A stretch of DNA of 64,000 bases from Promethearchaeota archaeon (lineage in GTDB: Archaea; Asgardarchaeota; Thorarchaeia; Thorarchaeales; Thorarchaeaceae), in NCBI GenBank assembly GCA_014728035.1, contig WJMJ01000078.1, positions 128,001 through 192,000 of the forward strand. The letters run 5' to 3'. The translations under genes were made by a program, and so were the position numbers. Of the stretch, positions 1 through 64,000 are shown piece by piece; positions within the stretch are counted from its first letter, which is position 1; the number at the start of each line of letters is the position of its first letter. The notes beneath the pieces are model-generated. The model did not search any database. It was not told the DNA's origin and worked only from the letters and a program-made list of their open reading frames with translations.

Positions 1-127
1 TATTCATTGTGCGGTTCAAGGTAGGCATGACTGTCATTTATTTGAAGCAATGTTAAATCTCTACTATCGAACATAGATTGACACTCATTACTAAACTATA
101 GTAAATATGATTAATATATCTGATTGT

Positions 128-913
128 CTAGAACTCTGGGATAGCTGTTAAGATAAGAATCAAAGCATTCAAGGCCAAACCAGTCAGTACGATCCACTTG
201 AATTTTGTTTCATCTATTCGATTATAGAGAAAGATGCCGACTGCTGAACCAATGAAGAGTGCCGGCATGACAACTATTGCCTCCAATATCAAATCAACCG
301 TAATCGCGCCGACAAAGGACAATGAAGCTAATCTATAGGTCATCAGCGTTCCAAAGAATGCTGTAAAGACGGCTTTCGTATGGCTCCCTTCCCATTCTTC
401 GGTTGCTAATAGATATGTTCCATACAATATCATTGGAGGTCCAGGGATTGCCACCGAACCACCTAGGACACCAGCAAAGAAACCAGCCAATATACCTGTT
501 TTCCAACCTAACTTAAGTGAAGATTCTCTCATCCAGCTTTTTCCTACATCTGTCATACGCATCATGATTATGAGTATGACTCCGATGACTAGGGTTATTC
601 CAATTACAATCCTCAGAGCTGTTTCATCAAGTCCTTGAAAGAGAAAGATTCCAGTAGGGAGTCCTAATATTAAACCACTAACGGGAATGAGCCAATCTTT
701 CCAATCGAAGTCTTCACGAACACTCCACCATACTCTGAAGTTTAGTACTATTGCAATGAAAGTAAAAATGATAGATCCTGTAGCTGGGTCTCGAAAGAGT
801 GGAAGAAGCCCCATTGCAACCTGTGCAGCTCCAAAACCCGCTATACCATGAACAAATGCGGATAGAAAAATCACAATCGCAGTAAGGGCTGTAGTGAATA
901 AATCAAGTTGCAT
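128..913 (-). CDS. TauE/SafE (TSUP) family membrane transporter
   Basis: About 8 TM helices; repeated GIAGFG and GVLGGSVAIPGPP motifs typical of the TauE family. Confidence 0.85.
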   Translation of the reverse strand: MQLDLFTTALTAIVIFLSAFVHGIAGFGAAQVAMGLLPLFRDPATGSIIFTFIAIVLNFRVWWSVREDFDWKDWLIPVSGLILGLPTGIFLFQGLDETALRIVIGITLVIGVILIIMMRMTDVGKSWMRESSLKLGWKTGILAGFFAGVLGGSVAIPGPPMILYGTYLLATEEWEGSHTKAVFTAFFGTLMTYRLASLSFVGAITVDLILEAIVVMPALFIGSAVGIFLYNRIDETKFKWIVLTGLALNALILILTAIPEF

Positions 914-1092
914 AATGAATCATATCGTACCGCGTATAATAATCATTGGCACCTCGATTTTGTCGAAACCTTTGGTACTAGCTTTCATACTCTGAAACTT
1001 CGGATAAAGGTTATATTCTCTTTTTGATGACCAAGGTCTAGAATACCACCCTGATTAGTGGTGGTACTATCGCCCTACGGAGCGCGATTACA

Positions 1093-2745
1093 ATGGAAAG
1101 CGAAAAAGTAGACCCAGTCCCAGCAGAACCTATCAAACACACTGATGGTGATAAGGACATATCTCGCTATCATGTTGAAAAACATGAGATGAGGGAATTA
1201 CCTTATGACACCCAATCCATTTGTCCTGAATGTCTGTTGACTGACAATAAAGTACATGTTATAGACGCCACTCTATATGAGGAAGATGGCAAAGTCATGT
1301 ACAAGAAAACTTGCGAAACACATGGAGATTTCAAAGACATTTACTGGGGCGACGTTGATATGTTCAACAAGGCCCAGTCTTGGTGGTACAAGACCGTTGG
1401 ACTTGATAATCCAAGAACCGATACTGTCAAAGGATGTCCAGAAGACTGTGGTCAGTGTCCTGAACACAAATCACACACTGCACTTGCATTGCTCGATGTA
1501 ACCAATCGTTGTAACCTGAGATGTCCTATCTGTTTTGCACATGCCGCTGAATCTGGAACCGTATATGAACCAACTCCAGAAGAAGTATTCGAGATGCTCA
1601 AGAATTTACGAAGTAACCTTCCAGTTCCTGCTCCTGCTATTCAATTTGCAGGCGGAGAACCAACCGTTAGTAAGCATTTACCACAGTACATCAAGTGGGC
1701 AAAAGAGCTTGGTTTCAGACACACCCAGATTGCAAGTAACGCCATTAGAATTGGAAAGAGCCTTGATTATACAAAAGAACTCAGAGAAGCCGGCCTTTCA
1801 ACCATATATATGCAGTTTGATGGAGTAACTCCTGAACCCTATATCGAAGCTCGTGGCAGTAACCTCCTTCCTGTAAAGCAACAAGCAATTGAGAATTGTC
1901 GTGAAGCAGGTCTTGATTCACTAGTTCTTGTTCCTACTGTAGTTCGTGGTGTCAATCATGATCAATTGGGAGATATTGTAGAATTTGCTGTTGAAAACTC
2001 CGATGTCATCCGTTGCGTTAATTTCCAACCAGTTAGTATCACTGGCCGTATCGACTATGAACAACGTCAAGAGATGAGAATCACTATTCCAGACTGTATA
2101 AAACTCATTGAAGAACAGACTGGCGGTAAGATTCCTGCATCTGAGTGGTATCCAGTTCCTGCTATGATGCCTGTTGGTCGTGCACTAGGTCTGATGAAAG
2201 GTACTCCTCAACTCGAACTTAGCTCACACTTCGCTTGTGGAATGTCCACTTTCCTTTACATCAATGATGATGGCTCTTATGAACCCATCACCAATATTAT
2301 TGATGTTGACAAATTCATTGAACTCCTTGAAGATATCGCAAACCTATATGCTGATGGTAAACGTGCAGCCAGCAAACGTGCAAAGGCTAAATTGGCTGCT
2401 GGTGTCCGGCATATCAAGAGAAAGGGCCTCATCAAGGACCTCATTGGCGCATTTCTCGACCGCGGTGACTACGATTCTCTGTCCAAATTTATGGAACGAG
2501 TCATAATGGTAGGCATGATGCATTTCCAAGACGCATATAATTTTGATCTTGAGCGAGTCCAACACTGCGACATCAATTATTCACTTCCCGACGGCAGAAT
2601 CATTCCGTTCTGTACTATGAATACTATTCATCGTGCCAGAGCAGAAGAGCAGTTCAGCATTCCAATAGAAGAATGGAGAGAACGTCGGAAACCAGACAAG
2701 GTCGAAGAGGAATCTATAAGCAAACCTTTTGTTGCTGAGGATTAG
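1093..2745 (+). CDS. tes: Tetraether lipid synthase (Tes / GDGT-MAS) radical SAM enzyme
   Basis: N-terminal TQSICPEC...KTCETHG, GCPEDCGQCPEH, radical SAM CNLRCPIC, C-terminal MHFQDAYNFDLERVQHC...IIPFC, matching the MJ0619/Tes family. Confidence 0.9.
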   Translation: MESEKVDPVPAEPIKHTDGDKDISRYHVEKHEMRELPYDTQSICPECLLTDNKVHVIDATLYEEDGKVMYKKTCETHGDFKDIYWGDVDMFNKAQSWWYKTVGLDNPRTDTVKGCPEDCGQCPEHKSHTALALLDVTNRCNLRCPICFAHAAESGTVYEPTPEEVFEMLKNLRSNLPVPAPAIQFAGGEPTVSKHLPQYIKWAKELGFRHTQIASNAIRIGKSLDYTKELREAGLSTIYMQFDGVTPEPYIEARGSNLLPVKQQAIENCREAGLDSLVLVPTVVRGVNHDQLGDIVEFAVENSDVIRCVNFQPVSITGRIDYEQRQEMRITIPDCIKLIEEQTGGKIPASEWYPVPAMMPVGRALGLMKGTPQLELSSHFACGMSTFLYINDDGSYEPITNIIDVDKFIELLEDIANLYADGKRAASKRAKAKLAAGVRHIKRKGLIKDLIGAFLDRGDYDSLSKFMERVIMVGMMHFQDAYNFDLERVQHCDINYSLPDGRIIPFCTMNTIHRARAEEQFSIPIEEWRERRKPDKVEEESISKPFVAED

Positions 2746-2752
2746 TTGTTTT

Positions 2753-2771
2753 GAGGATGCCTTGCATCCTC
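2753..2771 (+). terminator. Hairpin followed by pyrimidine tract downstream of tes
   Basis: GAGGATGC-CTT-GCATCCTC perfect 8-bp stem, then TCTTCTTCTTTCTT. Confidence 0.55.
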
Positions 2772-2895
2772 TCTTCTTCTTTCTTATCAAGAGGTACTTG
2801 ATACTTCCCAAGTATCTACTTTCAACCACCAGCTACCTCGCTTTTTTTCCATTAATGACCGAAATAATTAAAAGAATTAAATCCAAGTAACATAC

Positions 2896-2934
2896 AGTCA
2901 CATCGTGACTAAATTGAGCGGTATCCTATAAATA
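2896..2934 (+). promoter_or_regulatory. Palindromic operator-like site and TATA box
   Basis: AGTCAC-ATC-GTGACT (2896-2910) and TATAAATA (2927-2934). Confidence 0.4.
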
Positions 2935-2947
2935 AATGCATAAGCAA

Positions 2948-3028
2948 GGCGGGTTCATGGCTAGTTTTTCGTTACATGCCCTCAATTACGAAACTCCCCC
3001 CTCCTACCACGATTTCCATGAGCCTGCC
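2948..3028 (+). ncRNA. Candidate structured RNA or leader upstream of the phzF-like gene
   Basis: GGCGGGTTCATGG (2948-2960) pairs with CCATGAGCCTGCC (3016-3028) in a 13-bp stem with two G-U pairs, valid only on the + strand. Confidence 0.35.
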
Positions 3029-3103
3029 ACCTTCTTCTCCAGCCTCTTTTTGATGAAATGAGACCTTAATAGGAAGAATGAGTGTGTGTTCAGGTTGGTA
3101 AAA

Positions 3104-4018
3104 ATGAGAGGTCAAAGAGAGCTGAGAGTCATGCACTTGGATGCATTCACCGATACACCATTTGGCGGTAATCCAGCAACGGTCGTATTGGATGCAGAAC
3201 ATATCTCAAAGGAAACACTGCAGAAGATAGCAAGAGAATTAAATGTACGAGAAACGGTGTTTGTGTCACGGTCGCGTAGTGCAGATTTCAAGTTCCGTTA
3301 TATGACACCAACAAGAGAATTGGGATTTTCAGGTCACCCAACTATTGCTGGCTTTCGTGCATTGATTGAAGAGGGATTGGTTGAGGTTGTGCAGGATATA
3401 AATCAGTTTACTTTAGAAACATCAAATGGAATCTTAGATATTGAAATAGTACGAAATGATACAACTGGCAATCACGAAATTCAGATATATCATCAGGCCC
3501 CAGTTTTTTTGCAGACATATGATCCAAAAGATTACGCTGAAGCTTTAGGTCTCACATTAGCTGATTTCTCATCCATAAATCCAATTCAGACTGTGAGTAC
3601 GGGAACACCCCATCTAATGATTCCTGTATCCACTCAACGAGCATTGGAAAATATTCGACCGGATTGGATAAAATTGCAGGAACTTGGTGAAGACGCAGAT
3701 TATGTTTCGCTTCAGGTTTTTACTGATGAGGTACGAGATGTTACATCTGATTTTCAAGCCCGTCATTTTGCCCCGCAACTAGGAGTTGATGAGGATCCTG
3801 TAAGTGGGTCTGGTGCTGGTGCTATGGCGGGATATATTCTTAGATATGGTTTGATGGATATATCAGTGCCAGTGACAAGTATTGTTGTTGAGCAAGGCCA
3901 CTATGTTGGTAGACCTGGAAGAGTTTTCGTAGAGGTAACAGGAGAACAGAACAAGATATCTCAGATCCGAGTTGGGGGAACAGCTGTAATCATCTTTCAA
4001 GGCAAACTCTTTGTTTAA
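3104..4018 (+). CDS. PhzF family epimerase/isomerase
   Basis: DAFTDTPFGGNPA, ETVF, GHPT, ARHFAP..GVDEDPVSGSG, EQGH..GRPG. Confidence 0.9.
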   Translation: MRGQRELRVMHLDAFTDTPFGGNPATVVLDAEHISKETLQKIARELNVRETVFVSRSRSADFKFRYMTPTRELGFSGHPTIAGFRALIEEGLVEVVQDINQFTLETSNGILDIEIVRNDTTGNHEIQIYHQAPVFLQTYDPKDYAEALGLTLADFSSINPIQTVSTGTPHLMIPVSTQRALENIRPDWIKLQELGEDADYVSLQVFTDEVRDVTSDFQARHFAPQLGVDEDPVSGSGAGAMAGYILRYGLMDISVPVTSIVVEQGHYVGRPGRVFVEVTGEQNKISQIRVGGTAVIIFQGKLFV

Positions 4019-4076
4019 ACTGCTTTAGCGAATAACTTTATCTCGCAACGGACTGCATGAAAAGCAGTGACATCTC

Positions 4077-5462
4077 ATGTTAGAAAAGATGGGACAAGTT
4101 ATAGAAGAATTTTCAAAACAGTCTGTATTTGCAGATATCCGTCATGAGGTTCTTACAAGATCCAGAATGTTTGTTCAAAATGGGCGTCTAAGAGGATTCA
4201 CTCAACCCTCCTCTACCGGCACAGTTGCACGAGTTCTTATTGGTGAGTGTTGGGGGCAGGCATCTATGACACGGGAAGTGACAAAAGAGCGCCTTAAGGA
4301 ATTACTAGAGACTGCCATGAAAATGGCAAAGGTTGGATCAAAACATACCCGAAAAGAAATTGACCTTTCTAGTGTTAAGCCAATTGAAGAAACAGTCTGG
4401 CAGAGGGTCAAGGAAGATCCACTCTCAGTAAGCTCTGAGGAAAAATTAGAACTTGTAATGGAATTGGATGAAGCTCAAAAAGTCGATGACAAAGTTGTCA
4501 ATACTAACAGTGTGTACCAAGACAGTAAAAGAGTATATCATCTAGTTAATACAGCAGGATCACGTCTTGCATGGGATGAGATACGGACATCAGTAGTAGT
4601 CCAACCTGTTGTTAGGGATGAATCACAAGTCCATTATGATTATGATGTGAAATCCGGCTCAGCTGGATACGAAGTTATTCGGGAAATTGATCCAGTGGAA
4701 TTTGGTGGGACCTGTGCACATTCAGCTCTAAAACTACTATCTGCAGAAAAGCCACCATCGGGCAAGATGAAGGTCATAATGGATGGAGATGTTTCAGGAT
4801 TAATAGCTCACGAAGTGTGTGGACATGCAAGTGAAGCTGATGAAGTTGTAAAAGAGCGTTCATTCCTCACTGGAATGGTTGGTAAGAAGATTGCTACAGA
4901 TATGGTAACAATGATTGATGATGGCACTCTAGAAGGACCACAAGGAAGGATACCTTTTGACTGTGAAGGCACACCTTCATCACGTACAACCATAATTGAG
5001 AATGGTGTGTTTTCAGGGTATATGCACACATTGGAATCAGCAATCCTTATGGGTGTGAATCCTACTGGAAATGGACGCGCTCAGGATTACAATAGACGAA
5101 TCTTTGCAAGAATGACAAATACCTTCTTTGACAAAGGAGACTGGAAGAACGAAGAGATTATTGAAGATACAAAGGATGGACTCTATGTAATTCGAGCAAC
5201 ATCAGGGATGGAAGATGTAGTTGGTGGAGGTGTTCAAGCAAGTGCATTGAAAGGCTACATAATCAAAAATGGAGAGTTGACCCAACTAGTTCGAAGTATG
5301 TCTTTAGCTGGCAAAGTATTGGATATTCTACAAAGTGTTGATGCTGTTGGTGATATCTTAGAATTCTCAGGTGGAACCTGTGGAAAAGGTGAAGAAGACT
5401 GGGTTTCAGTATCCAGCGGAGGTCCGCATATGCGTGCTGAAATAATCGTTGGAGGTGGTTAA
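4077..5462 (+). CDS. tldD: TldD metalloprotease subunit (pair 1)
   Basis: HEVCGHASEAD zinc motif, RMTNTF, C-terminal GTCGKG...VSSGGPH. Confidence 0.9.
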   Translation: MLEKMGQVIEEFSKQSVFADIRHEVLTRSRMFVQNGRLRGFTQPSSTGTVARVLIGECWGQASMTREVTKERLKELLETAMKMAKVGSKHTRKEIDLSSVKPIEETVWQRVKEDPLSVSSEEKLELVMELDEAQKVDDKVVNTNSVYQDSKRVYHLVNTAGSRLAWDEIRTSVVVQPVVRDESQVHYDYDVKSGSAGYEVIREIDPVEFGGTCAHSALKLLSAEKPPSGKMKVIMDGDVSGLIAHEVCGHASEADEVVKERSFLTGMVGKKIATDMVTMIDDGTLEGPQGRIPFDCEGTPSSRTTIIENGVFSGYMHTLESAILMGVNPTGNGRAQDYNRRIFARMTNTFFDKGDWKNEEIIEDTKDGLYVIRATSGMEDVVGGGVQASALKGYIIKNGELTQLVRSMSLAGKVLDILQSVDAVGDILEFSGGTCGKGEEDWVSVSSGGPHMRAEIIVGGG

Positions 5463-5464
5463 GA

Positions 5465-6826
5465 ATGGACCTTTATGAAATTGCAAGTGGTGTAGTCAAA
5501 AAAGCAGAGGAAGCACAAGCCAGTCAAGCTGAAGCTTTTACAGTCAGGGCAAAGACAGTAAGTATCTATATCGATGATAGCATTCCTAAGGTGTTGGATA
5601 ATAAAGTTGAGTCTGGTGTAGGTCTCAAATTTATCATTGATAAAAAATTAGGATTTACTTGCTCAACATTAGTTTCTGAATCCATCGACTCGCTTGTTGA
5701 AAGGGCTAAATCCATGGCTAAGATTAGCACGGAAGATGAAAAATTCACTTCACTTCCAACTCCCAAGAAAGTATCTGGTAAGCGAGACAAGTTCAGCGAC
5801 AAACCAACAGCTAAGGCAGATGTTGATACTCTTGTCGAGAAATCAATGCAACTTGTGGATGCAGCGGTTTCAGATTTTGTAAGTGTGCCTAATGGTGTTC
5901 TCAGAGCAAGTGTACTGGAAACCTCAGTCTGTAATTCACTGGGTGTGTCCGAAGGATCTGAATCAACTTTGGTATTCGGATTCTTTACTGCAAAATCTCA
6001 AGATGGAAACAAAGTCGGAGAGGGAGTTCAACGATGTTGGTCTAGAAGTCTCTTTGACATAGATTTTGAGATGATTGGCAAGAAGCTCAATTCTCAAGCG
6101 ATGGATGTTCTGAAGTCAGAGCCTTTAGATACAAAATTACAGGATATTGTTGCGGTTCTAGCACCTAGCGAAGCTTCAGAGATGATCTATAGTCTTATTG
6201 GCACGGCAGCATCAGCAAATCAAGTAAATGCAGGTTCAAGTCCTTGGAAAGATCGGATTGGTGATATAGTCGCACATGATAGTTTCAACATTACCGATAA
6301 CGGATTGTCAGAAAGAGGTCTGATGAGTGGCAGCATAGATGATGAAGGAATGCCTAGACAAAAAACGCATCTCATTTCAAAAGGAGTGCTAAAGTCATAT
6401 TTCTATGACTCGTATAACGCATACCAGCTTGACATGGAGCCAACTGGCAACCTTACAAGACACAATGCACGTGATGCACATGGCGCATTTCGTTTTTCAG
6501 GTTCATGCAGTGTGAGCAATCTTGAGATCCGTGGAAGTTCAAAATCTGTTGAAGACTTGATATCTGAAATTGACAAGGGTATTTTCATTGAGCACTTTGC
6601 TTGGCCACAAGTCAATCCAATGACAGGAAGTTTCTCCAATGAGATCCGAAATGCTCAACTCATTGAAAATGGTGAGCGCACAAAGAAAGTGAAGCATGCG
6701 CTGTTTATTGGAAATTTATACGAATGTCTGAAAAAAGAGATACTTACAGCAAACGATATTCAGGTTCAGAATCGATGCGTACTTCCTACAATTGGCTTTC
6801 TTGGCACAGAAGTTATTGGACAATAG
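5465..6826 (+). CDS. pmbA: PmbA/TldE non-catalytic subunit (pair 1)
   Basis: TldD/PmbA fold motifs (DDEG, NPMTGSFS), no HExxxH, directly follows tldD. Confidence 0.85.
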   Translation: MDLYEIASGVVKKAEEAQASQAEAFTVRAKTVSIYIDDSIPKVLDNKVESGVGLKFIIDKKLGFTCSTLVSESIDSLVERAKSMAKISTEDEKFTSLPTPKKVSGKRDKFSDKPTAKADVDTLVEKSMQLVDAAVSDFVSVPNGVLRASVLETSVCNSLGVSEGSESTLVFGFFTAKSQDGNKVGEGVQRCWSRSLFDIDFEMIGKKLNSQAMDVLKSEPLDTKLQDIVAVLAPSEASEMIYSLIGTAASANQVNAGSSPWKDRIGDIVAHDSFNITDNGLSERGLMSGSIDDEGMPRQKTHLISKGVLKSYFYDSYNAYQLDMEPTGNLTRHNARDAHGAFRFSGSCSVSNLEIRGSSKSVEDLISEIDKGIFIEHFAWPQVNPMTGSFSNEIRNAQLIENGERTKKVKHALFIGNLYECLKKEILTANDIQVQNRCVLPTIGFLGTEVIGQ

Positions 6827-6832
6827 AAAATC

Positions 6833-6859
6833 AATGATGTGTAAAATCTACACATCATT
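6833..6859 (+). terminator. Hairpin plus T tract after pmbA
   Basis: AATGATGTGTA-AAATC-TACACATCATT perfect 11-bp stem, then CTATTATTTTT. Confidence 0.55.
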
Positions 6860-6973
6860 CTATTATTTTTGAAACACATTCGTTATTTCATGAAATTGAT
6901 TTCGACAAATTCACAAACTCTAAAAAGGAGCTGGAATCTTTCGATTTGTTAACATCTAGCAGAGGGAGCTCCT

Positions 6974-8056
6974 GTGACAGATTTTGAAGATGTTTGGACA
7001 AGAGAAGCAAAATTCGTCAATATGGCATTGAATGAATTTTTGGATATGAAAATTGAGCAGGTAAGGAAATTAAGTAAAATACATGTTCAATACTATGAAA
7101 ATGTAAAAGAATACATAATGCGAGGTGGAAAACGGCTTCGTCCGGTACTAGTAGCTACTGGGTACAAGGCAATCCAAAAACGTTTAACAGAGAAACATCT
7201 GTACAGAGCAGCTTGCTCTGTTGAAATTCTCCACAATGGATCACTTCTTCATGATGATTTAATTGACCATGACGAAACAAGACGTGGCGGACCTACAGTG
7301 CATGCACTATATCGAGAGTGGCACAAAAAAGAGATTGACGATGACGAAAAACGTGCTGCAGACTTTGGTATGACCATGGCCATTCTTGGAGGCGATTCGC
7401 TGATCAATCTTGGTGCACAGGCGATAAGTGAATCACACATGGATCCGAAAATAACTGTGAAATGTCTGAAGTTATATGAAGATGCGTTTCAGGACCTTGT
7501 TGACGGAGTTTTACTTGAAATGATGATGGTTTATGAGGAGAATCCCACTCCTGAAACCTATCTTGAAATGATTCGCATGAAGACTGCAGTCCTATTTGAA
7601 AAATCCTTATTGATAGGTGCAGCAATTGCTGAAGCTTCTGATTCACAACTCTCTTCACTTAGTGAGTTTGGGATAAAAGTTGGTCAAGCATTCCAGATTC
7701 AGGATGACATATTGGGTACATTTGGTGATGAAGAAGTTACAGGGAAGCCAGCAGACGGCGATATTAGAGAGGGCAAAAAGACCATGCTTGTGCTTGAAGC
7801 ATATCGTAGAAGTTCTGTCGAACAAAAAGCAGTACTCGACAAACTGCTGGGTAACCCAGATATGTCCGATAAAGATGTCGATAAAGTTCGTACGGTATTC
7901 AAGGAATCTGGAGCTTTGGAAGCAGCAAAAGAAAAAATGGATTCACTTCTAGAACAAGGTCAGAAAGCTCTCGATAAAGCAAACCCACCTCTCCGTCCAA
8001 AGTCTAAGGACTTCTTATTGACACTGTCTAACTTTCTAGTCCAACGAACATATTGA
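6974..8056 (+). CDS. Geranylgeranyl diphosphate (polyprenyl) synthase
   Basis: GGKRLRP, first Asp-rich motif HDDLID..RRG, KTA, second motif FQIQDDILG, GDIREGKKT. Confidence 0.9.
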   Translation: MTDFEDVWTREAKFVNMALNEFLDMKIEQVRKLSKIHVQYYENVKEYIMRGGKRLRPVLVATGYKAIQKRLTEKHLYRAACSVEILHNGSLLHDDLIDHDETRRGGPTVHALYREWHKKEIDDDEKRAADFGMTMAILGGDSLINLGAQAISESHMDPKITVKCLKLYEDAFQDLVDGVLLEMMMVYEENPTPETYLEMIRMKTAVLFEKSLLIGAAIAEASDSQLSSLSEFGIKVGQAFQIQDDILGTFGDEEVTGKPADGDIREGKKTMLVLEAYRRSSVEQKAVLDKLLGNPDMSDKDVDKVRTVFKESGALEAAKEKMDSLLEQGQKALDKANPPLRPKSKDFLLTLSNFLVQRTY

Positions 8057-8070
8057 GATGTTTTCGTTTC

Positions 8071-8106
8071 AAGCGAAGTTGAAATAGAAATGATTCGACT
8101 TCGCTT
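8071..8106 (+). terminator. 3' hairpin after the prenyl synthase gene
   Basis: AAGCGAAGTTGAA / TTCGACTTCGCTT, 13-bp stem with one G-U pair on the + strand. Confidence 0.5.
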
Positions 8107-8209
8107 CACATATCAACTAGAGTTCGTTCTACCTATTATTATTGAATGTAGTTTGAAAAAATCTGTTTGTTGATATATACATCAGGTTCAGTAAATGGAA
8201 TACCAACAC

Positions 8210-8839
8210 TCAAAGACTACATTCTAAATACCTGAGTGCGGGTAAGAGAATATCAGTCCCTTTTGCCTTAAGAAGAGCTTTGAAACTTTTATACAGTGTT
8301 GGTAGCATGTTTTCAACATACTGATAGAATGACTCTTCAGACCTGCTGAGGGCTCTACGCATATTCTGGACGTGCTCCGAAGCAAGAGCTTTAAGTTGAG
8401 CGTTTCTTGCACCTTCCTGTCGAAGTTTTGCTTCAATTGTTCTAAGCATATCTTCTGCGAGCGTCTTTGATTCCGTTACTACTTTTTCTTTTGATGCTTG
8501 TATTTGTCGATATGAATCAATACTTCTACTCGTTTCTATTCTCTTACCTTCAGATTCATCAAAGATTTGATCTTCGACAACTAGTTTCCGCCAAGATCTC
8601 TTCCCTTGAAAGTCCAAAGGGCTAATATATCCTTTAGAATGCATCTTTCTTAGAAATGCCCTGAATATTTCAGGAGTAATAACCGAATGTGCACCTGCTA
8701 CTATGAGAAATTTGTGAAATAATACTGGTTCAAATTCGATAACGGAGTATCCAAAAGAACGAATTATAGCTCTTTCTATTTCTTGCTCGCTTCTGTCCAT
8801 GACATCGGTCAATACTGCAGGACCCCTAGGCAGTGGCAC
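8210..8839 (-). CDS. Hypothetical protein (possible N-terminal winged helix)
   Basis: 209-aa ORF filling the gap between genes; no recognisable family motif. Confidence 0.6.
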   Translation of the reverse strand: MPLPRGPAVLTDVMDRSEQEIERAIIRSFGYSVIEFEPVLFHKFLIVAGAHSVITPEIFRAFLRKMHSKGYISPLDFQGKRSWRKLVVEDQIFDESEGKRIETSRSIDSYRQIQASKEKVVTESKTLAEDMLRTIEAKLRQEGARNAQLKALASEHVQNMRRALSRSEESFYQYVENMLPTLYKSFKALLKAKGTDILLPALRYLECSL

Positions 8840-8945
8840 TAAATAGTAGGAAGAATTTGCATATGAATCTACGCAGAATGCTCGAAAATATCATAATATA
8901 ATATATAATATTATAACACAGCTCCAAAATATTAGTTGGTTTTGA

Positions 8946-10814
8946 TTAGCGAGTTTTAATGAATAGGAGGGCAACAGTAATTCCAGCTACAGCAATTATA
9001 CCAAGCAAAATAAATATGAACTCGATAGGCATCGAAGCTGACCAATTGAAAACATATTCTCCTCTAATTGCTTTGTTATTCTCTACATCGAAAGATATTA
9101 CCCTAATATTGACTTCTGCTCCTGGGTTGGGCATGGTAACAGTATATTGATTGTTATCTAGTGTCATAAGATAAGAATATGTTCGACCATTTAGGTCGTA
9201 TTCTAGGCTTGCATTAAGCACTCCACTAGGGTCGGAAATAGTCACTGAAAAAGTTGCAGACCCTTCGGAAATAGGTTCTGTCGCTGTTGTTGTTAGCATT
9301 CCAATTCTGGGACCAACTTCATCTACGAGTTGAACATTCCGTAATATACGATTACATTTTCCCCAATCCAGAATGTTCTCCAGAAAAACGATATTATCAA
9401 ATTCTGCACTTTTCTCATAGTCGAAATTGCTAAAGAAAGTAGTACCTGTGACGATAAGTCGAAGATTTCCAATCTCTTCAATAGCAGCTAGAATAATCTG
9501 ATTGCCAAATTTACCATCTTGTACATCGTCATAGACGACTGAAATCTCAGGTGAGTTTTGATCAGTTTGATAAGCAGTTTTATCAGCATAAATTATGGGC
9601 ATAGGCGCTGAGTCGTTGATAAAATATAGACTAGATGGCGAAAAGAATGTTAAAGATTCAACATTTTCTGTAAGCCCATTACTATCTTCACTCTGCAGAA
9701 TATTGGTTAAGTCATTATAGAATGGTTGGTAGGTTCCATCCATGTATACATTGTCATCATTAACTCGAATATCAGAACCAAGCGCTTCCAATACACTATT
9801 TGTCCTTGCTATATCAACATAGGTAGAATAGTCACCACGTCCAGTAATAATGAGTGTGTTGTTTCCAGATTGTGCCCATGTTGAAATAGCAGATAATTCA
9901 GATGATGAATATGCCTCCAAAGCACATGTAATAATAAGTAAATCAACTCCAATCAAATCCATTGCAGAGATAGCGGATGTCTGCTTTCTCAATTCAAATC
10001 CATTTCTGAATAATGTTAGATTTAGTGTCGAAAGCTGGTCTTGACCTGCAACATCAATATAGTCATTATTATGAGCATAATCAACAAGTGCAACATGAGT
10101 GATTTCAGTTGAGATATCAGGAGGCTCAAAATCTTGGATTATAGTATAGAATAAGGAAACACATCCATTGATTGCCATGGATAAGCAATCTTCAGTGATG
10201 GATTTTATGGAGGGATTTGTCATTATAGCGGTTGATTCTTCAGATGGGTATGCAGAAACAATTTCATCATAGTATTGATGAGAATATGTTGCACAATCTA
10301 CTACTAGTTGTGAAATATTCTGAATTTCCACCTCGCTTGTTTCTTCAAGGATAAAATCATCAAGATGATTGTTGATATCAGTTTCATAACCACTATGTCC
10401 ATCCCAATAATCCCCCGTATGGACTGGAATGCAGGGATCACTAAAATAGTGAGTCATTACGCCCAATGCAACAAATCCATCAACCCAGTTATCCATAGAA
10501 AAATTCGCAACAGTGTAATCAAAATATGTCTTAGCCGCATCAGGGGCGGTATACTCACCTGTTTCAGGATAATATAGATGATTATCCCAGTCCTGCCATG
10601 CAACATCTGGCAATACACAACCACTGAGCAGTTCTGGGGCATAAAACTCGAAAACATTTCTCCATGTACTGTTAGAGATATCATTCAAAGATTCGGAAAG
10701 GATGAATCTATGAGTATCATGTCCCCAAGCCGCAGCAGGAGTTGGTCCAAGTACGCCAACTCCAATAAACAGGGGCACTGTAAGTAGGATGATGATAATG
10801 GAGGAACGTTTCAT
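8946..10814 (-). CDS. Membrane-anchored Zn-dependent phospholipase C / S1-P1 nuclease family protein with a GATase-like (DUF4350-type) domain
   Basis: Signal peptide then AA^WGHDTH, LPD, NH, THYFSD..PVH, HSGYE Zn ligands; second domain VDYAHNND..FFSPSSL..GTTFFSNFD; C-terminal TM plus basic tail. Confidence 0.75.
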   Translation of the reverse strand: MKRSSIIIILLTVPLFIGVGVLGPTPAAAWGHDTHRFILSESLNDISNSTWRNVFEFYAPELLSGCVLPDVAWQDWDNHLYYPETGEYTAPDAAKTYFDYTVANFSMDNWVDGFVALGVMTHYFSDPCIPVHTGDYWDGHSGYETDINNHLDDFILEETSEVEIQNISQLVVDCATYSHQYYDEIVSAYPSEESTAIMTNPSIKSITEDCLSMAINGCVSLFYTIIQDFEPPDISTEITHVALVDYAHNNDYIDVAGQDQLSTLNLTLFRNGFELRKQTSAISAMDLIGVDLLIITCALEAYSSSELSAISTWAQSGNNTLIITGRGDYSTYVDIARTNSVLEALGSDIRVNDDNVYMDGTYQPFYNDLTNILQSEDSNGLTENVESLTFFSPSSLYFINDSAPMPIIYADKTAYQTDQNSPEISVVYDDVQDGKFGNQIILAAIEEIGNLRLIVTGTTFFSNFDYEKSAEFDNIVFLENILDWGKCNRILRNVQLVDEVGPRIGMLTTTATEPISEGSATFSVTISDPSGVLNASLEYDLNGRTYSYLMTLDNNQYTVTMPNPGAEVNIRVISFDVENNKAIRGEYVFNWSASMPIEFIFILLGIIAVAGITVALLFIKTR

Positions 10815-10866
10815 GTGGTTTCTTATACAGCCAGACAATTAAATAATTTGTTAAAAAGAAGAGATG

Positions 10867-10886
10867 AGGTGCAGAAAACTGCACCT
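10867..10886 (-). terminator. Hairpin between the surface-protein genes
   Basis: AGGTGCAG-AAAA-CTGCACCT with A/T tracts on both sides. Confidence 0.5.
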
Positions 10887-10894
10887 TTTTCATA

Positions 10895-13297
10895 TTACTT
10901 TTTCATGTGTTTGAGATAAATCACTACAACAACTACTACTGCAACAGCACCTATTCCTACGACAATTAGTAATATAGGAGGTACCGGCAATCCTTGCTGT
11001 ACAGTGTAAGTTGTAGTTAGTGTGTATATTCTGCCCATATAATCCGTTATATCCACAGATATCTCAAGTTGAGCACCAGTAATCAGTCCATCAATTTGGC
11101 CCACAAGATAGTCAGGATTGATTTTAAGATTAACAGATTGTTCAATGCCTCCTCCATCAGTGTACCTTAGAACAGCTTGACGAATCAAATTATAGTCTCT
11201 TCTGCTAGCAGGTACTGAAATAGCGACAGATGTTCCAAACAAATCCACACTTTCTGAGAATTCGATAGCATCAACATATCCCCCTAATCTGAGAAGGACT
11301 GGAGTGAGGTTACCAAAGTCAGTAAAATTATAGATACTAACTACTAATTCAGTATATCCATTTCCGGTTATCTCCGCTGTGCGGGTTACATCGGAACTTG
11401 ATGAAACAGGAATAGTAGTTTCAATAGGGTCTGATGTTATGGTCATATGGCTTTTTCTCAAAACAGAGGTTTCAAGAGAAAGGCTGGAATCCAAGTTGTT
11501 TGTAAACGAAAGAACTAGGTCAAAAGTGGCATCCTCTTCAAACACAAAACTGGATGGTTCTGTGACCTCAAGATTAACTCCCAACGCATCAGAAGATTGT
11601 GCAGTCATACTGAATTGAAGAGAGCGTGAGATACTCATCATGGAATAAGCTTGTTCTGCCCAAGAGAGATATAATCGAGCTAGTCCTAGAGACGCACCAT
11701 TCGATTCCTCTTGTTCGATTGTGCTAGTGGCAGATTCAATACTGGATTCTGCTTCTTCCTCAAGTGCTAACCATCTATCAACCCATACTTTCTTCCCGTA
11801 AATCATCGAATTGATTTTATCAATTATTACAACACGACTGTTTACTACAGCATCAACAATGTCAGCGTCACTTAGAGTACCGTTAGGGCCTGAAGGGGTT
11901 TCAACAAATATGGCATTCATAATTTGGTCCATATCCCATCTGCTATGAAAGTCTGCTGCACCCATGAAAGGCTTAGTAAAGCCATCCTCTCCAGCACCAT
12001 AGAAGAAGCCAGAATTGTCAACTTCTATGAAATCATATCCATAAGTATCATAATCCTCATAGACGACCGCATAAGTTGCTGCAATTGTTGGATGACATAG
12101 ACCAATAATGGCACTTTGACTATGAGCACCATTTACCATTTGTTGTTGACTTGCTGTATACACATTTTCAGTCAATGGAAAAGCAGCAGAATGAATTCCT
12201 CGTGATAGCTCTGCACCCAGAACCACTTTTATGTCAAGACCATTTTCCTGGGCAATCTCTCTAATTTCCTCAGCACCTGTGATACCATCTGTTTCAGTTG
12301 GACTATCATAGGAGTGATCAGTTGGTATAATGAAATCAATAGAATAAATCATTGCCGAGTAGAGTACATCAGCGGGTGCATGTTGACCATCACTATGTGT
12401 AGTATGTTCATGATAAATTCCAGTGAACAATTCATACGACTCGACCTCTGCTGGCGACAAGTCGGGACCACTACCAGCGTAGATAACGTTTCTTTCGGGA
12501 ATAGTGGCTGCTCGTTCAGGATTATTACTGAGCCAATCGATAACATTTACTGAAAACTGATGGTGATCATAGTGCGACTCTAACAGATTTGTTTTCTCAT
12601 AATACATTAGAAATGGGGCAAGTGAACCTACAGCAACAATTCGGCCAGAGCCAGATGTTGAAACTGCAACAATAGAGTCACCTTCATCTTGAATGATAGA
12701 AGTAGCAGAACCAGATACAGAAAGTGTACAACCTGCATGTTGACCCGAGTTAGAATGAATCGATGTCATATTATGAGTAACATGATGATCTTCCAAATCA
12801 GTTGCAGTTCCAGTCCATTTATCTAGTTGGAATAAAATTCCATATTGCTCAGAAATAGGATTGAGATTTTGAGGAGAATATTGCCAAGAGCTACTCTCTT
12901 CCTCAATTCCCACTAATAGCAATCCCCCACCATTGTCTACAAAATCATGAACCGCCGTTACTTCATTCGTATCCAATGCAATTTGTGGAAAGAATAAAAC
13001 AAGTACATCATAAGTTGCAAGAAGAGATGAATCAATTGTTTTATTGAAATTCGTATCGGAACTGTATCCATTTGTTTCCAATAGTGAGCTAAACAAAGAT
13101 GCATTTGCAGGAGTCCATAACGCGCTCCCAGCGTCGGTGTGTGACTCGTCGATTAAAATAGTCGTGCTAACAAAGGTTTGAGATGGTGTTGTTACATCCT
13201 TATAGGACGGATTGAGATTTTGAGAGGGATAAGCTAATGGAGCCAAAATCAGAAAAGAGAAAAAAAATCCAGCTAGGAGTATCTTTTTTGAAATCAT
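10895..13297 (-). CDS. Membrane-anchored protein with GATase-like (DUF4350-type) domain and PHP-family phosphoesterase domain
   Basis: Signal peptide; ILIDESH...FVDNGGGLLLVG...GSGRIVAVG; PHP motifs HEHTTHSDG, TDH, GAELS, CHP, ADFH; C-terminal TM plus KHMKK. Confidence 0.75.
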   Translation of the reverse strand: MISKKILLAGFFFSFLILAPLAYPSQNLNPSYKDVTTPSQTFVSTTILIDESHTDAGSALWTPANASLFSSLLETNGYSSDTNFNKTIDSSLLATYDVLVLFFPQIALDTNEVTAVHDFVDNGGGLLLVGIEEESSSWQYSPQNLNPISEQYGILFQLDKWTGTATDLEDHHVTHNMTSIHSNSGQHAGCTLSVSGSATSIIQDEGDSIVAVSTSGSGRIVAVGSLAPFLMYYEKTNLLESHYDHHQFSVNVIDWLSNNPERAATIPERNVIYAGSGPDLSPAEVESYELFTGIYHEHTTHSDGQHAPADVLYSAMIYSIDFIIPTDHSYDSPTETDGITGAEEIREIAQENGLDIKVVLGAELSRGIHSAAFPLTENVYTASQQQMVNGAHSQSAIIGLCHPTIAATYAVVYEDYDTYGYDFIEVDNSGFFYGAGEDGFTKPFMGAADFHSRWDMDQIMNAIFVETPSGPNGTLSDADIVDAVVNSRVVIIDKINSMIYGKKVWVDRWLALEEEAESSIESATSTIEQEESNGASLGLARLYLSWAEQAYSMMSISRSLQFSMTAQSSDALGVNLEVTEPSSFVFEEDATFDLVLSFTNNLDSSLSLETSVLRKSHMTITSDPIETTIPVSSSSDVTRTAEITGNGYTELVVSIYNFTDFGNLTPVLLRLGGYVDAIEFSESVDLFGTSVAISVPASRRDYNLIRQAVLRYTDGGGIEQSVNLKINPDYLVGQIDGLITGAQLEISVDITDYMGRIYTLTTTYTVQQGLPVPPILLIVVGIGAVAVVVVVVIYLKHMKK

Positions 13298-13386
13298 AAT
13301 TCACAACCTTCTGTAACTAATAGACGGAGAACTATCTCATAAACAGTTGGTTTTGTGAGAAAAAAAAGGGGAAATGAAGAAGTATA

Positions 13387-14427
13387 CTACTTCTTCATAA
13401 TAAATCCAATCATTATTACAATAACCACTACAGCACCAATAATACCAATAATAGGTATCAAATTAAGTGGTGGTACAGGTTCGTATGTTGGAGCTAATTG
13501 CATTCCCCAATCAATGGCCTGTCTAACCAATTTGAATCCATTTAGAGTGACATTGTAGTACTCGCTATTGAACATTGGCTGATAATCGCCATATGGAGAT
13601 GCTCCAGAAACAGCGATGATACCTGCTTGATGAGATCCAGCCATGACTTCAACAGTCATTGCTACAAAGTCACCTGTTGTGTCAACAGTGTGAGCTACTG
13701 GAGGGACATCATCAGGATTAACAATCTTAGCATTTTCGCTGTATTGAGATACTATGTAGACATTTGGTATACTTGTAGTTCGAAGATCAACTGGGCCAGC
13801 CCCTTCTGCGCCACCTGTTGCACCATAGAGACAAGTTGGACCATGAAAGAGTGTAGCATTTACATCAGCAGTAATATTTTCTACAAACTCTGCGTCACTG
13901 TAACCTGTTGCAACTGGACGGTAAGGTGCCTCACAGTTTGAAACTGGATCCTCAACTGAGCATTGTTCTGGATATACATGTGATCCGACAGCAGTCAGAA
14001 TCTTTGACATATTGGCATTTATGTATGCACCAGAAAAGTCAGAATCAGCACCAATCCAAAGGAATTTGTTACCAGGATTGAACCAATCAGAGATTGCTTG
14101 AACCTCTGCATCGGAAAATGTATATTCATCACCATAGATGGATCCAATAATCAATCCTTCAGCACTTGCAAGTATCGTGTCATTGATTCCTCCAAAAGCC
14201 CAAATAACTTCATAGCCTTTAGCTTCAAGCCAGAATTGCAATTCTGCATCTTGACCTGTAAAAATAAAGTCACTGTACTGCCCATGGCTCATATCAAAGA
14301 CAATAGTCCCTGAAGTGGATTGGGCCTGTACATGGGTTGGAGTGAAACCAATTAACACATATGGAGCAAATAATGCCATGATAACAAGTATCGAGGCAAA
14401 TTTGCGTGAATTGTTTCCTACTCTCAT
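13387..14427 (-). CDS. Membrane-anchored GATase-like (DUF4350-type) surface protein
   Basis: Signal peptide, IVFDMSHGQY, LFHGPT, VSGASPYGDY, C-terminal TM plus MKK. Confidence 0.65.
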   Translation of the reverse strand: MRVGNNSRKFASILVIMALFAPYVLIGFTPTHVQAQSTSGTIVFDMSHGQYSDFIFTGQDAELQFWLEAKGYEVIWAFGGINDTILASAEGLIIGSIYGDEYTFSDAEVQAISDWFNPGNKFLWIGADSDFSGAYINANMSKILTAVGSHVYPEQCSVEDPVSNCEAPYRPVATGYSDAEFVENITADVNATLFHGPTCLYGATGGAEGAGPVDLRTTSIPNVYIVSQYSENAKIVNPDDVPPVAHTVDTTGDFVAMTVEVMAGSHQAGIIAVSGASPYGDYQPMFNSEYYNVTLNGFKLVRQAIDWGMQLAPTYEPVPPLNLIPIIGIIGAVVVIVIMIGFIMKK

Positions 14428-14700
14428 TGTTTCTTTCTCCTCGTTAGTCCTCCGGACATCGAGAGGGATATCTAAACAAAATCCATCCAAGTATTTAGAC
14501 CTTTGGGATAGATTATGTAACGAGTACCTAACGATGATACTAATACAATTATAGTTCCTTATAACACCATCATATAATTCGGAAATGTATCAAGTGCAAG
14601 ACTTGACTTTCCAAAGTATTAATATTTAGTACTGTTTATTTTTTGACCTAGTTAATCTTGATTTGGTTTCACCAATGGAATCTGGTGTGATCTAACAAGA

Positions 14701-16137
14701 GTGGTGAAAAAAATGGCGTCAGAGTTCGAATCTGGACGAGATATGACAAAGATTTTTGCAGCTGTTGCAGTTATTGCAGTGATTGGCATTGCGGGAATTG
14801 CTATTGTGATGTTTTCTACACCTAATCAGGTAGATTACAGCACCTTGACAATTTTGACGCGTCATGACACTGCGATTCATCAAGCATATGAAACTGCATT
14901 TCTTGCTTCTGAACAGGCGCAAGAAGCTGGCATTGAAGACATTGTATGGAAAACACAACAAGCACAATTTTGGGATACAGTCATAGATGCTGGAGGCATA
15001 GATGTTCTTTGGGGAGGCGGACCCACTATATTCGATCAACAGGTCCGTAATGACAATCTGGAGCCCCTTACAAGCGAGAACGTATCGACAATAGTAGAAA
15101 GAATTCCTGATGAGATTGCAGGAGCAAGCATGAAAAGAACCAATGATAATGGAGACGTGGTATGGGTTGCTGCAGCTATATCTTCTTTTGGTTTTACTGT
15201 AAATCATAACTTCCTTGATACATATGGTCTACCGACACCAAACAACTGGACTCATCTAGCTCAACCAATTTGGGGTTCAATTCTACCAACTGCAACCATC
15301 GCGATGGGTAATGCACCTAAAACCACCTCTAATACACGAATCTATGAGATTATAACTCAAGGAATGGGATGGGATGCAGGTTGGCAGACCATGGCTCGAA
15401 TGGTAGGTAGTTCAAACCTCTATCAGGGTTCAGTTGAAACACAAGCTGCCGCAGAAAGTGGAGAAGTAGGGGTTTCAATGTCAATTGACTTTTATGGATA
15501 TTCCACACAAAAACAGAACCCATATTGTGAATATATTCTTCCTGAGAATGAGACCATTGTGAATGGAGACCCAATTGCAATTGTAAAAGACACTCCAAAG
15601 ATGGCACAAGCTGAAGCATTTCTAGACTATGTTCTATCTCCAGAAGGTCAGGCAATCTGGTTCTCTGAAGGGATAAACAGAATGCCAGTCCTAGAGGAGG
15701 CATTTCTAACTGAAACAGGACAAGAAAACACAGACCTCTACAGTCTATTTAATCAAACCTTAGAGAATCAAGGCATTGATTTCAATGACTCTCTATCACT
15801 TGAAATTAATTCAGCATTCACTGCTTATTTTGAAGCTGTCTTTAATGATCCCCATGACGACCTTGTAGATGTTTGGCAAGCTATAGTGGAAGCATACGAT
15901 AACTCTCAGCTTAATGAGAGTATGTTCGAGTATTTTTCCAATAAGATTGGTGACCCAGTCACTATCGAATACGAAGGAGAGAACCGAAAAGTCACCATTG
16001 AGTTCTGTAAAGAGATCAATGACGATATGGCAAGTAGTCCATCATTCTATTCAAGCATGCAAAATCTATGGACAAATGCAGCAGTGTCCCAGTATGATGC
16101 TATACTGACAGAGCTGAATAACTTCCTAACATCATAA
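14701..16137 (+). CDS. ABC transporter substrate-binding protein (AfuA/FbpA-like clade)
   Basis: N-terminal TM anchor; DVLWGGG, SIDFYG, NGDPIAI, AFLDYVLSPEGQ. Confidence 0.85.
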   Translation: MVKKMASEFESGRDMTKIFAAVAVIAVIGIAGIAIVMFSTPNQVDYSTLTILTRHDTAIHQAYETAFLASEQAQEAGIEDIVWKTQQAQFWDTVIDAGGIDVLWGGGPTIFDQQVRNDNLEPLTSENVSTIVERIPDEIAGASMKRTNDNGDVVWVAAAISSFGFTVNHNFLDTYGLPTPNNWTHLAQPIWGSILPTATIAMGNAPKTTSNTRIYEIITQGMGWDAGWQTMARMVGSSNLYQGSVETQAAAESGEVGVSMSIDFYGYSTQKQNPYCEYILPENETIVNGDPIAIVKDTPKMAQAEAFLDYVLSPEGQAIWFSEGINRMPVLEEAFLTETGQENTDLYSLFNQTLENQGIDFNDSLSLEINSAFTAYFEAVFNDPHDDLVDVWQAIVEAYDNSQLNESMFEYFSNKIGDPVTIEYEGENRKVTIEFCKEINDDMASSPSFYSSMQNLWTNAAVSQYDAILTELNNFLTS

Positions 16138-16152
16138 AAGAACTAATAGGAT

Positions 16153-18171
16153 GTGAACGATGTGGATCAAGTTTCCGAACAAAAACAACTTGCCAATGAG
16201 GAGTTTGAGGAAGTTCCCAATCCACTCGTTGGCATCCTTCTTTCTATTTTTGGAGCTTTTATTGGATTCTTCAAATCCATCGGTCGTGCAATCAAAGGAG
16301 CGGGACGATGGATATTCAACTTCTTCAAAGGAATTATTGCGTTTATTAAAAACCCACTTGAGAGATTAGAGGCAGTTTATGACAAATTACGTCGTGAAAT
16401 CGACTATCTCGTAGGAATTCAACTTGTTATAGTGGTTACCGTTTTTGGATTGTTTCTGGTAGCACCTCTTCTAAGTGTGGTATGGAGTTCATTTTTCAAT
16501 GAATATGGATTCACATTGGAATATTTTGAAAATATCTTTTCAAGTAGATCATTTATTCCTTCCTTTCCTTTGGATTTCGATTTTCTTTATTTTAATGAGA
16601 GTACACAAACATTGGAAATATCTGGCATTGATATGGGAGCAATTCTAAACTCAATATTTGTTGGAATTGCAACAACTATAATATCCGTCTTGTTGGGAAC
16701 ATTCTTCGCATTCCTAGTAGCCAGATATGAATTCCCCGGAAAATCCATTCTTCGTACGTTACTTCTCTTTCCTATGCTTTCTACACCATTTATTGGTGCA
16801 ATTGGAATCAAATATTTCATGGCTGGAGATGGTTATCTCAATCAATTAGCTGGTGCATTCTTTGGCATTTTTGGCCTTGGCTGGACAAAAATTGAATTCA
16901 GTGGACTTGCCGCCATCATTGTTGTTCAAGGCCTATCATTATTCTCATTAGTTTACCTGAATGCTTATTCATCCTTCATGAGTATAGATCCATCCTTGGA
17001 AGAACAAGCTGAAAATCTAGGCGCAACCGGATTTCAGCTATTTCGTTCAGTAACGTTGCCTCTTGCAGTCCCTGGAATACAAGCGGGTGCAATTCTTACA
17101 TTTATTCTAAGCATTGAAGATTTAGGGACACCCATTGTTTTCGCCGAACAAAACCAAGTTCGCAATTTGCTCGCCTTTCAAGTATTTGACAATATTACTG
17201 CAGAAAGTGGAACAATCAGTCCTATTGGTCCTGCAATAGGTGTTATGCTTCTAGTTCTTTCAATGGCTGGATTCTTGGCAATACGAAAGTATGCCTCTTT
17301 GAGAAGCTATACAGCAGGAAGCAAGGGAGGACAATGGAACCCCAGAACCAGAACCATTAGTCCACAAGCAACAATTCTTCTTTATATTATTGTCATTCCT
17401 TTACTATTCTTTGCCCTCATTCCACAGATCAGTGTCATTTGGCTTTCACTAGCTCAATATCGGGGTGAACTCTTTCCACCCATGAGTCTTAATCACTACA
17501 TGGTACTCGGTGATGTAGATATCCAAGGTGCAATTACACGAACTTTGGGTTACGCAGGTATTGCTACGCTATTCTGTGTTATCCTAGGAGTGTTTGCAGC
17601 TTATATAATATCGCGAAAAGATATCCCTGGAAAAACTGCTCTAGACATGTTAGTAACATCACCCATTGCTTTACCAGGAATAGTTATAGCTGCTGGATAT
17701 TTCAATCTCTATTATACAACTCCTATATTTCCAGCCGACTGGCCGATGTTTCTCATAATCATGTCATTTACCGTTAGGAAATTTCCATTTACCGTAAGGG
17801 CTGCGTTTGCAGGACTTCAACAGACCCCAGTAGCTTTGGAGGAGGCGTCTTTGAACATGGGGGCAAGTAAAAATGCAACCTTTGCTCGGATAGTCGTACC
17901 ACTAATTGGGGTGAGTGTGCTAGCAGGTGGACTGCTTTCGTTCATCTATTCGGTTAGTGAGGTTAGTACAGCATTAATACTGGGTGGTGCAAATTACGGT
18001 CAAGCACCGTTTACATATTGGATTAAGGAAGTCTATGAGGGTTTGCCTCCAGATTATGGAGCAGGTCCTGCAGCCGCTCTGGGAGTTATAATGATGCTTA
18101 TGCAAATGGCTGTGATAACTATAACAAATGCAATACTGAAGACACGGGCTTCAGCGATGACAGGAATCTAG
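16153..18171 (+). CDS. ABC transporter permease with two fused TM domains (AfuB/FbpB-like)
   Basis: Two EAA loops (LEEQAENLGA and LEEASLNMGA). Confidence 0.9.
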   Translation: MNDVDQVSEQKQLANEEFEEVPNPLVGILLSIFGAFIGFFKSIGRAIKGAGRWIFNFFKGIIAFIKNPLERLEAVYDKLRREIDYLVGIQLVIVVTVFGLFLVAPLLSVVWSSFFNEYGFTLEYFENIFSSRSFIPSFPLDFDFLYFNESTQTLEISGIDMGAILNSIFVGIATTIISVLLGTFFAFLVARYEFPGKSILRTLLLFPMLSTPFIGAIGIKYFMAGDGYLNQLAGAFFGIFGLGWTKIEFSGLAAIIVVQGLSLFSLVYLNAYSSFMSIDPSLEEQAENLGATGFQLFRSVTLPLAVPGIQAGAILTFILSIEDLGTPIVFAEQNQVRNLLAFQVFDNITAESGTISPIGPAIGVMLLVLSMAGFLAIRKYASLRSYTAGSKGGQWNPRTRTISPQATILLYIIVIPLLFFALIPQISVIWLSLAQYRGELFPPMSLNHYMVLGDVDIQGAITRTLGYAGIATLFCVILGVFAAYIISRKDIPGKTALDMLVTSPIALPGIVIAAGYFNLYYTTPIFPADWPMFLIIMSFTVRKFPFTVRAAFAGLQQTPVALEEASLNMGASKNATFARIVVPLIGVSVLAGGLLSFIYSVSEVSTALILGGANYGQAPFTYWIKEVYEGLPPDYGAGPAAALGVIMMLMQMAVITITNAILKTRASAMTGI

Positions 18172-18174
18172 GAA

Positions 18175-19320
18175 GTGAAAAACATGGTAACAATACACAT
18201 AGAAAAGGTCCGTAAAACATTTGGTGAAGTCGTTGCTACAGATGACGTGAACATGGACCTTCAAGATGGAAAACTATCCACTCTTCTCGGCCCTTCAGGA
18301 TGCGGGAAGACTACACTATTACGACTCATTGCTGGTTTTTATGAACCGGATTATGGGCGCATTTACTTTGACGACCTTGATGTAACAGATATTCCACCAA
18401 ATAAGCGGAATACAGGAATGTGTTTCCAGAACTATGCTCTTTGGCCTCATATGACTGTGTTTGATAACATTGCATATGGACTAAAAATGAAACGTGTTGA
18501 TGGAATGAAATACACTCAGGCTGCAATTAAACGAAGAGTCAAGGATGCATTGGAGCTGGTAAGAATGCAGGGACTTGGCGATCGAACACCTCATCAGCTA
18601 AGTGGAGGTCAACAGCAAAGAGTTGCTCTTGCTAGAGCTCTTGTAATCGAACCAGATGTATTATTGCTTGATGAGCCACTATCAAATCTGGACGCGAAAC
18701 TGAGAAATGAAATGAGAGAAGAAATACTCAGAATTCAAGGTGAATTAGGAATAACTACAGTATACGTTACACACGATCAAGTCGAGGCCTTGAGTATTTC
18801 AGATATGGTTGCAGTAATGGAAAAAGGATATATCCAACAATATGGGCCACCTAGAGAGATTTATGCTAAGCCACAGACACTTTTCGTAGCCGATTTCATT
18901 GGAAAATGTACTTTCTTCGACGGAATAATTCATTCAATTGGCCAAGACTACCTCACCGTTGAATTAACTGACGGGCAGAAAGTTAGCGGTAGAACGCCCA
19001 TTGAAGGATACCCATTTGAAGAAGGCGAATCTGTACGATGTGCTGTACGTCCTGAGGATTTGTTCTTAGAATCAACAGATCCAAAAAACAACGAAATCTC
19101 TGGAGATGTCTTCCAAGTTGTTTACATTGGTAGTAATGTTGAAGTATTCTTCCATGTTGGAGAAACCTCTGCAGTAGCCTTGTTATCACCAGATGTGAAA
19201 GTAAGTGAGGGAGAAAAAATTGAACTCTATGCACCTCGTTCTGATGTGATGATTCTCCCATTGGGTGGTGTTGACGCTCTACGAAAAATACCTGGGCATC
19301 CGTTGTATTCACAAGATTAG
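18175..19320 (+). CDS. ABC transporter ATP-binding protein (PotA/FbpC-like, with TOBE domain)
   Basis: GPSGCGKT, LSGGQQQR, LLLDEPLSNLD, VTHDQ. Confidence 0.95.
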   Translation: MKNMVTIHIEKVRKTFGEVVATDDVNMDLQDGKLSTLLGPSGCGKTTLLRLIAGFYEPDYGRIYFDDLDVTDIPPNKRNTGMCFQNYALWPHMTVFDNIAYGLKMKRVDGMKYTQAAIKRRVKDALELVRMQGLGDRTPHQLSGGQQQRVALARALVIEPDVLLLDEPLSNLDAKLRNEMREEILRIQGELGITTVYVTHDQVEALSISDMVAVMEKGYIQQYGPPREIYAKPQTLFVADFIGKCTFFDGIIHSIGQDYLTVELTDGQKVSGRTPIEGYPFEEGESVRCAVRPEDLFLESTDPKNNEISGDVFQVVYIGSNVEVFFHVGETSAVALLSPDVKVSEGEKIELYAPRSDVMILPLGGVDALRKIPGHPLYSQD

Positions 19321-21347
19321 TCTTTTGAATGTCTGGTTGTGACTGCAACTCCACGATTCATAGCCAGCATTTCAGGACCACTTAGCAATGCCCTCCCAGT
19401 TCCGAGAAGTCTCTTTGCACTGTCCGCTATGAGAACCTCTTCACCTGGGCGTAGATTGGGACTTGCAAATCGTACGAACTTGGCAAGTGCAGATTTTCCT
19501 TTGATGATATATTCTGAAACCTCATCATCAATTGTCACCAGATAATCATCAGAAATGCCGATATCTTGTAGAACCAATCCACCTGCATAGGTAGGTGCTA
19601 AAGTTCCAGTTGTTGGAACAATAGTGAATAGAATATCATCTTCATTCTTCACATGACGCATCTTCCCTGTGCCTTTTGAAATAGAGATTTCCCATTTTTT
19701 AATGACATCAAAATTAACACGAAGATTCCATTGATGCGCCATTATTGCACGAAGTTTTCTTAACATCCAATGCTTTTCTGTCGTTGCTTGAATGTCTAAC
19801 TCTTCAATAACTTCGGAAACAGTTTGTGTGTGAACAATAGCAGATTGCGTATTGATTAATTCATGTACCTTGTTCATTGGATCATTCCGGGATAGCCAAA
19901 TAATCTTCTCAGCAGATATTAAATCCAAGACTTCCTGAAGTTTTTGCCCCACAGAGATAATCGACTCAGTATCTAAATACTCTGGATAGATACACTGTTG
20001 TGCGGGATAGACATGCTCCAACTCCCAGGGAATAACACCCATGGGCGTTACAAACAAGATGAGCATTTCCTCTGCTTCTGTTTTTCTGACTTCTTGTATT
20101 GGAAGAGGTGCAGTTTCATAAAAGGGCCTTCCACCTATATCAGGAAACAACAACATTTGTCTGGTATGTGAATAGGGATATCGATTCTTGACTCTTGAAT
20201 GGAAACGATAAGCTACTGGATGTCTTGCGTTCTCGATTCCAGTATAAAGTATTGAGGTGCTATTCGCTACAGGATATTCCTTCTCAATTTGTTCTACATA
20301 GTGAAGCATAGTCTGTAATGCATTGAATAGATTTGGATGACTTCTTGCCCTAGCTGCAACAAGCTCAAAGAGTTTACCATCTACAATAGCTTGTCGTACC
20401 CGTTTCATTTCACCGATAGTAACATACAGGTTATGACGCATCAAATGGAGTACGCGTTCATCTCTTTTCATCTGATTCATATCATCAGCTGTGAATGAAT
20501 TACAAACTACACACTCACAAGGCAATTCTCGCAGATTACCAAGATGTAAGGTACCAGTAGGAGTTACATAACGATCCGATTCGGCAAATTTGGCGTATAA
20601 AGCAGAATCAAAGAAATCACATCCAAGAAAAGCAGCTTGTGCAAGCAGCATTGGATGGCCACAACCGAAGAGATGAACTGGTCTATTGAATGGAAGATGT
20701 CTTTTTGATGCTAAGGTAATACGAACAATGTCCGAATATCGATAGCTCTCCATAAGAGGGACTACACCTCCAATAGGATGAACATCGAAATCCATAGTAG
20801 CCATCATTTTGGCAGAATGTTCTCGTAAATCAGGAAAGATACCACCTTGTATAGTACCTGCAAGAAGCATATCCTCTTTTCTGCCTACAGAAATCTTTGC
20901 GCGTTCTAATGATTTTTTCACGTCATGTTCTACCTGTTGTCTTCCAACATTTGGTTCTGAAAAGGCGTCAAGTATAGTTCCAATATCTGAACCAATTGAT
21001 TTTTGGAAGTCAACAATTTCCAGTGGGTCAATCTCTTCCTCAGGAAGATTGTGAAAATACATTTGAAACGTCCCAGAATCAGTCATAATAGGGCCGTCAA
21101 AATTAATGAGTCCATGAACACCCTCAGAGAGTGCTTTCTCTCGGAACTTGTCCTTAGATTTGATGATGTAAGAATTTGTTATCACCATTTGAAAGCCGAA
21201 TTCCTCTCTCAATTGGGCAGGTGTAATAGATGATTTGGCTGGATGAATAACTGGCATAAGCAGAGGAGTATGTACCTTGCCATGTTTTGTTGTATAGATG
21301 CCCAACCGTGCCATTCCATCTTTTGCACGAATTTCGAATAGACTCAT
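19317..21347 (-). CDS. tgtA: Archaeosine tRNA-guanine(15) transglycosylase with PUA domain
   Basis: MTDSGTFQ, IGGVVPLME, PVHLFGCGHP, GCDFFDSA, Zn site CECVVC...HN, C-terminal PUA (GVAVTTR). Confidence 0.92.
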   Translation of the reverse strand: MSLFEIRAKDGMARLGIYTTKHGKVHTPLLMPVIHPAKSSITPAQLREEFGFQMVITNSYIIKSKDKFREKALSEGVHGLINFDGPIMTDSGTFQMYFHNLPEEEIDPLEIVDFQKSIGSDIGTILDAFSEPNVGRQQVEHDVKKSLERAKISVGRKEDMLLAGTIQGGIFPDLREHSAKMMATMDFDVHPIGGVVPLMESYRYSDIVRITLASKRHLPFNRPVHLFGCGHPMLLAQAAFLGCDFFDSALYAKFAESDRYVTPTGTLHLGNLRELPCECVVCNSFTADDMNQMKRDERVLHLMRHNLYVTIGEMKRVRQAIVDGKLFELVAARARSHPNLFNALQTMLHYVEQIEKEYPVANSTSILYTGIENARHPVAYRFHSRVKNRYPYSHTRQMLLFPDIGGRPFYETAPLPIQEVRKTEAEEMLILFVTPMGVIPWELEHVYPAQQCIYPEYLDTESIISVGQKLQEVLDLISAEKIIWLSRNDPMNKVHELINTQSAIVHTQTVSEVIEELDIQATTEKHWMLRKLRAIMAHQWNLRVNFDVIKKWEISISKGTGKMRHVKNEDDILFTIVPTTGTLAPTYAGGLVLQDIGISDDYLVTIDDEVSEYIIKGKSALAKFVRFASPNLRPGEEVLIADSAKRLLGTGRALLSGPEMLAMNRGVAVTTRHSKD

Positions 21348-21446
21348 CGCTAATCCCATCGAATTGTTCAGGCAAGCCTCAAAGAACCTTTTGCTATAGT
21401 CTATGTTCAATCCAAACTGTTTAAGAAAGAAGATTTTGACTCAATA

Positions 21447-22733
21447 TTGATGTATAATCCAACTGCACTACTAGTCCAACGTCGAAAATATGACGAACCA
21501 GATTTACTTGATGAATTCGAGGCTATTGCTAAAACAGCAGGTTATTCTGTGATAGGTGCTTTCGATGTGGTATCTCCACCATCCGCAAGATTTGGTATCG
21601 GTAGTGGTAAGGTAGAAGAGATTGCCACGTGGATTGAAATAAACCAACCAGAATTTGTTCTTTTTACACCAATGCTTTCTTCAAGTCAAATATACCGCTT
21701 GATGGAAGCTTGGGATACAGAGGTTAGAGACCGCAATCAAATAATTTTAGAAATATTTGACCGTCATGCTCAGACTCAGCAAGCTAAATTACAGATAGAA
21801 CAAGCTCGACTAAGTTATGAACTGCCATTTGAACGCCATCAAATTCGCAAGAGATTACAGAAAGAACACACTGGAGATCGACCAGTTGCAGAACAAATCG
21901 GAGCTGGTGAAGATCTACTGAATATGCGAATAAAAGAGATTAGAAGGCGAATTGCAAAGATTCAGAAAAAATTAGAAAAAATCGCACAAGTTCAAGAGAT
22001 CAAAAAACAAAAACGAGTGAATAAGGGATTTCTTGAGATTACCTTAGCTGGTTATACTAATGCTGGAAAGAGTACACTGCATAAAGCATTGACTGGTTCT
22101 ACAGTAGAGATTGCCGATAAACTATTTACTACACTATCAACAAAGACAGCTGAAATTGATATCCCAGGTAGACAGGTGGTGCTTTCAGATTCAGTTGGGT
22201 TCATCAGCAATCTTCCATCATCACTCCTAGATGCATTTCATACAACATTGATGGAGATAGGAGATGCTGATGTTATTGTACTAGTTCTTGATGCATCCGA
22301 TTCAGTACAAGAAATGATTAGAAAGGCTAATGCCTCTCGAGACACCTTCAAAGAGATTGGCATCAATGGTATTCCACTGATTGTAGCTCTCAATAAGATT
22401 GACTTGATTGACAAAGAGGATATCGCTAATAAAATAGATATTCTCTCTCCAGAATATAGTCAAATCATACCAATTTCAGCAAAAGAGGAGATTGATCTTG
22501 ATGTGCTTGTGCAGGCAATTGAAGCGGAACTACCTCCACTTTCTTTGTACGAGATCAAACTAGATTATGGGGATGATAGTATGTCTCTTATCTCTTGGTT
22601 ACATGAAGTAGGTGATGTTGAAATCGAAGAATACCAAACTGGAACAATACATGTTGAAGCTTATCTTCCCATTGATATTGCTCGAAAATTAGCCAAGACT
22701 CTTCCTCAGGGAACTTTCTCGCTACTAGAGTAG
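21447..22733 (+). CDS. hflX: GTPase HflX
   Basis: GSGKVEEI, ILEIFDRHA, GYTNAGKST, LFTTL, DSVGFI, NKID. Confidence 0.93.
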   Translation: MMYNPTALLVQRRKYDEPDLLDEFEAIAKTAGYSVIGAFDVVSPPSARFGIGSGKVEEIATWIEINQPEFVLFTPMLSSSQIYRLMEAWDTEVRDRNQIILEIFDRHAQTQQAKLQIEQARLSYELPFERHQIRKRLQKEHTGDRPVAEQIGAGEDLLNMRIKEIRRRIAKIQKKLEKIAQVQEIKKQKRVNKGFLEITLAGYTNAGKSTLHKALTGSTVEIADKLFTTLSTKTAEIDIPGRQVVLSDSVGFISNLPSSLLDAFHTTLMEIGDADVIVLVLDASDSVQEMIRKANASRDTFKEIGINGIPLIVALNKIDLIDKEDIANKIDILSPEYSQIIPISAKEEIDLDVLVQAIEAELPPLSLYEIKLDYGDDSMSLISWLHEVGDVEIEEYQTGTIHVEAYLPIDIARKLAKTLPQGTFSLLE

Positions 22734-22791
22734 GATGTAATCGTCACTTGATAAAACCTATTACCTGTCTTTCACAACTTAGCCTGATTTT

Positions 22792-23460
22792 GTGGTGTGT
22801 CTAATGATAGTTATGGAACTCAAATCCAAAGAAGAGATTCTAAAGATGCTAGTAGACCATCAGAAAGTTGTGCTTTTTGGAGATACTGGTTGTGCTCAAA
22901 TGTGCGATGTTGGGGGTTGGTTACAGCTAGAGGACATGGAAGATTTTCTTAAAGAACATGGAAAGGAAATTCTCGCCAAAATCCTTGTCGAAGGTGGAAT
23001 ATGTGACCATAGAGCACTAAAGGAAGAAATTGAGAGCTATCAGGAAGTAATTAATCAGGCGGATGCAATTTTAGTGCAAGCTTGTGGTGTTGCTACCCAG
23101 ACACTCACTGCATTACTTCCATCACTTCAGTCATTTCCAGCTGCAGACTCCAAATTTCTTGGAGATATGCCAAAAAGATTTCATCATAATGAGAAATGTT
23201 CCCTCTGCGGAGATTGCATCCTACATCTTACAGGAGGAATATGTCCATTGACACGCTGTTCAAAGGGTATTATGAATGGACCATGTGGTGGTTCAATGGA
23301 TGGGAAATGTGAACGAGATGCAGATACAGATTGTGCATGGCAGCTGATTTATGACCGTTTGAAGGAGCTAGACAAATTGGAAAATATCCAAAAGATCTGG
23401 AAATTACGAGATTGGAGTCTAGCAAAGGGGCCCCATGTACTCCAACATGAACAAGATTAG
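22792..23460 (+). CDS. metV: MetV-like protein (methylene-THF reductase small subunit / C-terminal zinc-finger domain)
   Basis: C-x2-CGDC-x5-GGICP-x2-RCSKG-x2-NGPCGG...KCE...CAW. Confidence 0.8.
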   Translation: MVCLMIVMELKSKEEILKMLVDHQKVVLFGDTGCAQMCDVGGWLQLEDMEDFLKEHGKEILAKILVEGGICDHRALKEEIESYQEVINQADAILVQACGVATQTLTALLPSLQSFPAADSKFLGDMPKRFHHNEKCSLCGDCILHLTGGICPLTRCSKGIMNGPCGGSMDGKCERDADTDCAWQLIYDRLKELDKLENIQKIWKLRDWSLAKGPHVLQHEQD

Positions 23461-23588
23461 AATTGGACTGGTCTCAGAATCAATACTGAAGGTAATATTC
23501 TGAGAAGGTAATATCCTATACTGACTCTGTAAAATAGAATTTGCATCAAAAAGTAAAAAGAGAGGATAGGGCACAAGGCCCTATTCAG

Positions 23589-24986
23589 TTAGACAATTTC
23601 TCCAGGAACAATATCATCCTCAAGATAGACTTTTGCTTCACCTTTCACTGGTTGTCGAACTTTCATAAGTAACAATACAGCTACAACAAAGAACAGAAGC
23701 ACCGCGAGAATCGCAGTGAGATGTGCATCCACAACTAAAGAGGGAAGCTGCAGAGGATTAACAAGAAGCAATACACTAGCATAGACAAATGGGCCAAGGA
23801 TAGCTGCAAATTTGCCAGTCAGAGCGTAGAAGCCAAACATCTCTGTTTTCTTTTCTTCTGGAATGAATTGACCATACATACTTCGAGCTGTGCTTTGTGA
23901 TGAGCCCATCCCAACTCCAGCGATAAGACCCACAATCCACCATACAATTTGACCGAAGGGTGTGAGGAAGTATGCTATTAGAAGTGCACCAATCCATATG
24001 AAGAGTGTACTGATCAATGTATTCTTTGTACCAATCCTATCTGCTATCCAGCCAAAGATAAAAGCGCCAGGAATTGCTGCAAGTTGTGTTACTGCAAAGA
24101 AGATGAGAATCATAGTGGTACTAAAGCCATAAACAACCTGTCCGAAGATGGCCGCATAATATATCACAGTGGTGATGGCATCACTGAATAAGAAGTATGC
24201 AACTAAATACAGAGGTAGACCTTCATAGTTTCGAATTTGTTTAATAGTGTTCTTTACACGACGGAATCCCACAGTAATGAGACTTACATTCTCTTCGCCA
24301 GGCAATTTTTTCGCAGGACGGTTTTTCAACATGATGAAGCTTGGTATTGAGAAAACAAGGAAGAATATTGCGCTCAAGAAGAATGCAAGAGTGTAAGGCA
24401 AGTTCATTGCAAATACAACAAGTGCAATGACAATAGTTGCCATTGCCCCTACATATCCAGCAGCAAATCCATATCCTCCAATTCTGCCGATATTATCTTC
24501 TGTGGAAATCTCTGGTAACCATGCATTGTAAAATGGGAGTGCGCCCTGAAATCCAACGTTTGCAATGATGAAGATGATCCAAGCCCATAGCCATAAATCA
24601 ACACCGAGAAATGGTAGGAATGAAAAAGGACCTTCTTCAGAAGGCAAAATATCCGGAAGGAACAACATTGATGCTGTGAAAGCGACGCACACCGCAGTAT
24701 AGAATGCCATAAATTTCTTTTTCGAACCACCAAAGTCAGCAATTGCACCAAGAATTGGGGAACTTAGTGCAATAATTATCATTGTGATGCTACCTGCATA
24801 TCCCCACATCGCATCACCGAGGGTTTCATTTCCAACCAGCAATCGGAAATACAAGGGGAAAAGAGCAGTGACTATGAGGACTGTAAAGCTAGTATTAGCC
24901 AAGTCATAGAGGTACCATCCTATCTGCTCCTTTTTATCGGTAGGAACCTTTTGTGTTTCAGTTTCAGACAAATCAATATCCTCCAT
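23589..24986 (-). CDS. MFS transporter, UMF1/Atg22-like family
   Basis: GWYLYDLANT, SPILGAIAD, EMFGFYALTGK; 12 TM helices. Confidence 0.85.
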   Translation of the reverse strand: MEDIDLSETETQKVPTDKKEQIGWYLYDLANTSFTVLIVTALFPLYFRLLVGNETLGDAMWGYAGSITMIIIALSSPILGAIADFGGSKKKFMAFYTAVCVAFTASMLFLPDILPSEEGPFSFLPFLGVDLWLWAWIIFIIANVGFQGALPFYNAWLPEISTEDNIGRIGGYGFAAGYVGAMATIVIALVVFAMNLPYTLAFFLSAIFFLVFSIPSFIMLKNRPAKKLPGEENVSLITVGFRRVKNTIKQIRNYEGLPLYLVAYFLFSDAITTVIYYAAIFGQVVYGFSTTMILIFFAVTQLAAIPGAFIFGWIADRIGTKNTLISTLFIWIGALLIAYFLTPFGQIVWWIVGLIAGVGMGSSQSTARSMYGQFIPEEKKTEMFGFYALTGKFAAILGPFVYASVLLLVNPLQLPSLVVDAHLTAILAVLLFFVVAVLLLMKVRQPVKGEAKVYLEDDIVPGEIV

Positions 24987-25154
24987 TATTAGAAGAACTA
25001 TATCTTGGAGCTGCATACTGATATATATCAATGGTGAAAATGTTTCATTTGCAAAAAAGGCATGGGCTAGTTTTTCTTTGTCCACATATAGAATATGCAA
25101 AGAGGAAAAGAATATACTTTCATGAGATGTATGAGTACAGAAGAATTAGAATAA

Positions 25155-25229
25155 TGGGGCCCGAGGCGGGAATCGAACCCGCAGCTAGAGATCCACAGTC
25201 TCCAAGGTTACCGCTACCCCACTCGGGCC
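25155..25229 (-). tRNA. tRNA-His (GUG), no intron, G-1 and CCA genomically encoded
   Basis: Reverse complement folds as a cloverleaf: G-GCCCGAG...GGAGA-CT-GTG-GA-TCTCT...GCGGG-TTCGATT-CCCGC-CTCGGGC-C-CCA. Confidence 0.96.
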
Positions 25230-25390
25230 ATAGATTAATGAGTTAGGAAAGCAGCTATGAAAATTGTACTGCTTGGTGAAAGGAGTCGAGCAGTTTGGAC
25301 TTATTAGATTATCTATGTAGAGAGGAAAAATCTACTTGAAGAGAGTCCCTTATTTAGAAGTAAATATAACACAGGCAAGAGGAAAAAGAA

Positions 25391-25948
25391 GTGAAGAATC
25401 CATTTACTACAATCGATAAGTGGTCAACGTGGCGAAATTTGGTCCTGATGATTGTTATTAGTGCAGTAAGTGTAATAATGATGGGTTTTCTTACTCAGAC
25501 ATTGGTCTATGATGTCTATGGTGAAGCATCTATGCCAGATACACAATTCACCTATACGTACGATGAAATTCTTGAGGCTTTCAACATACTAGGAGCTCAA
25601 GGACTTCAAATCTGGTCACAAGTACATCTTCTGGATACAATTTTCCCAATCGGATATTCTTTTGCTTTAGTATTTGGTCTGGGGTTAGGACTTCGTGCAA
25701 CATATCCAGAGAAAGAAACACTTAGAGTATTGACACTGTTTCCATTGATTGCAGCTTTATTTGATTATTTAGAAAACGCATTGATAGCATCGCAGATTGG
25801 AGTATATCCAAATCTATCTATAGAAGTCATTGCAATATCTAGTGTAGTAACAAGCATAAAGTGGATCCTGCTCTATTCTACCTTTGCAGTTGTATTCATC
25901 TTGATGATTATTTGGATTATCCAGAAAATTGCGATTCAACTGAAATAA
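25391..25948 (+). CDS. Conserved 4-TM membrane protein
   Basis: LDTIFP and DYLEN motifs with hydrophobic helices. Confidence 0.7.
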   Translation: MKNPFTTIDKWSTWRNLVLMIVISAVSVIMMGFLTQTLVYDVYGEASMPDTQFTYTYDEILEAFNILGAQGLQIWSQVHLLDTIFPIGYSFALVFGLGLGLRATYPEKETLRVLTLFPLIAALFDYLENALIASQIGVYPNLSIEVIAISSVVTSIKWILLYSTFAVVFILMIIWIIQKIAIQLK

Positions 25949-25986
25949 AAAACGATATCAGAATTTTTACATAAAGAAATGACAAG

Positions 25987-26475
25987 GTGTTACTCATGAC
26001 ATATAGAATACTGGAATTCAACATTGCAATAATTGGACCAAAAGGAGCTGGAAAGACAAAGCTGTTTCCAGAAATTAAAGATGAAATGCAAGCAGAGAAG
26101 ATAGTTATCTTGTCGGAAGTCGAAGCGAATATTCATCTTGTACTTCACAAAATTCACACACCACTTAATGAAGAAAAAATGAATTTTTCAAAATTCGATG
26201 GCATGATTGGAGTCTATGATGCAACATCAGCAGGAACCTATAAGGAACTCAAACAAGCTCTACTTTCCATTAAGGAAGATATGGTGGAAAAACCGCTATT
26301 TGTTGTTGGTAATAAGTTGAATCCTGGAGAGCCATGTGCAACTGAGAATACAGTGAATACTGATATTGGCTACAATAAGCTAATCTATTGTATGTCTGAA
26401 TATGACACAAGAAAAGAGTTTGAAATTCGCCTCAGATGGTTTGCAGCAGACTTGGCAAAACGAATGAAAGAATAG
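25987..26475 (+). CDS. Divergent Ras-superfamily small GTPase
   Basis: G1 GPKGAGKT, 'MIGVYDAT' strand, G4-like VVGNKLN; no canonical DxxG. Confidence 0.7.
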   Translation: MLLMTYRILEFNIAIIGPKGAGKTKLFPEIKDEMQAEKIVILSEVEANIHLVLHKIHTPLNEEKMNFSKFDGMIGVYDATSAGTYKELKQALLSIKEDMVEKPLFVVGNKLNPGEPCATENTVNTDIGYNKLIYCMSEYDTRKEFEIRLRWFAADLAKRMKE

Positions 26476-26560
26476 ATGAAATGCTACAATATGTTTCAAT
26501 CCACAATGATTATACATACCTACTAAAAAACAACAGTACTCCCGAAAATGAGGGATAAGA

Positions 26561-27739
26561 ATGTTAAATGAGCAAGGACTAAGTGAGGAGCAGGTTCTTT
26601 CCAGACTGAACAGCCTTCTAGAAAACGATGCGACATATAGAAGTGGACATCCTGTTGCCTCGATGTCAACCATTCCTCACTCGATTGGTTCAGAAGTGTT
26701 CTACAAGACTATGGAAAAAAATGCAGGACGTCTTCATACATTCAAAGGGTCTGCGCAAGTTGAATGTGAAGTCATTGCTATGATTGGGGAACTACTGAAT
26801 TTAGAAAATCCAGTTGGTTCAACCACCTCAGGAGGTACTGAATCAAATATCTTAGCAATGCTCTGTGCGCGAGAATCAAATAAAAAAATACAGGAACCAG
26901 AGATAATTGCGCCTCGAACAGTTCACTCCTCTGTCGATAAAGCAGCGTGGCTGCTTGGAATTAAGCTGGTAAAAACACCGATAGATAAGGAATTCAAAGC
27001 TAAACCAAAAGCAATACAGAAAAAAATTAACGAGAACACTATCGGTATTTTCACAACAGCTGGTACAACATACCTTGGACAAATAGACCCGATTGATAAG
27101 ATTGGAAAAATCGCACAAGATAATAGATTACACCTTCACGTTGATGCGGCTTTTGGAGGTTTTGTAATACCATTTCTTAGGGATTTAGGTATTAGTCACC
27201 ATCAATTTGCATTTGAAGTAGAGGGAGTGACAAGTGTTAGTTCAGATCCACATAAAATGGGACTTGCCCCAATCCCAGCTGGTAGTCTTATTTTTCGTTC
27301 GAAAAAATTTTTGAAAAAGATAACCAAGAAGATACCATATCTTCAGGGTGCAAGTGCTACACAATCGACAATTCTGGGCACACGCCCAGCAGGAGCTATC
27401 CTCGCAACTTGGGCAGTTATGAAACGACTTGGAAAGGAAGGGTATAGGCAAATGGTTCTACAGTGTATTGAAAACACACAAATTGCGCTCAATAGACTTG
27501 AGGATAATCCACTATTGAAACCAGCTATTAAACCAGTAATGAATATCATTGGGATAAAAAGTAATGAATTACCACTAGAATACATAGTGGAAAATATGGA
27601 GAAAAGAGGTTGGCGAATGGCAACTTCGCCCAAACCACATACTATGAGACTGGTATTAATGCCTCATGTGACTGTGGGAGCATTGAATGCATTTTTCAAT
27701 GATCTAGATCAGGTGTCAACAACAATTCCAGCTGACTAA
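26561..27739 (+). CDS. mfnA: Tyrosine/aspartate decarboxylase (PLP-dependent)
   Basis: SGGTESN, HVDAAFGGF, DPHKMG, LGTRP. Confidence 0.9.
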   Translation: MLNEQGLSEEQVLSRLNSLLENDATYRSGHPVASMSTIPHSIGSEVFYKTMEKNAGRLHTFKGSAQVECEVIAMIGELLNLENPVGSTTSGGTESNILAMLCARESNKKIQEPEIIAPRTVHSSVDKAAWLLGIKLVKTPIDKEFKAKPKAIQKKINENTIGIFTTAGTTYLGQIDPIDKIGKIAQDNRLHLHVDAAFGGFVIPFLRDLGISHHQFAFEVEGVTSVSSDPHKMGLAPIPAGSLIFRSKKFLKKITKKIPYLQGASATQSTILGTRPAGAILATWAVMKRLGKEGYRQMVLQCIENTQIALNRLEDNPLLKPAIKPVMNIIGIKSNELPLEYIVENMEKRGWRMATSPKPHTMRLVLMPHVTVGALNAFFNDLDQVSTTIPAD

Positions 27740-28092
27740 GAGGAGGCACTTAGGTTTGAACGAAGGTCTTCTATTTCTTCTTCTAGATCAGATACTTTTT
27801 CAACCAAATCGAGCATCGTTTCTAACATGACAGAAATAAGCCTTCCAAAGTTCACAGCATAGCCATCCTCACGGTCTATCAATTCAGCTTCTTCAAGTCT
27901 TCTTGCTGCGTTAGTAACAGACTGCTTGGATAGTTTCCTCTCACCTACCAGTTTATTCACCATTTTACGAACATCTTTTGGAGCAATTGGCTCCCCCTTC
28001 AGAGGTTCTAACAAGCTGTATAGTACATGAATTCCGGCACTCATTCGAGGGTTCTTTAGCTTTGCAAATGCAAGCTCCAATTCATCTTTCAT
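27736..28092 (-). CDS. Winged-helix protein with C-terminal coiled coil
   Basis: LSKQSVTNAARRLEEAELI HTH-like segment; heptad-patterned C-terminus. Confidence 0.6.
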   Translation of the reverse strand: MKDELELAFAKLKNPRMSAGIHVLYSLLEPLKGEPIAPKDVRKMVNKLVGERKLSKQSVTNAARRLEEAELIDREDGYAVNFGRLISVMLETMLDLVEKVSDLEEEIEDLRSNLSASS

Positions 28093-28320
28093 ATCTGTGG
28101 CATCCTTCCTCCAGACTTTGTGACAATAGACATTTGGTATATGAAAAACCTTCGTATCCACAAAGAATGAGTGGATACACAGTTTTGCAATTGACTCAGA
28201 CTAGATTGACACTGTACAAGAATAGCTTCTGCAAACTGTGATAAGAAAGCCAGTGTTACTCGAAGAACAATCATTCAATAAAGATGAAAAGCACTTGTAG
28301 TTCTCAGATATTGAGTATCA

Positions 28321-29010
28321 ATGCCAATTCATGACCTAAAACGAATCGTATTTGTCCCTGTTATTCATACCGATACCGAAAGTATCGAAAGAGCCAGACA
28401 GACTGTCAGAGATGTCAAACCTGATGTAGTAGCTGTAGAATTGGATAAAGAAAGGTATAACCAATTGATGAACCAAGACCTAGAAGAACATGACATGCCT
28501 ACTGAAATGTTTGGAGACCCTACACAAAATATGATGAATCAGATAGCTTTACTACTGAGAAGCTTTGGTCAGCAGACAGGAGCTGGTGTAGGTCAAGAGA
28601 TGCTCGCAGCTATTGAGGAAGGACGCTCAATTGGTTCTAAGATTGCCCTTGTGGATAGACCAATCCAAGAAACGATTTATGCTGTTTCACAGGTTCCTTT
28701 GGATGAGATATACAAAATCACTTACTCTGTTCCAGATGCTAATGAGGACCTCCAAAACATGGGAGCTCAAGGGTTTCTATCTATGCTAAAAGATAAAGAA
28801 ACTGTAGATGAGTTGCTCATAGAATTCAGAAAAGAACTTCCAAAGCTGGCAGAAGCTCTTATAGATCAAAGAGATGAATACGTAGCTACTGCACTTCATA
28901 CAATTCTCAATGATGTAGAGGGGAAAATAGTGGCAGTGCTTGGAGCAGGCCATATTGAAGGCGTGAAGCGAGCACTGCGTAAAAAACTCAGTTCTGATGC
29001 CGCAGCTTAG
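28321..29010 (+). CDS. TraB/GumN family protein
   Basis: PDVVAVELD, EMLAA, LVDRPI, RDEY, VLGAGH. Confidence 0.88.
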   Translation: MPIHDLKRIVFVPVIHTDTESIERARQTVRDVKPDVVAVELDKERYNQLMNQDLEEHDMPTEMFGDPTQNMMNQIALLLRSFGQQTGAGVGQEMLAAIEEGRSIGSKIALVDRPIQETIYAVSQVPLDEIYKITYSVPDANEDLQNMGAQGFLSMLKDKETVDELLIEFRKELPKLAEALIDQRDEYVATALHTILNDVEGKIVAVLGAGHIEGVKRALRKKLSSDAAA

Positions 29011-29657
29011 AGACCCAGAGCTTCTAACAGCTTATCAATGCCTTCGCCCGTTTTTGAACTGACACTAAAGACTGGAATAGTCGCATCAACTTCACGAACA
29101 TCTTCAATTAATGAGGCAATATCAAACCCAATTGCTTCAGCAAGGTCTACCTTATTGATAACAACCATATCACTTCGCTTTATTGTCAATGGATGTTTCT
29201 TCACCATATATGGACCCTCAGTTACGCTGACTACAACTATCTTTTTATCAACACCCAAACTGTAACCAGCTGGACAGATTAGGTTTCCAACGTTTTCAAT
29301 AAACACTACTTGATATTTTGTAAGGTCTACTTCATCAAGTGCAACACGAATCATTCGTGCATCCAAATGGCAAGCTGTACCAGTATTGATTTGAACCGTA
29401 TCAACACCATGAGATGCAACACGATCAGCATCAATAGTCGTAGCAAGGTCTCCAGCAAACATCAAAATCTTGTATTTCTGTGATATTTTCTCACAGAGAG
29501 CCTCAATCAACTGCGTTTTGCCAGTTCCAACAGATCCCATTATATCAATTGCAATAATTCCATGTTTTTTGAATAAAGCAGCATTGAATGAAGCGGCATC
29601 TTCATTCGCTCCAAACAAATCTTTTCGGATATCAATGGATAAGGTCTTATCTGTCAT
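29007..29657 (-). CDS. hypB: Hydrogenase nickel-insertion GTPase HypB
   Basis: GSVGTGKT, QINTGTACHLDA, ENVGNLICPA, NKVD. Confidence 0.92.
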   Translation of the reverse strand: MTDKTLSIDIRKDLFGANEDAASFNAALFKKHGIIAIDIMGSVGTGKTQLIEALCEKISQKYKILMFAGDLATTIDADRVASHGVDTVQINTGTACHLDARMIRVALDEVDLTKYQVVFIENVGNLICPAGYSLGVDKKIVVVSVTEGPYMVKKHPLTIKRSDMVVINKVDLAEAIGFDIASLIEDVREVDATIPVFSVSSKTGEGIDKLLEALGL

Positions 29658-30222
29658 CTTCTGATGCCTCAAGTAGTAGTTCTGATTCCTGCATATTAGG
29701 ATAGAGATAGTGGCCTAAGATGGGACGAATTATTTTTCGTTCTAGTACAACTGCAATAACTGCCCAGAAAAGTGCCTGTATCATGTCCATTAGAGCATAA
29801 AGGAAGGTAGTTTCAAAAGGAACTCCAACACCAGCAAACAGGGTCATGCTTGGTATAAATCCGCCAATAAGTCCACCACCTAAAATTGCAAGTAGGGCAT
29901 ATTTCAATCCATCTCGATTCTTTGTTATGTGAACGGCATAACCAGTTCCAAATCCGAGAGCCATATTACCAATAAGCGGAAGAAGAGGAATCTCTCCTCC
30001 AGCTATAGCTCCGCCTATTCCCACAATTGCTCCAACGAGAAGTCCTCCAGGAATTCCTCCGACAACGCCACCAAGTTCAGAAAAGAGAAAACCAGGTGTC
30101 AGCTCTAGAAGACCAGGAATTATTGGAATTCTAATAAATAATCTAACTACAATACCAAGGGCACCTAGAAATGCCAAAGTGACAATTCCAGATGTATTCT
30201 TTTCTAAAGGATATATACTCAT
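29647..30222 (-). CDS. ECF transporter S-component-like membrane protein
   Basis: About 6 TM helices, Gly-rich GGIPGGLLVG helix. Confidence 0.65.
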   Translation of the reverse strand: MSIYPLEKNTSGIVTLAFLGALGIVVRLFIRIPIIPGLLELTPGFLFSELGGVVGGIPGGLLVGAIVGIGGAIAGGEIPLLPLIGNMALGFGTGYAVHITKNRDGLKYALLAILGGGLIGGFIPSMTLFAGVGVPFETTFLYALMDMIQALFWAVIAVVLERKIIRPILGHYLYPNMQESELLLEASEDDR

Positions 30223-30232
30223 TTTGTTTTCC

Positions 30233-30622
30233 TCAAGCAGTCGAGTATTCTTGTGACTGCTCCGGCCAGTTATTCAACAAGAAGTCTCTGGTCTTCTCGT
30301 AGAATTCTTTCAGTTTTCTAAGAATCTCGTCTCGAACCTCTTCGCTTGAGATTGCATGATACACATAGTATCTACCACCACGATCAAAGAATTTTGCTTC
30401 CCTCTTGACAAGATTCTTCTTTTTCAATCTTACAATGAATCGTTGTACTGTGCTACGATCCTTGCCAATAAGGTCTGCAATAGCTTCAACAGTTTTAGGA
30501 CCAGATAACAGAGCAAAGTATGCATCTAATTCTGTACTTTTCAAATCATATGCACAACATAACAAATCAGAGGGCCTCTCGAATCGTTTCTCAAAAAGTC
30601 CCGATAGAGGGTCACGAGTCAT
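30233..30622 (-). CDS. HTH transcriptional regulator (TrmB/MarR-like archaeal family)
   Basis: CAYDL...TVEAIADLIGKDRSTVQR...GGRYYVY. Confidence 0.85.
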   Translation of the reverse strand: MTRDPLSGLFEKRFERPSDLLCCAYDLKSTELDAYFALLSGPKTVEAIADLIGKDRSTVQRFIVRLKKKNLVKREAKFFDRGGRYYVYHAISSEEVRDEILRKLKEFYEKTRDFLLNNWPEQSQEYSTA

Positions 30623-30734
30623 AGTTCATCACAGATATTTTCGCCCCATACAAATTAAGGATTGTGCAAGTGACATGCACATTCCATAACATAATACAGC
30701 CCTTCAAAAGCCAAGAATGCATTCAATGAAATAG

Positions 30735-31196
30735 GTGCTACAAATGAACTTCGATGCATTTAGAGATGGACATGGTACAACCCCTTGGGAAAATCCAGAA
30801 CGTGGAGGTAGGCATCTTCAGTCCATTAATATCGCACCACTAAAAGGCGTTCTAGAGTCAGACCCGGTGAGATCAAAATTGCTGCGACTCCTAATAGATG
30901 ATGGAGGATGGGTCACCACTACAGACCTTCTAAAAGCTGGTAGACAGGTGAGGTCAATCATGGGAGCAGTTACAGTCGGAACCATATTAACTGGTCTGAA
31001 CGAACTAGTATCGTCACGACTTATTCTTAGTAGAACTTCTATGAATTCAGGGATAGACTGGGCAGAATGGAGAATCAATCCGGACTGGTTAGAACCAACT
31101 AGAAAATTAGTTCAAATGTTGAGTAGACCAAGAATACATACATCTGAGGCGGTCATTCACGAGAAAATACAACGCCGCTTATCAGATATGGAGTAA
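30735..31196 (+). CDS. Hypothetical protein (winged-helix-like)
   Basis: 153-aa ORF; helix-helix-wing pattern ending in EWRINPDW. Confidence 0.55.
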   Translation: MLQMNFDAFRDGHGTTPWENPERGGRHLQSINIAPLKGVLESDPVRSKLLRLLIDDGGWVTTTDLLKAGRQVRSIMGAVTVGTILTGLNELVSSRLILSRTSMNSGIDWAEWRINPDWLEPTRKLVQMLSRPRIHTSEAVIHEKIQRRLSDME

Positions 31197-31277
31197 AAAT
31201 ATACTCAGTTATGAGTAATGTACTTGCATTGAGTAACATTCATAAGGAGCTTGATAACCACTATATCATGTTCTTGA

Positions 31278-31934
31278 ATGACAGTCTGGAGAAAAATTGG
31301 AATGAATGAAACAGTTCAGAAAATTGAAACGGACAATGACTCTGAAGACCAGATGGAATGGTTCGACAGCGTAAAACCAGGTATCGACAGCAAGAAAGTA
31401 GCAATTGCGGGGGTTTTTGCAGCGCTATCAATTGCATTTTCATTCATTGCTGAATATCTTCCACGACATCCTGGATGGGGAATCGCATATTTTGATCCGG
31501 TATCAATAATCTGGATTGTTTCATTTTTAATAGGAGGATTTTGGATTGGTTCGACTACAGCTATCGCTGGTACCCTAGGGCTCTTCATATTTGATCCAAC
31601 AGGTATTGGCCCAGTTTTCAAGTTTGCAGCAACCTATCCAATGATTCTTGTTCCATATCTTGGACTACTCGTTATAAAACAAGCAGATGACGGTTCTAAT
31701 CTCTCGCATTTAGGGAAGCTATCGGTTTTGATGTTCTTTGGATTGCTACTTAGACTGGCATTTATGATTCCAATGAACCTTCAAATTGTACCCTTATTTG
31801 TACCAGACCTAACTCCAGAGTATATTATTATTACAGTTATACTGCTTAACATTCTCCAGAGTGTTTGGGATACAATATTCCCATACCTAATAGTACACAA
31901 AACGGGTGTATTTGAGAATTACAGAATGTGGTGA
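31278..31934 (+). CDS. ECF transporter S-component-like membrane protein
   Basis: IAGVFAALS, FDPVSI, IGPVFKF; about 6 TM helices. Confidence 0.7.
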   Translation: MTVWRKIGMNETVQKIETDNDSEDQMEWFDSVKPGIDSKKVAIAGVFAALSIAFSFIAEYLPRHPGWGIAYFDPVSIIWIVSFLIGGFWIGSTTAIAGTLGLFIFDPTGIGPVFKFAATYPMILVPYLGLLVIKQADDGSNLSHLGKLSVLMFFGLLLRLAFMIPMNLQIVPLFVPDLTPEYIIITVILLNILQSVWDTIFPYLIVHKTGVFENYRMW

Positions 31935-32063
31935 AATCTAAGCCCTACTAACTGGTCGCGTGGTTTAGGAGGGACCTTTTCATCACAAACCGTTGTAGCC
32001 CAGTAATCTCTATATGTTATCAGAGGATAACAGATATAGATAAACTTGTGAAGGGAACAAACA

Positions 32064-32888
32064 TTGAGAAGATGCGAGTTCTGTGACTCCCCAGTAGCTG
32101 CCGATGCTGTGGTTTGTCCAGTCTGTAAAGAAGAAATTGCAGAAGAAACACTGGAAAGACTTCTGCCATTGTTGAAAAGACCGGATGAACCAGAAGTTCA
32201 GAGGATTGGGATTATCCAACGGATGTGGGGAACGATCAGACGACCTGCACCAACATATAGAGATATTGGTCAACGTCCTGACAGTGCAGGGCCATTTTTC
32301 ATAGTCATGATCAATGCGTTGATAATGGGAGTTCTTATGTTACTGATGACTTCCAGATTTACGACAACTGTACAATTATTCGACCCGATTGCCAATGCAA
32401 CGGTCCCCACTCAAGTTAGCGTGCTTACTGGGCCACAAGCCATATCATTCTGGATGGTAGGACTAGGAACCATGGTACCCAATATTCTGATAGGAATGAT
32501 CTTCTTGATTGTTGGAAGTGCTTTTGCACACATCGCAATCAAGATTCTTGGAGGAAGTGGAAAGCGCGGGCAAACGATATCGATTGTCGGGTATAGCATG
32601 ATGCCTGTTCTGCTTGTGCGTCTTATTGCAATTCTGCTTATTTTTACTACAGTGCCAACAATTGCAATAGGCACAGCTGAAACAAATGCCGCCACCGTGA
32701 TAACACAAATATACAATTCATCAGTTTGGACAACGATTGATTATTTGACGACAGGAGCATTTCTGTGGACGGGATTCCTACTCATATTTGGAATTAGAGA
32801 GGCACATAATACATCCACCCAATGGGCTGCAGTAATATCTATAGCATGTATTATTGTTCTTATTTGGACTTTCTGGCAAATGCATTAA
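32064..32888 (+). CDS. Zinc-ribbon plus Yip1-domain membrane protein
   Basis: CxxC-x10-CxxC N-terminus; Yip1 features (IRRPAPTYRDI, LGGSG, GYSMMP, GIREAH). Confidence 0.75.
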   Translation: MRRCEFCDSPVAADAVVCPVCKEEIAEETLERLLPLLKRPDEPEVQRIGIIQRMWGTIRRPAPTYRDIGQRPDSAGPFFIVMINALIMGVLMLLMTSRFTTTVQLFDPIANATVPTQVSVLTGPQAISFWMVGLGTMVPNILIGMIFLIVGSAFAHIAIKILGGSGKRGQTISIVGYSMMPVLLVRLIAILLIFTTVPTIAIGTAETNAATVITQIYNSSVWTTIDYLTTGAFLWTGFLLIFGIREAHNTSTQWAAVISIACIIVLIWTFWQMH

Positions 32889-32891
32889 CGA

Positions 32892-33815
32892 TTAGAATAC
32901 TACTCCGTATAGTGGGATAATCACAAATGCAATTAGACCGATAAGAGCTCCAATCTTATCTAGAGTGCTACCAATCAAGAGTTTCTTCTTTTCACTGGGT
33001 CCCATTAACGGTGCTATAGCTGCTCCCAGAACAACACCATCACCTAATAACAACAAAAGCCACAGATCCCAGCTTGCAAAGCCAAGTAACCAAATCAATG
33101 AATAACAAATTACCCCAACAAGGTTCAATACAGCTTGTACTCCTGCAGCTGCGCGATAGCCATAAACTCGTGCAATAGTTCTGACATCTCGTAATGCATC
33201 ACCTTCCACATCTTCAGAGCCCTTAATGGTTTCCCGGGCTTGTAATATCATGAAAGCAGTCAGAAAGAATAACCAAGAGGGAACAGGAATTACCCAGACT
33301 CCAACTTGTTCAGCATAGATAATAGAACCGTAAATAACACCAAATGCAAAAGAAAATGCAACCATGAAATTACCAGCTAATCCTAGCTCCTTCACTTTTG
33401 CTGCATAAGCATATCCTACTACTAAAAATACAATAACAATGATTGCACCAATAATTCCGTTCAACCATGCAAAAAACACACCGAGCAAACTCAGAATGAT
33501 AACATATATCCAAGCTTGGGTAACGCTTATTCTACCGCTTGGAAGTGCCCTATGCGGTCTATTTATCTTATCAATTTCTATGTCAAAGATGTCGTTAACA
33601 ACATTCCCACCAGCGGCTACAAAGAAATATGTGATATATCCATACAAAAAGACAAGCCAATTTGCACCTAATGAGCTCCATACGTTTGTCACTTGATGAG
33701 CAATTGCAATTCCAGCAAGAACCGTGAGACCTCCAATGATACAATTTTGAGGCCTAATAATAGATAAGAACGCTTTTGGATCAGTCTTTCTCTTCTGTTC
33801 TGTTGTATCAGACAT
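32892..33815 (-). CDS. Digeranylgeranylglyceryl phosphate synthase (UbiA family)
   Basis: IRPQN, NDIFDIEIDKINRPHRALPSG, RETIKGSEDVEGD. Confidence 0.88.
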   Translation of the reverse strand: MSDTTEQKRKTDPKAFLSIIRPQNCIIGGLTVLAGIAIAHQVTNVWSSLGANWLVFLYGYITYFFVAAGGNVVNDIFDIEIDKINRPHRALPSGRISVTQAWIYVIILSLLGVFFAWLNGIIGAIIVIVFLVVGYAYAAKVKELGLAGNFMVAFSFAFGVIYGSIIYAEQVGVWVIPVPSWLFFLTAFMILQARETIKGSEDVEGDALRDVRTIARVYGYRAAAGVQAVLNLVGVICYSLIWLLGFASWDLWLLLLLGDGVVLGAAIAPLMGPSEKKKLLIGSTLDKIGALIGLIAFVIIPLYGVVF

Positions 33816-33911
33816 CTAGCTCTCCTCTACACAAAGGGGGAAATTCTGATAGATAAAAGACTTTTTGAAAACCACTCAAAAAAGAAAAATCGCAACCCAA
33901 TAACTCATATT

Positions 33912-34451
33912 GTGGATAAGGATTCTAAACATGTGGGGAAAATGAATTTCGAAGACCTAAGTAAAGAAGAATTACTGAAAATTGTTGATGCCTATGCAAA
34001 AGCATGGCAAGCAATGGACGGAGCATATTTTCTAGCTCTTGAGAAGAAATATGGTATGGATGTAGCCATCGAGATGGATAAGGAGGCTTGGCGAATCTTC
34101 TCGCCAATAGAAGCAAAGCGAATTATGCGAGAATTTGATGTGGCACAAAATGGAGGTCTCGAAGCATTAGAGAAAGCCCTTGGATATCGAGTATACGCAC
34201 GACTAAATACTCAGTCATGCACCAGAAAAGATGACAAGACATTGGTTTTCAAAATGCATGAATGTCGAGTTCAAGTTGCTCGGAATAGAAAAGGATTACC
34301 TGATTTCCCTTGCAAACAAGTAGGAGAAATCGAATACGAAGAGTTCGCAAAGACTATTGACCCAAGAATCAAAACACGTTGTATATCATGCCCACCGGAC
34401 CCCCATCCAGAGGATTATTATTGTGCATGGGAGTTCACCTTGGAGGAATGA
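33912..34451 (+). CDS. DUF6125-like / V4R-related small-ligand-binding protein
   Basis: DGAYF, CRVQVAR..KG..FPC, CPPD...CAWEF. Confidence 0.7.
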   Translation: MDKDSKHVGKMNFEDLSKEELLKIVDAYAKAWQAMDGAYFLALEKKYGMDVAIEMDKEAWRIFSPIEAKRIMREFDVAQNGGLEALEKALGYRVYARLNTQSCTRKDDKTLVFKMHECRVQVARNRKGLPDFPCKQVGEIEYEEFAKTIDPRIKTRCISCPPDPHPEDYYCAWEFTLEE

Positions 34452-34455
34452 TGTC

Positions 34456-35301
34456 CTGGCAGATTTGAAATTTGGGCCAGCGGGATATCCAGCAGAAGCG
34501 AAGAATAGCGTCAAACGAGTGTTCCAGATATTATCTGATGTGGAATTAGATGCACTTGAATATGCAGCAGTATACGGTCTACGAATGGGAGAAAAGAAGG
34601 CAATCTCAATTGGAAAAGCAGCTAAATCTGCCAACATAACTATGAGTATGCATGCTCCTTACTATATTAGTCTGGCATCAAAGAAAGACGATGTTAGAGA
34701 ACGATCTCGAAATAGGCTCATCAAAGCCTTGAAATTTGCACCACTTATGGGAGTGAAAAGGATTGTATTCCATGCAGGAGGATACAGTGGAAGAGACCCC
34801 AATGAAGCTTATCAACTGATACTTGATAGTTTGCAGGAAGTGTGGTCAACAGCCGGACACCATGGAAACGGAGCTCTTCTGGCTCCAGAGATTGCAGGAA
34901 AGCTCAAAGCATTTGGTTCGGTTGATGAAATAATCAGAATTTGTGAGAATGTAGAAGGTTGCATTCCTACAATTGATTGGGCACATATGTATGCTAGAAG
35001 GCAAGGGGGAATTGCAACGAAAAAGGACTATCTTGATATCTTGGAAGTGTTTGAAGGTAGGCTGGGAGAAAAATTCACAAAGAACATGCACTTCCATGTA
35101 AGTGGGATAATTTTCACCAAAGCAGGTGAGAAGGCCCATCGCCCTTTGGATGGCAAATGGGGACCGGACATCCTTCCGCTTGTAGAGGTTATTAGAGAAG
35201 TTGGCTACAAGCCCACATTCATATCTGAAACACCAGATTCTCTAAAAGGCGCTCTGTATACCAAGTATCTATTCGAAGAATTGGAGAAAGCACAACAATG
35301 A
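34456..35301 (+). CDS. nfo: Endonuclease IV (AP endonuclease family 2); start codon uncertain
   Basis: FGPAG, SMHAPYYI, VFHAG, E..GK..FGS, IDWAH, HFH.SGI, SETP. Confidence 0.85.
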   Translation: MADLKFGPAGYPAEAKNSVKRVFQILSDVELDALEYAAVYGLRMGEKKAISIGKAAKSANITMSMHAPYYISLASKKDDVRERSRNRLIKALKFAPLMGVKRIVFHAGGYSGRDPNEAYQLILDSLQEVWSTAGHHGNGALLAPEIAGKLKAFGSVDEIIRICENVEGCIPTIDWAHMYARRQGGIATKKDYLDILEVFEGRLGEKFTKNMHFHVSGIIFTKAGEKAHRPLDGKWGPDILPLVEVIREVGYKPTFISETPDSLKGALYTKYLFEELEKAQQ

Positions 35302-36641
35302 CCGATTACGCATTCATTTTAGGAAAAAATTGGCTCTTATCATTAGCGGAACTCATATTATATTTGCAAGATCGTGATTTGATTGTTAAAGTCAGAGACC
35401 ACTCCAGAAATGTCGCTATAATAGAAATGAATCAACGACTCGACTTGGAACAGATTGTTGAGATTCAAAGTGCCCTTGGTGGGTGTTTCAAACTTGGCGA
35501 AGTAATTACGACATATGAAAAAGACCTCGTGACGGATGCGTTCCCAAGGAAAGGAAAGCCAGATAAATCCGCCAGAAAAACGATGCAGCGATGTGATTGG
35601 ACTGAGAAAATCTGGAAGAATAGACGATATAACAAAGTCAAATTTGGTGTAAGTACATATCCTATGATTGATAGAAAACCAGATGTGGATCTTAGAAAAT
35701 TCACCTATGGATTAAATCAATGGATTAAGAACAAACTCTTGGCAGATGGAATTCGAAAGGCTTCCTTTTTCATCTATGACGAACCAGACAGAAGGGATAA
35801 AAGAAGAGCTAGTGTCGCTCTTTGGCCTCACACAATTGCAAGACATGGATTGCTGGTTCCACCAAATGCTGAGATTCTAGCAACCTTTACTGATTCTAAG
35901 TTGTATCTTTCAAAGACTGTTGTAGTTTATGATTCACAATTGCAGAAATACAGAGATGAATCGAGACCTTATGTTTCAGCTGAAATAAGTACAAGTCCAA
36001 AAATATGTAGAACTCTACTAAATTTTGCAGGAGCTCGACCAGGTGAAACAGTTCTAGACCCATTCTGTGGAACAGGAACTTTGCTCATGGAGGCGATCAT
36101 GCTTGGAATTAGAGCAATCGGAATTGATGTGGACCCGGATGTTTTACAGGGTGCCCACCAGAATATAATGTGGCTAAGTAGAGACCTTGGTGAACATGTA
36201 GATTTTGAACTAATTAGAGGAGATTCTCGTCAGGTTGTGGATATTCTCCATGAACCTGTAGATTCAGTTGCTTTTGAACCCCACTTGGGCCCGGTTCTAG
36301 AAGAGAAACCAGATGCCAAAACAGCAGACGAGATAATAGAAGACCTTACTGAATTATACAACACTGTACTTAGAGGTCTCTCAGAAGTGCTAAAACCAAG
36401 AGGAAGGGTGGGAATGACCTTACCGCTAATTAAAAGCACCAAGGACATCCATTCAATCGATATATCCCGGATACTACTGGGAACTGACTTTGAAATCGGT
36501 TTGTTATTGCCAGATTCAATGTTAGATAAATCACTAGCCAGAGATAGCCGAATAGTAATCAATCCGAATCGTGATCGGCTTCCTGAAAGGAAGATGGGAC
36601 AATTGGTTCAACGCGAATTGATCATGCTTATCAAAGTATAA
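35298..36641 (+). CDS. TRM11/Trm-G10-like SAM-dependent RNA methyltransferase
   Basis: VLDPFCGTGT, GIDVD, EPHLGP. Confidence 0.75.
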   Translation: MTDYAFILGKNWLLSLAELILYLQDRDLIVKVRDHSRNVAIIEMNQRLDLEQIVEIQSALGGCFKLGEVITTYEKDLVTDAFPRKGKPDKSARKTMQRCDWTEKIWKNRRYNKVKFGVSTYPMIDRKPDVDLRKFTYGLNQWIKNKLLADGIRKASFFIYDEPDRRDKRRASVALWPHTIARHGLLVPPNAEILATFTDSKLYLSKTVVVYDSQLQKYRDESRPYVSAEISTSPKICRTLLNFAGARPGETVLDPFCGTGTLLMEAIMLGIRAIGIDVDPDVLQGAHQNIMWLSRDLGEHVDFELIRGDSRQVVDILHEPVDSVAFEPHLGPVLEEKPDAKTADEIIEDLTELYNTVLRGLSEVLKPRGRVGMTLPLIKSTKDIHSIDISRILLGTDFEIGLLLPDSMLDKSLARDSRIVINPNRDRLPERKMGQLVQRELIMLIKV

Positions 36642-36654
36642 TATCGCAAGAGAT

Positions 36655-37488
36655 TTAGAAAAGGTACCGAATGACATCATCCAAAATTGCATAGGTCTGC
36701 AATCTATCAATATCCCGTTTGACATACGGCATAGCGTATTCAAATAACATCTCACGGTATTTTGCCTTGCTTACATTACTTCGAATAACGTCAGCTAAGA
36801 TCTTCAATAATTCCTCCAAACCATTCCTCAAATGACGATATGAAACATTATATACATCCACAGAAAGAATCTCAATACCATATTCATCGATAGGAATTGA
36901 TTGTAGGAACTGATATGACTCAATAGTTGATTCTAGTCGTTTTTTAAGCTTTGATGCAATTTCTTTACGTTCATTTTGACTGATATCAACTCGAAGTATA
37001 GCTCGAATTAGATGACTGTATACCTCCAAACAATCCATTGACTTTCCCGCTACAAGGCATTCATCAGTTTCTTCGTACTGCTCAACTAACTCGTCAACAA
37101 AATAAGCAAAGTCATTAAAAGTTGTAGATACACCTTGCCATTGGTTTAGCAACGATTCAACTGTTTCATCTTTTGGCACAACTTTCCGCATGAACTCGTT
37201 CAATGCAAAATCAAGAATGAATCGCATATGAGGTAATCGTGCTCGTTTCGATACCACCATGACGAACAACAAATGCTCGTTTGCAGACCAAACATACCTG
37301 CTTTTCTCAGTGTCTATCGTCTTGAGACTCTCATTTGATGCCTTGTCAATAAATGTGTGTGTGGCAGATAGAAATGGAGCAATCAGATCCATATCAATCT
37401 CAATGTCAGTATAAGCTCTTGCAATAAGATTTCTACCAGTCGTCTTCTCTATTAGCCAGACGCCTTGGACAGAGCGCTTACTGGACAT
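36655..37488 (-). CDS. Longin-like domain protein with a helical C-terminal domain
   Basis: N-terminal beta-beta-alpha pattern VWLIEKTTGRNLIAR...DLIAPFLSA..F typical of Asgard longins. Confidence 0.6.
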   Translation of the reverse strand: MSSKRSVQGVWLIEKTTGRNLIARAYTDIEIDMDLIAPFLSATHTFIDKASNESLKTIDTEKSRYVWSANEHLLFVMVVSKRARLPHMRFILDFALNEFMRKVVPKDETVESLLNQWQGVSTTFNDFAYFVDELVEQYEETDECLVAGKSMDCLEVYSHLIRAILRVDISQNERKEIASKLKKRLESTIESYQFLQSIPIDEYGIEILSVDVYNVSYRHLRNGLEELLKILADVIRSNVSKAKYREMLFEYAMPYVKRDIDRLQTYAILDDVIRYLF

Positions 37489-37582
37489 TATTTACCTCAA
37501 GCTCCATTTGCAAATCATCTTGAACAATAATAAGGATATATATTGTGTAATCACTCTTTGGAATATTAACAAATAGAACAAA

Positions 37583-37608
37583 AGGTGAGGAGTTTTAATT
37601 CCCCACCT
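37583..37608 (-). terminator. 3' hairpin downstream of tfb
   Basis: Minus strand AGGTGGGGA...TCCTCACCT, 9-bp stem with one G-U pair, then TTTGTT. Confidence 0.5.
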
Positions 37609-37635
37609 ATCTGCACTTGAGTTAGGTACTCCACA

Positions 37636-38598
37636 TCATGTAGTGCTTAAATCTAGCTTAGCCACCATTTCTTTGTATCTATTCCGCACAGTAACCTCGG
37701 TGACACGAGCGGTCTTTGCTATTTCTAGCTGAGTACGTCGCGAACCAGTGAGAATACTGGCAACATAAATAGCAGCGGCAGCCATACCTTTTGGATCTTT
37801 TCCAATGGTCAAGCGTTCAGCTTTTGCCATCTCAAGAATGTCAATTGCTTTCTTTTTCGCTTTACCTGGAAGGTCCAAATCGCTTCCAAATCGATGCACG
37901 AAGTCAATGGGGCTTGAGTGTGGAATCTTAAGATTGAGATATCTCAGAATAAGTCGCACACACAAACTCAATTCTTTTCGAGTAATATGAATTTGGTCGC
38001 AAACCTCCTCCAAAGGTCGGGGTACTTTATGCACTCTACATGCAAGATATAGAGATGCAGCAATCATACCGAGTATAGTTCGTCCACGAGTCAATCGTTT
38101 ACGAAGGGCCTTTCTGTATAGCACAGCGGATGTCTCACGAATCGAGTATGGAATACTCAATTGTGAAGAAATTCGATGGAGCTCTGTCATCGCAACCGCA
38201 AGGTTGCGTTTGTCAGAAGAGTGCACTTTTGTGCGTATCTGCCATTTCCGTAGTCGATGTATTTGAGCTCGTCGTGTTGAAGAAAGCTTTCTTCCGGATG
38301 CGTCAACATTCTGTCTACCAATAATTGTTGTAAGACCTTGATCGAATTTACTCCAGTCGGCTGGACCTCCTACACGCTGACGTGATTTCTTTTCATCAGC
38401 AGTAAAAGCTCGCCACTCCGGACCCATATCGATTGAGTGGTCAGAAAGAACTAGTCCGCATTGGGAACAGGTGACCTCACCACGAGTAGTATCAATGTGT
38501 ACATCAGTAGAACTACAGACTGAACAGACGTAAGCCGCAGCGCTAGTGCGCTCATTGGTTGTTTTTGATTTCGATTGTCTGCTGGCCAGTCCAATCAT
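37636..38598 (-). CDS. tfb: Transcription initiation factor IIB
   Basis: Zn ribbon CSVC...CSQCG, GPEWRAF, LRKWQ, two cyclin repeats, VTEVTVRNRYKE. Confidence 0.95.
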   Translation of the reverse strand: MIGLASRQSKSKTTNERTSAAAYVCSVCSSTDVHIDTTRGEVTCSQCGLVLSDHSIDMGPEWRAFTADEKKSRQRVGGPADWSKFDQGLTTIIGRQNVDASGRKLSSTRRAQIHRLRKWQIRTKVHSSDKRNLAVAMTELHRISSQLSIPYSIRETSAVLYRKALRKRLTRGRTILGMIAASLYLACRVHKVPRPLEEVCDQIHITRKELSLCVRLILRYLNLKIPHSSPIDFVHRFGSDLDLPGKAKKKAIDILEMAKAERLTIGKDPKGMAAAAIYVASILTGSRRTQLEIAKTARVTEVTVRNRYKEMVAKLDLSTT

Positions 38599-38599
38599 C

Positions 38600-38745
38600 T
38601 CCCTCAGCTACAACGGGGGGTTTGTAGCCGTTATCAGAGCTGTCATGTTCCTTTGGGTGTCCTTCTTGGCGTAAGTGGACACTATATGGTGCACGGATGT
38701 TTGGGGAACCGTTCTCGTAAAGAGAACTAAATTACGGAACTCATA
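38600..38745 (-). promoter_or_regulatory. Structured 5' leader of tfb
   Basis: Minus-strand stems GTTCTC/GAGAAC, GTTCC/GGAAC enclosing GTGTCC/GGACAC, and GCTACAA/TTGTAGC next to the SD-like GAGGGAG. Confidence 0.45.
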
Positions 38746-38867
38746 AAACATAAATAAGCGTTTGCACGTTTTTTATTAAAATACTAAGTTTATGATTATT
38801 CTATTTAGATAGTAAAGATAACATATGAGCGTTTAACAACAATGCTCGTTTATATAATTAAATGTAT

Positions 38868-38906
38868 TTTGTAATAAACCGTTCTTTTTTGATGGTTTGT
38901 TACAAA
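38868..38906. promoter_or_regulatory. 13-bp inverted repeat in the tfb/argS divergent promoter region
   Basis: TTTGTAATAAACC-N13-GGTTTGTTACAAA with one mismatch. Confidence 0.4.
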
Positions 38907-38995
38907 CCGTAATATTTGAAATTATGATTATCTATGCACTTTTCTACAAGGAGAAGCCATCTAATTTATCTAGTCGGATAGAACCATTATGATGT

Positions 38996-40918
38996 GTGAT
39001 CAAAATGAAAGGTGGAACCAGTAACAACCCATGGAAAGCTATGATCAATTATGTTGCTGAAATAATATCTGAAAAAACAGAACTAGAAAAAAGCGAGATT
39101 CTAGATAGTCTCGAAGTTCCACCCGATTCAAATCTTGGAGACCTTGCAACAACCGTTTCATTTCAACTAGCTAAAATCCAAAAGAGGAACCCTGCGGTCA
39201 TTGCTGGAGAAATAGTTCAATATCTTGAAGAAGAGTCGGAAAAGAGTGGCTTCATCGACCATATTGAATCGAAAGGGCCCTACATCAATATCTTCTTTGA
39301 CAAAGGATGGGTTTCTTCATTTGTGGTCTCATGTGTAGAGCATTTCAAATCAGACTATGGAAAATCCGATGAATATAAGGGATTAAGAGCATTAATCGAA
39401 TTCCCTGCGGTTAATCCTTCAAAGCCATGGCACATTGGGCATACTCGAAATGCAGTGATTGGGGACACATTGGGAAAAATTCTTGATGCGGTCGGTTATG
39501 AGGTTATTCGACTGGATTATATCAATGACCTGGGACTCCAAATCGCACAGATTACATGGAAGTTAATGATGGACGGAGAACCCAATAGTATTGAAGAAAA
39601 GTACGACCATTTCATCGGAAAAATCTATGTTGATGTTCAAAAGGCCTTTGAAAAGTTTGATAATATTGAGAGAGAAGTTAGAGAAGTTGCAAGGAAACTG
39701 GAAGATCTCTCCAGTCCTGAATCAAAACAAAGTATTGAGATGGTAACAAAGTGTGTAAGAGCTCAATATCAGACAGCATATAGACTAGGAATATATCATG
39801 ATTATCAGGTCTGGGAAAGCCCTATAGCACATAGTGGGCTTCTGAAAATAGCAAAAGAGATGATGTTGCAGTGTGGAAATGTCGTCAAACTTCAAGAAGG
39901 AGAAAAAGCAGGATGCGTTGTTGCAAAGCTGGACTCTATGGACGAATTCAAGGGAATGAAAGATCCAAACAAAGTGTTATTCAGATCTGATGGAACAAGA
40001 ACGTACACAGGAGCGGATATAGCACTACAGCTTTGGAAGTTCGGTGTCTTTGAGGATCCCTTTAGATATCAAATATTTGAAACGCAACCGAACGGAGAAA
40101 ATGTTCTACGAACTTCGTTAGAGGGAGCGAAAGGAGGAATAGGAAAAGTAGATGTTGTATTCAATGTTATTGGAGCTGCACAAGCACATCCACAAAAATT
40201 AGTCTACTCAATCTTGGATTTACTAGGCTATGAGAAGGAAAGTAAAAATTCCCATCATATAGCATACGAGCTTGTAGGTCTAGAAGATGAAGATTTCTCA
40301 GGAAGAAAAGGAACATGGATAGGATATAGTTGCGATGCGGTACTAGATAAAGCCAAAGAATTGGCTAAAGACGAGGTTTCAAAGAGAAATAAAGAGTGGA
40401 ATACTGAACAAATTAGCAAGGTTGCTGAACAGGTAGCTGTAGGAGCACTAAGATATTTCATGCTAAATGCTTCACCAGACAGAAAGATCACCTTTCGCTG
40501 GAAAGATGCACTTGATTTCAATGGAGATGCAGCACCATATCTGCAATACTCCTATGCTCGAGCAACACGAATTCTTGAGAAAGCTGAAAATAAAGAAATA
40601 CCTGAACCGGACTGCTCACTCCTAACTGCTTTACAAGAGTATGAGCTGATTAAAGCTATCGCAAAACTTCCAGAGGAAATTCTTGAAGTTGCAAGAGGAA
40701 TGAAGAAGAATGTATGGGGAACAGGATTCACATCAAACAGGATAACGAGCTATTGCTATAATCTTGCAACATTATTTAGTAAATTCTACGATTCATGCCC
40801 AGTCCTCAAGGCAAAACCAGAGATGATGGCAGCCAGACTTGAGTTGGTTCGAGTATTTCGAACTGTTATGTCCAATTGTTTAACGTTATTGGGAATCCCC
40901 ATTATCGAACGAATGTAA
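38996..40918 (+). CDS. argS: Arginine--tRNA ligase
   Basis: GDLA, GPYIN, NPSKPWHIGHTRN (HIGH), FSGRKG, PYLQYSYARA, DALR domain. Confidence 0.95.
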   Translation: MIKMKGGTSNNPWKAMINYVAEIISEKTELEKSEILDSLEVPPDSNLGDLATTVSFQLAKIQKRNPAVIAGEIVQYLEEESEKSGFIDHIESKGPYINIFFDKGWVSSFVVSCVEHFKSDYGKSDEYKGLRALIEFPAVNPSKPWHIGHTRNAVIGDTLGKILDAVGYEVIRLDYINDLGLQIAQITWKLMMDGEPNSIEEKYDHFIGKIYVDVQKAFEKFDNIEREVREVARKLEDLSSPESKQSIEMVTKCVRAQYQTAYRLGIYHDYQVWESPIAHSGLLKIAKEMMLQCGNVVKLQEGEKAGCVVAKLDSMDEFKGMKDPNKVLFRSDGTRTYTGADIALQLWKFGVFEDPFRYQIFETQPNGENVLRTSLEGAKGGIGKVDVVFNVIGAAQAHPQKLVYSILDLLGYEKESKNSHHIAYELVGLEDEDFSGRKGTWIGYSCDAVLDKAKELAKDEVSKRNKEWNTEQISKVAEQVAVGALRYFMLNASPDRKITFRWKDALDFNGDAAPYLQYSYARATRILEKAENKEIPEPDCSLLTALQEYELIKAIAKLPEEILEVARGMKKNVWGTGFTSNRITSYCYNLATLFSKFYDSCPVLKAKPEMMAARLELVRVFRTVMSNCLTLLGIPIIERM

Positions 40919-40927
40919 TAGAAATCC

Positions 40928-42292
40928 CTAACCAGATGTCACTCTTGCAGATTCTATTACTAGAGATGGACTTACAATAGATGATGCCTTACGTACGTCA
41001 GCTCCTATTCTATGAACTCTTTTGAGTAGGTCAATCATATTGATTCCAATCAATGTGTTTTTGACTGGGTGGACTATTTCACCATTTTCAATGTAAAACC
41101 CCTCCATAATCATTGCACTAAGTTCTCCAGTTGTTAGATTAGGACTGTCAGCAGTGTATTGACATATAACTCCACGGTCTATTTCAGAAACTAAGTCATC
41201 AAGTGTGCCACGACCAGGAGAAACAATGAAGTTTGAAGAAGAGATGAAGGGAGTTCCAGAATAGGATGGACGCGCAGCATTTCCAGTGTTTTCAACCGAG
41301 CCTTTGTAAGCAGTGTATGAGTTGTGTAATAAGCTCTTCAGCACACCATTTTCGAGGATAGTTGTTTTTTGAGAGGGATATCCTTCAGCGTCATAAGGAC
41401 GTGATCCGATTCCTTGATTTAGTATTGCATTGTCAACTATATTCAATTTATCAGATGCAATCTCATCACCAAGATGATCCTGAATATATGACCGACCATA
41501 TTGCACTTCTTCAGCATTTATCGCTGATGCAAATCCGGAACCAAGAACAGTTGCAACTGCCAAAGGGGTAAGAATGACAGGTAATTCTCCACCCTCTATT
41601 ATTTTTCCACCTAAACCCGCAAGAGCTTGATTTGTAGCTTTTGAACCAACACGTTCGGGATCAATCTCACTCAATTTTCGAGTGATTTGATATTCATAAC
41701 TTGATGTTTGGTCATCATTCATTTTTACAGTAGGATAACTATAGACATAGAATGATGTTGAAGCTGTGAATTGTGCGATTCCAATAGAATTAGCAACAGC
41801 CCTTTGAGAATGAGACGCATTTAGAGTGGATTCAACCGCAATATCTGCTTTTCCTGCTGCTTGAATTGATGAATCCACTGTACGCATGATTATATCCGCT
41901 GCATAATCGGGCTCAATATCACGGATTTCGGAGTCAAACAAACCATCAACAACAGGATATTTACCAGAGTAGGATGGCAAACTAACAAACTCAGGATCAG
42001 GAATAGCAGCTTTCGCAATTTTTACTGCTCTTTCTGCAATTTCCAATATGTCTGAATCTTGTATAGTAGTCACATATGCGAATCCGATAGCCTTGTTGAC
42101 AATTGCTCTTATTCCACATCCAGCATCTCGAATCTCAGACGCAGTCTTGATTGTATTATTTTCTACTTCGATAGAGAAGGATTTAGATGATCCAATATAT
42201 GCTTCTGCTTGTTCTGCACCATGGCTCTCGGCTTTCCTTACAGCCTTTTCAGCTATTTCGAGTAATTCTTCTGTCAACCTACATGCCTCCAA
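40928..42292 (-). CDS. pmbA: PmbA/TldE subunit (pair 2)
   Basis: YDAEG, NTGNA, NLTTGELS; no HExxxH. Confidence 0.88.
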   Translation of the reverse strand: MEACRLTEELLEIAEKAVRKAESHGAEQAEAYIGSSKSFSIEVENNTIKTASEIRDAGCGIRAIVNKAIGFAYVTTIQDSDILEIAERAVKIAKAAIPDPEFVSLPSYSGKYPVVDGLFDSEIRDIEPDYAADIIMRTVDSSIQAAGKADIAVESTLNASHSQRAVANSIGIAQFTASTSFYVYSYPTVKMNDDQTSSYEYQITRKLSEIDPERVGSKATNQALAGLGGKIIEGGELPVILTPLAVATVLGSGFASAINAEEVQYGRSYIQDHLGDEIASDKLNIVDNAILNQGIGSRPYDAEGYPSQKTTILENGVLKSLLHNSYTAYKGSVENTGNAARPSYSGTPFISSSNFIVSPGRGTLDDLVSEIDRGVICQYTADSPNLTTGELSAMIMEGFYIENGEIVHPVKNTLIGINMIDLLKRVHRIGADVRKASSIVSPSLVIESARVTSG

Positions 42293-43664
42293 CGGGAATC
42301 TGACGTATTCTCACATGTGGTCCTCCGGACATTTCAGGAACGGATTGGCCATTTTTGCCACATGATCCCGCAGCTAACTCGAAATCACTCCCAACAGCAT
42401 CTATTTTATCCAGAATATCAAGTATTTGTCCAGCGAGTGAAACATCTCTAACCATTTCATCTAGTTCTCCATCTTCAATAATATATCCATGACTCGCTTG
42501 AAATACAAACTGGCCCTTTGCAGTCTCGGTGTATCCATAATTGAAGTCACAAAGGAGAATTCCATTCTTAGTTTCAGAGATAATTTCGTCAGCATCCCAT
42601 GTCCCCTTTTCCATGAAAGTGTTACTCATCCTTGGAATAGGAACATCCATGAAGGACTGAGCCCGTGCAGATCCATTAGCGAACATTTCAAGGCGGGATG
42701 AGGTTTCTAATGAGTGTAAAAGCTCGGTGAGAACACCATCTTTTACTAATTCTCGTTTTTTCGTTTTAGTACCTTCCCAATCATACTCAAATGAACCGCG
42801 CATTTCAGGTAACGTTGGATCATCACTGATATTAAGATGGTCAGGACCCACTTGCTCACCAATTTTGTCTTCGAGTATTGTTGCTTGTGCAAGAAATCCA
42901 TCAGCCTCACAAGCATGCCCAAAAGCTTCATGGACCATCACACCATTTAACACAGGATCGATTACTACATCATAGATACCGCCGGTTGCGGCCACAGAGT
43001 CCAGAAGCTCGATAGCTATTCTTGCGGACTCGGTCCCAATATTTTGTGGTCGCTCTAATTCAATCTTCTCGAATCCACCAACTACACCATAAGAGCGAGA
43101 TGCCCTTTGTCTATTAGTGCCATCTTTAGCTGTAGTTACACTAACAATACGAGGAAGGGAGTTTTCTCGATACACCGAAGTGCCAAAAGAGTTCAAGACG
43201 TAGAGATCGGTCCAAAGCTCACCGTAAACAGTTCTTGTATTCTGGATGCGTTCATCATATGATCTTGCTTGTTCATCAATCATCTTAGCAAATTCGATTT
43301 TATCTTCAAAGGCAACATCTCGAAAATCCTTTTTCGGTTTAAAATACACTTTGTCACAGTAAGTTTTTCCATGAATATCAAAAGATTCTTTCACTCGTGG
43401 TTTAGTTGCCAAGGCTAATTTAGCAACAGATTCTCCAGTTTCTCTTAATGCGGATGGAGATAGATCGGTTGTTTGTGCGAACGCCCACGCACCACCTACA
43501 AAAGCTCTAATTCCAGCACCTTTTAGATGCGATGAGAGTGCGCGTTTTGTTATTCCGTCGGTCATCTCGATAATCGTAGAGATAGAACTTTCGATTCGAA
43601 TGTCAGCGAAAGAAGCTCCTGCTTGTAATGCAGCATTCACAGCAATGTTTGCTAAATCTTCCAT
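42279..43664 (-). CDS. tldD: TldD metalloprotease subunit (pair 2)
   Basis: HEAFGHACEAD, PRMSNT, CGKNGQ..P...GGPH. Confidence 0.92.
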   Translation of the reverse strand: MEDLANIAVNAALQAGASFADIRIESSISTIIEMTDGITKRALSSHLKGAGIRAFVGGAWAFAQTTDLSPSALRETGESVAKLALATKPRVKESFDIHGKTYCDKVYFKPKKDFRDVAFEDKIEFAKMIDEQARSYDERIQNTRTVYGELWTDLYVLNSFGTSVYRENSLPRIVSVTTAKDGTNRQRASRSYGVVGGFEKIELERPQNIGTESARIAIELLDSVAATGGIYDVVIDPVLNGVMVHEAFGHACEADGFLAQATILEDKIGEQVGPDHLNISDDPTLPEMRGSFEYDWEGTKTKKRELVKDGVLTELLHSLETSSRLEMFANGSARAQSFMDVPIPRMSNTFMEKGTWDADEIISETKNGILLCDFNYGYTETAKGQFVFQASHGYIIEDGELDEMVRDVSLAGQILDILDKIDAVGSDFELAAGSCGKNGQSVPEMSGGPHVRIRQIPVGGM

Positions 43665-43840
43665 GGAAATCGCCTATAGCTTATACAAACCCAAGAACTG
43701 GGTGTTTTAATCAATTCGATTTAGGCGAATTTTTCAATGAATTTCTTATGGGTTTTGAATGAAATAGTGTATAACTGGGATGATACTAGGGTTATTCTTC
43801 TAATATGTTCTCAATATAGTTGCACTCAGAGGAATAGCAG

Positions 43841-45388
43841 ATGACACAAGATATGGCTAGGCAAACATGCAATATATGTAACGATACAAAAGCTTCGCAT
43901 CTCTGTGAAGGATGTGGAGAACTTCTTTGTCTTGAGTGTCAAGGAACAAAGTCTAGTATATTCTATGTTTGCAATGAGTGTCATCATGTTCTAGGAACAC
44001 CAAAACCTGGCGAAACATTTACTAATTGTCCTGACTGTGATTCAGAAAATCTGGGTGAAGGAAAACGGGTCGAGAATATTTGTCCTCGTTGCCATTCCAC
44101 AAAGACCGTTTTGCTAGAAGAAAAGAAACGTCATCTGACCCAGAATATCCGTCATGCCATCCAGAGCTTGTCATATGGACATTCAAAACTGAGAGAGTTC
44201 CAAAGCAAATTTACGAGTGCGAAACATTTGTTGGTATCACTGCGCATGGCGAATTTTCTCCACTATCATTGGTTAGAAACCAAGATGGAAGAAATCCATG
44301 ATGAAATTCCTGCAATCAAGACAAGAATTGCCAACCAAGCTGAGATAGTTGCAAGACAAATGGCTGCTGAAACTAAAGGTCTGATTGATTACAATGACTG
44401 GGAACCAGCACAATTTCCATTCATTGAGGGTGTCACCAATCGAGTGAATGAATTAGGAAAGCAATACAAGAGAGAGGTGGAGGATTCACTTCAGCAGATT
44501 CAACTTAAGCTAGATGAGCTCGATACCCAGCTTGAGGGCTTGAATTACTATCGAAATGAGTTTGCCAGTTTTTATGAGTTTGCAGAGCTATCGGTAAATG
44601 AACTACCAGTATCTGCATTTCCTGATGTTAAATTAACTGGTAGTGACTTTGTGAAAGCAGACAAATCTACTGGAACCCTATTCTTCACTAACAAGAGAGT
44701 CGTATTCATTGCTGAAACTGGTCTTGTAAGAAAGAAAACAGATGTGGTCTTCGACTACCCATTAATCTATTTGAATTCAATTGGAGAAGATGGAAGAATA
44801 AGAAAACGAGTTGTATTGAAATTCAAACAGGGAGAAATCAAAATCACGTGCTGTGAACAAACAGAAAGCGTATTACCAGATTACATTGAGATTGCTAGAA
44901 AATTTGACAAGTATATCCAAACAGACCTCCAAAGGGTGAGAAAGCTTGAACAAGCAGACCTCAATATCAGTGAAGTCCGAATGAAAATAGAGAATCTCGT
45001 TTATTCACTCTTAGCTCCCACCAGACGAGAAAAAGAAACAGACTATCGAGAGAAACAAAGATATATTCGCCCTCATTTAGATAGAAGAAGAGTTGTTAAT
45101 CCAAGCCAATACGATGATGAGAAAGGATTTCGAGAACACCTCGAGAGAACAATAGAACAACGTTCTCATGAGAGATATTCATATCCAGAAAAATCAGAGA
45201 TTCATGGATTAGAAAAAAGTCTTCAAGATTTAGAGTTTGCAATGCGTGACGCCATCCATCTACTGAGAAACGGAAGACTGATCCCTGAAGAGTTTATTAG
45301 AAGATACAAGCGTTTAGTGAGAGATTCCTATTTCACCAAGAAACGAATTAATGAAATGTCACGAGACCACCAAAAATATAGATGGTAG
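43841..45388 (+). CDS. ESCRT-associated multidomain protein: B-box-like Zn fingers, coiled coil, PH/GLUE-like domain, steadiness-box-like C-terminus
   Basis: Six CxxC pairs in the N-terminus; GTLFFTNKRVVF...FDYPL PH strand motif; C-terminal AMRDAIHLLRNGRLIPEEFIRRYKRL hairpin; adjacent to ESCRT-III. Confidence 0.6.
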   Translation: MTQDMARQTCNICNDTKASHLCEGCGELLCLECQGTKSSIFYVCNECHHVLGTPKPGETFTNCPDCDSENLGEGKRVENICPRCHSTKTVLLEEKKRHLTQNIRHAIQSLSYGHSKLREFQSKFTSAKHLLVSLRMANFLHYHWLETKMEEIHDEIPAIKTRIANQAEIVARQMAAETKGLIDYNDWEPAQFPFIEGVTNRVNELGKQYKREVEDSLQQIQLKLDELDTQLEGLNYYRNEFASFYEFAELSVNELPVSAFPDVKLTGSDFVKADKSTGTLFFTNKRVVFIAETGLVRKKTDVVFDYPLIYLNSIGEDGRIRKRVVLKFKQGEIKITCCEQTESVLPDYIEIARKFDKYIQTDLQRVRKLEQADLNISEVRMKIENLVYSLLAPTRREKETDYREKQRYIRPHLDRRRVVNPSQYDDEKGFREHLERTIEQRSHERYSYPEKSEIHGLEKSLQDLEFAMRDAIHLLRNGRLIPEEFIRRYKRLVRDSYFTKKRINEMSRDHQKYRW

Positions 45389-45389
45389 A

Positions 45390-46004
45390 CTACATTCCAA
45401 GTTCTTTTTCAAGCGACTTGATCTCGTCTTCCAGCTCTTCGGTTTCCGATACTGGTCCTGAAGGTGTAGGTGCTTCTCCAATTCCTGCTTCTCGGTCGAT
45501 TTCTGCCATTGCAGATGCAAGGTCTTCTGAGGTGACTCTGCTATCACCTGTTGAATCAAATGCTTCTTCAGTTATACTACTCTCAATTTCAAATTCTTCA
45601 AGTCGTCTAGAGATATCATCAATATTCTCAACTACTTTTGTAGTATCAGTAGCATCTCCGAGAAGACCCAGAATCTTGGAAACTCGTTCTACGATTTTTG
45701 TTGCTTGCGCAGTAGTTTGAGCCCGAGTGATATGTGCAAGAATTTTCAAAAGCTGTAATCTTGACTTATCTATTGATAGAGCGTATCGCCTAAACCGGAC
45801 CATTTCAGTTGCGTACATACGATAAGCTTCATTCCGGTTTTCTTTTCTTGCTCTTATAGCTCGAGCTTTGACATCACGTTCTTCTTTCTCCAATTTGTTA
45901 CGTTGGCGCTCAAGTTGTTTCGTCATAATACGAAGCTGACTAGTTACCTCTGCTATATCGGGTTTCTTCTTGCCCCATGAAAATGCCTTTTTCAGTGCGT
46001 CCAA
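45390..46004 (-). CDS. ESCRT-III subunit, Vps2/24/46 (CHMP1-3)-like
   Basis: Basic N-terminal hairpin (AYRMYATEMVRFRR resembling CHMP1-3), acidic C-terminal half, MIM1-like helix ELEDEIKSL. Confidence 0.85.
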   Translation of the reverse strand: MDALKKAFSWGKKKPDIAEVTSQLRIMTKQLERQRNKLEKEERDVKARAIRARKENRNEAYRMYATEMVRFRRYALSIDKSRLQLLKILAHITRAQTTAQATKIVERVSKILGLLGDATDTTKVVENIDDISRRLEEFEIESSITEEAFDSTGDSRVTSEDLASAMAEIDREAGIGEAPTPSGPVSETEELEDEIKSLEKELGM

Positions 46005-46150
46005 CAATATCACCAATGGAAAAGAATATTCCAACTCAAGGTATGATGCTATCCGTTTAAATCTTCGCAGAAAGGAAAGTATAATGAAGCAATTACACTC
46101 ATAACACGGAAGGTTTTAACATGTTCAGAGCTTTCAAGTAGTGAGTAATC

Positions 46151-47377
46151 ATGTCAGGAAATGGTGGCGATCGAGTAGATAAAGGTCTAAAAGCACTCCT
46201 TGACAAGGCAATAGACCTTGATAAACGAGGAATGAACAAAGAAGCATGCGAATATTATCTCAAATCAAGTAAGATTCTACTCAAACTTTCAAATTCCGCA
46301 TCACTTCCATCCATCCGCAAACACTATTTTGATCGAGCTCAAGAGTGTGTTGATCGAGTTCGATACCTTTCAGGAATAAAGAAGAAATCAAAGGGCCCAA
46401 CTGAAGGACTTAGTACGATACCAAAGAGACATCCATTACCTGAAGAAACTGCTGAGAAAGAATCCAAAGATGCAGAGAGAGAAGAAGATACGGATGCACA
46501 AAGGCTCAAAGACATGATTGCTGACACAATAATTACAGAACGGCCAAACATCAAGATGTCTGAAATTGCAGGACTTGACGAAGCAAAACAAGCAATCCAA
46601 GATGCAATTATTGCTCCAGCAAAACACCCAGAGTTATTCAAAGGGAAATCACGCCAACCTTGGAGAGGTATCTTGTTTTATGGACCAGCTGGTTGTGGGA
46701 AGACCCTAATTGCTAAAGCGGTAGCAGCTGAAGTTAATGCCACCTTTTTCAACGTGTCAGCCGCTAATATTGTCAGCAAGTGGCTTGGGGAATCTGAAAG
46801 ATTGATTATGACCTTGTTTGATCTTGCTAGAAAGAATCAACCAGCAATCATCTTCATGGATGAACTAGATTCGGTGGGAGTGGCAAGGTCTGGTGATGAC
46901 GTTGGGGGAGAACGAAGACTAAAAACACAATTGCTAACTGAACTCCAAGGACTATCTAGTAAACAAGATGAACGAATTACAGTCATAGGTGCAACTAACT
47001 TACCTTGGGAGATTGATTTTGCTTTACGTTCACGGTTTGAAAAGAGAATTCATGTGCCATTGCCTAATAAAGAGGCACGAACGGAAATTTTCAAAATTCA
47101 TATGGAAGATATCGATATTGATACAGATGTCGATTTCAAAGAACTCGCAGATTTAAGTGAGGGATACAGTGGAAGAGATATCAGCGTAGTCTGTCGAGAA
47201 GCCGCAATGGAGCCCATTAGGGATCTTCAGAAGACTGGGAGAATGGATGACGAAGGTGAAATTCTATCACTTAGACCAGTTTCTAGAAATGATTTTCTCC
47301 AAGCAATAGACAACATTCGACCAGCAACATCTCCAGAGGATATCAAGAAGTATATTGATTGGGCGGAGGGCTCTTAA
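46151..47377 (+). CDS. vps4: Vps4 AAA+ ATPase with MIT domain
   Basis: MIT (AIDLD...EACEYY), PWRGILFYGPAGCGKT, SKWLGESE, FMDELD, ATNLPWEID, RFEKRIHVPLP. Confidence 0.93.
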   Translation: MSGNGGDRVDKGLKALLDKAIDLDKRGMNKEACEYYLKSSKILLKLSNSASLPSIRKHYFDRAQECVDRVRYLSGIKKKSKGPTEGLSTIPKRHPLPEETAEKESKDAEREEDTDAQRLKDMIADTIITERPNIKMSEIAGLDEAKQAIQDAIIAPAKHPELFKGKSRQPWRGILFYGPAGCGKTLIAKAVAAEVNATFFNVSAANIVSKWLGESERLIMTLFDLARKNQPAIIFMDELDSVGVARSGDDVGGERRLKTQLLTELQGLSSKQDERITVIGATNLPWEIDFALRSRFEKRIHVPLPNKEARTEIFKIHMEDIDIDTDVDFKELADLSEGYSGRDISVVCREAAMEPIRDLQKTGRMDDEGEILSLRPVSRNDFLQAIDNIRPATSPEDIKKYIDWAEGS

Positions 47378-47380
47378 ATC

Positions 47381-48106
47381 GTGAGCACAAGAGAACGAAC
47401 ACGGGAGAAGAAAGAGAAGACCAAATCAAGAACTACAGAGAAAAAGTCAGAGTCTATTGATAAGAAGACCGAATCTGGAGAGAACGAGAGAACACCTAGA
47501 GAAGTCGCCAAATCTGTTATAGGACGAACAGCTGAAAAAACCACCCAACACAGTAGCTTAGAATCGGGAAAAACTACTCAAGTCACCGATTCCATTCAAC
47601 CTCTACTTCCATTATGGGGAAACCGAGAAGAGAGTGAGTGGATGTATCACATTCCAGATAGAGGTGATGACAAGAAAATGTGGGCACAGGAGTGGGCGGA
47701 TTTTCTTCTTGAATGGACACAGGATAAAGTCGTACACATAATTTCAGTTACTATGTTCCTCAAGGAATCACCCTTTAACGAAATTCTAGGAAAATCTGAT
47801 GCTTTCAAAATGATTGGAGATGCACTAGTAGAAAAGGAAATGGCAGATTGGACAAGTAGAAAGAAAAGGCAACTTCGAATCTATTGGAGGCCATTAGAGG
47901 AGTGGGCGGATATCATTTATCAATGGGCTCTGGAAACTGGGCAAATCCGATTAGATGTCAAATCATTAATCATTCAAAACGCGGATCAAGATTTTGCTTC
48001 TCTGCCTGAGAAAGACCTGTATATAGTCATGGAACTGATGGTCGAAAAAGAATTTGCAGAATGGGTAGATAAGAAAAGAGGGGCTATCAAAGTCAACCTG
48101 ATTTAA
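47381..48106 (+). CDS. vps25: ESCRT-II Vps25 homolog with charged N-terminal extension
   Basis: EWADFLLEW and IYWRPLEEWADIIYQWA match the Vps25 WRxPEEWxxxIYxW signature. Confidence 0.85.
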   Translation: MSTRERTREKKEKTKSRTTEKKSESIDKKTESGENERTPREVAKSVIGRTAEKTTQHSSLESGKTTQVTDSIQPLLPLWGNREESEWMYHIPDRGDDKKMWAQEWADFLLEWTQDKVVHIISVTMFLKESPFNEILGKSDAFKMIGDALVEKEMADWTSRKKRQLRIYWRPLEEWADIIYQWALETGQIRLDVKSLIIQNADQDFASLPEKDLYIVMELMVEKEFAEWVDKKRGAIKVNLI

Positions 48107-48111
48107 CTAGT

Positions 48112-48864
48112 TTACATGGGATTCTGACCACTCTCAGATTCATCACGAGCTCGTAATCCAGGGAACCAATATCGCCCACCTGTGGAAAATCTTCGATCGG
48201 CTACGGCCATCCCGGCTTCAACTAAACTGCCAAGTACTTGTCTAGCATGGTCTTCTGACCACTTTAGACGCATCATAACTTCTTCAATTGATGTGAATCC
48301 TTTAGAAGCAGCTAGGTTTATCACGTCCGATTGGTCTCTTCGTAATTCAAGCGGCCTAAGCTCTACAACTTTCACTCCACATCTCAATGTACGGATTCCA
48401 GGAATAAGACCATGTTCAGCAACCATATTCACAGCTTGAATTACATCATTGTATGAAACTGATTTCAACTGAGGAATCTTTCGAACGACTTCAACAATAA
48501 GCTCAGCGAGCCCCATTAGACCTTTTGATGAATTTGCAGTTGCAACATCTAATACAGCAAGTCCAATAAAATCATAGTATTCTTCTTCCGACATTCCTTC
48601 GGGCAAGGTACTCTGAATAGAGGATACGTTAAGCATTCTTAGAGCCTCTGGAAAATCTCGAGAGAGCATTTCACCATCAAGAAATGATTGAATGTCAACT
48701 CCAAATTGTCTAAGCTCTTTTATGTAATTCCGAACTTCGTAAACGAGTGCTTCTGACTCTCTCTGATATGACCTGATGTCGACAACGCCATGATCGAACA
48801 TCTTTTTGAGTTGGTCGAGTGTTGCTATTGAGGCGTATAGCTCAGATTGAAGTCGATTCTGCAT
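48112..48864 (-). CDS. vps22: ESCRT-II Vps22/EAP30 homolog with a Vps28-like N-terminal module
   Basis: Tandem winged helices (ELRRDQSDVINLA..KGF...LKWSEDHARQVL..LV..G....D.....YWFPG); N-terminus ELYASIATLDQLKK...DFPEALRML resembles Vps28-N. Confidence 0.8.
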   Translation of the reverse strand: MQNRLQSELYASIATLDQLKKMFDHGVVDIRSYQRESEALVYEVRNYIKELRQFGVDIQSFLDGEMLSRDFPEALRMLNVSSIQSTLPEGMSEEEYYDFIGLAVLDVATANSSKGLMGLAELIVEVVRKIPQLKSVSYNDVIQAVNMVAEHGLIPGIRTLRCGVKVVELRPLELRRDQSDVINLAASKGFTSIEEVMMRLKWSEDHARQVLGSLVEAGMAVADRRFSTGGRYWFPGLRARDESESGQNPM

Positions 48865-49311
48865 TAGCCATTATCCGTCCATAGAGAGTATACTATTCAC
48901 TCGTCAGATAAGTTTCACAGGTAAAATGAGCCTTTAAGACCAAGTATTATACTCTTGATAGTCTTTAATTCCTAGACTATCATCTGCGCCGGAAATTGAA
49001 CGTGGAAAAGCATATAGACTGCGCGCAACTCATAACCATGATTTAATCTCATTCCTATTGCTCATTCTCTCAACTCGAATCCAATTCGGAATAATCCACA
49101 TTGCTTCTTTGGTATGGCGTTAATTGTCACAAATTGAGACTATATTGAAGGTCCTAAATTTGTCCTTCGCTATACATATTGAGCCTGACATATCCCCTCA
49201 TTTTATTTTCGTTCTGATAGAATCATCAGTCAGTAACAATACAACCAGTCCACATAACCAATCAAAAGTAATAACAAACTTGTTTCAGTATGTCCACCAG
49301 TTATACCAAAA

Positions 49312-49443
49312 TCAAATATCGAAAGTCATCTGTGGTACTCCATGAAACATGACTGCAACACCTCCAATAATAACAAATCAGCTATTCTCATCTCCAAAGT
49401 AGTCCGATATGATGGAAAGGATTTCTTCTTTCTTCGATTTCAT
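49312..49443 (-). pseudogene. Remnant of a minimal nucleotidyltransferase (DUF6036/MNT-like)
   Basis: MKSKKEEILSIISDYFGDENS*FVIIGGVAVMFHGVPQMTFDI, then a stop or 1-nt shift that would restore DID; in-frame TGA at 49378-49380. Confidence 0.65.
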
Positions 49444-49778
49444 TATATTCCCAGCTCCTTTCGAGGCTGTATTAAGTTGGAATGCGAATGCTTCAAACAT
49501 TGCTCTAGTGTCTGATTCGGCAGGATTTGAAACCGTTTACAACGCCCGCAACCCCTGTAGAGCAGTCTGAATAATATTTGGAAGGGGAAATGTTAGTCAA
49601 GTAGATATCTGAAGAATTGGATATTTCCCATCTGATCCGGTTCGAGAAATAAATATTGGATAATGCACGAAACTCTAGAAAACATTTATAGGTATGGAAT
49701 AAACTGCACGCATAATTTTGACGAGTTACAAAGTCAAGATGAGAGAAAAACACTAGAAATAGTGTTGGAGGATATGAT

Positions 49779-50903
49779 ATGTATAGTCGATACCAAATTA
49801 TGGTAATCTCTATCTGTCTTGCTCTTGCCGCGCCAGGGTTTGTGACGGCGTTTGCTACGCCGATTGCAAATCCTATTGTTGTTACTTTTCAAGACACACA
49901 TGCGGAGAGAGCTGCATTGGATACATTCCAAGGAGAAATATCTAATGCAATAACTGTAGAATATGGAAGCATCCAATATAACCTAATGAAAATGCGATCC
50001 ATTGGACCAATGGTCTTTATTGGGCATGGAAATGACAATGGAATCGAGGATAAAGCTGGAGTTGTATCAGCAGAGCAGATGCAGACTGAAATTCAGACTA
50101 CAGCGGCACCTCAAATATTTCTTCTAGCCTGTGATTCAGATGAAATTGCATCAATGGATAAGTCGGGTAGAACACATGGATATAACTACATGGTAGATGC
50201 AGAGCTAGCTGCATATGATGCGGTCATTCGAATCAAACTATTCTATGGACAGATTGAATCAGCTATAGACACATTCAACACATTCAGAGAAGTTCTTACA
50301 AGCAAATTCACCGGAGAACGAGAGATTCTTTGGATGGGGCTATCTATGCTGGATCCAGGTGATCCTACTGGTGGAGGTACACCTGAACCCGTATTTAGCA
50401 CACGAGAAAAACTCAATGCGATTAGAGTCTTTGTTTTAGGTTGTGTTTTTGCACTGATTGGTTTTGGAATCGAGGTAGCAAAAGACAAACTAATCGAAGC
50501 AGTAACAATTGAGTGTGCAGGAATTACAATGCAATCCAGTAAACTTGTGCAAGTCTTCAATTATGTGAACGACTATGGTATTGGTACACTTGGACAAGCA
50601 GTGAATGGTATCTATGGTGGTTGGGGCGATATGGCAACCGACTGGTTAGATACATCAGTGAATTGTCTGAAAACATGGACTGACAGAATGACTGCTGGTG
50701 AATGGGCAGCTTTCATTGCAATTATTGCATTAGAAATCGTTGTTGTAATTCTCACAGCCGGTTCAGAAGCATGGGTCAGACTTGTTGCAGGTATCGGGTT
50801 TGCTGCACTTGAAGCTGCCACAATAGCCATCTGTGATGCACACGATTCAAACTATTATCCAGCTTCAACTTTGATGGATGCCATCTCTGGTTGGGACACA
50901 TAA
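49779..50903 (+). CDS. Secreted caspase/CHAT-like (clan CD) protease fused to a hydrophobic C-terminal domain
   Basis: Signal peptide ending AFA; VFIGHG (H83) and IFLLACDS (C118) dyad; PGDPTGGGTPEP linker; C-terminal hydrophobic helices. Confidence 0.6.
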   Translation: MYSRYQIMVISICLALAAPGFVTAFATPIANPIVVTFQDTHAERAALDTFQGEISNAITVEYGSIQYNLMKMRSIGPMVFIGHGNDNGIEDKAGVVSAEQMQTEIQTTAAPQIFLLACDSDEIASMDKSGRTHGYNYMVDAELAAYDAVIRIKLFYGQIESAIDTFNTFREVLTSKFTGEREILWMGLSMLDPGDPTGGGTPEPVFSTREKLNAIRVFVLGCVFALIGFGIEVAKDKLIEAVTIECAGITMQSSKLVQVFNYVNDYGIGTLGQAVNGIYGGWGDMATDWLDTSVNCLKTWTDRMTAGEWAAFIAIIALEIVVVILTAGSEAWVRLVAGIGFAALEAATIAICDAHDSNYYPASTLMDAISGWDT

Positions 50904-50912
50904 AATTTTGAG

Positions 50913-50934
50913 AATCGGGGTGCATCCCCCGATT
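50913..50934. terminator. Hairpin between convergent genes
   Basis: AATCGGGG-TGCATC-CCCCGATT followed by a T-rich tract. Confidence 0.55.
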
Positions 50935-50952
50935 TCATTTCTTTTTTGAAAG

Positions 50953-52269
50953 CTATGGAGTGATTCTATCTCTATCACGGGGGAGTAGTGTTGCTTCACG
51001 AATATTATCAATTCCTAACAACTGCATGGTAAGTCGTTCTACACCAAGACCTAATCCACCATGAGGTGGTGCCCCATATTTGAAAGGTTCCAGATAAAAG
51101 CCAAAATTATCAACATTGTATCCTTTAGCCTTGAATCGGTCCACTAGTAAATCATAGAGATGAATTCGTTGACCTCCAGTTGTAATTTCCATTCCCTTGT
51201 AGGTTAAATCAAAGCTTTCTGTCATGCCCTCATCAGTAGTACTAGGCATTGTGTAGGCGGGTCGTAACTCTAGGGGATAATGGGTTATGAATACCATATC
51301 AGTTCCGAATTTTTCGGGAAATACTTCTCCAAGAATCTTCTCACTCTCAGGGTCAAGGTCATCAGTAATGCTTAGGTCTTTCCCTTCCTGATTCACCAAA
51401 TCGATAGCCTCAGCATATTTTATCCGTTTGAAGGGCACATCAGGGACTTCAAGATTTACACCCAAGGTTTCCAAGGCAGAAGCTAGTAATTCTTTGGTCT
51501 TCATAAATGTATAATGGAGCATGTTTTCCTCCATCCGCATTACATCTTCAACACCACTAATCCAAGACATCTCAAAGTCAAAGGAAGTGTACTCATTTAT
51601 GTGACGACGGGTGTTATGCTTCTCAGCTCGGAAAACAGGTGCAATCTCAAAGACTCTACCAAAGCCAGCAAGAAGCATCAATTGTTTGTAAAATTGTGGA
51701 CTCTGGGCTAGATACGCAGGTCTGTCAAAATACTTGACTTCAAAGAGGTTTGCTCCACCCTCAGTAGCCTCTGCGACAATTTTAGGTGTATGAATCTCTA
51801 CAAACTCATGCTTCTCCAGATATTCTCGTGCAAAACGTACAAGCGAATGTTGTATCCGAAAGATTGCATTTATGGTAGGCTTTCTCAGGTCAAGAATTCG
51901 AAAGTTCAAACGTGTATCAAGGTCAATATCCACCTTTCCTTCTACCACATCAATAGGTAACCTTTCAGCAGTATTGAGAATGCGAATAGAAGTAGGGATA
52001 ACCTCAGCTCCAGCAGCGACTTGTTTTGCTTCCACAACTTCCCCAGCTACGGAAACTGCATATTCAGGTTTGAGTTGTTCTGCTATCTGAAACAGCTCTG
52101 CAGGAACCTTCTTCTGATGTATGAAAATCTGGCATGTACTACGTTCGTCTCTAAGAATGAGAAACTTGAGCTTTCCTTTATCTCTAAGAATGTGAACCCA
52201 ACCCATCAATGTGACTTTTTCGCCAATATTGTCGGGATTAATCTCGGATGTGAAATGTGTTCTGCGCAT
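50953..52269 (-). CDS. aspS: Aspartate--tRNA ligase, archaeal type, probably non-discriminating
   Basis: OB fold [40 protein letters not shown]. Confidence 0.93.
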
Positions 52270-52450
52270 GTCTCCAATAGGCACAACACCTGCATTTGTG
52301 TAGAAGTCCATAGTAATTGCCTCGGAACTAAACTTTTACACGATTTGATTACATTAAGAGGCTTTTGGATTATCAACAAGTTATTCGTCAACAGTCAACT
52401 TATCTGTCAAAAAGCCATAGCAAACTGGTGCCTAAACTACTACCGGAAAA

Positions 52451-54658
52451 ATGATGGGACCATCAAAAATGACAACCATTCATGTTCTTATAATTGACGA
52501 TGATGATGATTTACTAGAAATTTCAAAGAGGTTCGTTAATAAAATAGATGACACTATTGAGATTACTACAGTTAACTCGGGGAAAAGAGGACTTGAAATT
52601 TTAGCTAGCATGTATTTTGATGTAGTTGTATGCGATTTTCAAATGGAAAAGATGAACGGACTTGATGTATTGAAGACCATTCGAGAACAGCAAAACCAGA
52701 TCCCATTCATCATGTTTACTGGCCACAGTCACGAGCAGATAGCTATTCAAGCATTGAATTTAGGAGCAACAAATTACCTCACAAAAACTGGAAACCCCAA
52801 GACATTGTATACTGAACTAGTTCATCTCATAAGAAGAGCTGTGGAACATGACAGAACGGAAAGAGCACTTAGAGAAAGTGAGGAACTGTATAGAAGCCTA
52901 GTTGAAGCTTCACCTGATGCGGTCTTCGTTTTCAATCTTGAAGGAAAAATATTACGATTGAATCAGCAGGCGAAAAGATTACTTGGAATAGAGAATATTG
53001 AGGAGATAATTGGTAAAGACTATCGATACTGGTTAGTAGGGAAACAAGCAAAGACAGCGAATATTGAATTTGAGAAACTTGTAAGAGGAGAAGCATTGAG
53101 TCAGCGTGAATACAAGTTCACACTAGAGAATGGAGAACCAATAACTGTAGAGGCACATTCAACTAGTTTGAAAAATAGCCACGGTGAACCTGTAGGGATA
53201 CTGGCAGTTGTAAGAGATATAACTAGGAGAAACGCAATTGAGGAAGAGATTCGCATAAGTGAGGAAAGACTTCGGTCACTAGCCAATAACATTGATAGTG
53301 CAATTTGGCTTAGCAGTCCATCCAATCCTTCTAAAATAATCTACCTCAATCCAGGATTTGAACAGATCTGGGAAGTTCCAGTAGAACACGCACTCCAGAA
53401 CCCAGAAGTTTTCACAGAATCCATCCATCCAGAAGATAAAGCAAGAGTTGAAACAGCTATTGCTGATTTTGTGAGAGAGCAAATAGACTATAATCTTCAA
53501 TATCGAATCTTGACAGGCCAAGGAGAATTGAAATGGATCTGGGCAAAAGGATTTTTTATCCTCGGGAAAGAGAAAGGAGTTCGACAATTTGGAGGTATAG
53601 CTCAAGATATCACCGAGTGGAAAAAAACTCAAAAAGCTCTAGAGGAGTCCCTAACACAATTTGACCGTTTATTTGCTGCGTCTATCAATGGCGTCGCTCT
53701 ATGTGATACTAGTGGAATATTGAAGCAGGCTAATTCCGCAATTCTGGATATGCTTGGATACGAACATAATGAGCTAATTGGTAAGAACATCTCCGAGTTC
53801 ACCGTTCAAGAATATCATGAAGATTTCTTTAGAACACTTTCAGAAATGAGAATCGATACACAGATTAGAAGCTTGAAATATGAATATTATCACAAGAATG
53901 GGACAAGAATTCCAGTTTCACTAAATATTTGGACAAATATTGACCAGAATGATGAGATAATTGGTTACTGGATAATCATACGAGATATCAGTAAGCAAAA
54001 GGATATGATTGAAAAATTAAGTGAATCGAAAGAGAAGTACCGAAGAGAACGAGAGAGATTGAGTGAGCTAGCTCATCACATGCGTCATGATTTAGTGGCG
54101 GGATTACAAAATATTGAAGCATTTAGTGAGCTGATCAAGGATAATATGGACTTCAAGTTAATTGATAGAATTCGCGAGAACGCGCGACAAATGAGAAAAG
54201 TGCTTGACAGGTCTGTGGAACTAGCTGATGCTGGATTGGTTATTGGCAAAATGCAACAGACAGATATGGCAAAATTAGTTGATGAAGTAGCTTATCGTGT
54301 AATTCCAGAGAATGTTACAGTTGAACATAAAAACTTACCAATTGTGAAATGTGATAGAGAGAAAATAGAACAGGTACTTCATAATATCTTGACCAACGCT
54401 ATTCAACATGGAAAAGCAAAGACAATCGTGGTATTTTCTCAGGAATTAGAAAGTGAATTACAGATTGTTATAAGAAATGATGGAGAATCAATCCCTGATA
54501 AAATCAGAAAACAGATATTTCGAGGAGACTACTTTCTTAGGACATCTGAAAGCTTAGGTATGCAGATTGTAAGAAGAATCATTGAAGCACATGGTTGGTC
54601 AATCACATTAGATGAAGGAGAACCAGTTTCATTTAGGATTAGTATACCAAGAAAATAA
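52451..54658 (+). CDS. Hybrid receiver / three-PAS / histidine kinase
   Basis: REC (IIDDD, CDFQM, FTG, YLTK), three PAS/PAC units, H-box RHDL, N-box LTNAIQHG, NDGESIP. Confidence 0.9.
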   Translation: MMGPSKMTTIHVLIIDDDDDLLEISKRFVNKIDDTIEITTVNSGKRGLEILASMYFDVVVCDFQMEKMNGLDVLKTIREQQNQIPFIMFTGHSHEQIAIQALNLGATNYLTKTGNPKTLYTELVHLIRRAVEHDRTERALRESEELYRSLVEASPDAVFVFNLEGKILRLNQQAKRLLGIENIEEIIGKDYRYWLVGKQAKTANIEFEKLVRGEALSQREYKFTLENGEPITVEAHSTSLKNSHGEPVGILAVVRDITRRNAIEEEIRISEERLRSLANNIDSAIWLSSPSNPSKIIYLNPGFEQIWEVPVEHALQNPEVFTESIHPEDKARVETAIADFVREQIDYNLQYRILTGQGELKWIWAKGFFILGKEKGVRQFGGIAQDITEWKKTQKALEESLTQFDRLFAASINGVALCDTSGILKQANSAILDMLGYEHNELIGKNISEFTVQEYHEDFFRTLSEMRIDTQIRSLKYEYYHKNGTRIPVSLNIWTNIDQNDEIIGYWIIIRDISKQKDMIEKLSESKEKYRRERERLSELAHHMRHDLVAGLQNIEAFSELIKDNMDFKLIDRIRENARQMRKVLDRSVELADAGLVIGKMQQTDMAKLVDEVAYRVIPENVTVEHKNLPIVKCDREKIEQVLHNILTNAIQHGKAKTIVVFSQELESELQIVIRNDGESIPDKIRKQIFRGDYFLRTSESLGMQIVRRIIEAHGWSITLDEGEPVSFRISIPRK

Positions 54659-54664
54659 ACTGGT

Positions 54665-54695
54665 GTAGGTTCCGTTTCTGAGATACAGAACCTAC
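54665..54695. terminator. Hairpin between convergent genes
   Basis: GTAGGTTC ... GAACCTAC. Confidence 0.45.
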
Positions 54696-54708
54696 TATTG
54701 ATTTTGAA

Positions 54709-55005
54709 TTACATAGGAGCCGACACTAATTCATATACACGCTCTCGTCTGTCATCATCACTCTCTTCTTCTCGAATAAGTCCCAAATCGCGCAGTCGGC
54801 TCAAGCCATAATTTACAGTTCTTGGCGGTAGAAAAGTAAGATCAATTAGATCTTGCCTAGACAAGCGATGTCTATTCTTGAGAAGAACATACAGAAACTT
54901 TGCAGACGGAGGTAGTGCTAAGAATGAGCGCCTGGCAAACACGATCCCACCTAAGAATTGTTGCCAAAGATTTTGTACCTCCTTTTGCTTACGATATTCA
55001 ATCAA
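54709..55005 (-). CDS. Small MarR-like winged-helix regulator
   Basis: LPPSAKFLY..L, LPPRTVNYGLSRL, DRRERVYEL. Confidence 0.8.
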   Translation of the reverse strand: MIEYRKQKEVQNLWQQFLGGIVFARRSFLALPPSAKFLYVLLKNRHRLSRQDLIDLTFLPPRTVNYGLSRLRDLGLIREEESDDDRRERVYELVSAPM

Positions 55006-55123
55006 TGTTCAACCTGTAAAAAACTTGTTGATTCCAGCTTACAGGTCTACACTAATAACTCTGATAAGAGATTTTCATCTAAGCAAATCGTACAAACAGA
55101 TGAAACTGAAAATCTCGATTTAG

Positions 55124-56395
55124 ATGAGTTATAGAGAATATGAGTTGAATGATTTGGTCAGCACAAATATTGAAGCAATTCTAATAATTGAAAGAGGCTC
55201 AGGTTTACCATTACTTCTTCAAAAGCTGGACCCTAGAGTAATTGAGATTGATCCCGCGTTAGTATCCGGATTTCTATTTGCAATTCAAGCTTTCTCTGCA
55301 GAAGTAATGGAAAAAGGCTCAACCGAGTTTCAGATAAACTATGGGAAAAAACTATTCACAGTCATTGTTGGGGAGAGTGCAATGGTTGTAGCTATTAACT
55401 CAGGAGGATGGAGTGATGAAGTCACCCCCATTGTAACTGATCTTCTTGATGAATTTGAGAGGGACTGGTATCTTGGGATTGAGATGCATGGTGGGGATCA
55501 AATCTATGATGATTTTAAGCCGAGAATCATTGAAAGATTGGGCTTGCAAAATGTTTCATTGGATTGGATTCCATACTTTAAGACAAATGATGTTTCAACA
55601 GAACAGGCAGTGCATGTTCAAGACCATATAAATGGCGAACTGGCAATTGGAGAGATACTCAAGAGATGTGAATCTAACGATGATGAAGTATTGATGGAAA
55701 TATCAAGGCTTTGGGCCAATGGCGATATTGGATTCAAAAATACCTTAGAGCGTTGTGATATTGTAATTCCAACTCAGAAGCTTTTCAGATATATTCAATC
55801 ACACACTCAAGAGCGAGAGGAATTGAAACAATTTTCCTCAAAGTTAGTACAGATTCTTCCAAGAGTCATTCAACATTTTGATGGAAAATCCACCATAGAC
55901 CAAATACTTCAAGGTCAGCCAAATCACCTCTATGAGCTATTAGATTTTCTACTAAGTAAGAGAGCCCTAGAGATATTATCAGCAGAAAAGAAACGAATTC
56001 TACTAGCTAAAGAATTACTTGAGAGATGTCTTGATGTAGCTGAAGATGTATACTCTAAACAGGAGGCAAGATTATCTCTTGAAAGAGCACTTGACCACAT
56101 TGAAGAACCAGAGATAATTACGCAAGTACATCTAGTGGAAGACAATGAGTGGAAAATTGACTACGGATTCTTGGTGTATGATGGATTAACACCCAAAAGA
56201 GTGATGGAAATCCACGCAATATGGTTAAAGCTTCTAAAACAATATGTAAAAGAGTTGCCAAACAAGAAGAAATCGAAATATATTGAAGAACTTGTTTCCA
56301 CACTACAAATCGAGTTTTTTGACAGATATGCATCGGATGAGCTTGAAGGTGTGGTCGAGTTTTCATTTAGTCTAGAAGCACATCTAGAACAATAA
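55124..56395 (+). CDS. Longin plus tandem winged-helix protein, NPRL2/NPRL3 (GATOR1)-like
   Basis: Longin (ILIIERGSGLPLL...LVSGFLFAIQAF); WIPYF...HINGELAIGEI...ISRLWANGDI...IPTQK parallels the NPRL2 segment after its longin; second unit HFDGKSTIDQI. Confidence 0.6.
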   Translation: MSYREYELNDLVSTNIEAILIIERGSGLPLLLQKLDPRVIEIDPALVSGFLFAIQAFSAEVMEKGSTEFQINYGKKLFTVIVGESAMVVAINSGGWSDEVTPIVTDLLDEFERDWYLGIEMHGGDQIYDDFKPRIIERLGLQNVSLDWIPYFKTNDVSTEQAVHVQDHINGELAIGEILKRCESNDDEVLMEISRLWANGDIGFKNTLERCDIVIPTQKLFRYIQSHTQEREELKQFSSKLVQILPRVIQHFDGKSTIDQILQGQPNHLYELLDFLLSKRALEILSAEKKRILLAKELLERCLDVAEDVYSKQEARLSLERALDHIEEPEIITQVHLVEDNEWKIDYGFLVYDGLTPKRVMEIHAIWLKLLKQYVKELPNKKKSKYIEELVSTLQIEFFDRYASDELEGVVEFSFSLEAHLEQ

Positions 56396-56479
56396 TCGGG
56401 CAAACAGTATATCACAATGAAAATTATATCCTCTTTCATATTGTAACAATTTGCTGGGGACTATCAGAGAGGTGTCCAA

Positions 56480-57214
56480 ATGCCTGAAATTAATCCTGAA
56501 AAAGCTGTTGAAGTTAAACCCGGGGTTTGGTGGGTCGGATGGCCAGACCATGAAGCGGGCTTTTCCAATAATCCATACTTAATTCTCGAAGGAGAAGAAG
56601 CAATACTTCTCGATCCAGGTTCACGTCTGGATATTCATTGGAATTGGGTGAAAACAAAAATCGAATCGATCATACCGATTGAGAAAATTACAATGGTAAT
56701 TGTGCATCATCAAGATCCAGACCTATGTGCTGCAATACCACTTGTAGAAGAAATTGTAGGCGTGAATAATTTCGAGATTGTAACTACCGAGAGATCTGCA
56801 CTCTTCGTACCATACTACGGAGTGAAGACAGAAGTTACTGCTGTTTCGGATGGTGAAAGTATTGAGATTGGAGAAGAGGGACGCGAGCTATTCTTCATTA
56901 CCACACCGTATCTGCATTTTCCTGGAGCAATGGTCACGTATGACACAAAAGAAAAGATTCTGTTCTCCTCAGATATATTCGCAGGATTTTCCATTGATTG
57001 GTCACTATATGCTAACGAGTATTATCTTGAGGCAATGAAAGTCTTTTCTCAACCATATCTATCAGACCAAAGACATGTACATAATTTTCTAAGAAAGATA
57101 GAAGGACTGGAACTCGAGATGATTTGTCCGCAACATGGATCAATCATTCCAAAAGAGCAAATCGACCAAGCGGTCGAAACTCTCAGAAACTTGGAGGTGG
57201 GAATATGGCAGTGA
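56480..57214 (+). CDS. Oxygen-binding di-iron protein (ODP)-like, MBL fold, no flavodoxin domain
   Basis: NPYLI..DPG, HHQDPD, YLHFPG, FSSDIF, ICPQHG; 244 aa. Confidence 0.8.
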   Translation: MPEINPEKAVEVKPGVWWVGWPDHEAGFSNNPYLILEGEEAILLDPGSRLDIHWNWVKTKIESIIPIEKITMVIVHHQDPDLCAAIPLVEEIVGVNNFEIVTTERSALFVPYYGVKTEVTAVSDGESIEIGEEGRELFFITTPYLHFPGAMVTYDTKEKILFSSDIFAGFSIDWSLYANEYYLEAMKVFSQPYLSDQRHVHNFLRKIEGLELEMICPQHGSIIPKEQIDQAVETLRNLEVGIWQ

Positions 57215-57531
57215 CAATCAAACAGATTGAGGATATGATTAGCACTCTTGTTGCGAGAGGACTCGGAATATATGGACGGGAAAAGATGGGAGAAATTTGT
57301 TTGACATCCGGTGTTGCATTGCTAGACGATAATACTACTGACTGGCTTACAGAAGATATCGAAACGGCATTGAACAAATTTCTTGTAAACTATGCGAAAT
57401 TCAATATAGCTGCAAAAATGACGGTTATGGTATTAGCTAAAAAATATGGAATCGAACTTCCAGAAGAGCTTCAAAGGAAGAAGAAACGTAAATCAAAATT
57501 CAGAAGATTACTAGAAAAAGTAAGAGGATAA
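57205..57531 (+). CDS. Small helical hypothetical protein, overlapping the ODP gene
   Basis: ATG at 57205 after GGAGGTG, overlapping the ODP stop codon; basic C-terminus. Confidence 0.7.
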   Translation: MAVTIKQIEDMISTLVARGLGIYGREKMGEICLTSGVALLDDNTTDWLTEDIETALNKFLVNYAKFNIAAKMTVMVLAKKYGIELPEELQRKKKRKSKFRRLLEKVRG

Positions 57532-57541
57532 TAATAGAAGA

Positions 57542-57562
57542 GGGAAGAGTTTTCCTCTTCCC
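57542..57562. terminator. Hairpin between convergent genes
   Basis: GGGAAGAG-TTTTC-CTCTTCCC. Confidence 0.5.
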
Positions 57563-57572
57563 CAAATTTACA

Positions 57573-58919
57573 TCAAATCGAGTCTGCGATGGCTTTGTCA
57601 AGACGTTCAACCGCATCATCAATATCTGCTTTTGTGATTACATAACTGGGTGTGAAACGGATGCAATTTTGCCCAGCACCTAAAATCCAAAGTTGATGCT
57701 TTTGCACAGCAGTCTTAACAATTTTATCACGAAGCTTTGGTGCCTTTTCCTTTGACTTCTTGTCTTTAACAAATTCTACACCAACCATCAAGCCAAGACC
57801 ACGAACATCCCCAATGACCTCGTACTTGTCTTTAAGCTCATTTAGACGTTTTATGAGATAAGCACCGTTTTCAGTATTCTTCTTGAGATAGTCACCGTCT
57901 TCAATCTGTTTTATTGTCCAGAGTGATAAAAGAGACATCTTTGGTTCTGCAGAGAATGTTTCAGAGTGACGAGATCCTTCTGTATACATAGGTGAAGGCC
58001 CAATAGAAGCACCCATTGGATACCCGCCACCAAGAGCTTTAGCCATTGAAACATAATCTGGAACGACACCATGATTTTCCATTGCACACCATTTGCCAGT
58101 TCTGCCCATCCCAGCTTGAACTTCATCTGACATGAAATACGCATCAATTTCCTTTGTTACGTCGTAGAATCCTTGTACTGCTTTAGAAGGAGGTACAATT
58201 AGTCCACCCTCACCACAAAGAGGCTCCATGACTGTAGCAGCAATATCATTTCCTTCCACCTGGAGAGCGTATCGTAAAGCTTCTACACATTCTAGACTAC
58301 AATCTTCCTCATTAGTGCCATAGGGACAACGATAGCAATAGGGATAGAAGACCCGAACTACATCCACCCCTTGTGGAAATCCTGATTTGTGTTTAGAATT
58401 GGAAGAGGTCAGTGCAAGGGCATACCCAGTTCGTCCATGAAATGCAGGACGAAATGCTACAAATCTACGTTTGCCTGAAAGGTCCATTGCAGATTTCATA
58501 CATCCTTCAACTGCACGCCCACCTGAAGTGGTAAATACAACGCGCTTTTTGTGATCGCCAGGAGTAAGAGTTGCAACCTTTTCTGCAAGCAAAGTCTGGG
58601 GAATTGCATCAAAATCCATTCCTGGTAGTTCCTTAATCACATCGTTAATCTTTTCTTCGAATTCCAAGTAAGGTTTGTACCTCAGACCAAGAGCCCGAAC
58701 CGCAACCCCACCAGTTACATCAAGATATTCCGTGCCCTCAACATCGAAAATTCTAACTCCTTCACCACGTGTATGGTCAAGGCAACCATATACAGCACGG
58801 TCTTGTGTAGTTAGTGCAAGAGCTTCTGATGCTCTCTGCTTCCAATAGTCGTTGGTCATATTTTTTGGATCTATATCAAATCCCAAATCTTTGAGAATTT
58901 GTATGTGCTTATCGTCCAT
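57573..58919 (-). CDS. Class III PLP aminotransferase (4-aminobutyrate/ornithine type)
   Basis: DVEGTEYLD, FHGRT, EPLCGEGG, DEVQAGMGRTG, MAKALGGG, RGLGLMVG. Confidence 0.9.
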   Translation of the reverse strand: MDDKHIQILKDLGFDIDPKNMTNDYWKQRASEALALTTQDRAVYGCLDHTRGEGVRIFDVEGTEYLDVTGGVAVRALGLRYKPYLEFEEKINDVIKELPGMDFDAIPQTLLAEKVATLTPGDHKKRVVFTTSGGRAVEGCMKSAMDLSGKRRFVAFRPAFHGRTGYALALTSSNSKHKSGFPQGVDVVRVFYPYCYRCPYGTNEEDCSLECVEALRYALQVEGNDIAATVMEPLCGEGGLIVPPSKAVQGFYDVTKEIDAYFMSDEVQAGMGRTGKWCAMENHGVVPDYVSMAKALGGGYPMGASIGPSPMYTEGSRHSETFSAEPKMSLLSLWTIKQIEDGDYLKKNTENGAYLIKRLNELKDKYEVIGDVRGLGLMVGVEFVKDKKSKEKAPKLRDKIVKTAVQKHQLWILGAGQNCIRFTPSYVITKADIDDAVERLDKAIADSI

Positions 58920-59066
58920 AGCTGTCACAATCCGTATAGGCAAGTCTGTTCGGGATAATTCTCTATTATCTAATTTGTGATGCAGGCGTCTTTTTCTCAA
59001 AGAGTCTAATTCATATTCAAAAAGAGGTAAGAAGGACCGCTCTTTGCGGCCCCACTATTTCAAAGG

Positions 59067-59402
59067 TTAAGCTAATACCATCAAGATGGCACCAATAATG
59101 ATGAGAATTCCAGGAAGGCCGCCACCAAAGATGTAAACAAGTATACCAAGGATGAGAATAATCACCCAGTTGTTATCGAACTTGAGCATTGGAATGCTAA
59201 CTACACCACTCGTAGCAAGTACAGCAAAAGATAAGATAATGAGAATTATTGCAGTAAAAATACCCAAAACGCTCAGGTCAATACCCGGTAATCCAAAAGT
59301 AAAAGGCATATTAAGGAGAGCAAGAATACCCCAAACTACTCCAAGAATTCCACCAAGCAATACTAGTAGATTTGCCAGTTTTTTAATGTCAGATTTTGCC
59401 AT
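59067..59402 (-). CDS. Small 4-TM membrane protein
   Basis: Hydrophobic Gly-rich helices; resembles the adjacent ORF. Confidence 0.7.
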   Translation of the reverse strand: MAKSDIKKLANLLVLLGGILGVVWGILALLNMPFTFGLPGIDLSVLGIFTAIILIILSFAVLATSGVVSIPMLKFDNNWVIILILGILVYIFGGGLPGILIIIGAILMVLA

Positions 59403-59438
59403 TATTGTTTCCTCGTTTTTCTACGTTTCAATATGCGT

Positions 59439-59807
59439 CTAAGACTTGGTTATAATTAGAAGCCCTGCTATTAGAATCATTAGCCCTGCAAGAGTTCCTA
59501 CATTCATAAGCCAACCAATTATGTCAAAGGACAATCCACGACCAACTAAGATAATTGCAACAAATCCAATTATTGTCAGTAGTAATCCATTTCTGTGTAT
59601 CATCCAATAGACAAAACCACAGGCATCAAACGCAAGAATTGCCATCACTAAGAGTGCAATTCCTAAAACTAATGTTACAACTCCGTCAAAAATTCCGTTA
59701 AGTATCTGGTTTAATCCATTGATAATATCGTTAAGAGCAAATATGATCAATACAATTCCACCAAGAAGTGTATAACCTTGTGCAGCTCCTTCTGCTTTAC
59801 AACCCAT
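59439..59807 (-). CDS. Small 4-TM membrane protein, probable paralog of 59067-59402
   Basis: Shared LLGGI, ..A.CG.V/..ATSGVV and G.L.I.AG/GA patterns. Confidence 0.7.
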   Translation of the reverse strand: MGCKAEGAAQGYTLLGGIVLIIFALNDIINGLNQILNGIFDGVVTLVLGIALLVMAILAFDACGFVYWMIHRNGLLLTIIGFVAIILVGRGLSFDIIGWLMNVGTLAGLMILIAGLLIITKS

Positions 59808-60037
59808 GTTTCCTCGTTCCTAGTGAGGTAGTTAGGTGAAATAGGACAATTATGTCCATAACCCAAGTCCTCGACTACTTTGTTAATGAAGAAGATAAGG
59901 TAAATACTTACCGATGAATTAGAAAACGATTTCGACAAATGCCGTTTTCATCTATAAGTCCTATCTAGGTAATACACAGATTGGTATTAGTGTGTGATAG
60001 AGAATCTATAGAGAATACTAGGATTGAGGTAGTCATC

Positions 60038-60907
60038 ATGAGATATCCATCATATGGAGAAGATAAACGAAGTGCACGTCCAGTGAGACTTGACAAGACT
60101 GAAGGTCATATTGTCATTGAAGGGCGGACATATCCAGCAAGAGAAATAGTTGAAGCTCTAGCTCAGAGTGGATATGCAGAAATCAAATCGGATGGCGACT
60201 CCCTAGTATTAGGAAGAAGAAGGATCACACCAATATTCAAATCGAGCCAAGAGCGCGCAATGGCATCTTTGTGTCATGGTAGTCTAGCATACTGCTGCCC
60301 TCTTTCAAAAAGGTGTGCTCAACGAAATCGAGCACTAGAAATGTTAGGCCTCACAAAAGAAGATTATGCAAGAATAAAGGATGACACTCATCATCATTAT
60401 ATCGAAGTAGCAAAAGGTTTGGTAAAAACGAGAGATTCTCACTACGACCAACCAAGAAGATCAGCAAATCAACCAGCAGTTGATCGAGGATATGGTAGAG
60501 ATGATTATCGTGAGGGTTTTGATGCTATTGAGCGAATGATTCAGGAGCGATCAAAACAACGAGATAGTAGAAGAAAATGGACCTCGGAAGCTCATGCACC
60601 CCAATCCCGGCAAAGAGAACATAACCCTCAGTATCCCAAACGTGAACAACAAAATCCATTCACAGATGTAGATGAAGAAGGATACCTTGCGGATGAACGA
60701 AAATCTTCAGTCCATTTACCAAGAGGTGCATCTTGTAGTTGCCCAGAAGAGGAGGAGGTTGAAGGTTTAGGTTCATTATTTATGCGAGGCGAACTAAGTC
60801 CATTCAGCGAAGATTCGAAAGAAGATACAACAAGATTCTGTTTCTCATGTGGTAGAACTATCAAAGCAGGGAAAAGAGAATGCCCTTACTGTGGAGCCTT
60901 AAGATAG
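60038..60907 (+). CDS. Protein with methanogenesis-marker-9-like Cys domain, disordered linker and C-terminal zinc ribbon
   Basis: LCHGSLAYCCPLSKRCAQRNRALEMLGLTKEDY; FCFSCG...ECPYCG. Confidence 0.55.
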   Translation: MRYPSYGEDKRSARPVRLDKTEGHIVIEGRTYPAREIVEALAQSGYAEIKSDGDSLVLGRRRITPIFKSSQERAMASLCHGSLAYCCPLSKRCAQRNRALEMLGLTKEDYARIKDDTHHHYIEVAKGLVKTRDSHYDQPRRSANQPAVDRGYGRDDYREGFDAIERMIQERSKQRDSRRKWTSEAHAPQSRQREHNPQYPKREQQNPFTDVDEEGYLADERKSSVHLPRGASCSCPEEEEVEGLGSLFMRGELSPFSEDSKEDTTRFCFSCGRTIKAGKRECPYCGALR

Positions 60908-60930
60908 AGGCTCACAGTAAGCTGAAAAAT

Positions 60931-61962
60931 CTAGTAATTACCAATAGCCGCCTCACGGCGAATGGAGTAATCTGTGGGATAGCTGAAAGTTGAGATAAAT
61001 CTAGTAACACCAGCTTCTTTTCCGAGGGCAGCTAGCTCATCAAACTGATCGATAGTGGAAATGCCCCATCGAAACAAAGATACCGAACCACCCCTTCGTT
61101 TGAATTCATTGGTGAAATACAGAGATTCGATCAATTCATTGTACTCTTTACTCCCTTTTGAAGGTAGCAAAGGAGACCAAGGATATAGATTGATAGCAAT
61201 ACTTCCAGTAGTTTGATTTATCCGTTGGTAATCATATCCATATTCAGCTTTTGCACCCTCTGAGAAGCCAGTTTCTGCATCAAGAAGGACCTCTGCAGTA
61301 ATCCTAAGGGGTTCTTCGCGGCCCATTTGAGCATCAACATCCTGCGCAGCTTCTTTGAGATATCCTAATCCTGAAATGACCTTATCCTGACGCCATTCAT
61401 GCCACTTCTTTCGATAATCATCATTTTCGATAATATATTCAAATGTCAATCTATCTGGTTCCTGTCCTACCAAAGGTGCGAATTCATTTCTACATCGTTC
61501 ACAAAAACAAAACTTCTCACGAATGAATCCAGAACCAAATACGAGAATCTCATCAATTGGATACGAGCCCAGCTCTTTTACTATCTCTGCACCATATTGC
61601 CAATATTCTTCACGGTTAGGACAGATTTGATGAGCCATGGTTTTTCCTTTTGGAGTCATAGTCTGATATTTGGGATCCTTCGCAAACCATCCATCAGTAT
61701 AGAAATCCATACTTACAACAGTCTTAATATCAAGAGCATCTGTAAGGTTAATCCATTCCTCAAAGAACCCTGTGAATGTATCCTCAACAGGTGCTGTTCG
61801 GCTTGGATAGATTGTGTAGCCATTAGGCCGTTTTCCAACAAGACCAATCTCTGTACAATATGAGGCGTATGTCGATAGGAATTCCTTTGCACCCATCTCT
61901 ACATCCTCAGGCTTGAATAAGATATTGAGCTTTTTCATAAAGAACTCGCGCCAGTTTGTCAT
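60931..61962 (-). CDS. TIM-barrel glycoside hydrolase-like protein (GHL10/DUF187-type) with CxCxxC
   Basis: ICPN.EE, FCFCERCR..F, W..WR. Confidence 0.55.
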   Translation of the reverse strand: MTNWREFFMKKLNILFKPEDVEMGAKEFLSTYASYCTEIGLVGKRPNGYTIYPSRTAPVEDTFTGFFEEWINLTDALDIKTVVSMDFYTDGWFAKDPKYQTMTPKGKTMAHQICPNREEYWQYGAEIVKELGSYPIDEILVFGSGFIREKFCFCERCRNEFAPLVGQEPDRLTFEYIIENDDYRKKWHEWRQDKVISGLGYLKEAAQDVDAQMGREEPLRITAEVLLDAETGFSEGAKAEYGYDYQRINQTTGSIAINLYPWSPLLPSKGSKEYNELIESLYFTNEFKRRGGSVSLFRWGISTIDQFDELAALGKEAGVTRFISTFSYPTDYSIRREAAIGNY

Positions 61963-62057
61963 GTTTGAAACCCCTTTTTATTTTTCGAATCTATTATCAG
62001 CTATTTACCAAAGGAACGAGCCCGTATTTATGGATTGTTAGCTGATACAGGTAATTT

Positions 62058-62462
62058 TCAGGTTTTTTTAGTTTTTACACGTGGTTCTGAGATAAAACCT
62101 ATCCGATTTCCATCAGGGTCGTGTGCAATTAGGATGGAAACCATGTTCGGGATATCATTAATTGGTTCTGTCTTCACCTTATGCTCTAGCAGATACCTTT
62201 CGGTCTTGTCTAAATCAAGTGTATCAAAATAAATTATCCCTGAGCCTGGAGTCACCTCACCTTCACGAAGGAGATTAAGACCGAGTCGAGTGCCTGGAAC
62301 AGGTAAATCAAGCTGACACCAGCCAACCTCATCACCGCCATCCCAAGTAACTTCGAGGCCGAGTACACGGTGGTAGAATTCCTTTGCACGCTCTAGATCT
62401 TTCACATCTAGCTCAAAGTAAATCGAATCCTTTCGCACAAGTTTTTCAAATAGTTCTGACAT
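62058..62462 (-). CDS. VOC/glyoxalase family protein
   Basis: VKDLERAKEFY..VLG, DPDGNRIGF. Confidence 0.9.
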   Translation of the reverse strand: MSELFEKLVRKDSIYFELDVKDLERAKEFYHRVLGLEVTWDGGDEVGWCQLDLPVPGTRLGLNLLREGEVTPGSGIIYFDTLDLDKTERYLLEHKVKTEPINDIPNMVSILIAHDPDGNRIGFISEPRVKTKKT

Positions 62463-62559
62463 GCTTTCATAAATATGCCGTGATATTTATTTCTTACAGA
62501 GTTTCCTATTCATTTAGTCGAATAGTATGAGCATGGAGATAGGTGAATCTATTCAATAG

Positions 62560-64000
62560 CTAGAAGAACTGATCAAGTGTGGTGAATCCTAGAAGTTCTT
62601 CAAAGTCAATTCCTACTGATTCAAGAACCTGCCCAAATACAGATTTCAAAGTGTCCATATATTTATCCTTGTCAAGCCAGTAGGCTTTCTGCTCTGCCAT
62701 TTGAACTGGTAGCACACCTTCATTGTCTTTGGTCTTGATGTACTCAATTATGGTGCCAGCTGGAACAGGGTATCCAGCTTCCTCTAACATCATCGCTGCC
62801 TTAACATGTTGGGGTTTTACCTTCCCATATTGTGAAACATCTTTTGTCATTTGCACTCGAAAAGCAAGATCACTTGGTGAGTAAGGTTCGGTCTTTCCTT
62901 CTAAACGGTCTAGAACAGCGTTTACAACTTCACGGATATATTCCTTTGCGGTTTCAAAGCCAGTAGGAGAATCAACCTCGCTCAAAATCTCCAACATGTC
63001 ACGAAATGCATCCTGAACAAAATCAGGGGTGTTTCGCTTCTTACCACTGAGCCCTTTCACTTCAACATACCCAGATTGATATACTCCAATGTAGTTCTTT
63101 TTCCGATCAGACAATGCAACATATTTGTATGTCTTCTCAACTTCTAAATCGATGCCTAGAACTGTACGTGACCATTCTATCAGTTCTGCTTGCTGTTCTT
63201 TAGTAGGGGCGTCTAAGAAAACAGAGTCTGTGTTATGAAGTAGAATTCCACCAAGACCACCACAAAAGTGATGATTGGCAGTTTCCAAATCATGAACAAA
63301 CCCATCGATATCAAATTCTTCAATCGCAATTATTCTAAGTGGAGTTCTCTTTCGTGGGTTAGATTTTCTTATACGTACTCTAATGAAATTGGTTTTATCA
63401 GGTCGTGTTGATAGATAATAATCATAATCTAGTCGAGTAAGAATCATTGTTAGTCCTTGAAGAAGAGAAAAATCGATGGAGCCAAAACTGATAGAACCAC
63501 CTTGAGTTTCATGACCATCACCTGCAAGGTAACCTTTCAAAAATGATTCCTGAGATTCTTTACATGCATCTAGGATAAATGACGGAACTATTTTCTCGCG
63601 AGAATGCTTTGAATGACAACATTCAAAGAAAGTGATAATTCTTTCAAAATCACATTTAGCTGTGAGATAGCTCATACCATCTGAAGCATCAATAATAGCC
63701 GATGGAAAACCAAATTGCCATAAAATATTTTGACCCTTCTCCAATAAGGTTCTATCCTGATTTGCGATTCTCCAACTCTTTTTTCTTTTTACACCCTCAC
63801 CATATCTACCAGATGTGCCATCTGCTGCATAGAAACCTAATATCCAAGCAAGATCCAAATTGACAACGTTCTGTCCATCAAGACAGGGTTCGTACCTTTC
63901 AATTTCATCACCAACACTCAAATTCTTTGGACTGACCTCTTTTCCGCCAACAACTAGGGAATGGTCTTCTGTAGTTTCAACGTACCCTTTATCGGTCAGT
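62560..64000 (-). CDS. polB1: Family B DNA polymerase, PolB1 type; 5' part lies outside the window; contains an intein
   Basis: C-extein TDSVFL, KKNYIGV, VKGLSGKKRNTP, PQHVKAA; reading frame is open to the window edge. Confidence 0.88.
   Translation of the reverse strand, partial: LTDKGYVETTEDHSLVVGGKEVSPKNLSVGDEIERYEPCLDGQNVVNLDLAWILGFYAADGTSGRYGEGVKRKKSWRIANQDRTLLEKGQNILWQFGFPSAIIDASDGMSYLTAKCDFERIITFFECCHSKHSREKIVPSFILDACKESQESFLKGYLAGDGHETQGGSISFGSIDFSLLQGLTMILTRLDYDYYLSTRPDKTNFIRVRIRKSNPRKRTPLRIIAIEEFDIDGFVHDLETANHHFCGGLGGILLHNTDSVFLDAPTKEQQAELIEWSRTVLGIDLEVEKTYKYVALSDRKKNYIGVYQSGYVEVKGLSGKKRNTPDFVQDAFRDMLEILSEVDSPTGFETAKEYIREVVNAVLDRLEGKTEPYSPSDLAFRVQMTKDVSQYGKVKPQHVKAAMMLEEAGYPVPAGTIIEYIKTKDNEGVLPVQMAEQKAYWLDKDKYMDTLKSVFGQVLESVGIDFEELLGFTTLDQFF
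63232..64000 (-). mobile_element. Intein with LAGLIDADG homing endonuclease at the (YG)D^TDS site; N-terminus outside the window
   Basis: Block B TTEDH, LAGLIDADG motifs ILGFYAADG and FLKGYLAGDG, block F VHDLET, block G LLHN followed by Thr+1. Confidence 0.93.

Follow-up and report, generated by a model that had tools for sequence, protein, structure and literature searches.

A Thorarchaeial ESCRT gene cluster with a Znr_CC_PH_SB protein and a Vps28-Vps22 chimera, probably acting in a ubiquitin-free pathway

No prokaryotic proteins are more closely related to the membrane-sorting machinery of eukaryotes than the ESCRT systems of Asgard archaea. The window analysed here, a stretch of 64,000 nucleotides from a Promethearchaeota archaeon, carries a compact group of ESCRT genes and raises the question of whether ESCRT-I modules are built into its outer members. 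A preliminary description had placed five neighbouring ESCRT genes at 43841-48864 and proposed that the two outer proteins pair through helical hairpins into an adaptor that may not need ubiquitin. Open reading frames and Pfam matches confirm the five genes at these positions, and our analysis supports that interpretation in its main lines, with hairpin pairing as a putative step. As a whole, the locus is probably best explained as a Thorarchaeial ESCRT cluster in which a Znr_CC_PH_SB protein and a Vps28-Vps22 chimera take part in a ubiquitin-free pathway. The cluster is laid out as follows:

43841..45388, plus strand: Znr_CC_PH_SB protein (gene 1, 515 aa), an open reading frame for an ESCRT-I-like adaptor; orthologue of ThorAB25_08990, named 'SB' in Hatano 2022
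45390..46034, minus strand: ESCRT-III, Snf7 family, 214 aa (Pfam Snf7, E 1.2e-9); the orthologue is ESCRT-IIIA in Hatano 2022
46035..46150, no strand: divergent intergenic region between the ESCRT-III gene and vps4, 116 bp (from the gene coordinates)
46151..47377, plus strand: Vps4 AAA ATPase, 408 aa, with MIT, AAA, lid and Vps4_C (Pfam AAA, Vps4_C and MIT)
47381..48106, plus strand: Vps25, 241 aa (Pfam ESCRT-II/Vps25, E 3.9e-13)
48112..48864, minus strand: Vps28-N/Vps22 chimera (gene 5), an open reading frame (Pfam EAP30, E 6.8e-14)

The strands alternate, giving four transcription units and no single operon; vps4 and the Vps25 gene, separated by a gap of 3 bp, form one of these units, and the 116-bp spacer presumably serves as a bidirectional promoter. 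The translation of the Vps25 gene has an N-terminal extension rich in Lys, Glu and Thr. A second ESCRT-III paralogue of this genome is encoded on contig C37. Synteny analysis, suggested in the preliminary description as a check on the linkage of gene 1 to ESCRT genes in relatives, recovers the same five-gene cluster in eight of ten Thorarchaeial loci, and gene 1 adjoins ESCRT genes in two further families, f12 and f15. The locus represents the canonical ESCRT cluster of Thorarchaeia.

The cluster and both fusion architectures have already been published, in 2022 and 2024. Hatano 2022 (PMC9192718) cloned the orthologous cluster ThorAB25_08990-09030 and remarked on the missing ubiquitin, and the yeast two-hybrid set of that study includes the Thorarchaeial orthologues of the outer proteins. 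Znr_CC_PH_SB and an SB-fused Vps22 were described in Makarova 2024 (PMC10936438). The value of the present analysis lies in confirmation, and Znr_CC_PH_SB, ESCRT-III, Vps4, Vps25 and Vps28N-Vps22 can be used as a safe annotation.

Is ubiquitin available to this system? Profile searches found no ubiquitin, UEV, E2, Vps23_core, Mod_r or over-threshold Vps28 in either the window or the genome (4.33 Mb, 97.9% complete, 8.5% contaminated). The preliminary description had seen no ubiquitin, E2, UEV or stand-alone Vps23 or Vps28 in the window and had proposed the genome-wide search for ubiquitin machinery, which confirms the lack of it. Ubiquitin (PF00240) is found in none of the 77 genomes of the order (0/76 in family f1 and 0/1 in f2), compared with 196 of the 223 Asgard genomes outside it. 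The sole ThiF-type E1-like gene of the genome is located on another contig.

The missing ubiquitin, UEV and E2 genes of this genome and the 0/77 count for the order would also fit a cluster that works in cell division or in membrane repair instead of cargo sorting, the disappearance of ubiquitin then marking a new task and not a ubiquitin-independent sorting route; TACK archaea divide by ESCRT-III and Vps4 (Makarova 2024, PMC10936438). The retention of ESCRT-I and ESCRT-II modules together with a PH/zinc adaptor suggests targeted recruitment instead. We regard a role in division or repair as a possibility on the unlikely side, albeit one that is compatible with the structural model, our findings favouring neither job over the other.

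How, then, are ESCRT-I modules provided? Gene 1 encodes the Asgard-specific Znr_CC_PH_SB protein, which ends in a Vps23-type steadiness box (SB). Where eukaryotic Vps23 carries the ubiquitin-binding UEV domain, this protein has zinc fingers followed by a helical bundle and a GRAM/GLUE-like PH domain. Its features are:

43841..44113, plus strand: zinc module, aa 1-91, six CxxC pairs, a B-box/RING-like part and a zinc ribbon
44114..44581, plus strand: three long helices, aa 92-247 (AF2 H92-136, H143-178 and H189-240)
44606..44899, plus strand: PH domain, aa 256-353, GRAM/GLUE-like (AF2 beta-sandwich, Foldseek, Pfam)
45026..45184, plus strand: variable linker, aa 396-448, predicted disordered (low AF2 confidence, poor conservation in the alignment)
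45185..45382, plus strand: Vps23-type SB hairpin, aa 449-514 (profile A3 against PDB)

The protein has 168 homologues, those named being all Thorarchaeota, and homologues occur in 207 of 301 Asgard genomes. Comparing it with Znr_CC_PH_SB (= Znr_PH_CC_SB, asCOG cog.011556, Makarova 2024) and ThorAB25_08990 reveals an identical set and order of domains beside ESCRT-III: the N-terminal zinc ribbons with their three Zn sites, the helical region with the PH domain and the C-terminal SB are all present, with no architectural difference. The protein shares 76% identity with a BAJATHOR MAG protein and is visibly a close homologue of the ThorAB25_08990 sequence in the supplement of Hatano 2022. The proposed role, that of an ESCRT-I subunit whose PH domain binds membrane, is likewise shared, and is putative here.

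The CxxC pairs are invariant or nearly so across 28 homologues (alignment A1), and the zinc module weakly matches B-box, ANCHR_BBOX, DZR, FYVE and RING; Pfam finds neither UEV nor UQ_con in the protein. In the AF2 model (pLDDT 78), the helices of aa 92-247 form a helical bundle that possibly serves as a stalk, and the linker has pLDDT values below 50 over 396-427 and 439-448, 396-448 as a whole being largely of low confidence. DH-PH RhoGEFs, which take the top Foldseek rank for the whole model, superimpose with an rmsd of ~20 Å and were rejected as look-alikes combining a helical bundle with a PH domain.

The PH domain contains numerous conserved basic residues. Foldseek aligns it with the MTMR2 GRAM domain (rmsd 3.9 Å) and with the GLUE domains of Vps36 (2cay_A) and EAP45 (2hth_B; TMt 0.56), and the 28 homologues give Pfam matches to bPH_3 (20/28), GRAM (10/28) and, weakly, Vps36_ESCRT-II (4/28). 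As in eukaryotic Vps36/EAP45 (PDB 2cay, 2hth), a PH fold lies near zinc fingers, and a membrane-proximal role is likely; unlike there, it stands outside any ESCRT-II subunit and is not accompanied by winged helices.

The GLUE likeness and the weak Vps36_ESCRT-II matches, together with the combination of PH domain and zinc fingers in yeast Vps36 as well, raise the alternative that gene 1 is the counterpart of Vps36 and not of Vps23: a membrane or cargo anchor docking on the Vps28-type module, with the SB as a docking peg only. In family f21 it is EAP30 winged helices, and not an SB, to which the Znr-CC-PH module is fused (L059:9001-10806; EAP30 E 1.8e-11, GLUE 1.8e-4). However, winged helices are missing from gene 1, the likeness of its C-terminus to Vps23 is significant, and MTMR2 GRAM chains outrank the GLUE chains (Foldseek E 2.7e-3 versus 3.2e-3). 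A Vps36 counterpart is thus unlikely in our estimation, although the two accounts of gene 1 differ largely in labels.

The Vps23 assignment rests on the hairpin, which is modelled as H449-476/H482-514 with pLDDT 82-95 and is kept in at least seven Asgard families. A multi-family profile of the hairpin only (A3, 20 sequences) matches the yeast Vps23 core in three structures (2f66_A, E 6.8e-7; 2p22_A, 1.6e-6; 2caz_A, 3.3e-6), followed by TSG101 (6vme_B, E 0.002) and Vps37B (E 0.39); with the full-length profile A1, the Vps23 match is marginal (E ~1), significance being reached only with A3. Phycobilisome linkers (Glr2806, ApcE) also match A3, through a short, repeated turn motif and with no fold-level match, and were set aside.

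At the other end of the cluster, the preliminary description had proposed that Vps28 and Vps22 are fused, and gene 5 substantiates this:

48625..48864, minus strand: Vps28 N-terminal SB and the next helices, aa 1-80 (BLASTP to Asgard Vps28, superposition on 6vme_X)
48145..48597, minus strand: Vps22 tandem winged helices, aa 90-240 (Pfam, profile A2, Foldseek)

The N-terminus matches Pfam-verified Asgard Vps28 proteins at 32% identity (BLASTP, E 6e-11 and 8e-11) and the N-terminus of yeast Vps28 at E 0.012-0.018. It superimposes on 6vme_X, one of the chains in the structure of the human ESCRT-I headpiece, with an rmsd of 2.0 Å over 80 columns, and its hairpin is modelled as H2-24/H30-53 with pLDDT ~90. 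Pfam VPS28 (PF03997) aligns with residues 7-81 (profile 2-76) at a sub-threshold E of 2.6e-3, and 15 of 26 homologues match it too. The winged helices are those of Vps22: profile A2 of gene 5 matches human SNF8 (3cuq_A) at E 3.6e-19, and Foldseek returns 3cuq_A at 9.6e-10 and yeast Vps22 (1u5t_A) at 1.7e-7.

In the AF2 model the winged helices stand where the C-terminal four-helix bundle of Vps28 would be, and no match at E<=10 to an HMM built from nine Asgard Vps28 C-domains turns up in the whole genome. Weak PF03997 matches elsewhere comprise one on contig C69, rejected as a HerA-type helicase, and one on C96 with an E of 0.13 and an in-frame stop. The N-terminal helices of Vps22 are missing too: the EAP30 match begins at profile position 61, as opposed to position 2 in other Asgard Vps22 proteins, and in the alignment Vps28-N takes that part.

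In eight other Asgard families a full vps28 lies immediately upstream of a full vps22, whereas in f1 and f2 the two are fused into one gene. The chimera is thus explained by the joining of two adjacent genes, and most simply arose by fusion of co-directional vps28 and vps22 in the ancestor of the order. The Asgard 'Vps22#' (cog.002769, Makarova 2024) and the 'Vps22' ThorAB25_09030 (Hatano 2022) share with gene 5 the N-terminal SB, the two winged helices and the position at the cluster end. To this we add that the SB derives from Vps28 and that, among the sampled genomes, the fusion is restricted to the Thorarchaeial order, the eight other families keeping the genes apart; neither point appears to be stated in the main text of Hatano 2022 or Makarova 2024.

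Both outer genes therefore encode the hairpins claimed for them, and the claimed resemblance to ESCRT-I families holds for each, with gene 1 matching the Vps23 core and gene 5 Asgard Vps28. Hhalign relates the two hairpins to each other at a probability of 80% and E 1.4e-5 and aligns their turn glycines, and their homology to ESCRT-I steadiness boxes is well beyond chance. Single-sequence Pfam matches to VPS28, Vps23_core and Mod_r all fall under the curated cut-offs; standard Pfam cut-offs overlook every ESCRT-I part of the cluster. An alternative in which both hairpins would be oligomerisation motifs of a generic helix-Gly-helix kind (SHOCT/GvpG-like), forming no ESCRT-I-like headpiece in outer proteins that are independent or self-associating, is highly improbable: the G-x-I-x-x-E-E-F turn motif briefly matches phycobilisome linker repeats and, in a small paralogue, SHOCT and GvpG, and Thorarchaeial Vps22 self-interacts in yeast two-hybrid (Hatano 2022, PMC9192718), but the Vps23 match extends beyond the turn to 50 of 57 profile columns, the Vps28-N match to true Vps28 runs over more than 75 residues and synteny with ESCRT genes is conserved.

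Returning to the reading of the locus as a ubiquitin-free ESCRT pathway, we propose that the PH/zinc end of gene 1 would bind membrane or cargo and that its SB would pack on the Vps28-type box of gene 5, by analogy with the ESCRT-I headpiece. Because this box and the winged helices of Vps22 belong to one polypeptide chain, ESCRT-I could hand over to ESCRT-II without the Vps28 C-domain. Vps22 would then bind Vps25, Vps25 would nucleate ESCRT-III and Vps4 would recycle it, the pathway presumably operating without ubiquitin, which was found in no searched genome of the order. Several points stand against this scheme: the single-sequence Pfam matches of the ESCRT-I parts are sub-threshold, in the predicted model the PH domain and disordered linker separate helices 92-240 of gene 1 from the SB, unlike the stalk-SB arrangement of Vps23, and, to our knowledge, the phosphoinositides bound by GLUE and GRAM domains are absent from archaeal lipids.

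When comparing the cluster with eukaryotic ESCRT-I (Vps23/TSG101, Vps28, Vps37; PDB 2f66, 2p22, 6vme), the hairpins are homologous, and the cluster has one box of the Vps23 type and one of the Vps28 type. However, UEV, Vps37, Mvb12, the Vps28 C-terminal bundle and ubiquitin are lacking, and the Vps28 box is covalently bound to ESCRT-II. Thorarchaeota amount to a natural experiment in which ESCRT-I and ESCRT-II modules are retained without ubiquitin and their link is covalent. [quoted passage not shown]

The eukaryotic headpiece consists of three hairpins; the cluster supplies two, which counts against the headpiece reading. An SB-like small protein of ~90 aa is encoded outside the cluster (G000:C103:42241-42510) and occurs in 26/26 and 39/40 Thorarchaeial-family genomes and in 0/124 other Asgard genomes. 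It is related to the gene 1 box (hhalign probability 96%, E 3.3e-9) and unrelated to the Vps28-type box (probability 0.9%). Since it shows no Vps23, Vps28 or Vps37 match in PDB, matches SHOCT and GvpG as well, and has a ZnuA-like protein and a transporter as conserved neighbours, it is only a candidate for an ESCRT role. Another Vps22-type protein of this genome, 781 aa long, is encoded beside an Arf-like GTPase gene. We consider it doubtful, if conceivable, that Znr_CC_PH_SB, Vps28N-Vps22 and the ~90-aa SB paralogue, replacing Vps37, form a ubiquitin-free three-hairpin ESCRT-I-like headpiece with the 781-aa protein as a possible Vps36-like partner. If true, a single lineage-specific rewiring would account for the fusion, for the losses of ubiquitin and the Vps28 C-domain and for the acquisition of the small box. 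Given the second Vps22-type protein and the free SB-like protein, the real complex may include parts from outside the cluster and may be less compact than the preliminary description proposed.

The preliminary description had proposed a five-gene ESCRT locus, and this observation is confirmed, with the positions of all five ORFs in exact agreement:

43841-45388, + strand: gene 1, Znr_CC_PH_SB protein (SB, steadiness box), 515 aa
45390-46034, - strand: ESCRT-III, 214 aa (Pfam Snf7 above threshold)
46151-47377, + strand: Vps4, 408 aa (Pfam MIT, AAA, lid and Vps4_C above threshold)
47381-48106, + strand: Vps25, 241 aa (Pfam ESCRT-II/Vps25 above threshold)
48112-48864, - strand: gene 5, Vps28-N/Vps22 protein, 250 aa (Pfam EAP30 above threshold)

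The strands alternate along the cluster; vps4 and vps25 form one unit, and the remaining genes are separate, convergent or divergent. The winged helices of Vps25 are preceded by a low-complexity N-terminal extension of ~75 residues, rich in Lys, Glu, Thr and Ser (window 47381-47600). A second Snf7 paralogue lies away from the cluster (G000:C37:92455-92940, + strand, E 3.6e-18); it presumably represents the remaining one of the two ESCRT-III types of Asgard archaea. The source genome (G000), on which the window spans C44:128001-192000, is a 4.33-Mb Thorarchaeota MAG of 173 contigs, 97.9% complete and 8.5% contaminated. Homologues of genes 1 and 5 that bear a source name are nearly all from Thorarchaeota, the closest named relative being the BAJATHOR MAG (76% and 84% identity, respectively).

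Of 301 Asgard genomes sampled, 207 encode a gene 1 homologue; within the Thor family (f1) the figure is 73 of 76. The expected linkage of gene 1 to ESCRT genes is found in relatives: the identical five-gene cluster recurs in eight of ten Thor loci, one other being rearranged within 7 kb and one comprising gene 1 and ESCRT-III alone. In families f12 and f15, gene 1 likewise adjoins ESCRT-III, Vps4 and Vps25.

Pfam returned only weak matches for gene 1, to B-box, bPH_3 and similar. An AF2 model based on an alignment of 28 sequences (pLDDT 78) predicts the following order:

residues 1-91: zinc module, with six conserved CxxC pairs in the alignment
residues 92-240: three long helices
residues 256-353: PH β-sandwich
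residues 363-391: two short conserved helices
residues 396-448: variable linker, predicted to be disordered
residues 449-476 and 482-514: helical hairpin, modelled with confidence

Foldseek grouped the PH domain with the MTMR2 GRAM domain and the GLUE domains of Vps36 (2cay_A) and EAP45 (2hth_B). The hairpin, which is kept far outside Thorarchaeota, was analysed with a profile of hairpin segments at 20 loci, excised by DNA reference and spanning several Asgard families. Searched against the PDB, this profile matched the yeast Vps23 ESCRT-I core (E 6.8e-7, 1.6e-6 and 3.3e-6; 50 of 57 columns), human TSG101 (E 0.002) and Vps37B (E 0.39). Single-sequence Pfam scans of gene 1 homologues gave Vps23_core in 4/28 and Mod_r in 5/28, all sub-threshold. 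Because the profile matches the Vps23 core and TSG101, the sequence evidence identifies the hairpin as a Vps23-type steadiness box, in line with the ESCRT-I-like hairpin proposed for this protein. In the same search, the cyanobacterial phycobilisome linker Glr2806 showed three copies of the turn motif R-x-G-x-I-x-x-x-E/D-F-ϕ-R-R, and ApcE matched parts of the profile more weakly; a short helix-turn motif has probably arisen here by convergence.

A related front end, Znr-CC-PH as in gene 1, is found in a 601-aa protein of a family f21 Asgard genome, G053 (L059:9001-10806, + strand). Its C-terminus has EAP30 winged helices (E 1.8e-11) where gene 1 has the steadiness box, and it weakly matches Vps36 GLUE; the overall architecture, in an Asgard archaeon, resembles that of Vps36.

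Gene 5 likewise carries the ESCRT-I-like hairpin ascribed to it. Pfam gave a sub-threshold VPS28 match at residues 7-81, and the gene 5 profile matched human SNF8/EAP30 at residues 90-240 (E 3.6e-19) and, weakly, yeast Vps28 at residues 6-68. Residues 5-96 aligned with Vps28 of two compared loci, L053 and L059 (E 8e-11 and 6e-11; 32% identity). In the AF2 model (pLDDT 79.6), two winged helices come after a hairpin (2-24/30-53). Foldseek matched the model to EAP30 (9.6e-10), yeast Vps22 (1.7e-7) and one chain, 6vme_X, from the PDB entry for the human ESCRT-I headpiece (rmsd 2.0 Å over 80 columns, TMt 0.69). Homology links the gene 1 and gene 5 hairpins (hhalign probability 80%, E 1.4e-5), their turn glycines aligning in register.

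Neighbouring genes in other Asgard families bear out the reading of gene 5 as a fusion. Loci L053 and L059 each encode a full Vps28 (PF03997, E 1.3e-12 and 8.2e-17) immediately upstream of a full-length Vps22 covering EAP30 profile positions 2-219. Six further loci, from families f28, f13, f19, f15, f5 and f3, yielded five adjacent vps28-then-vps22 pairs; in the sixth, L070, vps28 is present and the contig ends 390 bp beyond it. The Thor family and its sister family f2 have one fused gene instead, without the Vps28 C-terminal bundle and ~95 N-terminal Vps22 residues. An HMM from nine Asgard Vps28 C-domains found no match in the source genome at E<=10. The Vps28-N module occurs in 223/301 sampled Asgard genomes, and no second copy was found in the source genome. 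In a family f15 genome, G029, a 95-aa ORF between vps28 and vps22 (L072:4840-5127, + strand) matches the Vps28 C-terminal domain only (E 6e-9); such a separately encoded C-domain is mentioned by Makarova et al. 2024 (PMC10936438).

The absence of ubiquitin and UEV noted for the window extends to the whole source genome, where PF00240, UEV, UQ_con, Vps23_core and Mod_r had no credible match and the one ThiF-type gene lies on a different contig from the cluster. Ubiquitin scored above the Pfam cut-off in 0/76 Thor-family and 0/1 sister-family genomes (0/77 together), compared with 196/223 other Asgard genomes. Fusion and ubiquitin loss fall in the same, single lineage and therefore provide no statistical evidence of a causal link.

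The interpretation of the locus as a possibly ubiquitin-independent system with ESCRT-I hairpins in both outer proteins is supported in its testable parts. By analogy with the headpiece of eukaryotes, the two boxes, one Vps23-type and one Vps28-type, would pack together, and the covalent Vps28N-Vps22 link may stand in for the non-covalent contact between the Vps28 C-domain and ESCRT-II. Vps22 would then recruit Vps25, and Vps25 ESCRT-III, which Vps4 would recycle, while the PH/zinc end of gene 1 could provide targeting independent of ubiquitin.

The cluster and both architectures are already known, and their novelty is nil. The yeast two-hybrid set in the supplement of Hatano et al. 2022 (PMC9192718) comprises the same five genes, ThorAB25_08990 'SB', 09000 ESCRT-IIIA, 09010 Vps4, 09020 Vps25 and 09030 'Vps22'. 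That study described Thorarchaeota as seemingly without ubiquitin, and the legend of its Supplementary Fig. 8 names RING, CC, PH and SB among the domains shown for ESCRT-I proteins of Heimdall-, Odin- and Lokiarchaeota. Makarova et al. 2024 (PMC10936438) described Znr_CC_PH_SB (cog.011556) as a likely ESCRT-I component, probably ancestral in Asgard, with a PH domain predicted to be membrane-associated, and Vps22 (cog.002769) as fused to SB. A 2023 preprint reported UEV-Vps23 missing from Loki- and Thorarchaeia, and Eme et al. 2023 BAR-Vps28 fusions in Thor. The modest additions made here are the explicit neighbour-gene evidence for the fusion and two further Thor proteins:

G000:C103:42241-42510 (L076:1501-1770), - strand: small SB-like protein, ~90 aa, with a helix-Gly-helix segment
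G000:C37:136027-138369 (L060:8028-10373), + strand: second Vps22-type protein, 781 aa, with a C-terminal Vps22/SNF8 module

The small protein was the second box-like segment found in the source genome with the hairpin profile (E 1.2e-4; hhalign probability 96%, E 3.3e-9, 51 columns). It is kept in 39/40 and 26/26 genomes of the Thor family; 124 genomes from elsewhere in Asgard gave no match at E<=1e-6. As a third hairpin of the headpiece it is a candidate, nothing more, and it may instead be an oligomerisation module of unrelated origin. Three observations speak against an ESCRT role: it has no SB match in the PDB, it also scores weakly with SHOCT and GvpG, and its conserved neighbours are a ZnuA-like protein and a transporter, not ESCRT genes.

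The C-terminal ~215 residues of the 781-aa protein form a full Vps22-type module including the N-terminal helices, matching PDB 2zme_A (E 1e-8, residues 564-777) and gene 5 (BLASTP, E 1e-20), with which it shares a YWFPGL ending. It could be a Vps36-like partner or second ESCRT-II large subunit. The protein is full length in 24/30 other sampled Thor genomes and nearly so in one more, where a contig end cuts it. Immediately upstream, on the opposite strand, comes a 368-aa gene, with a gene for an Arf-family small GTPase beyond it.
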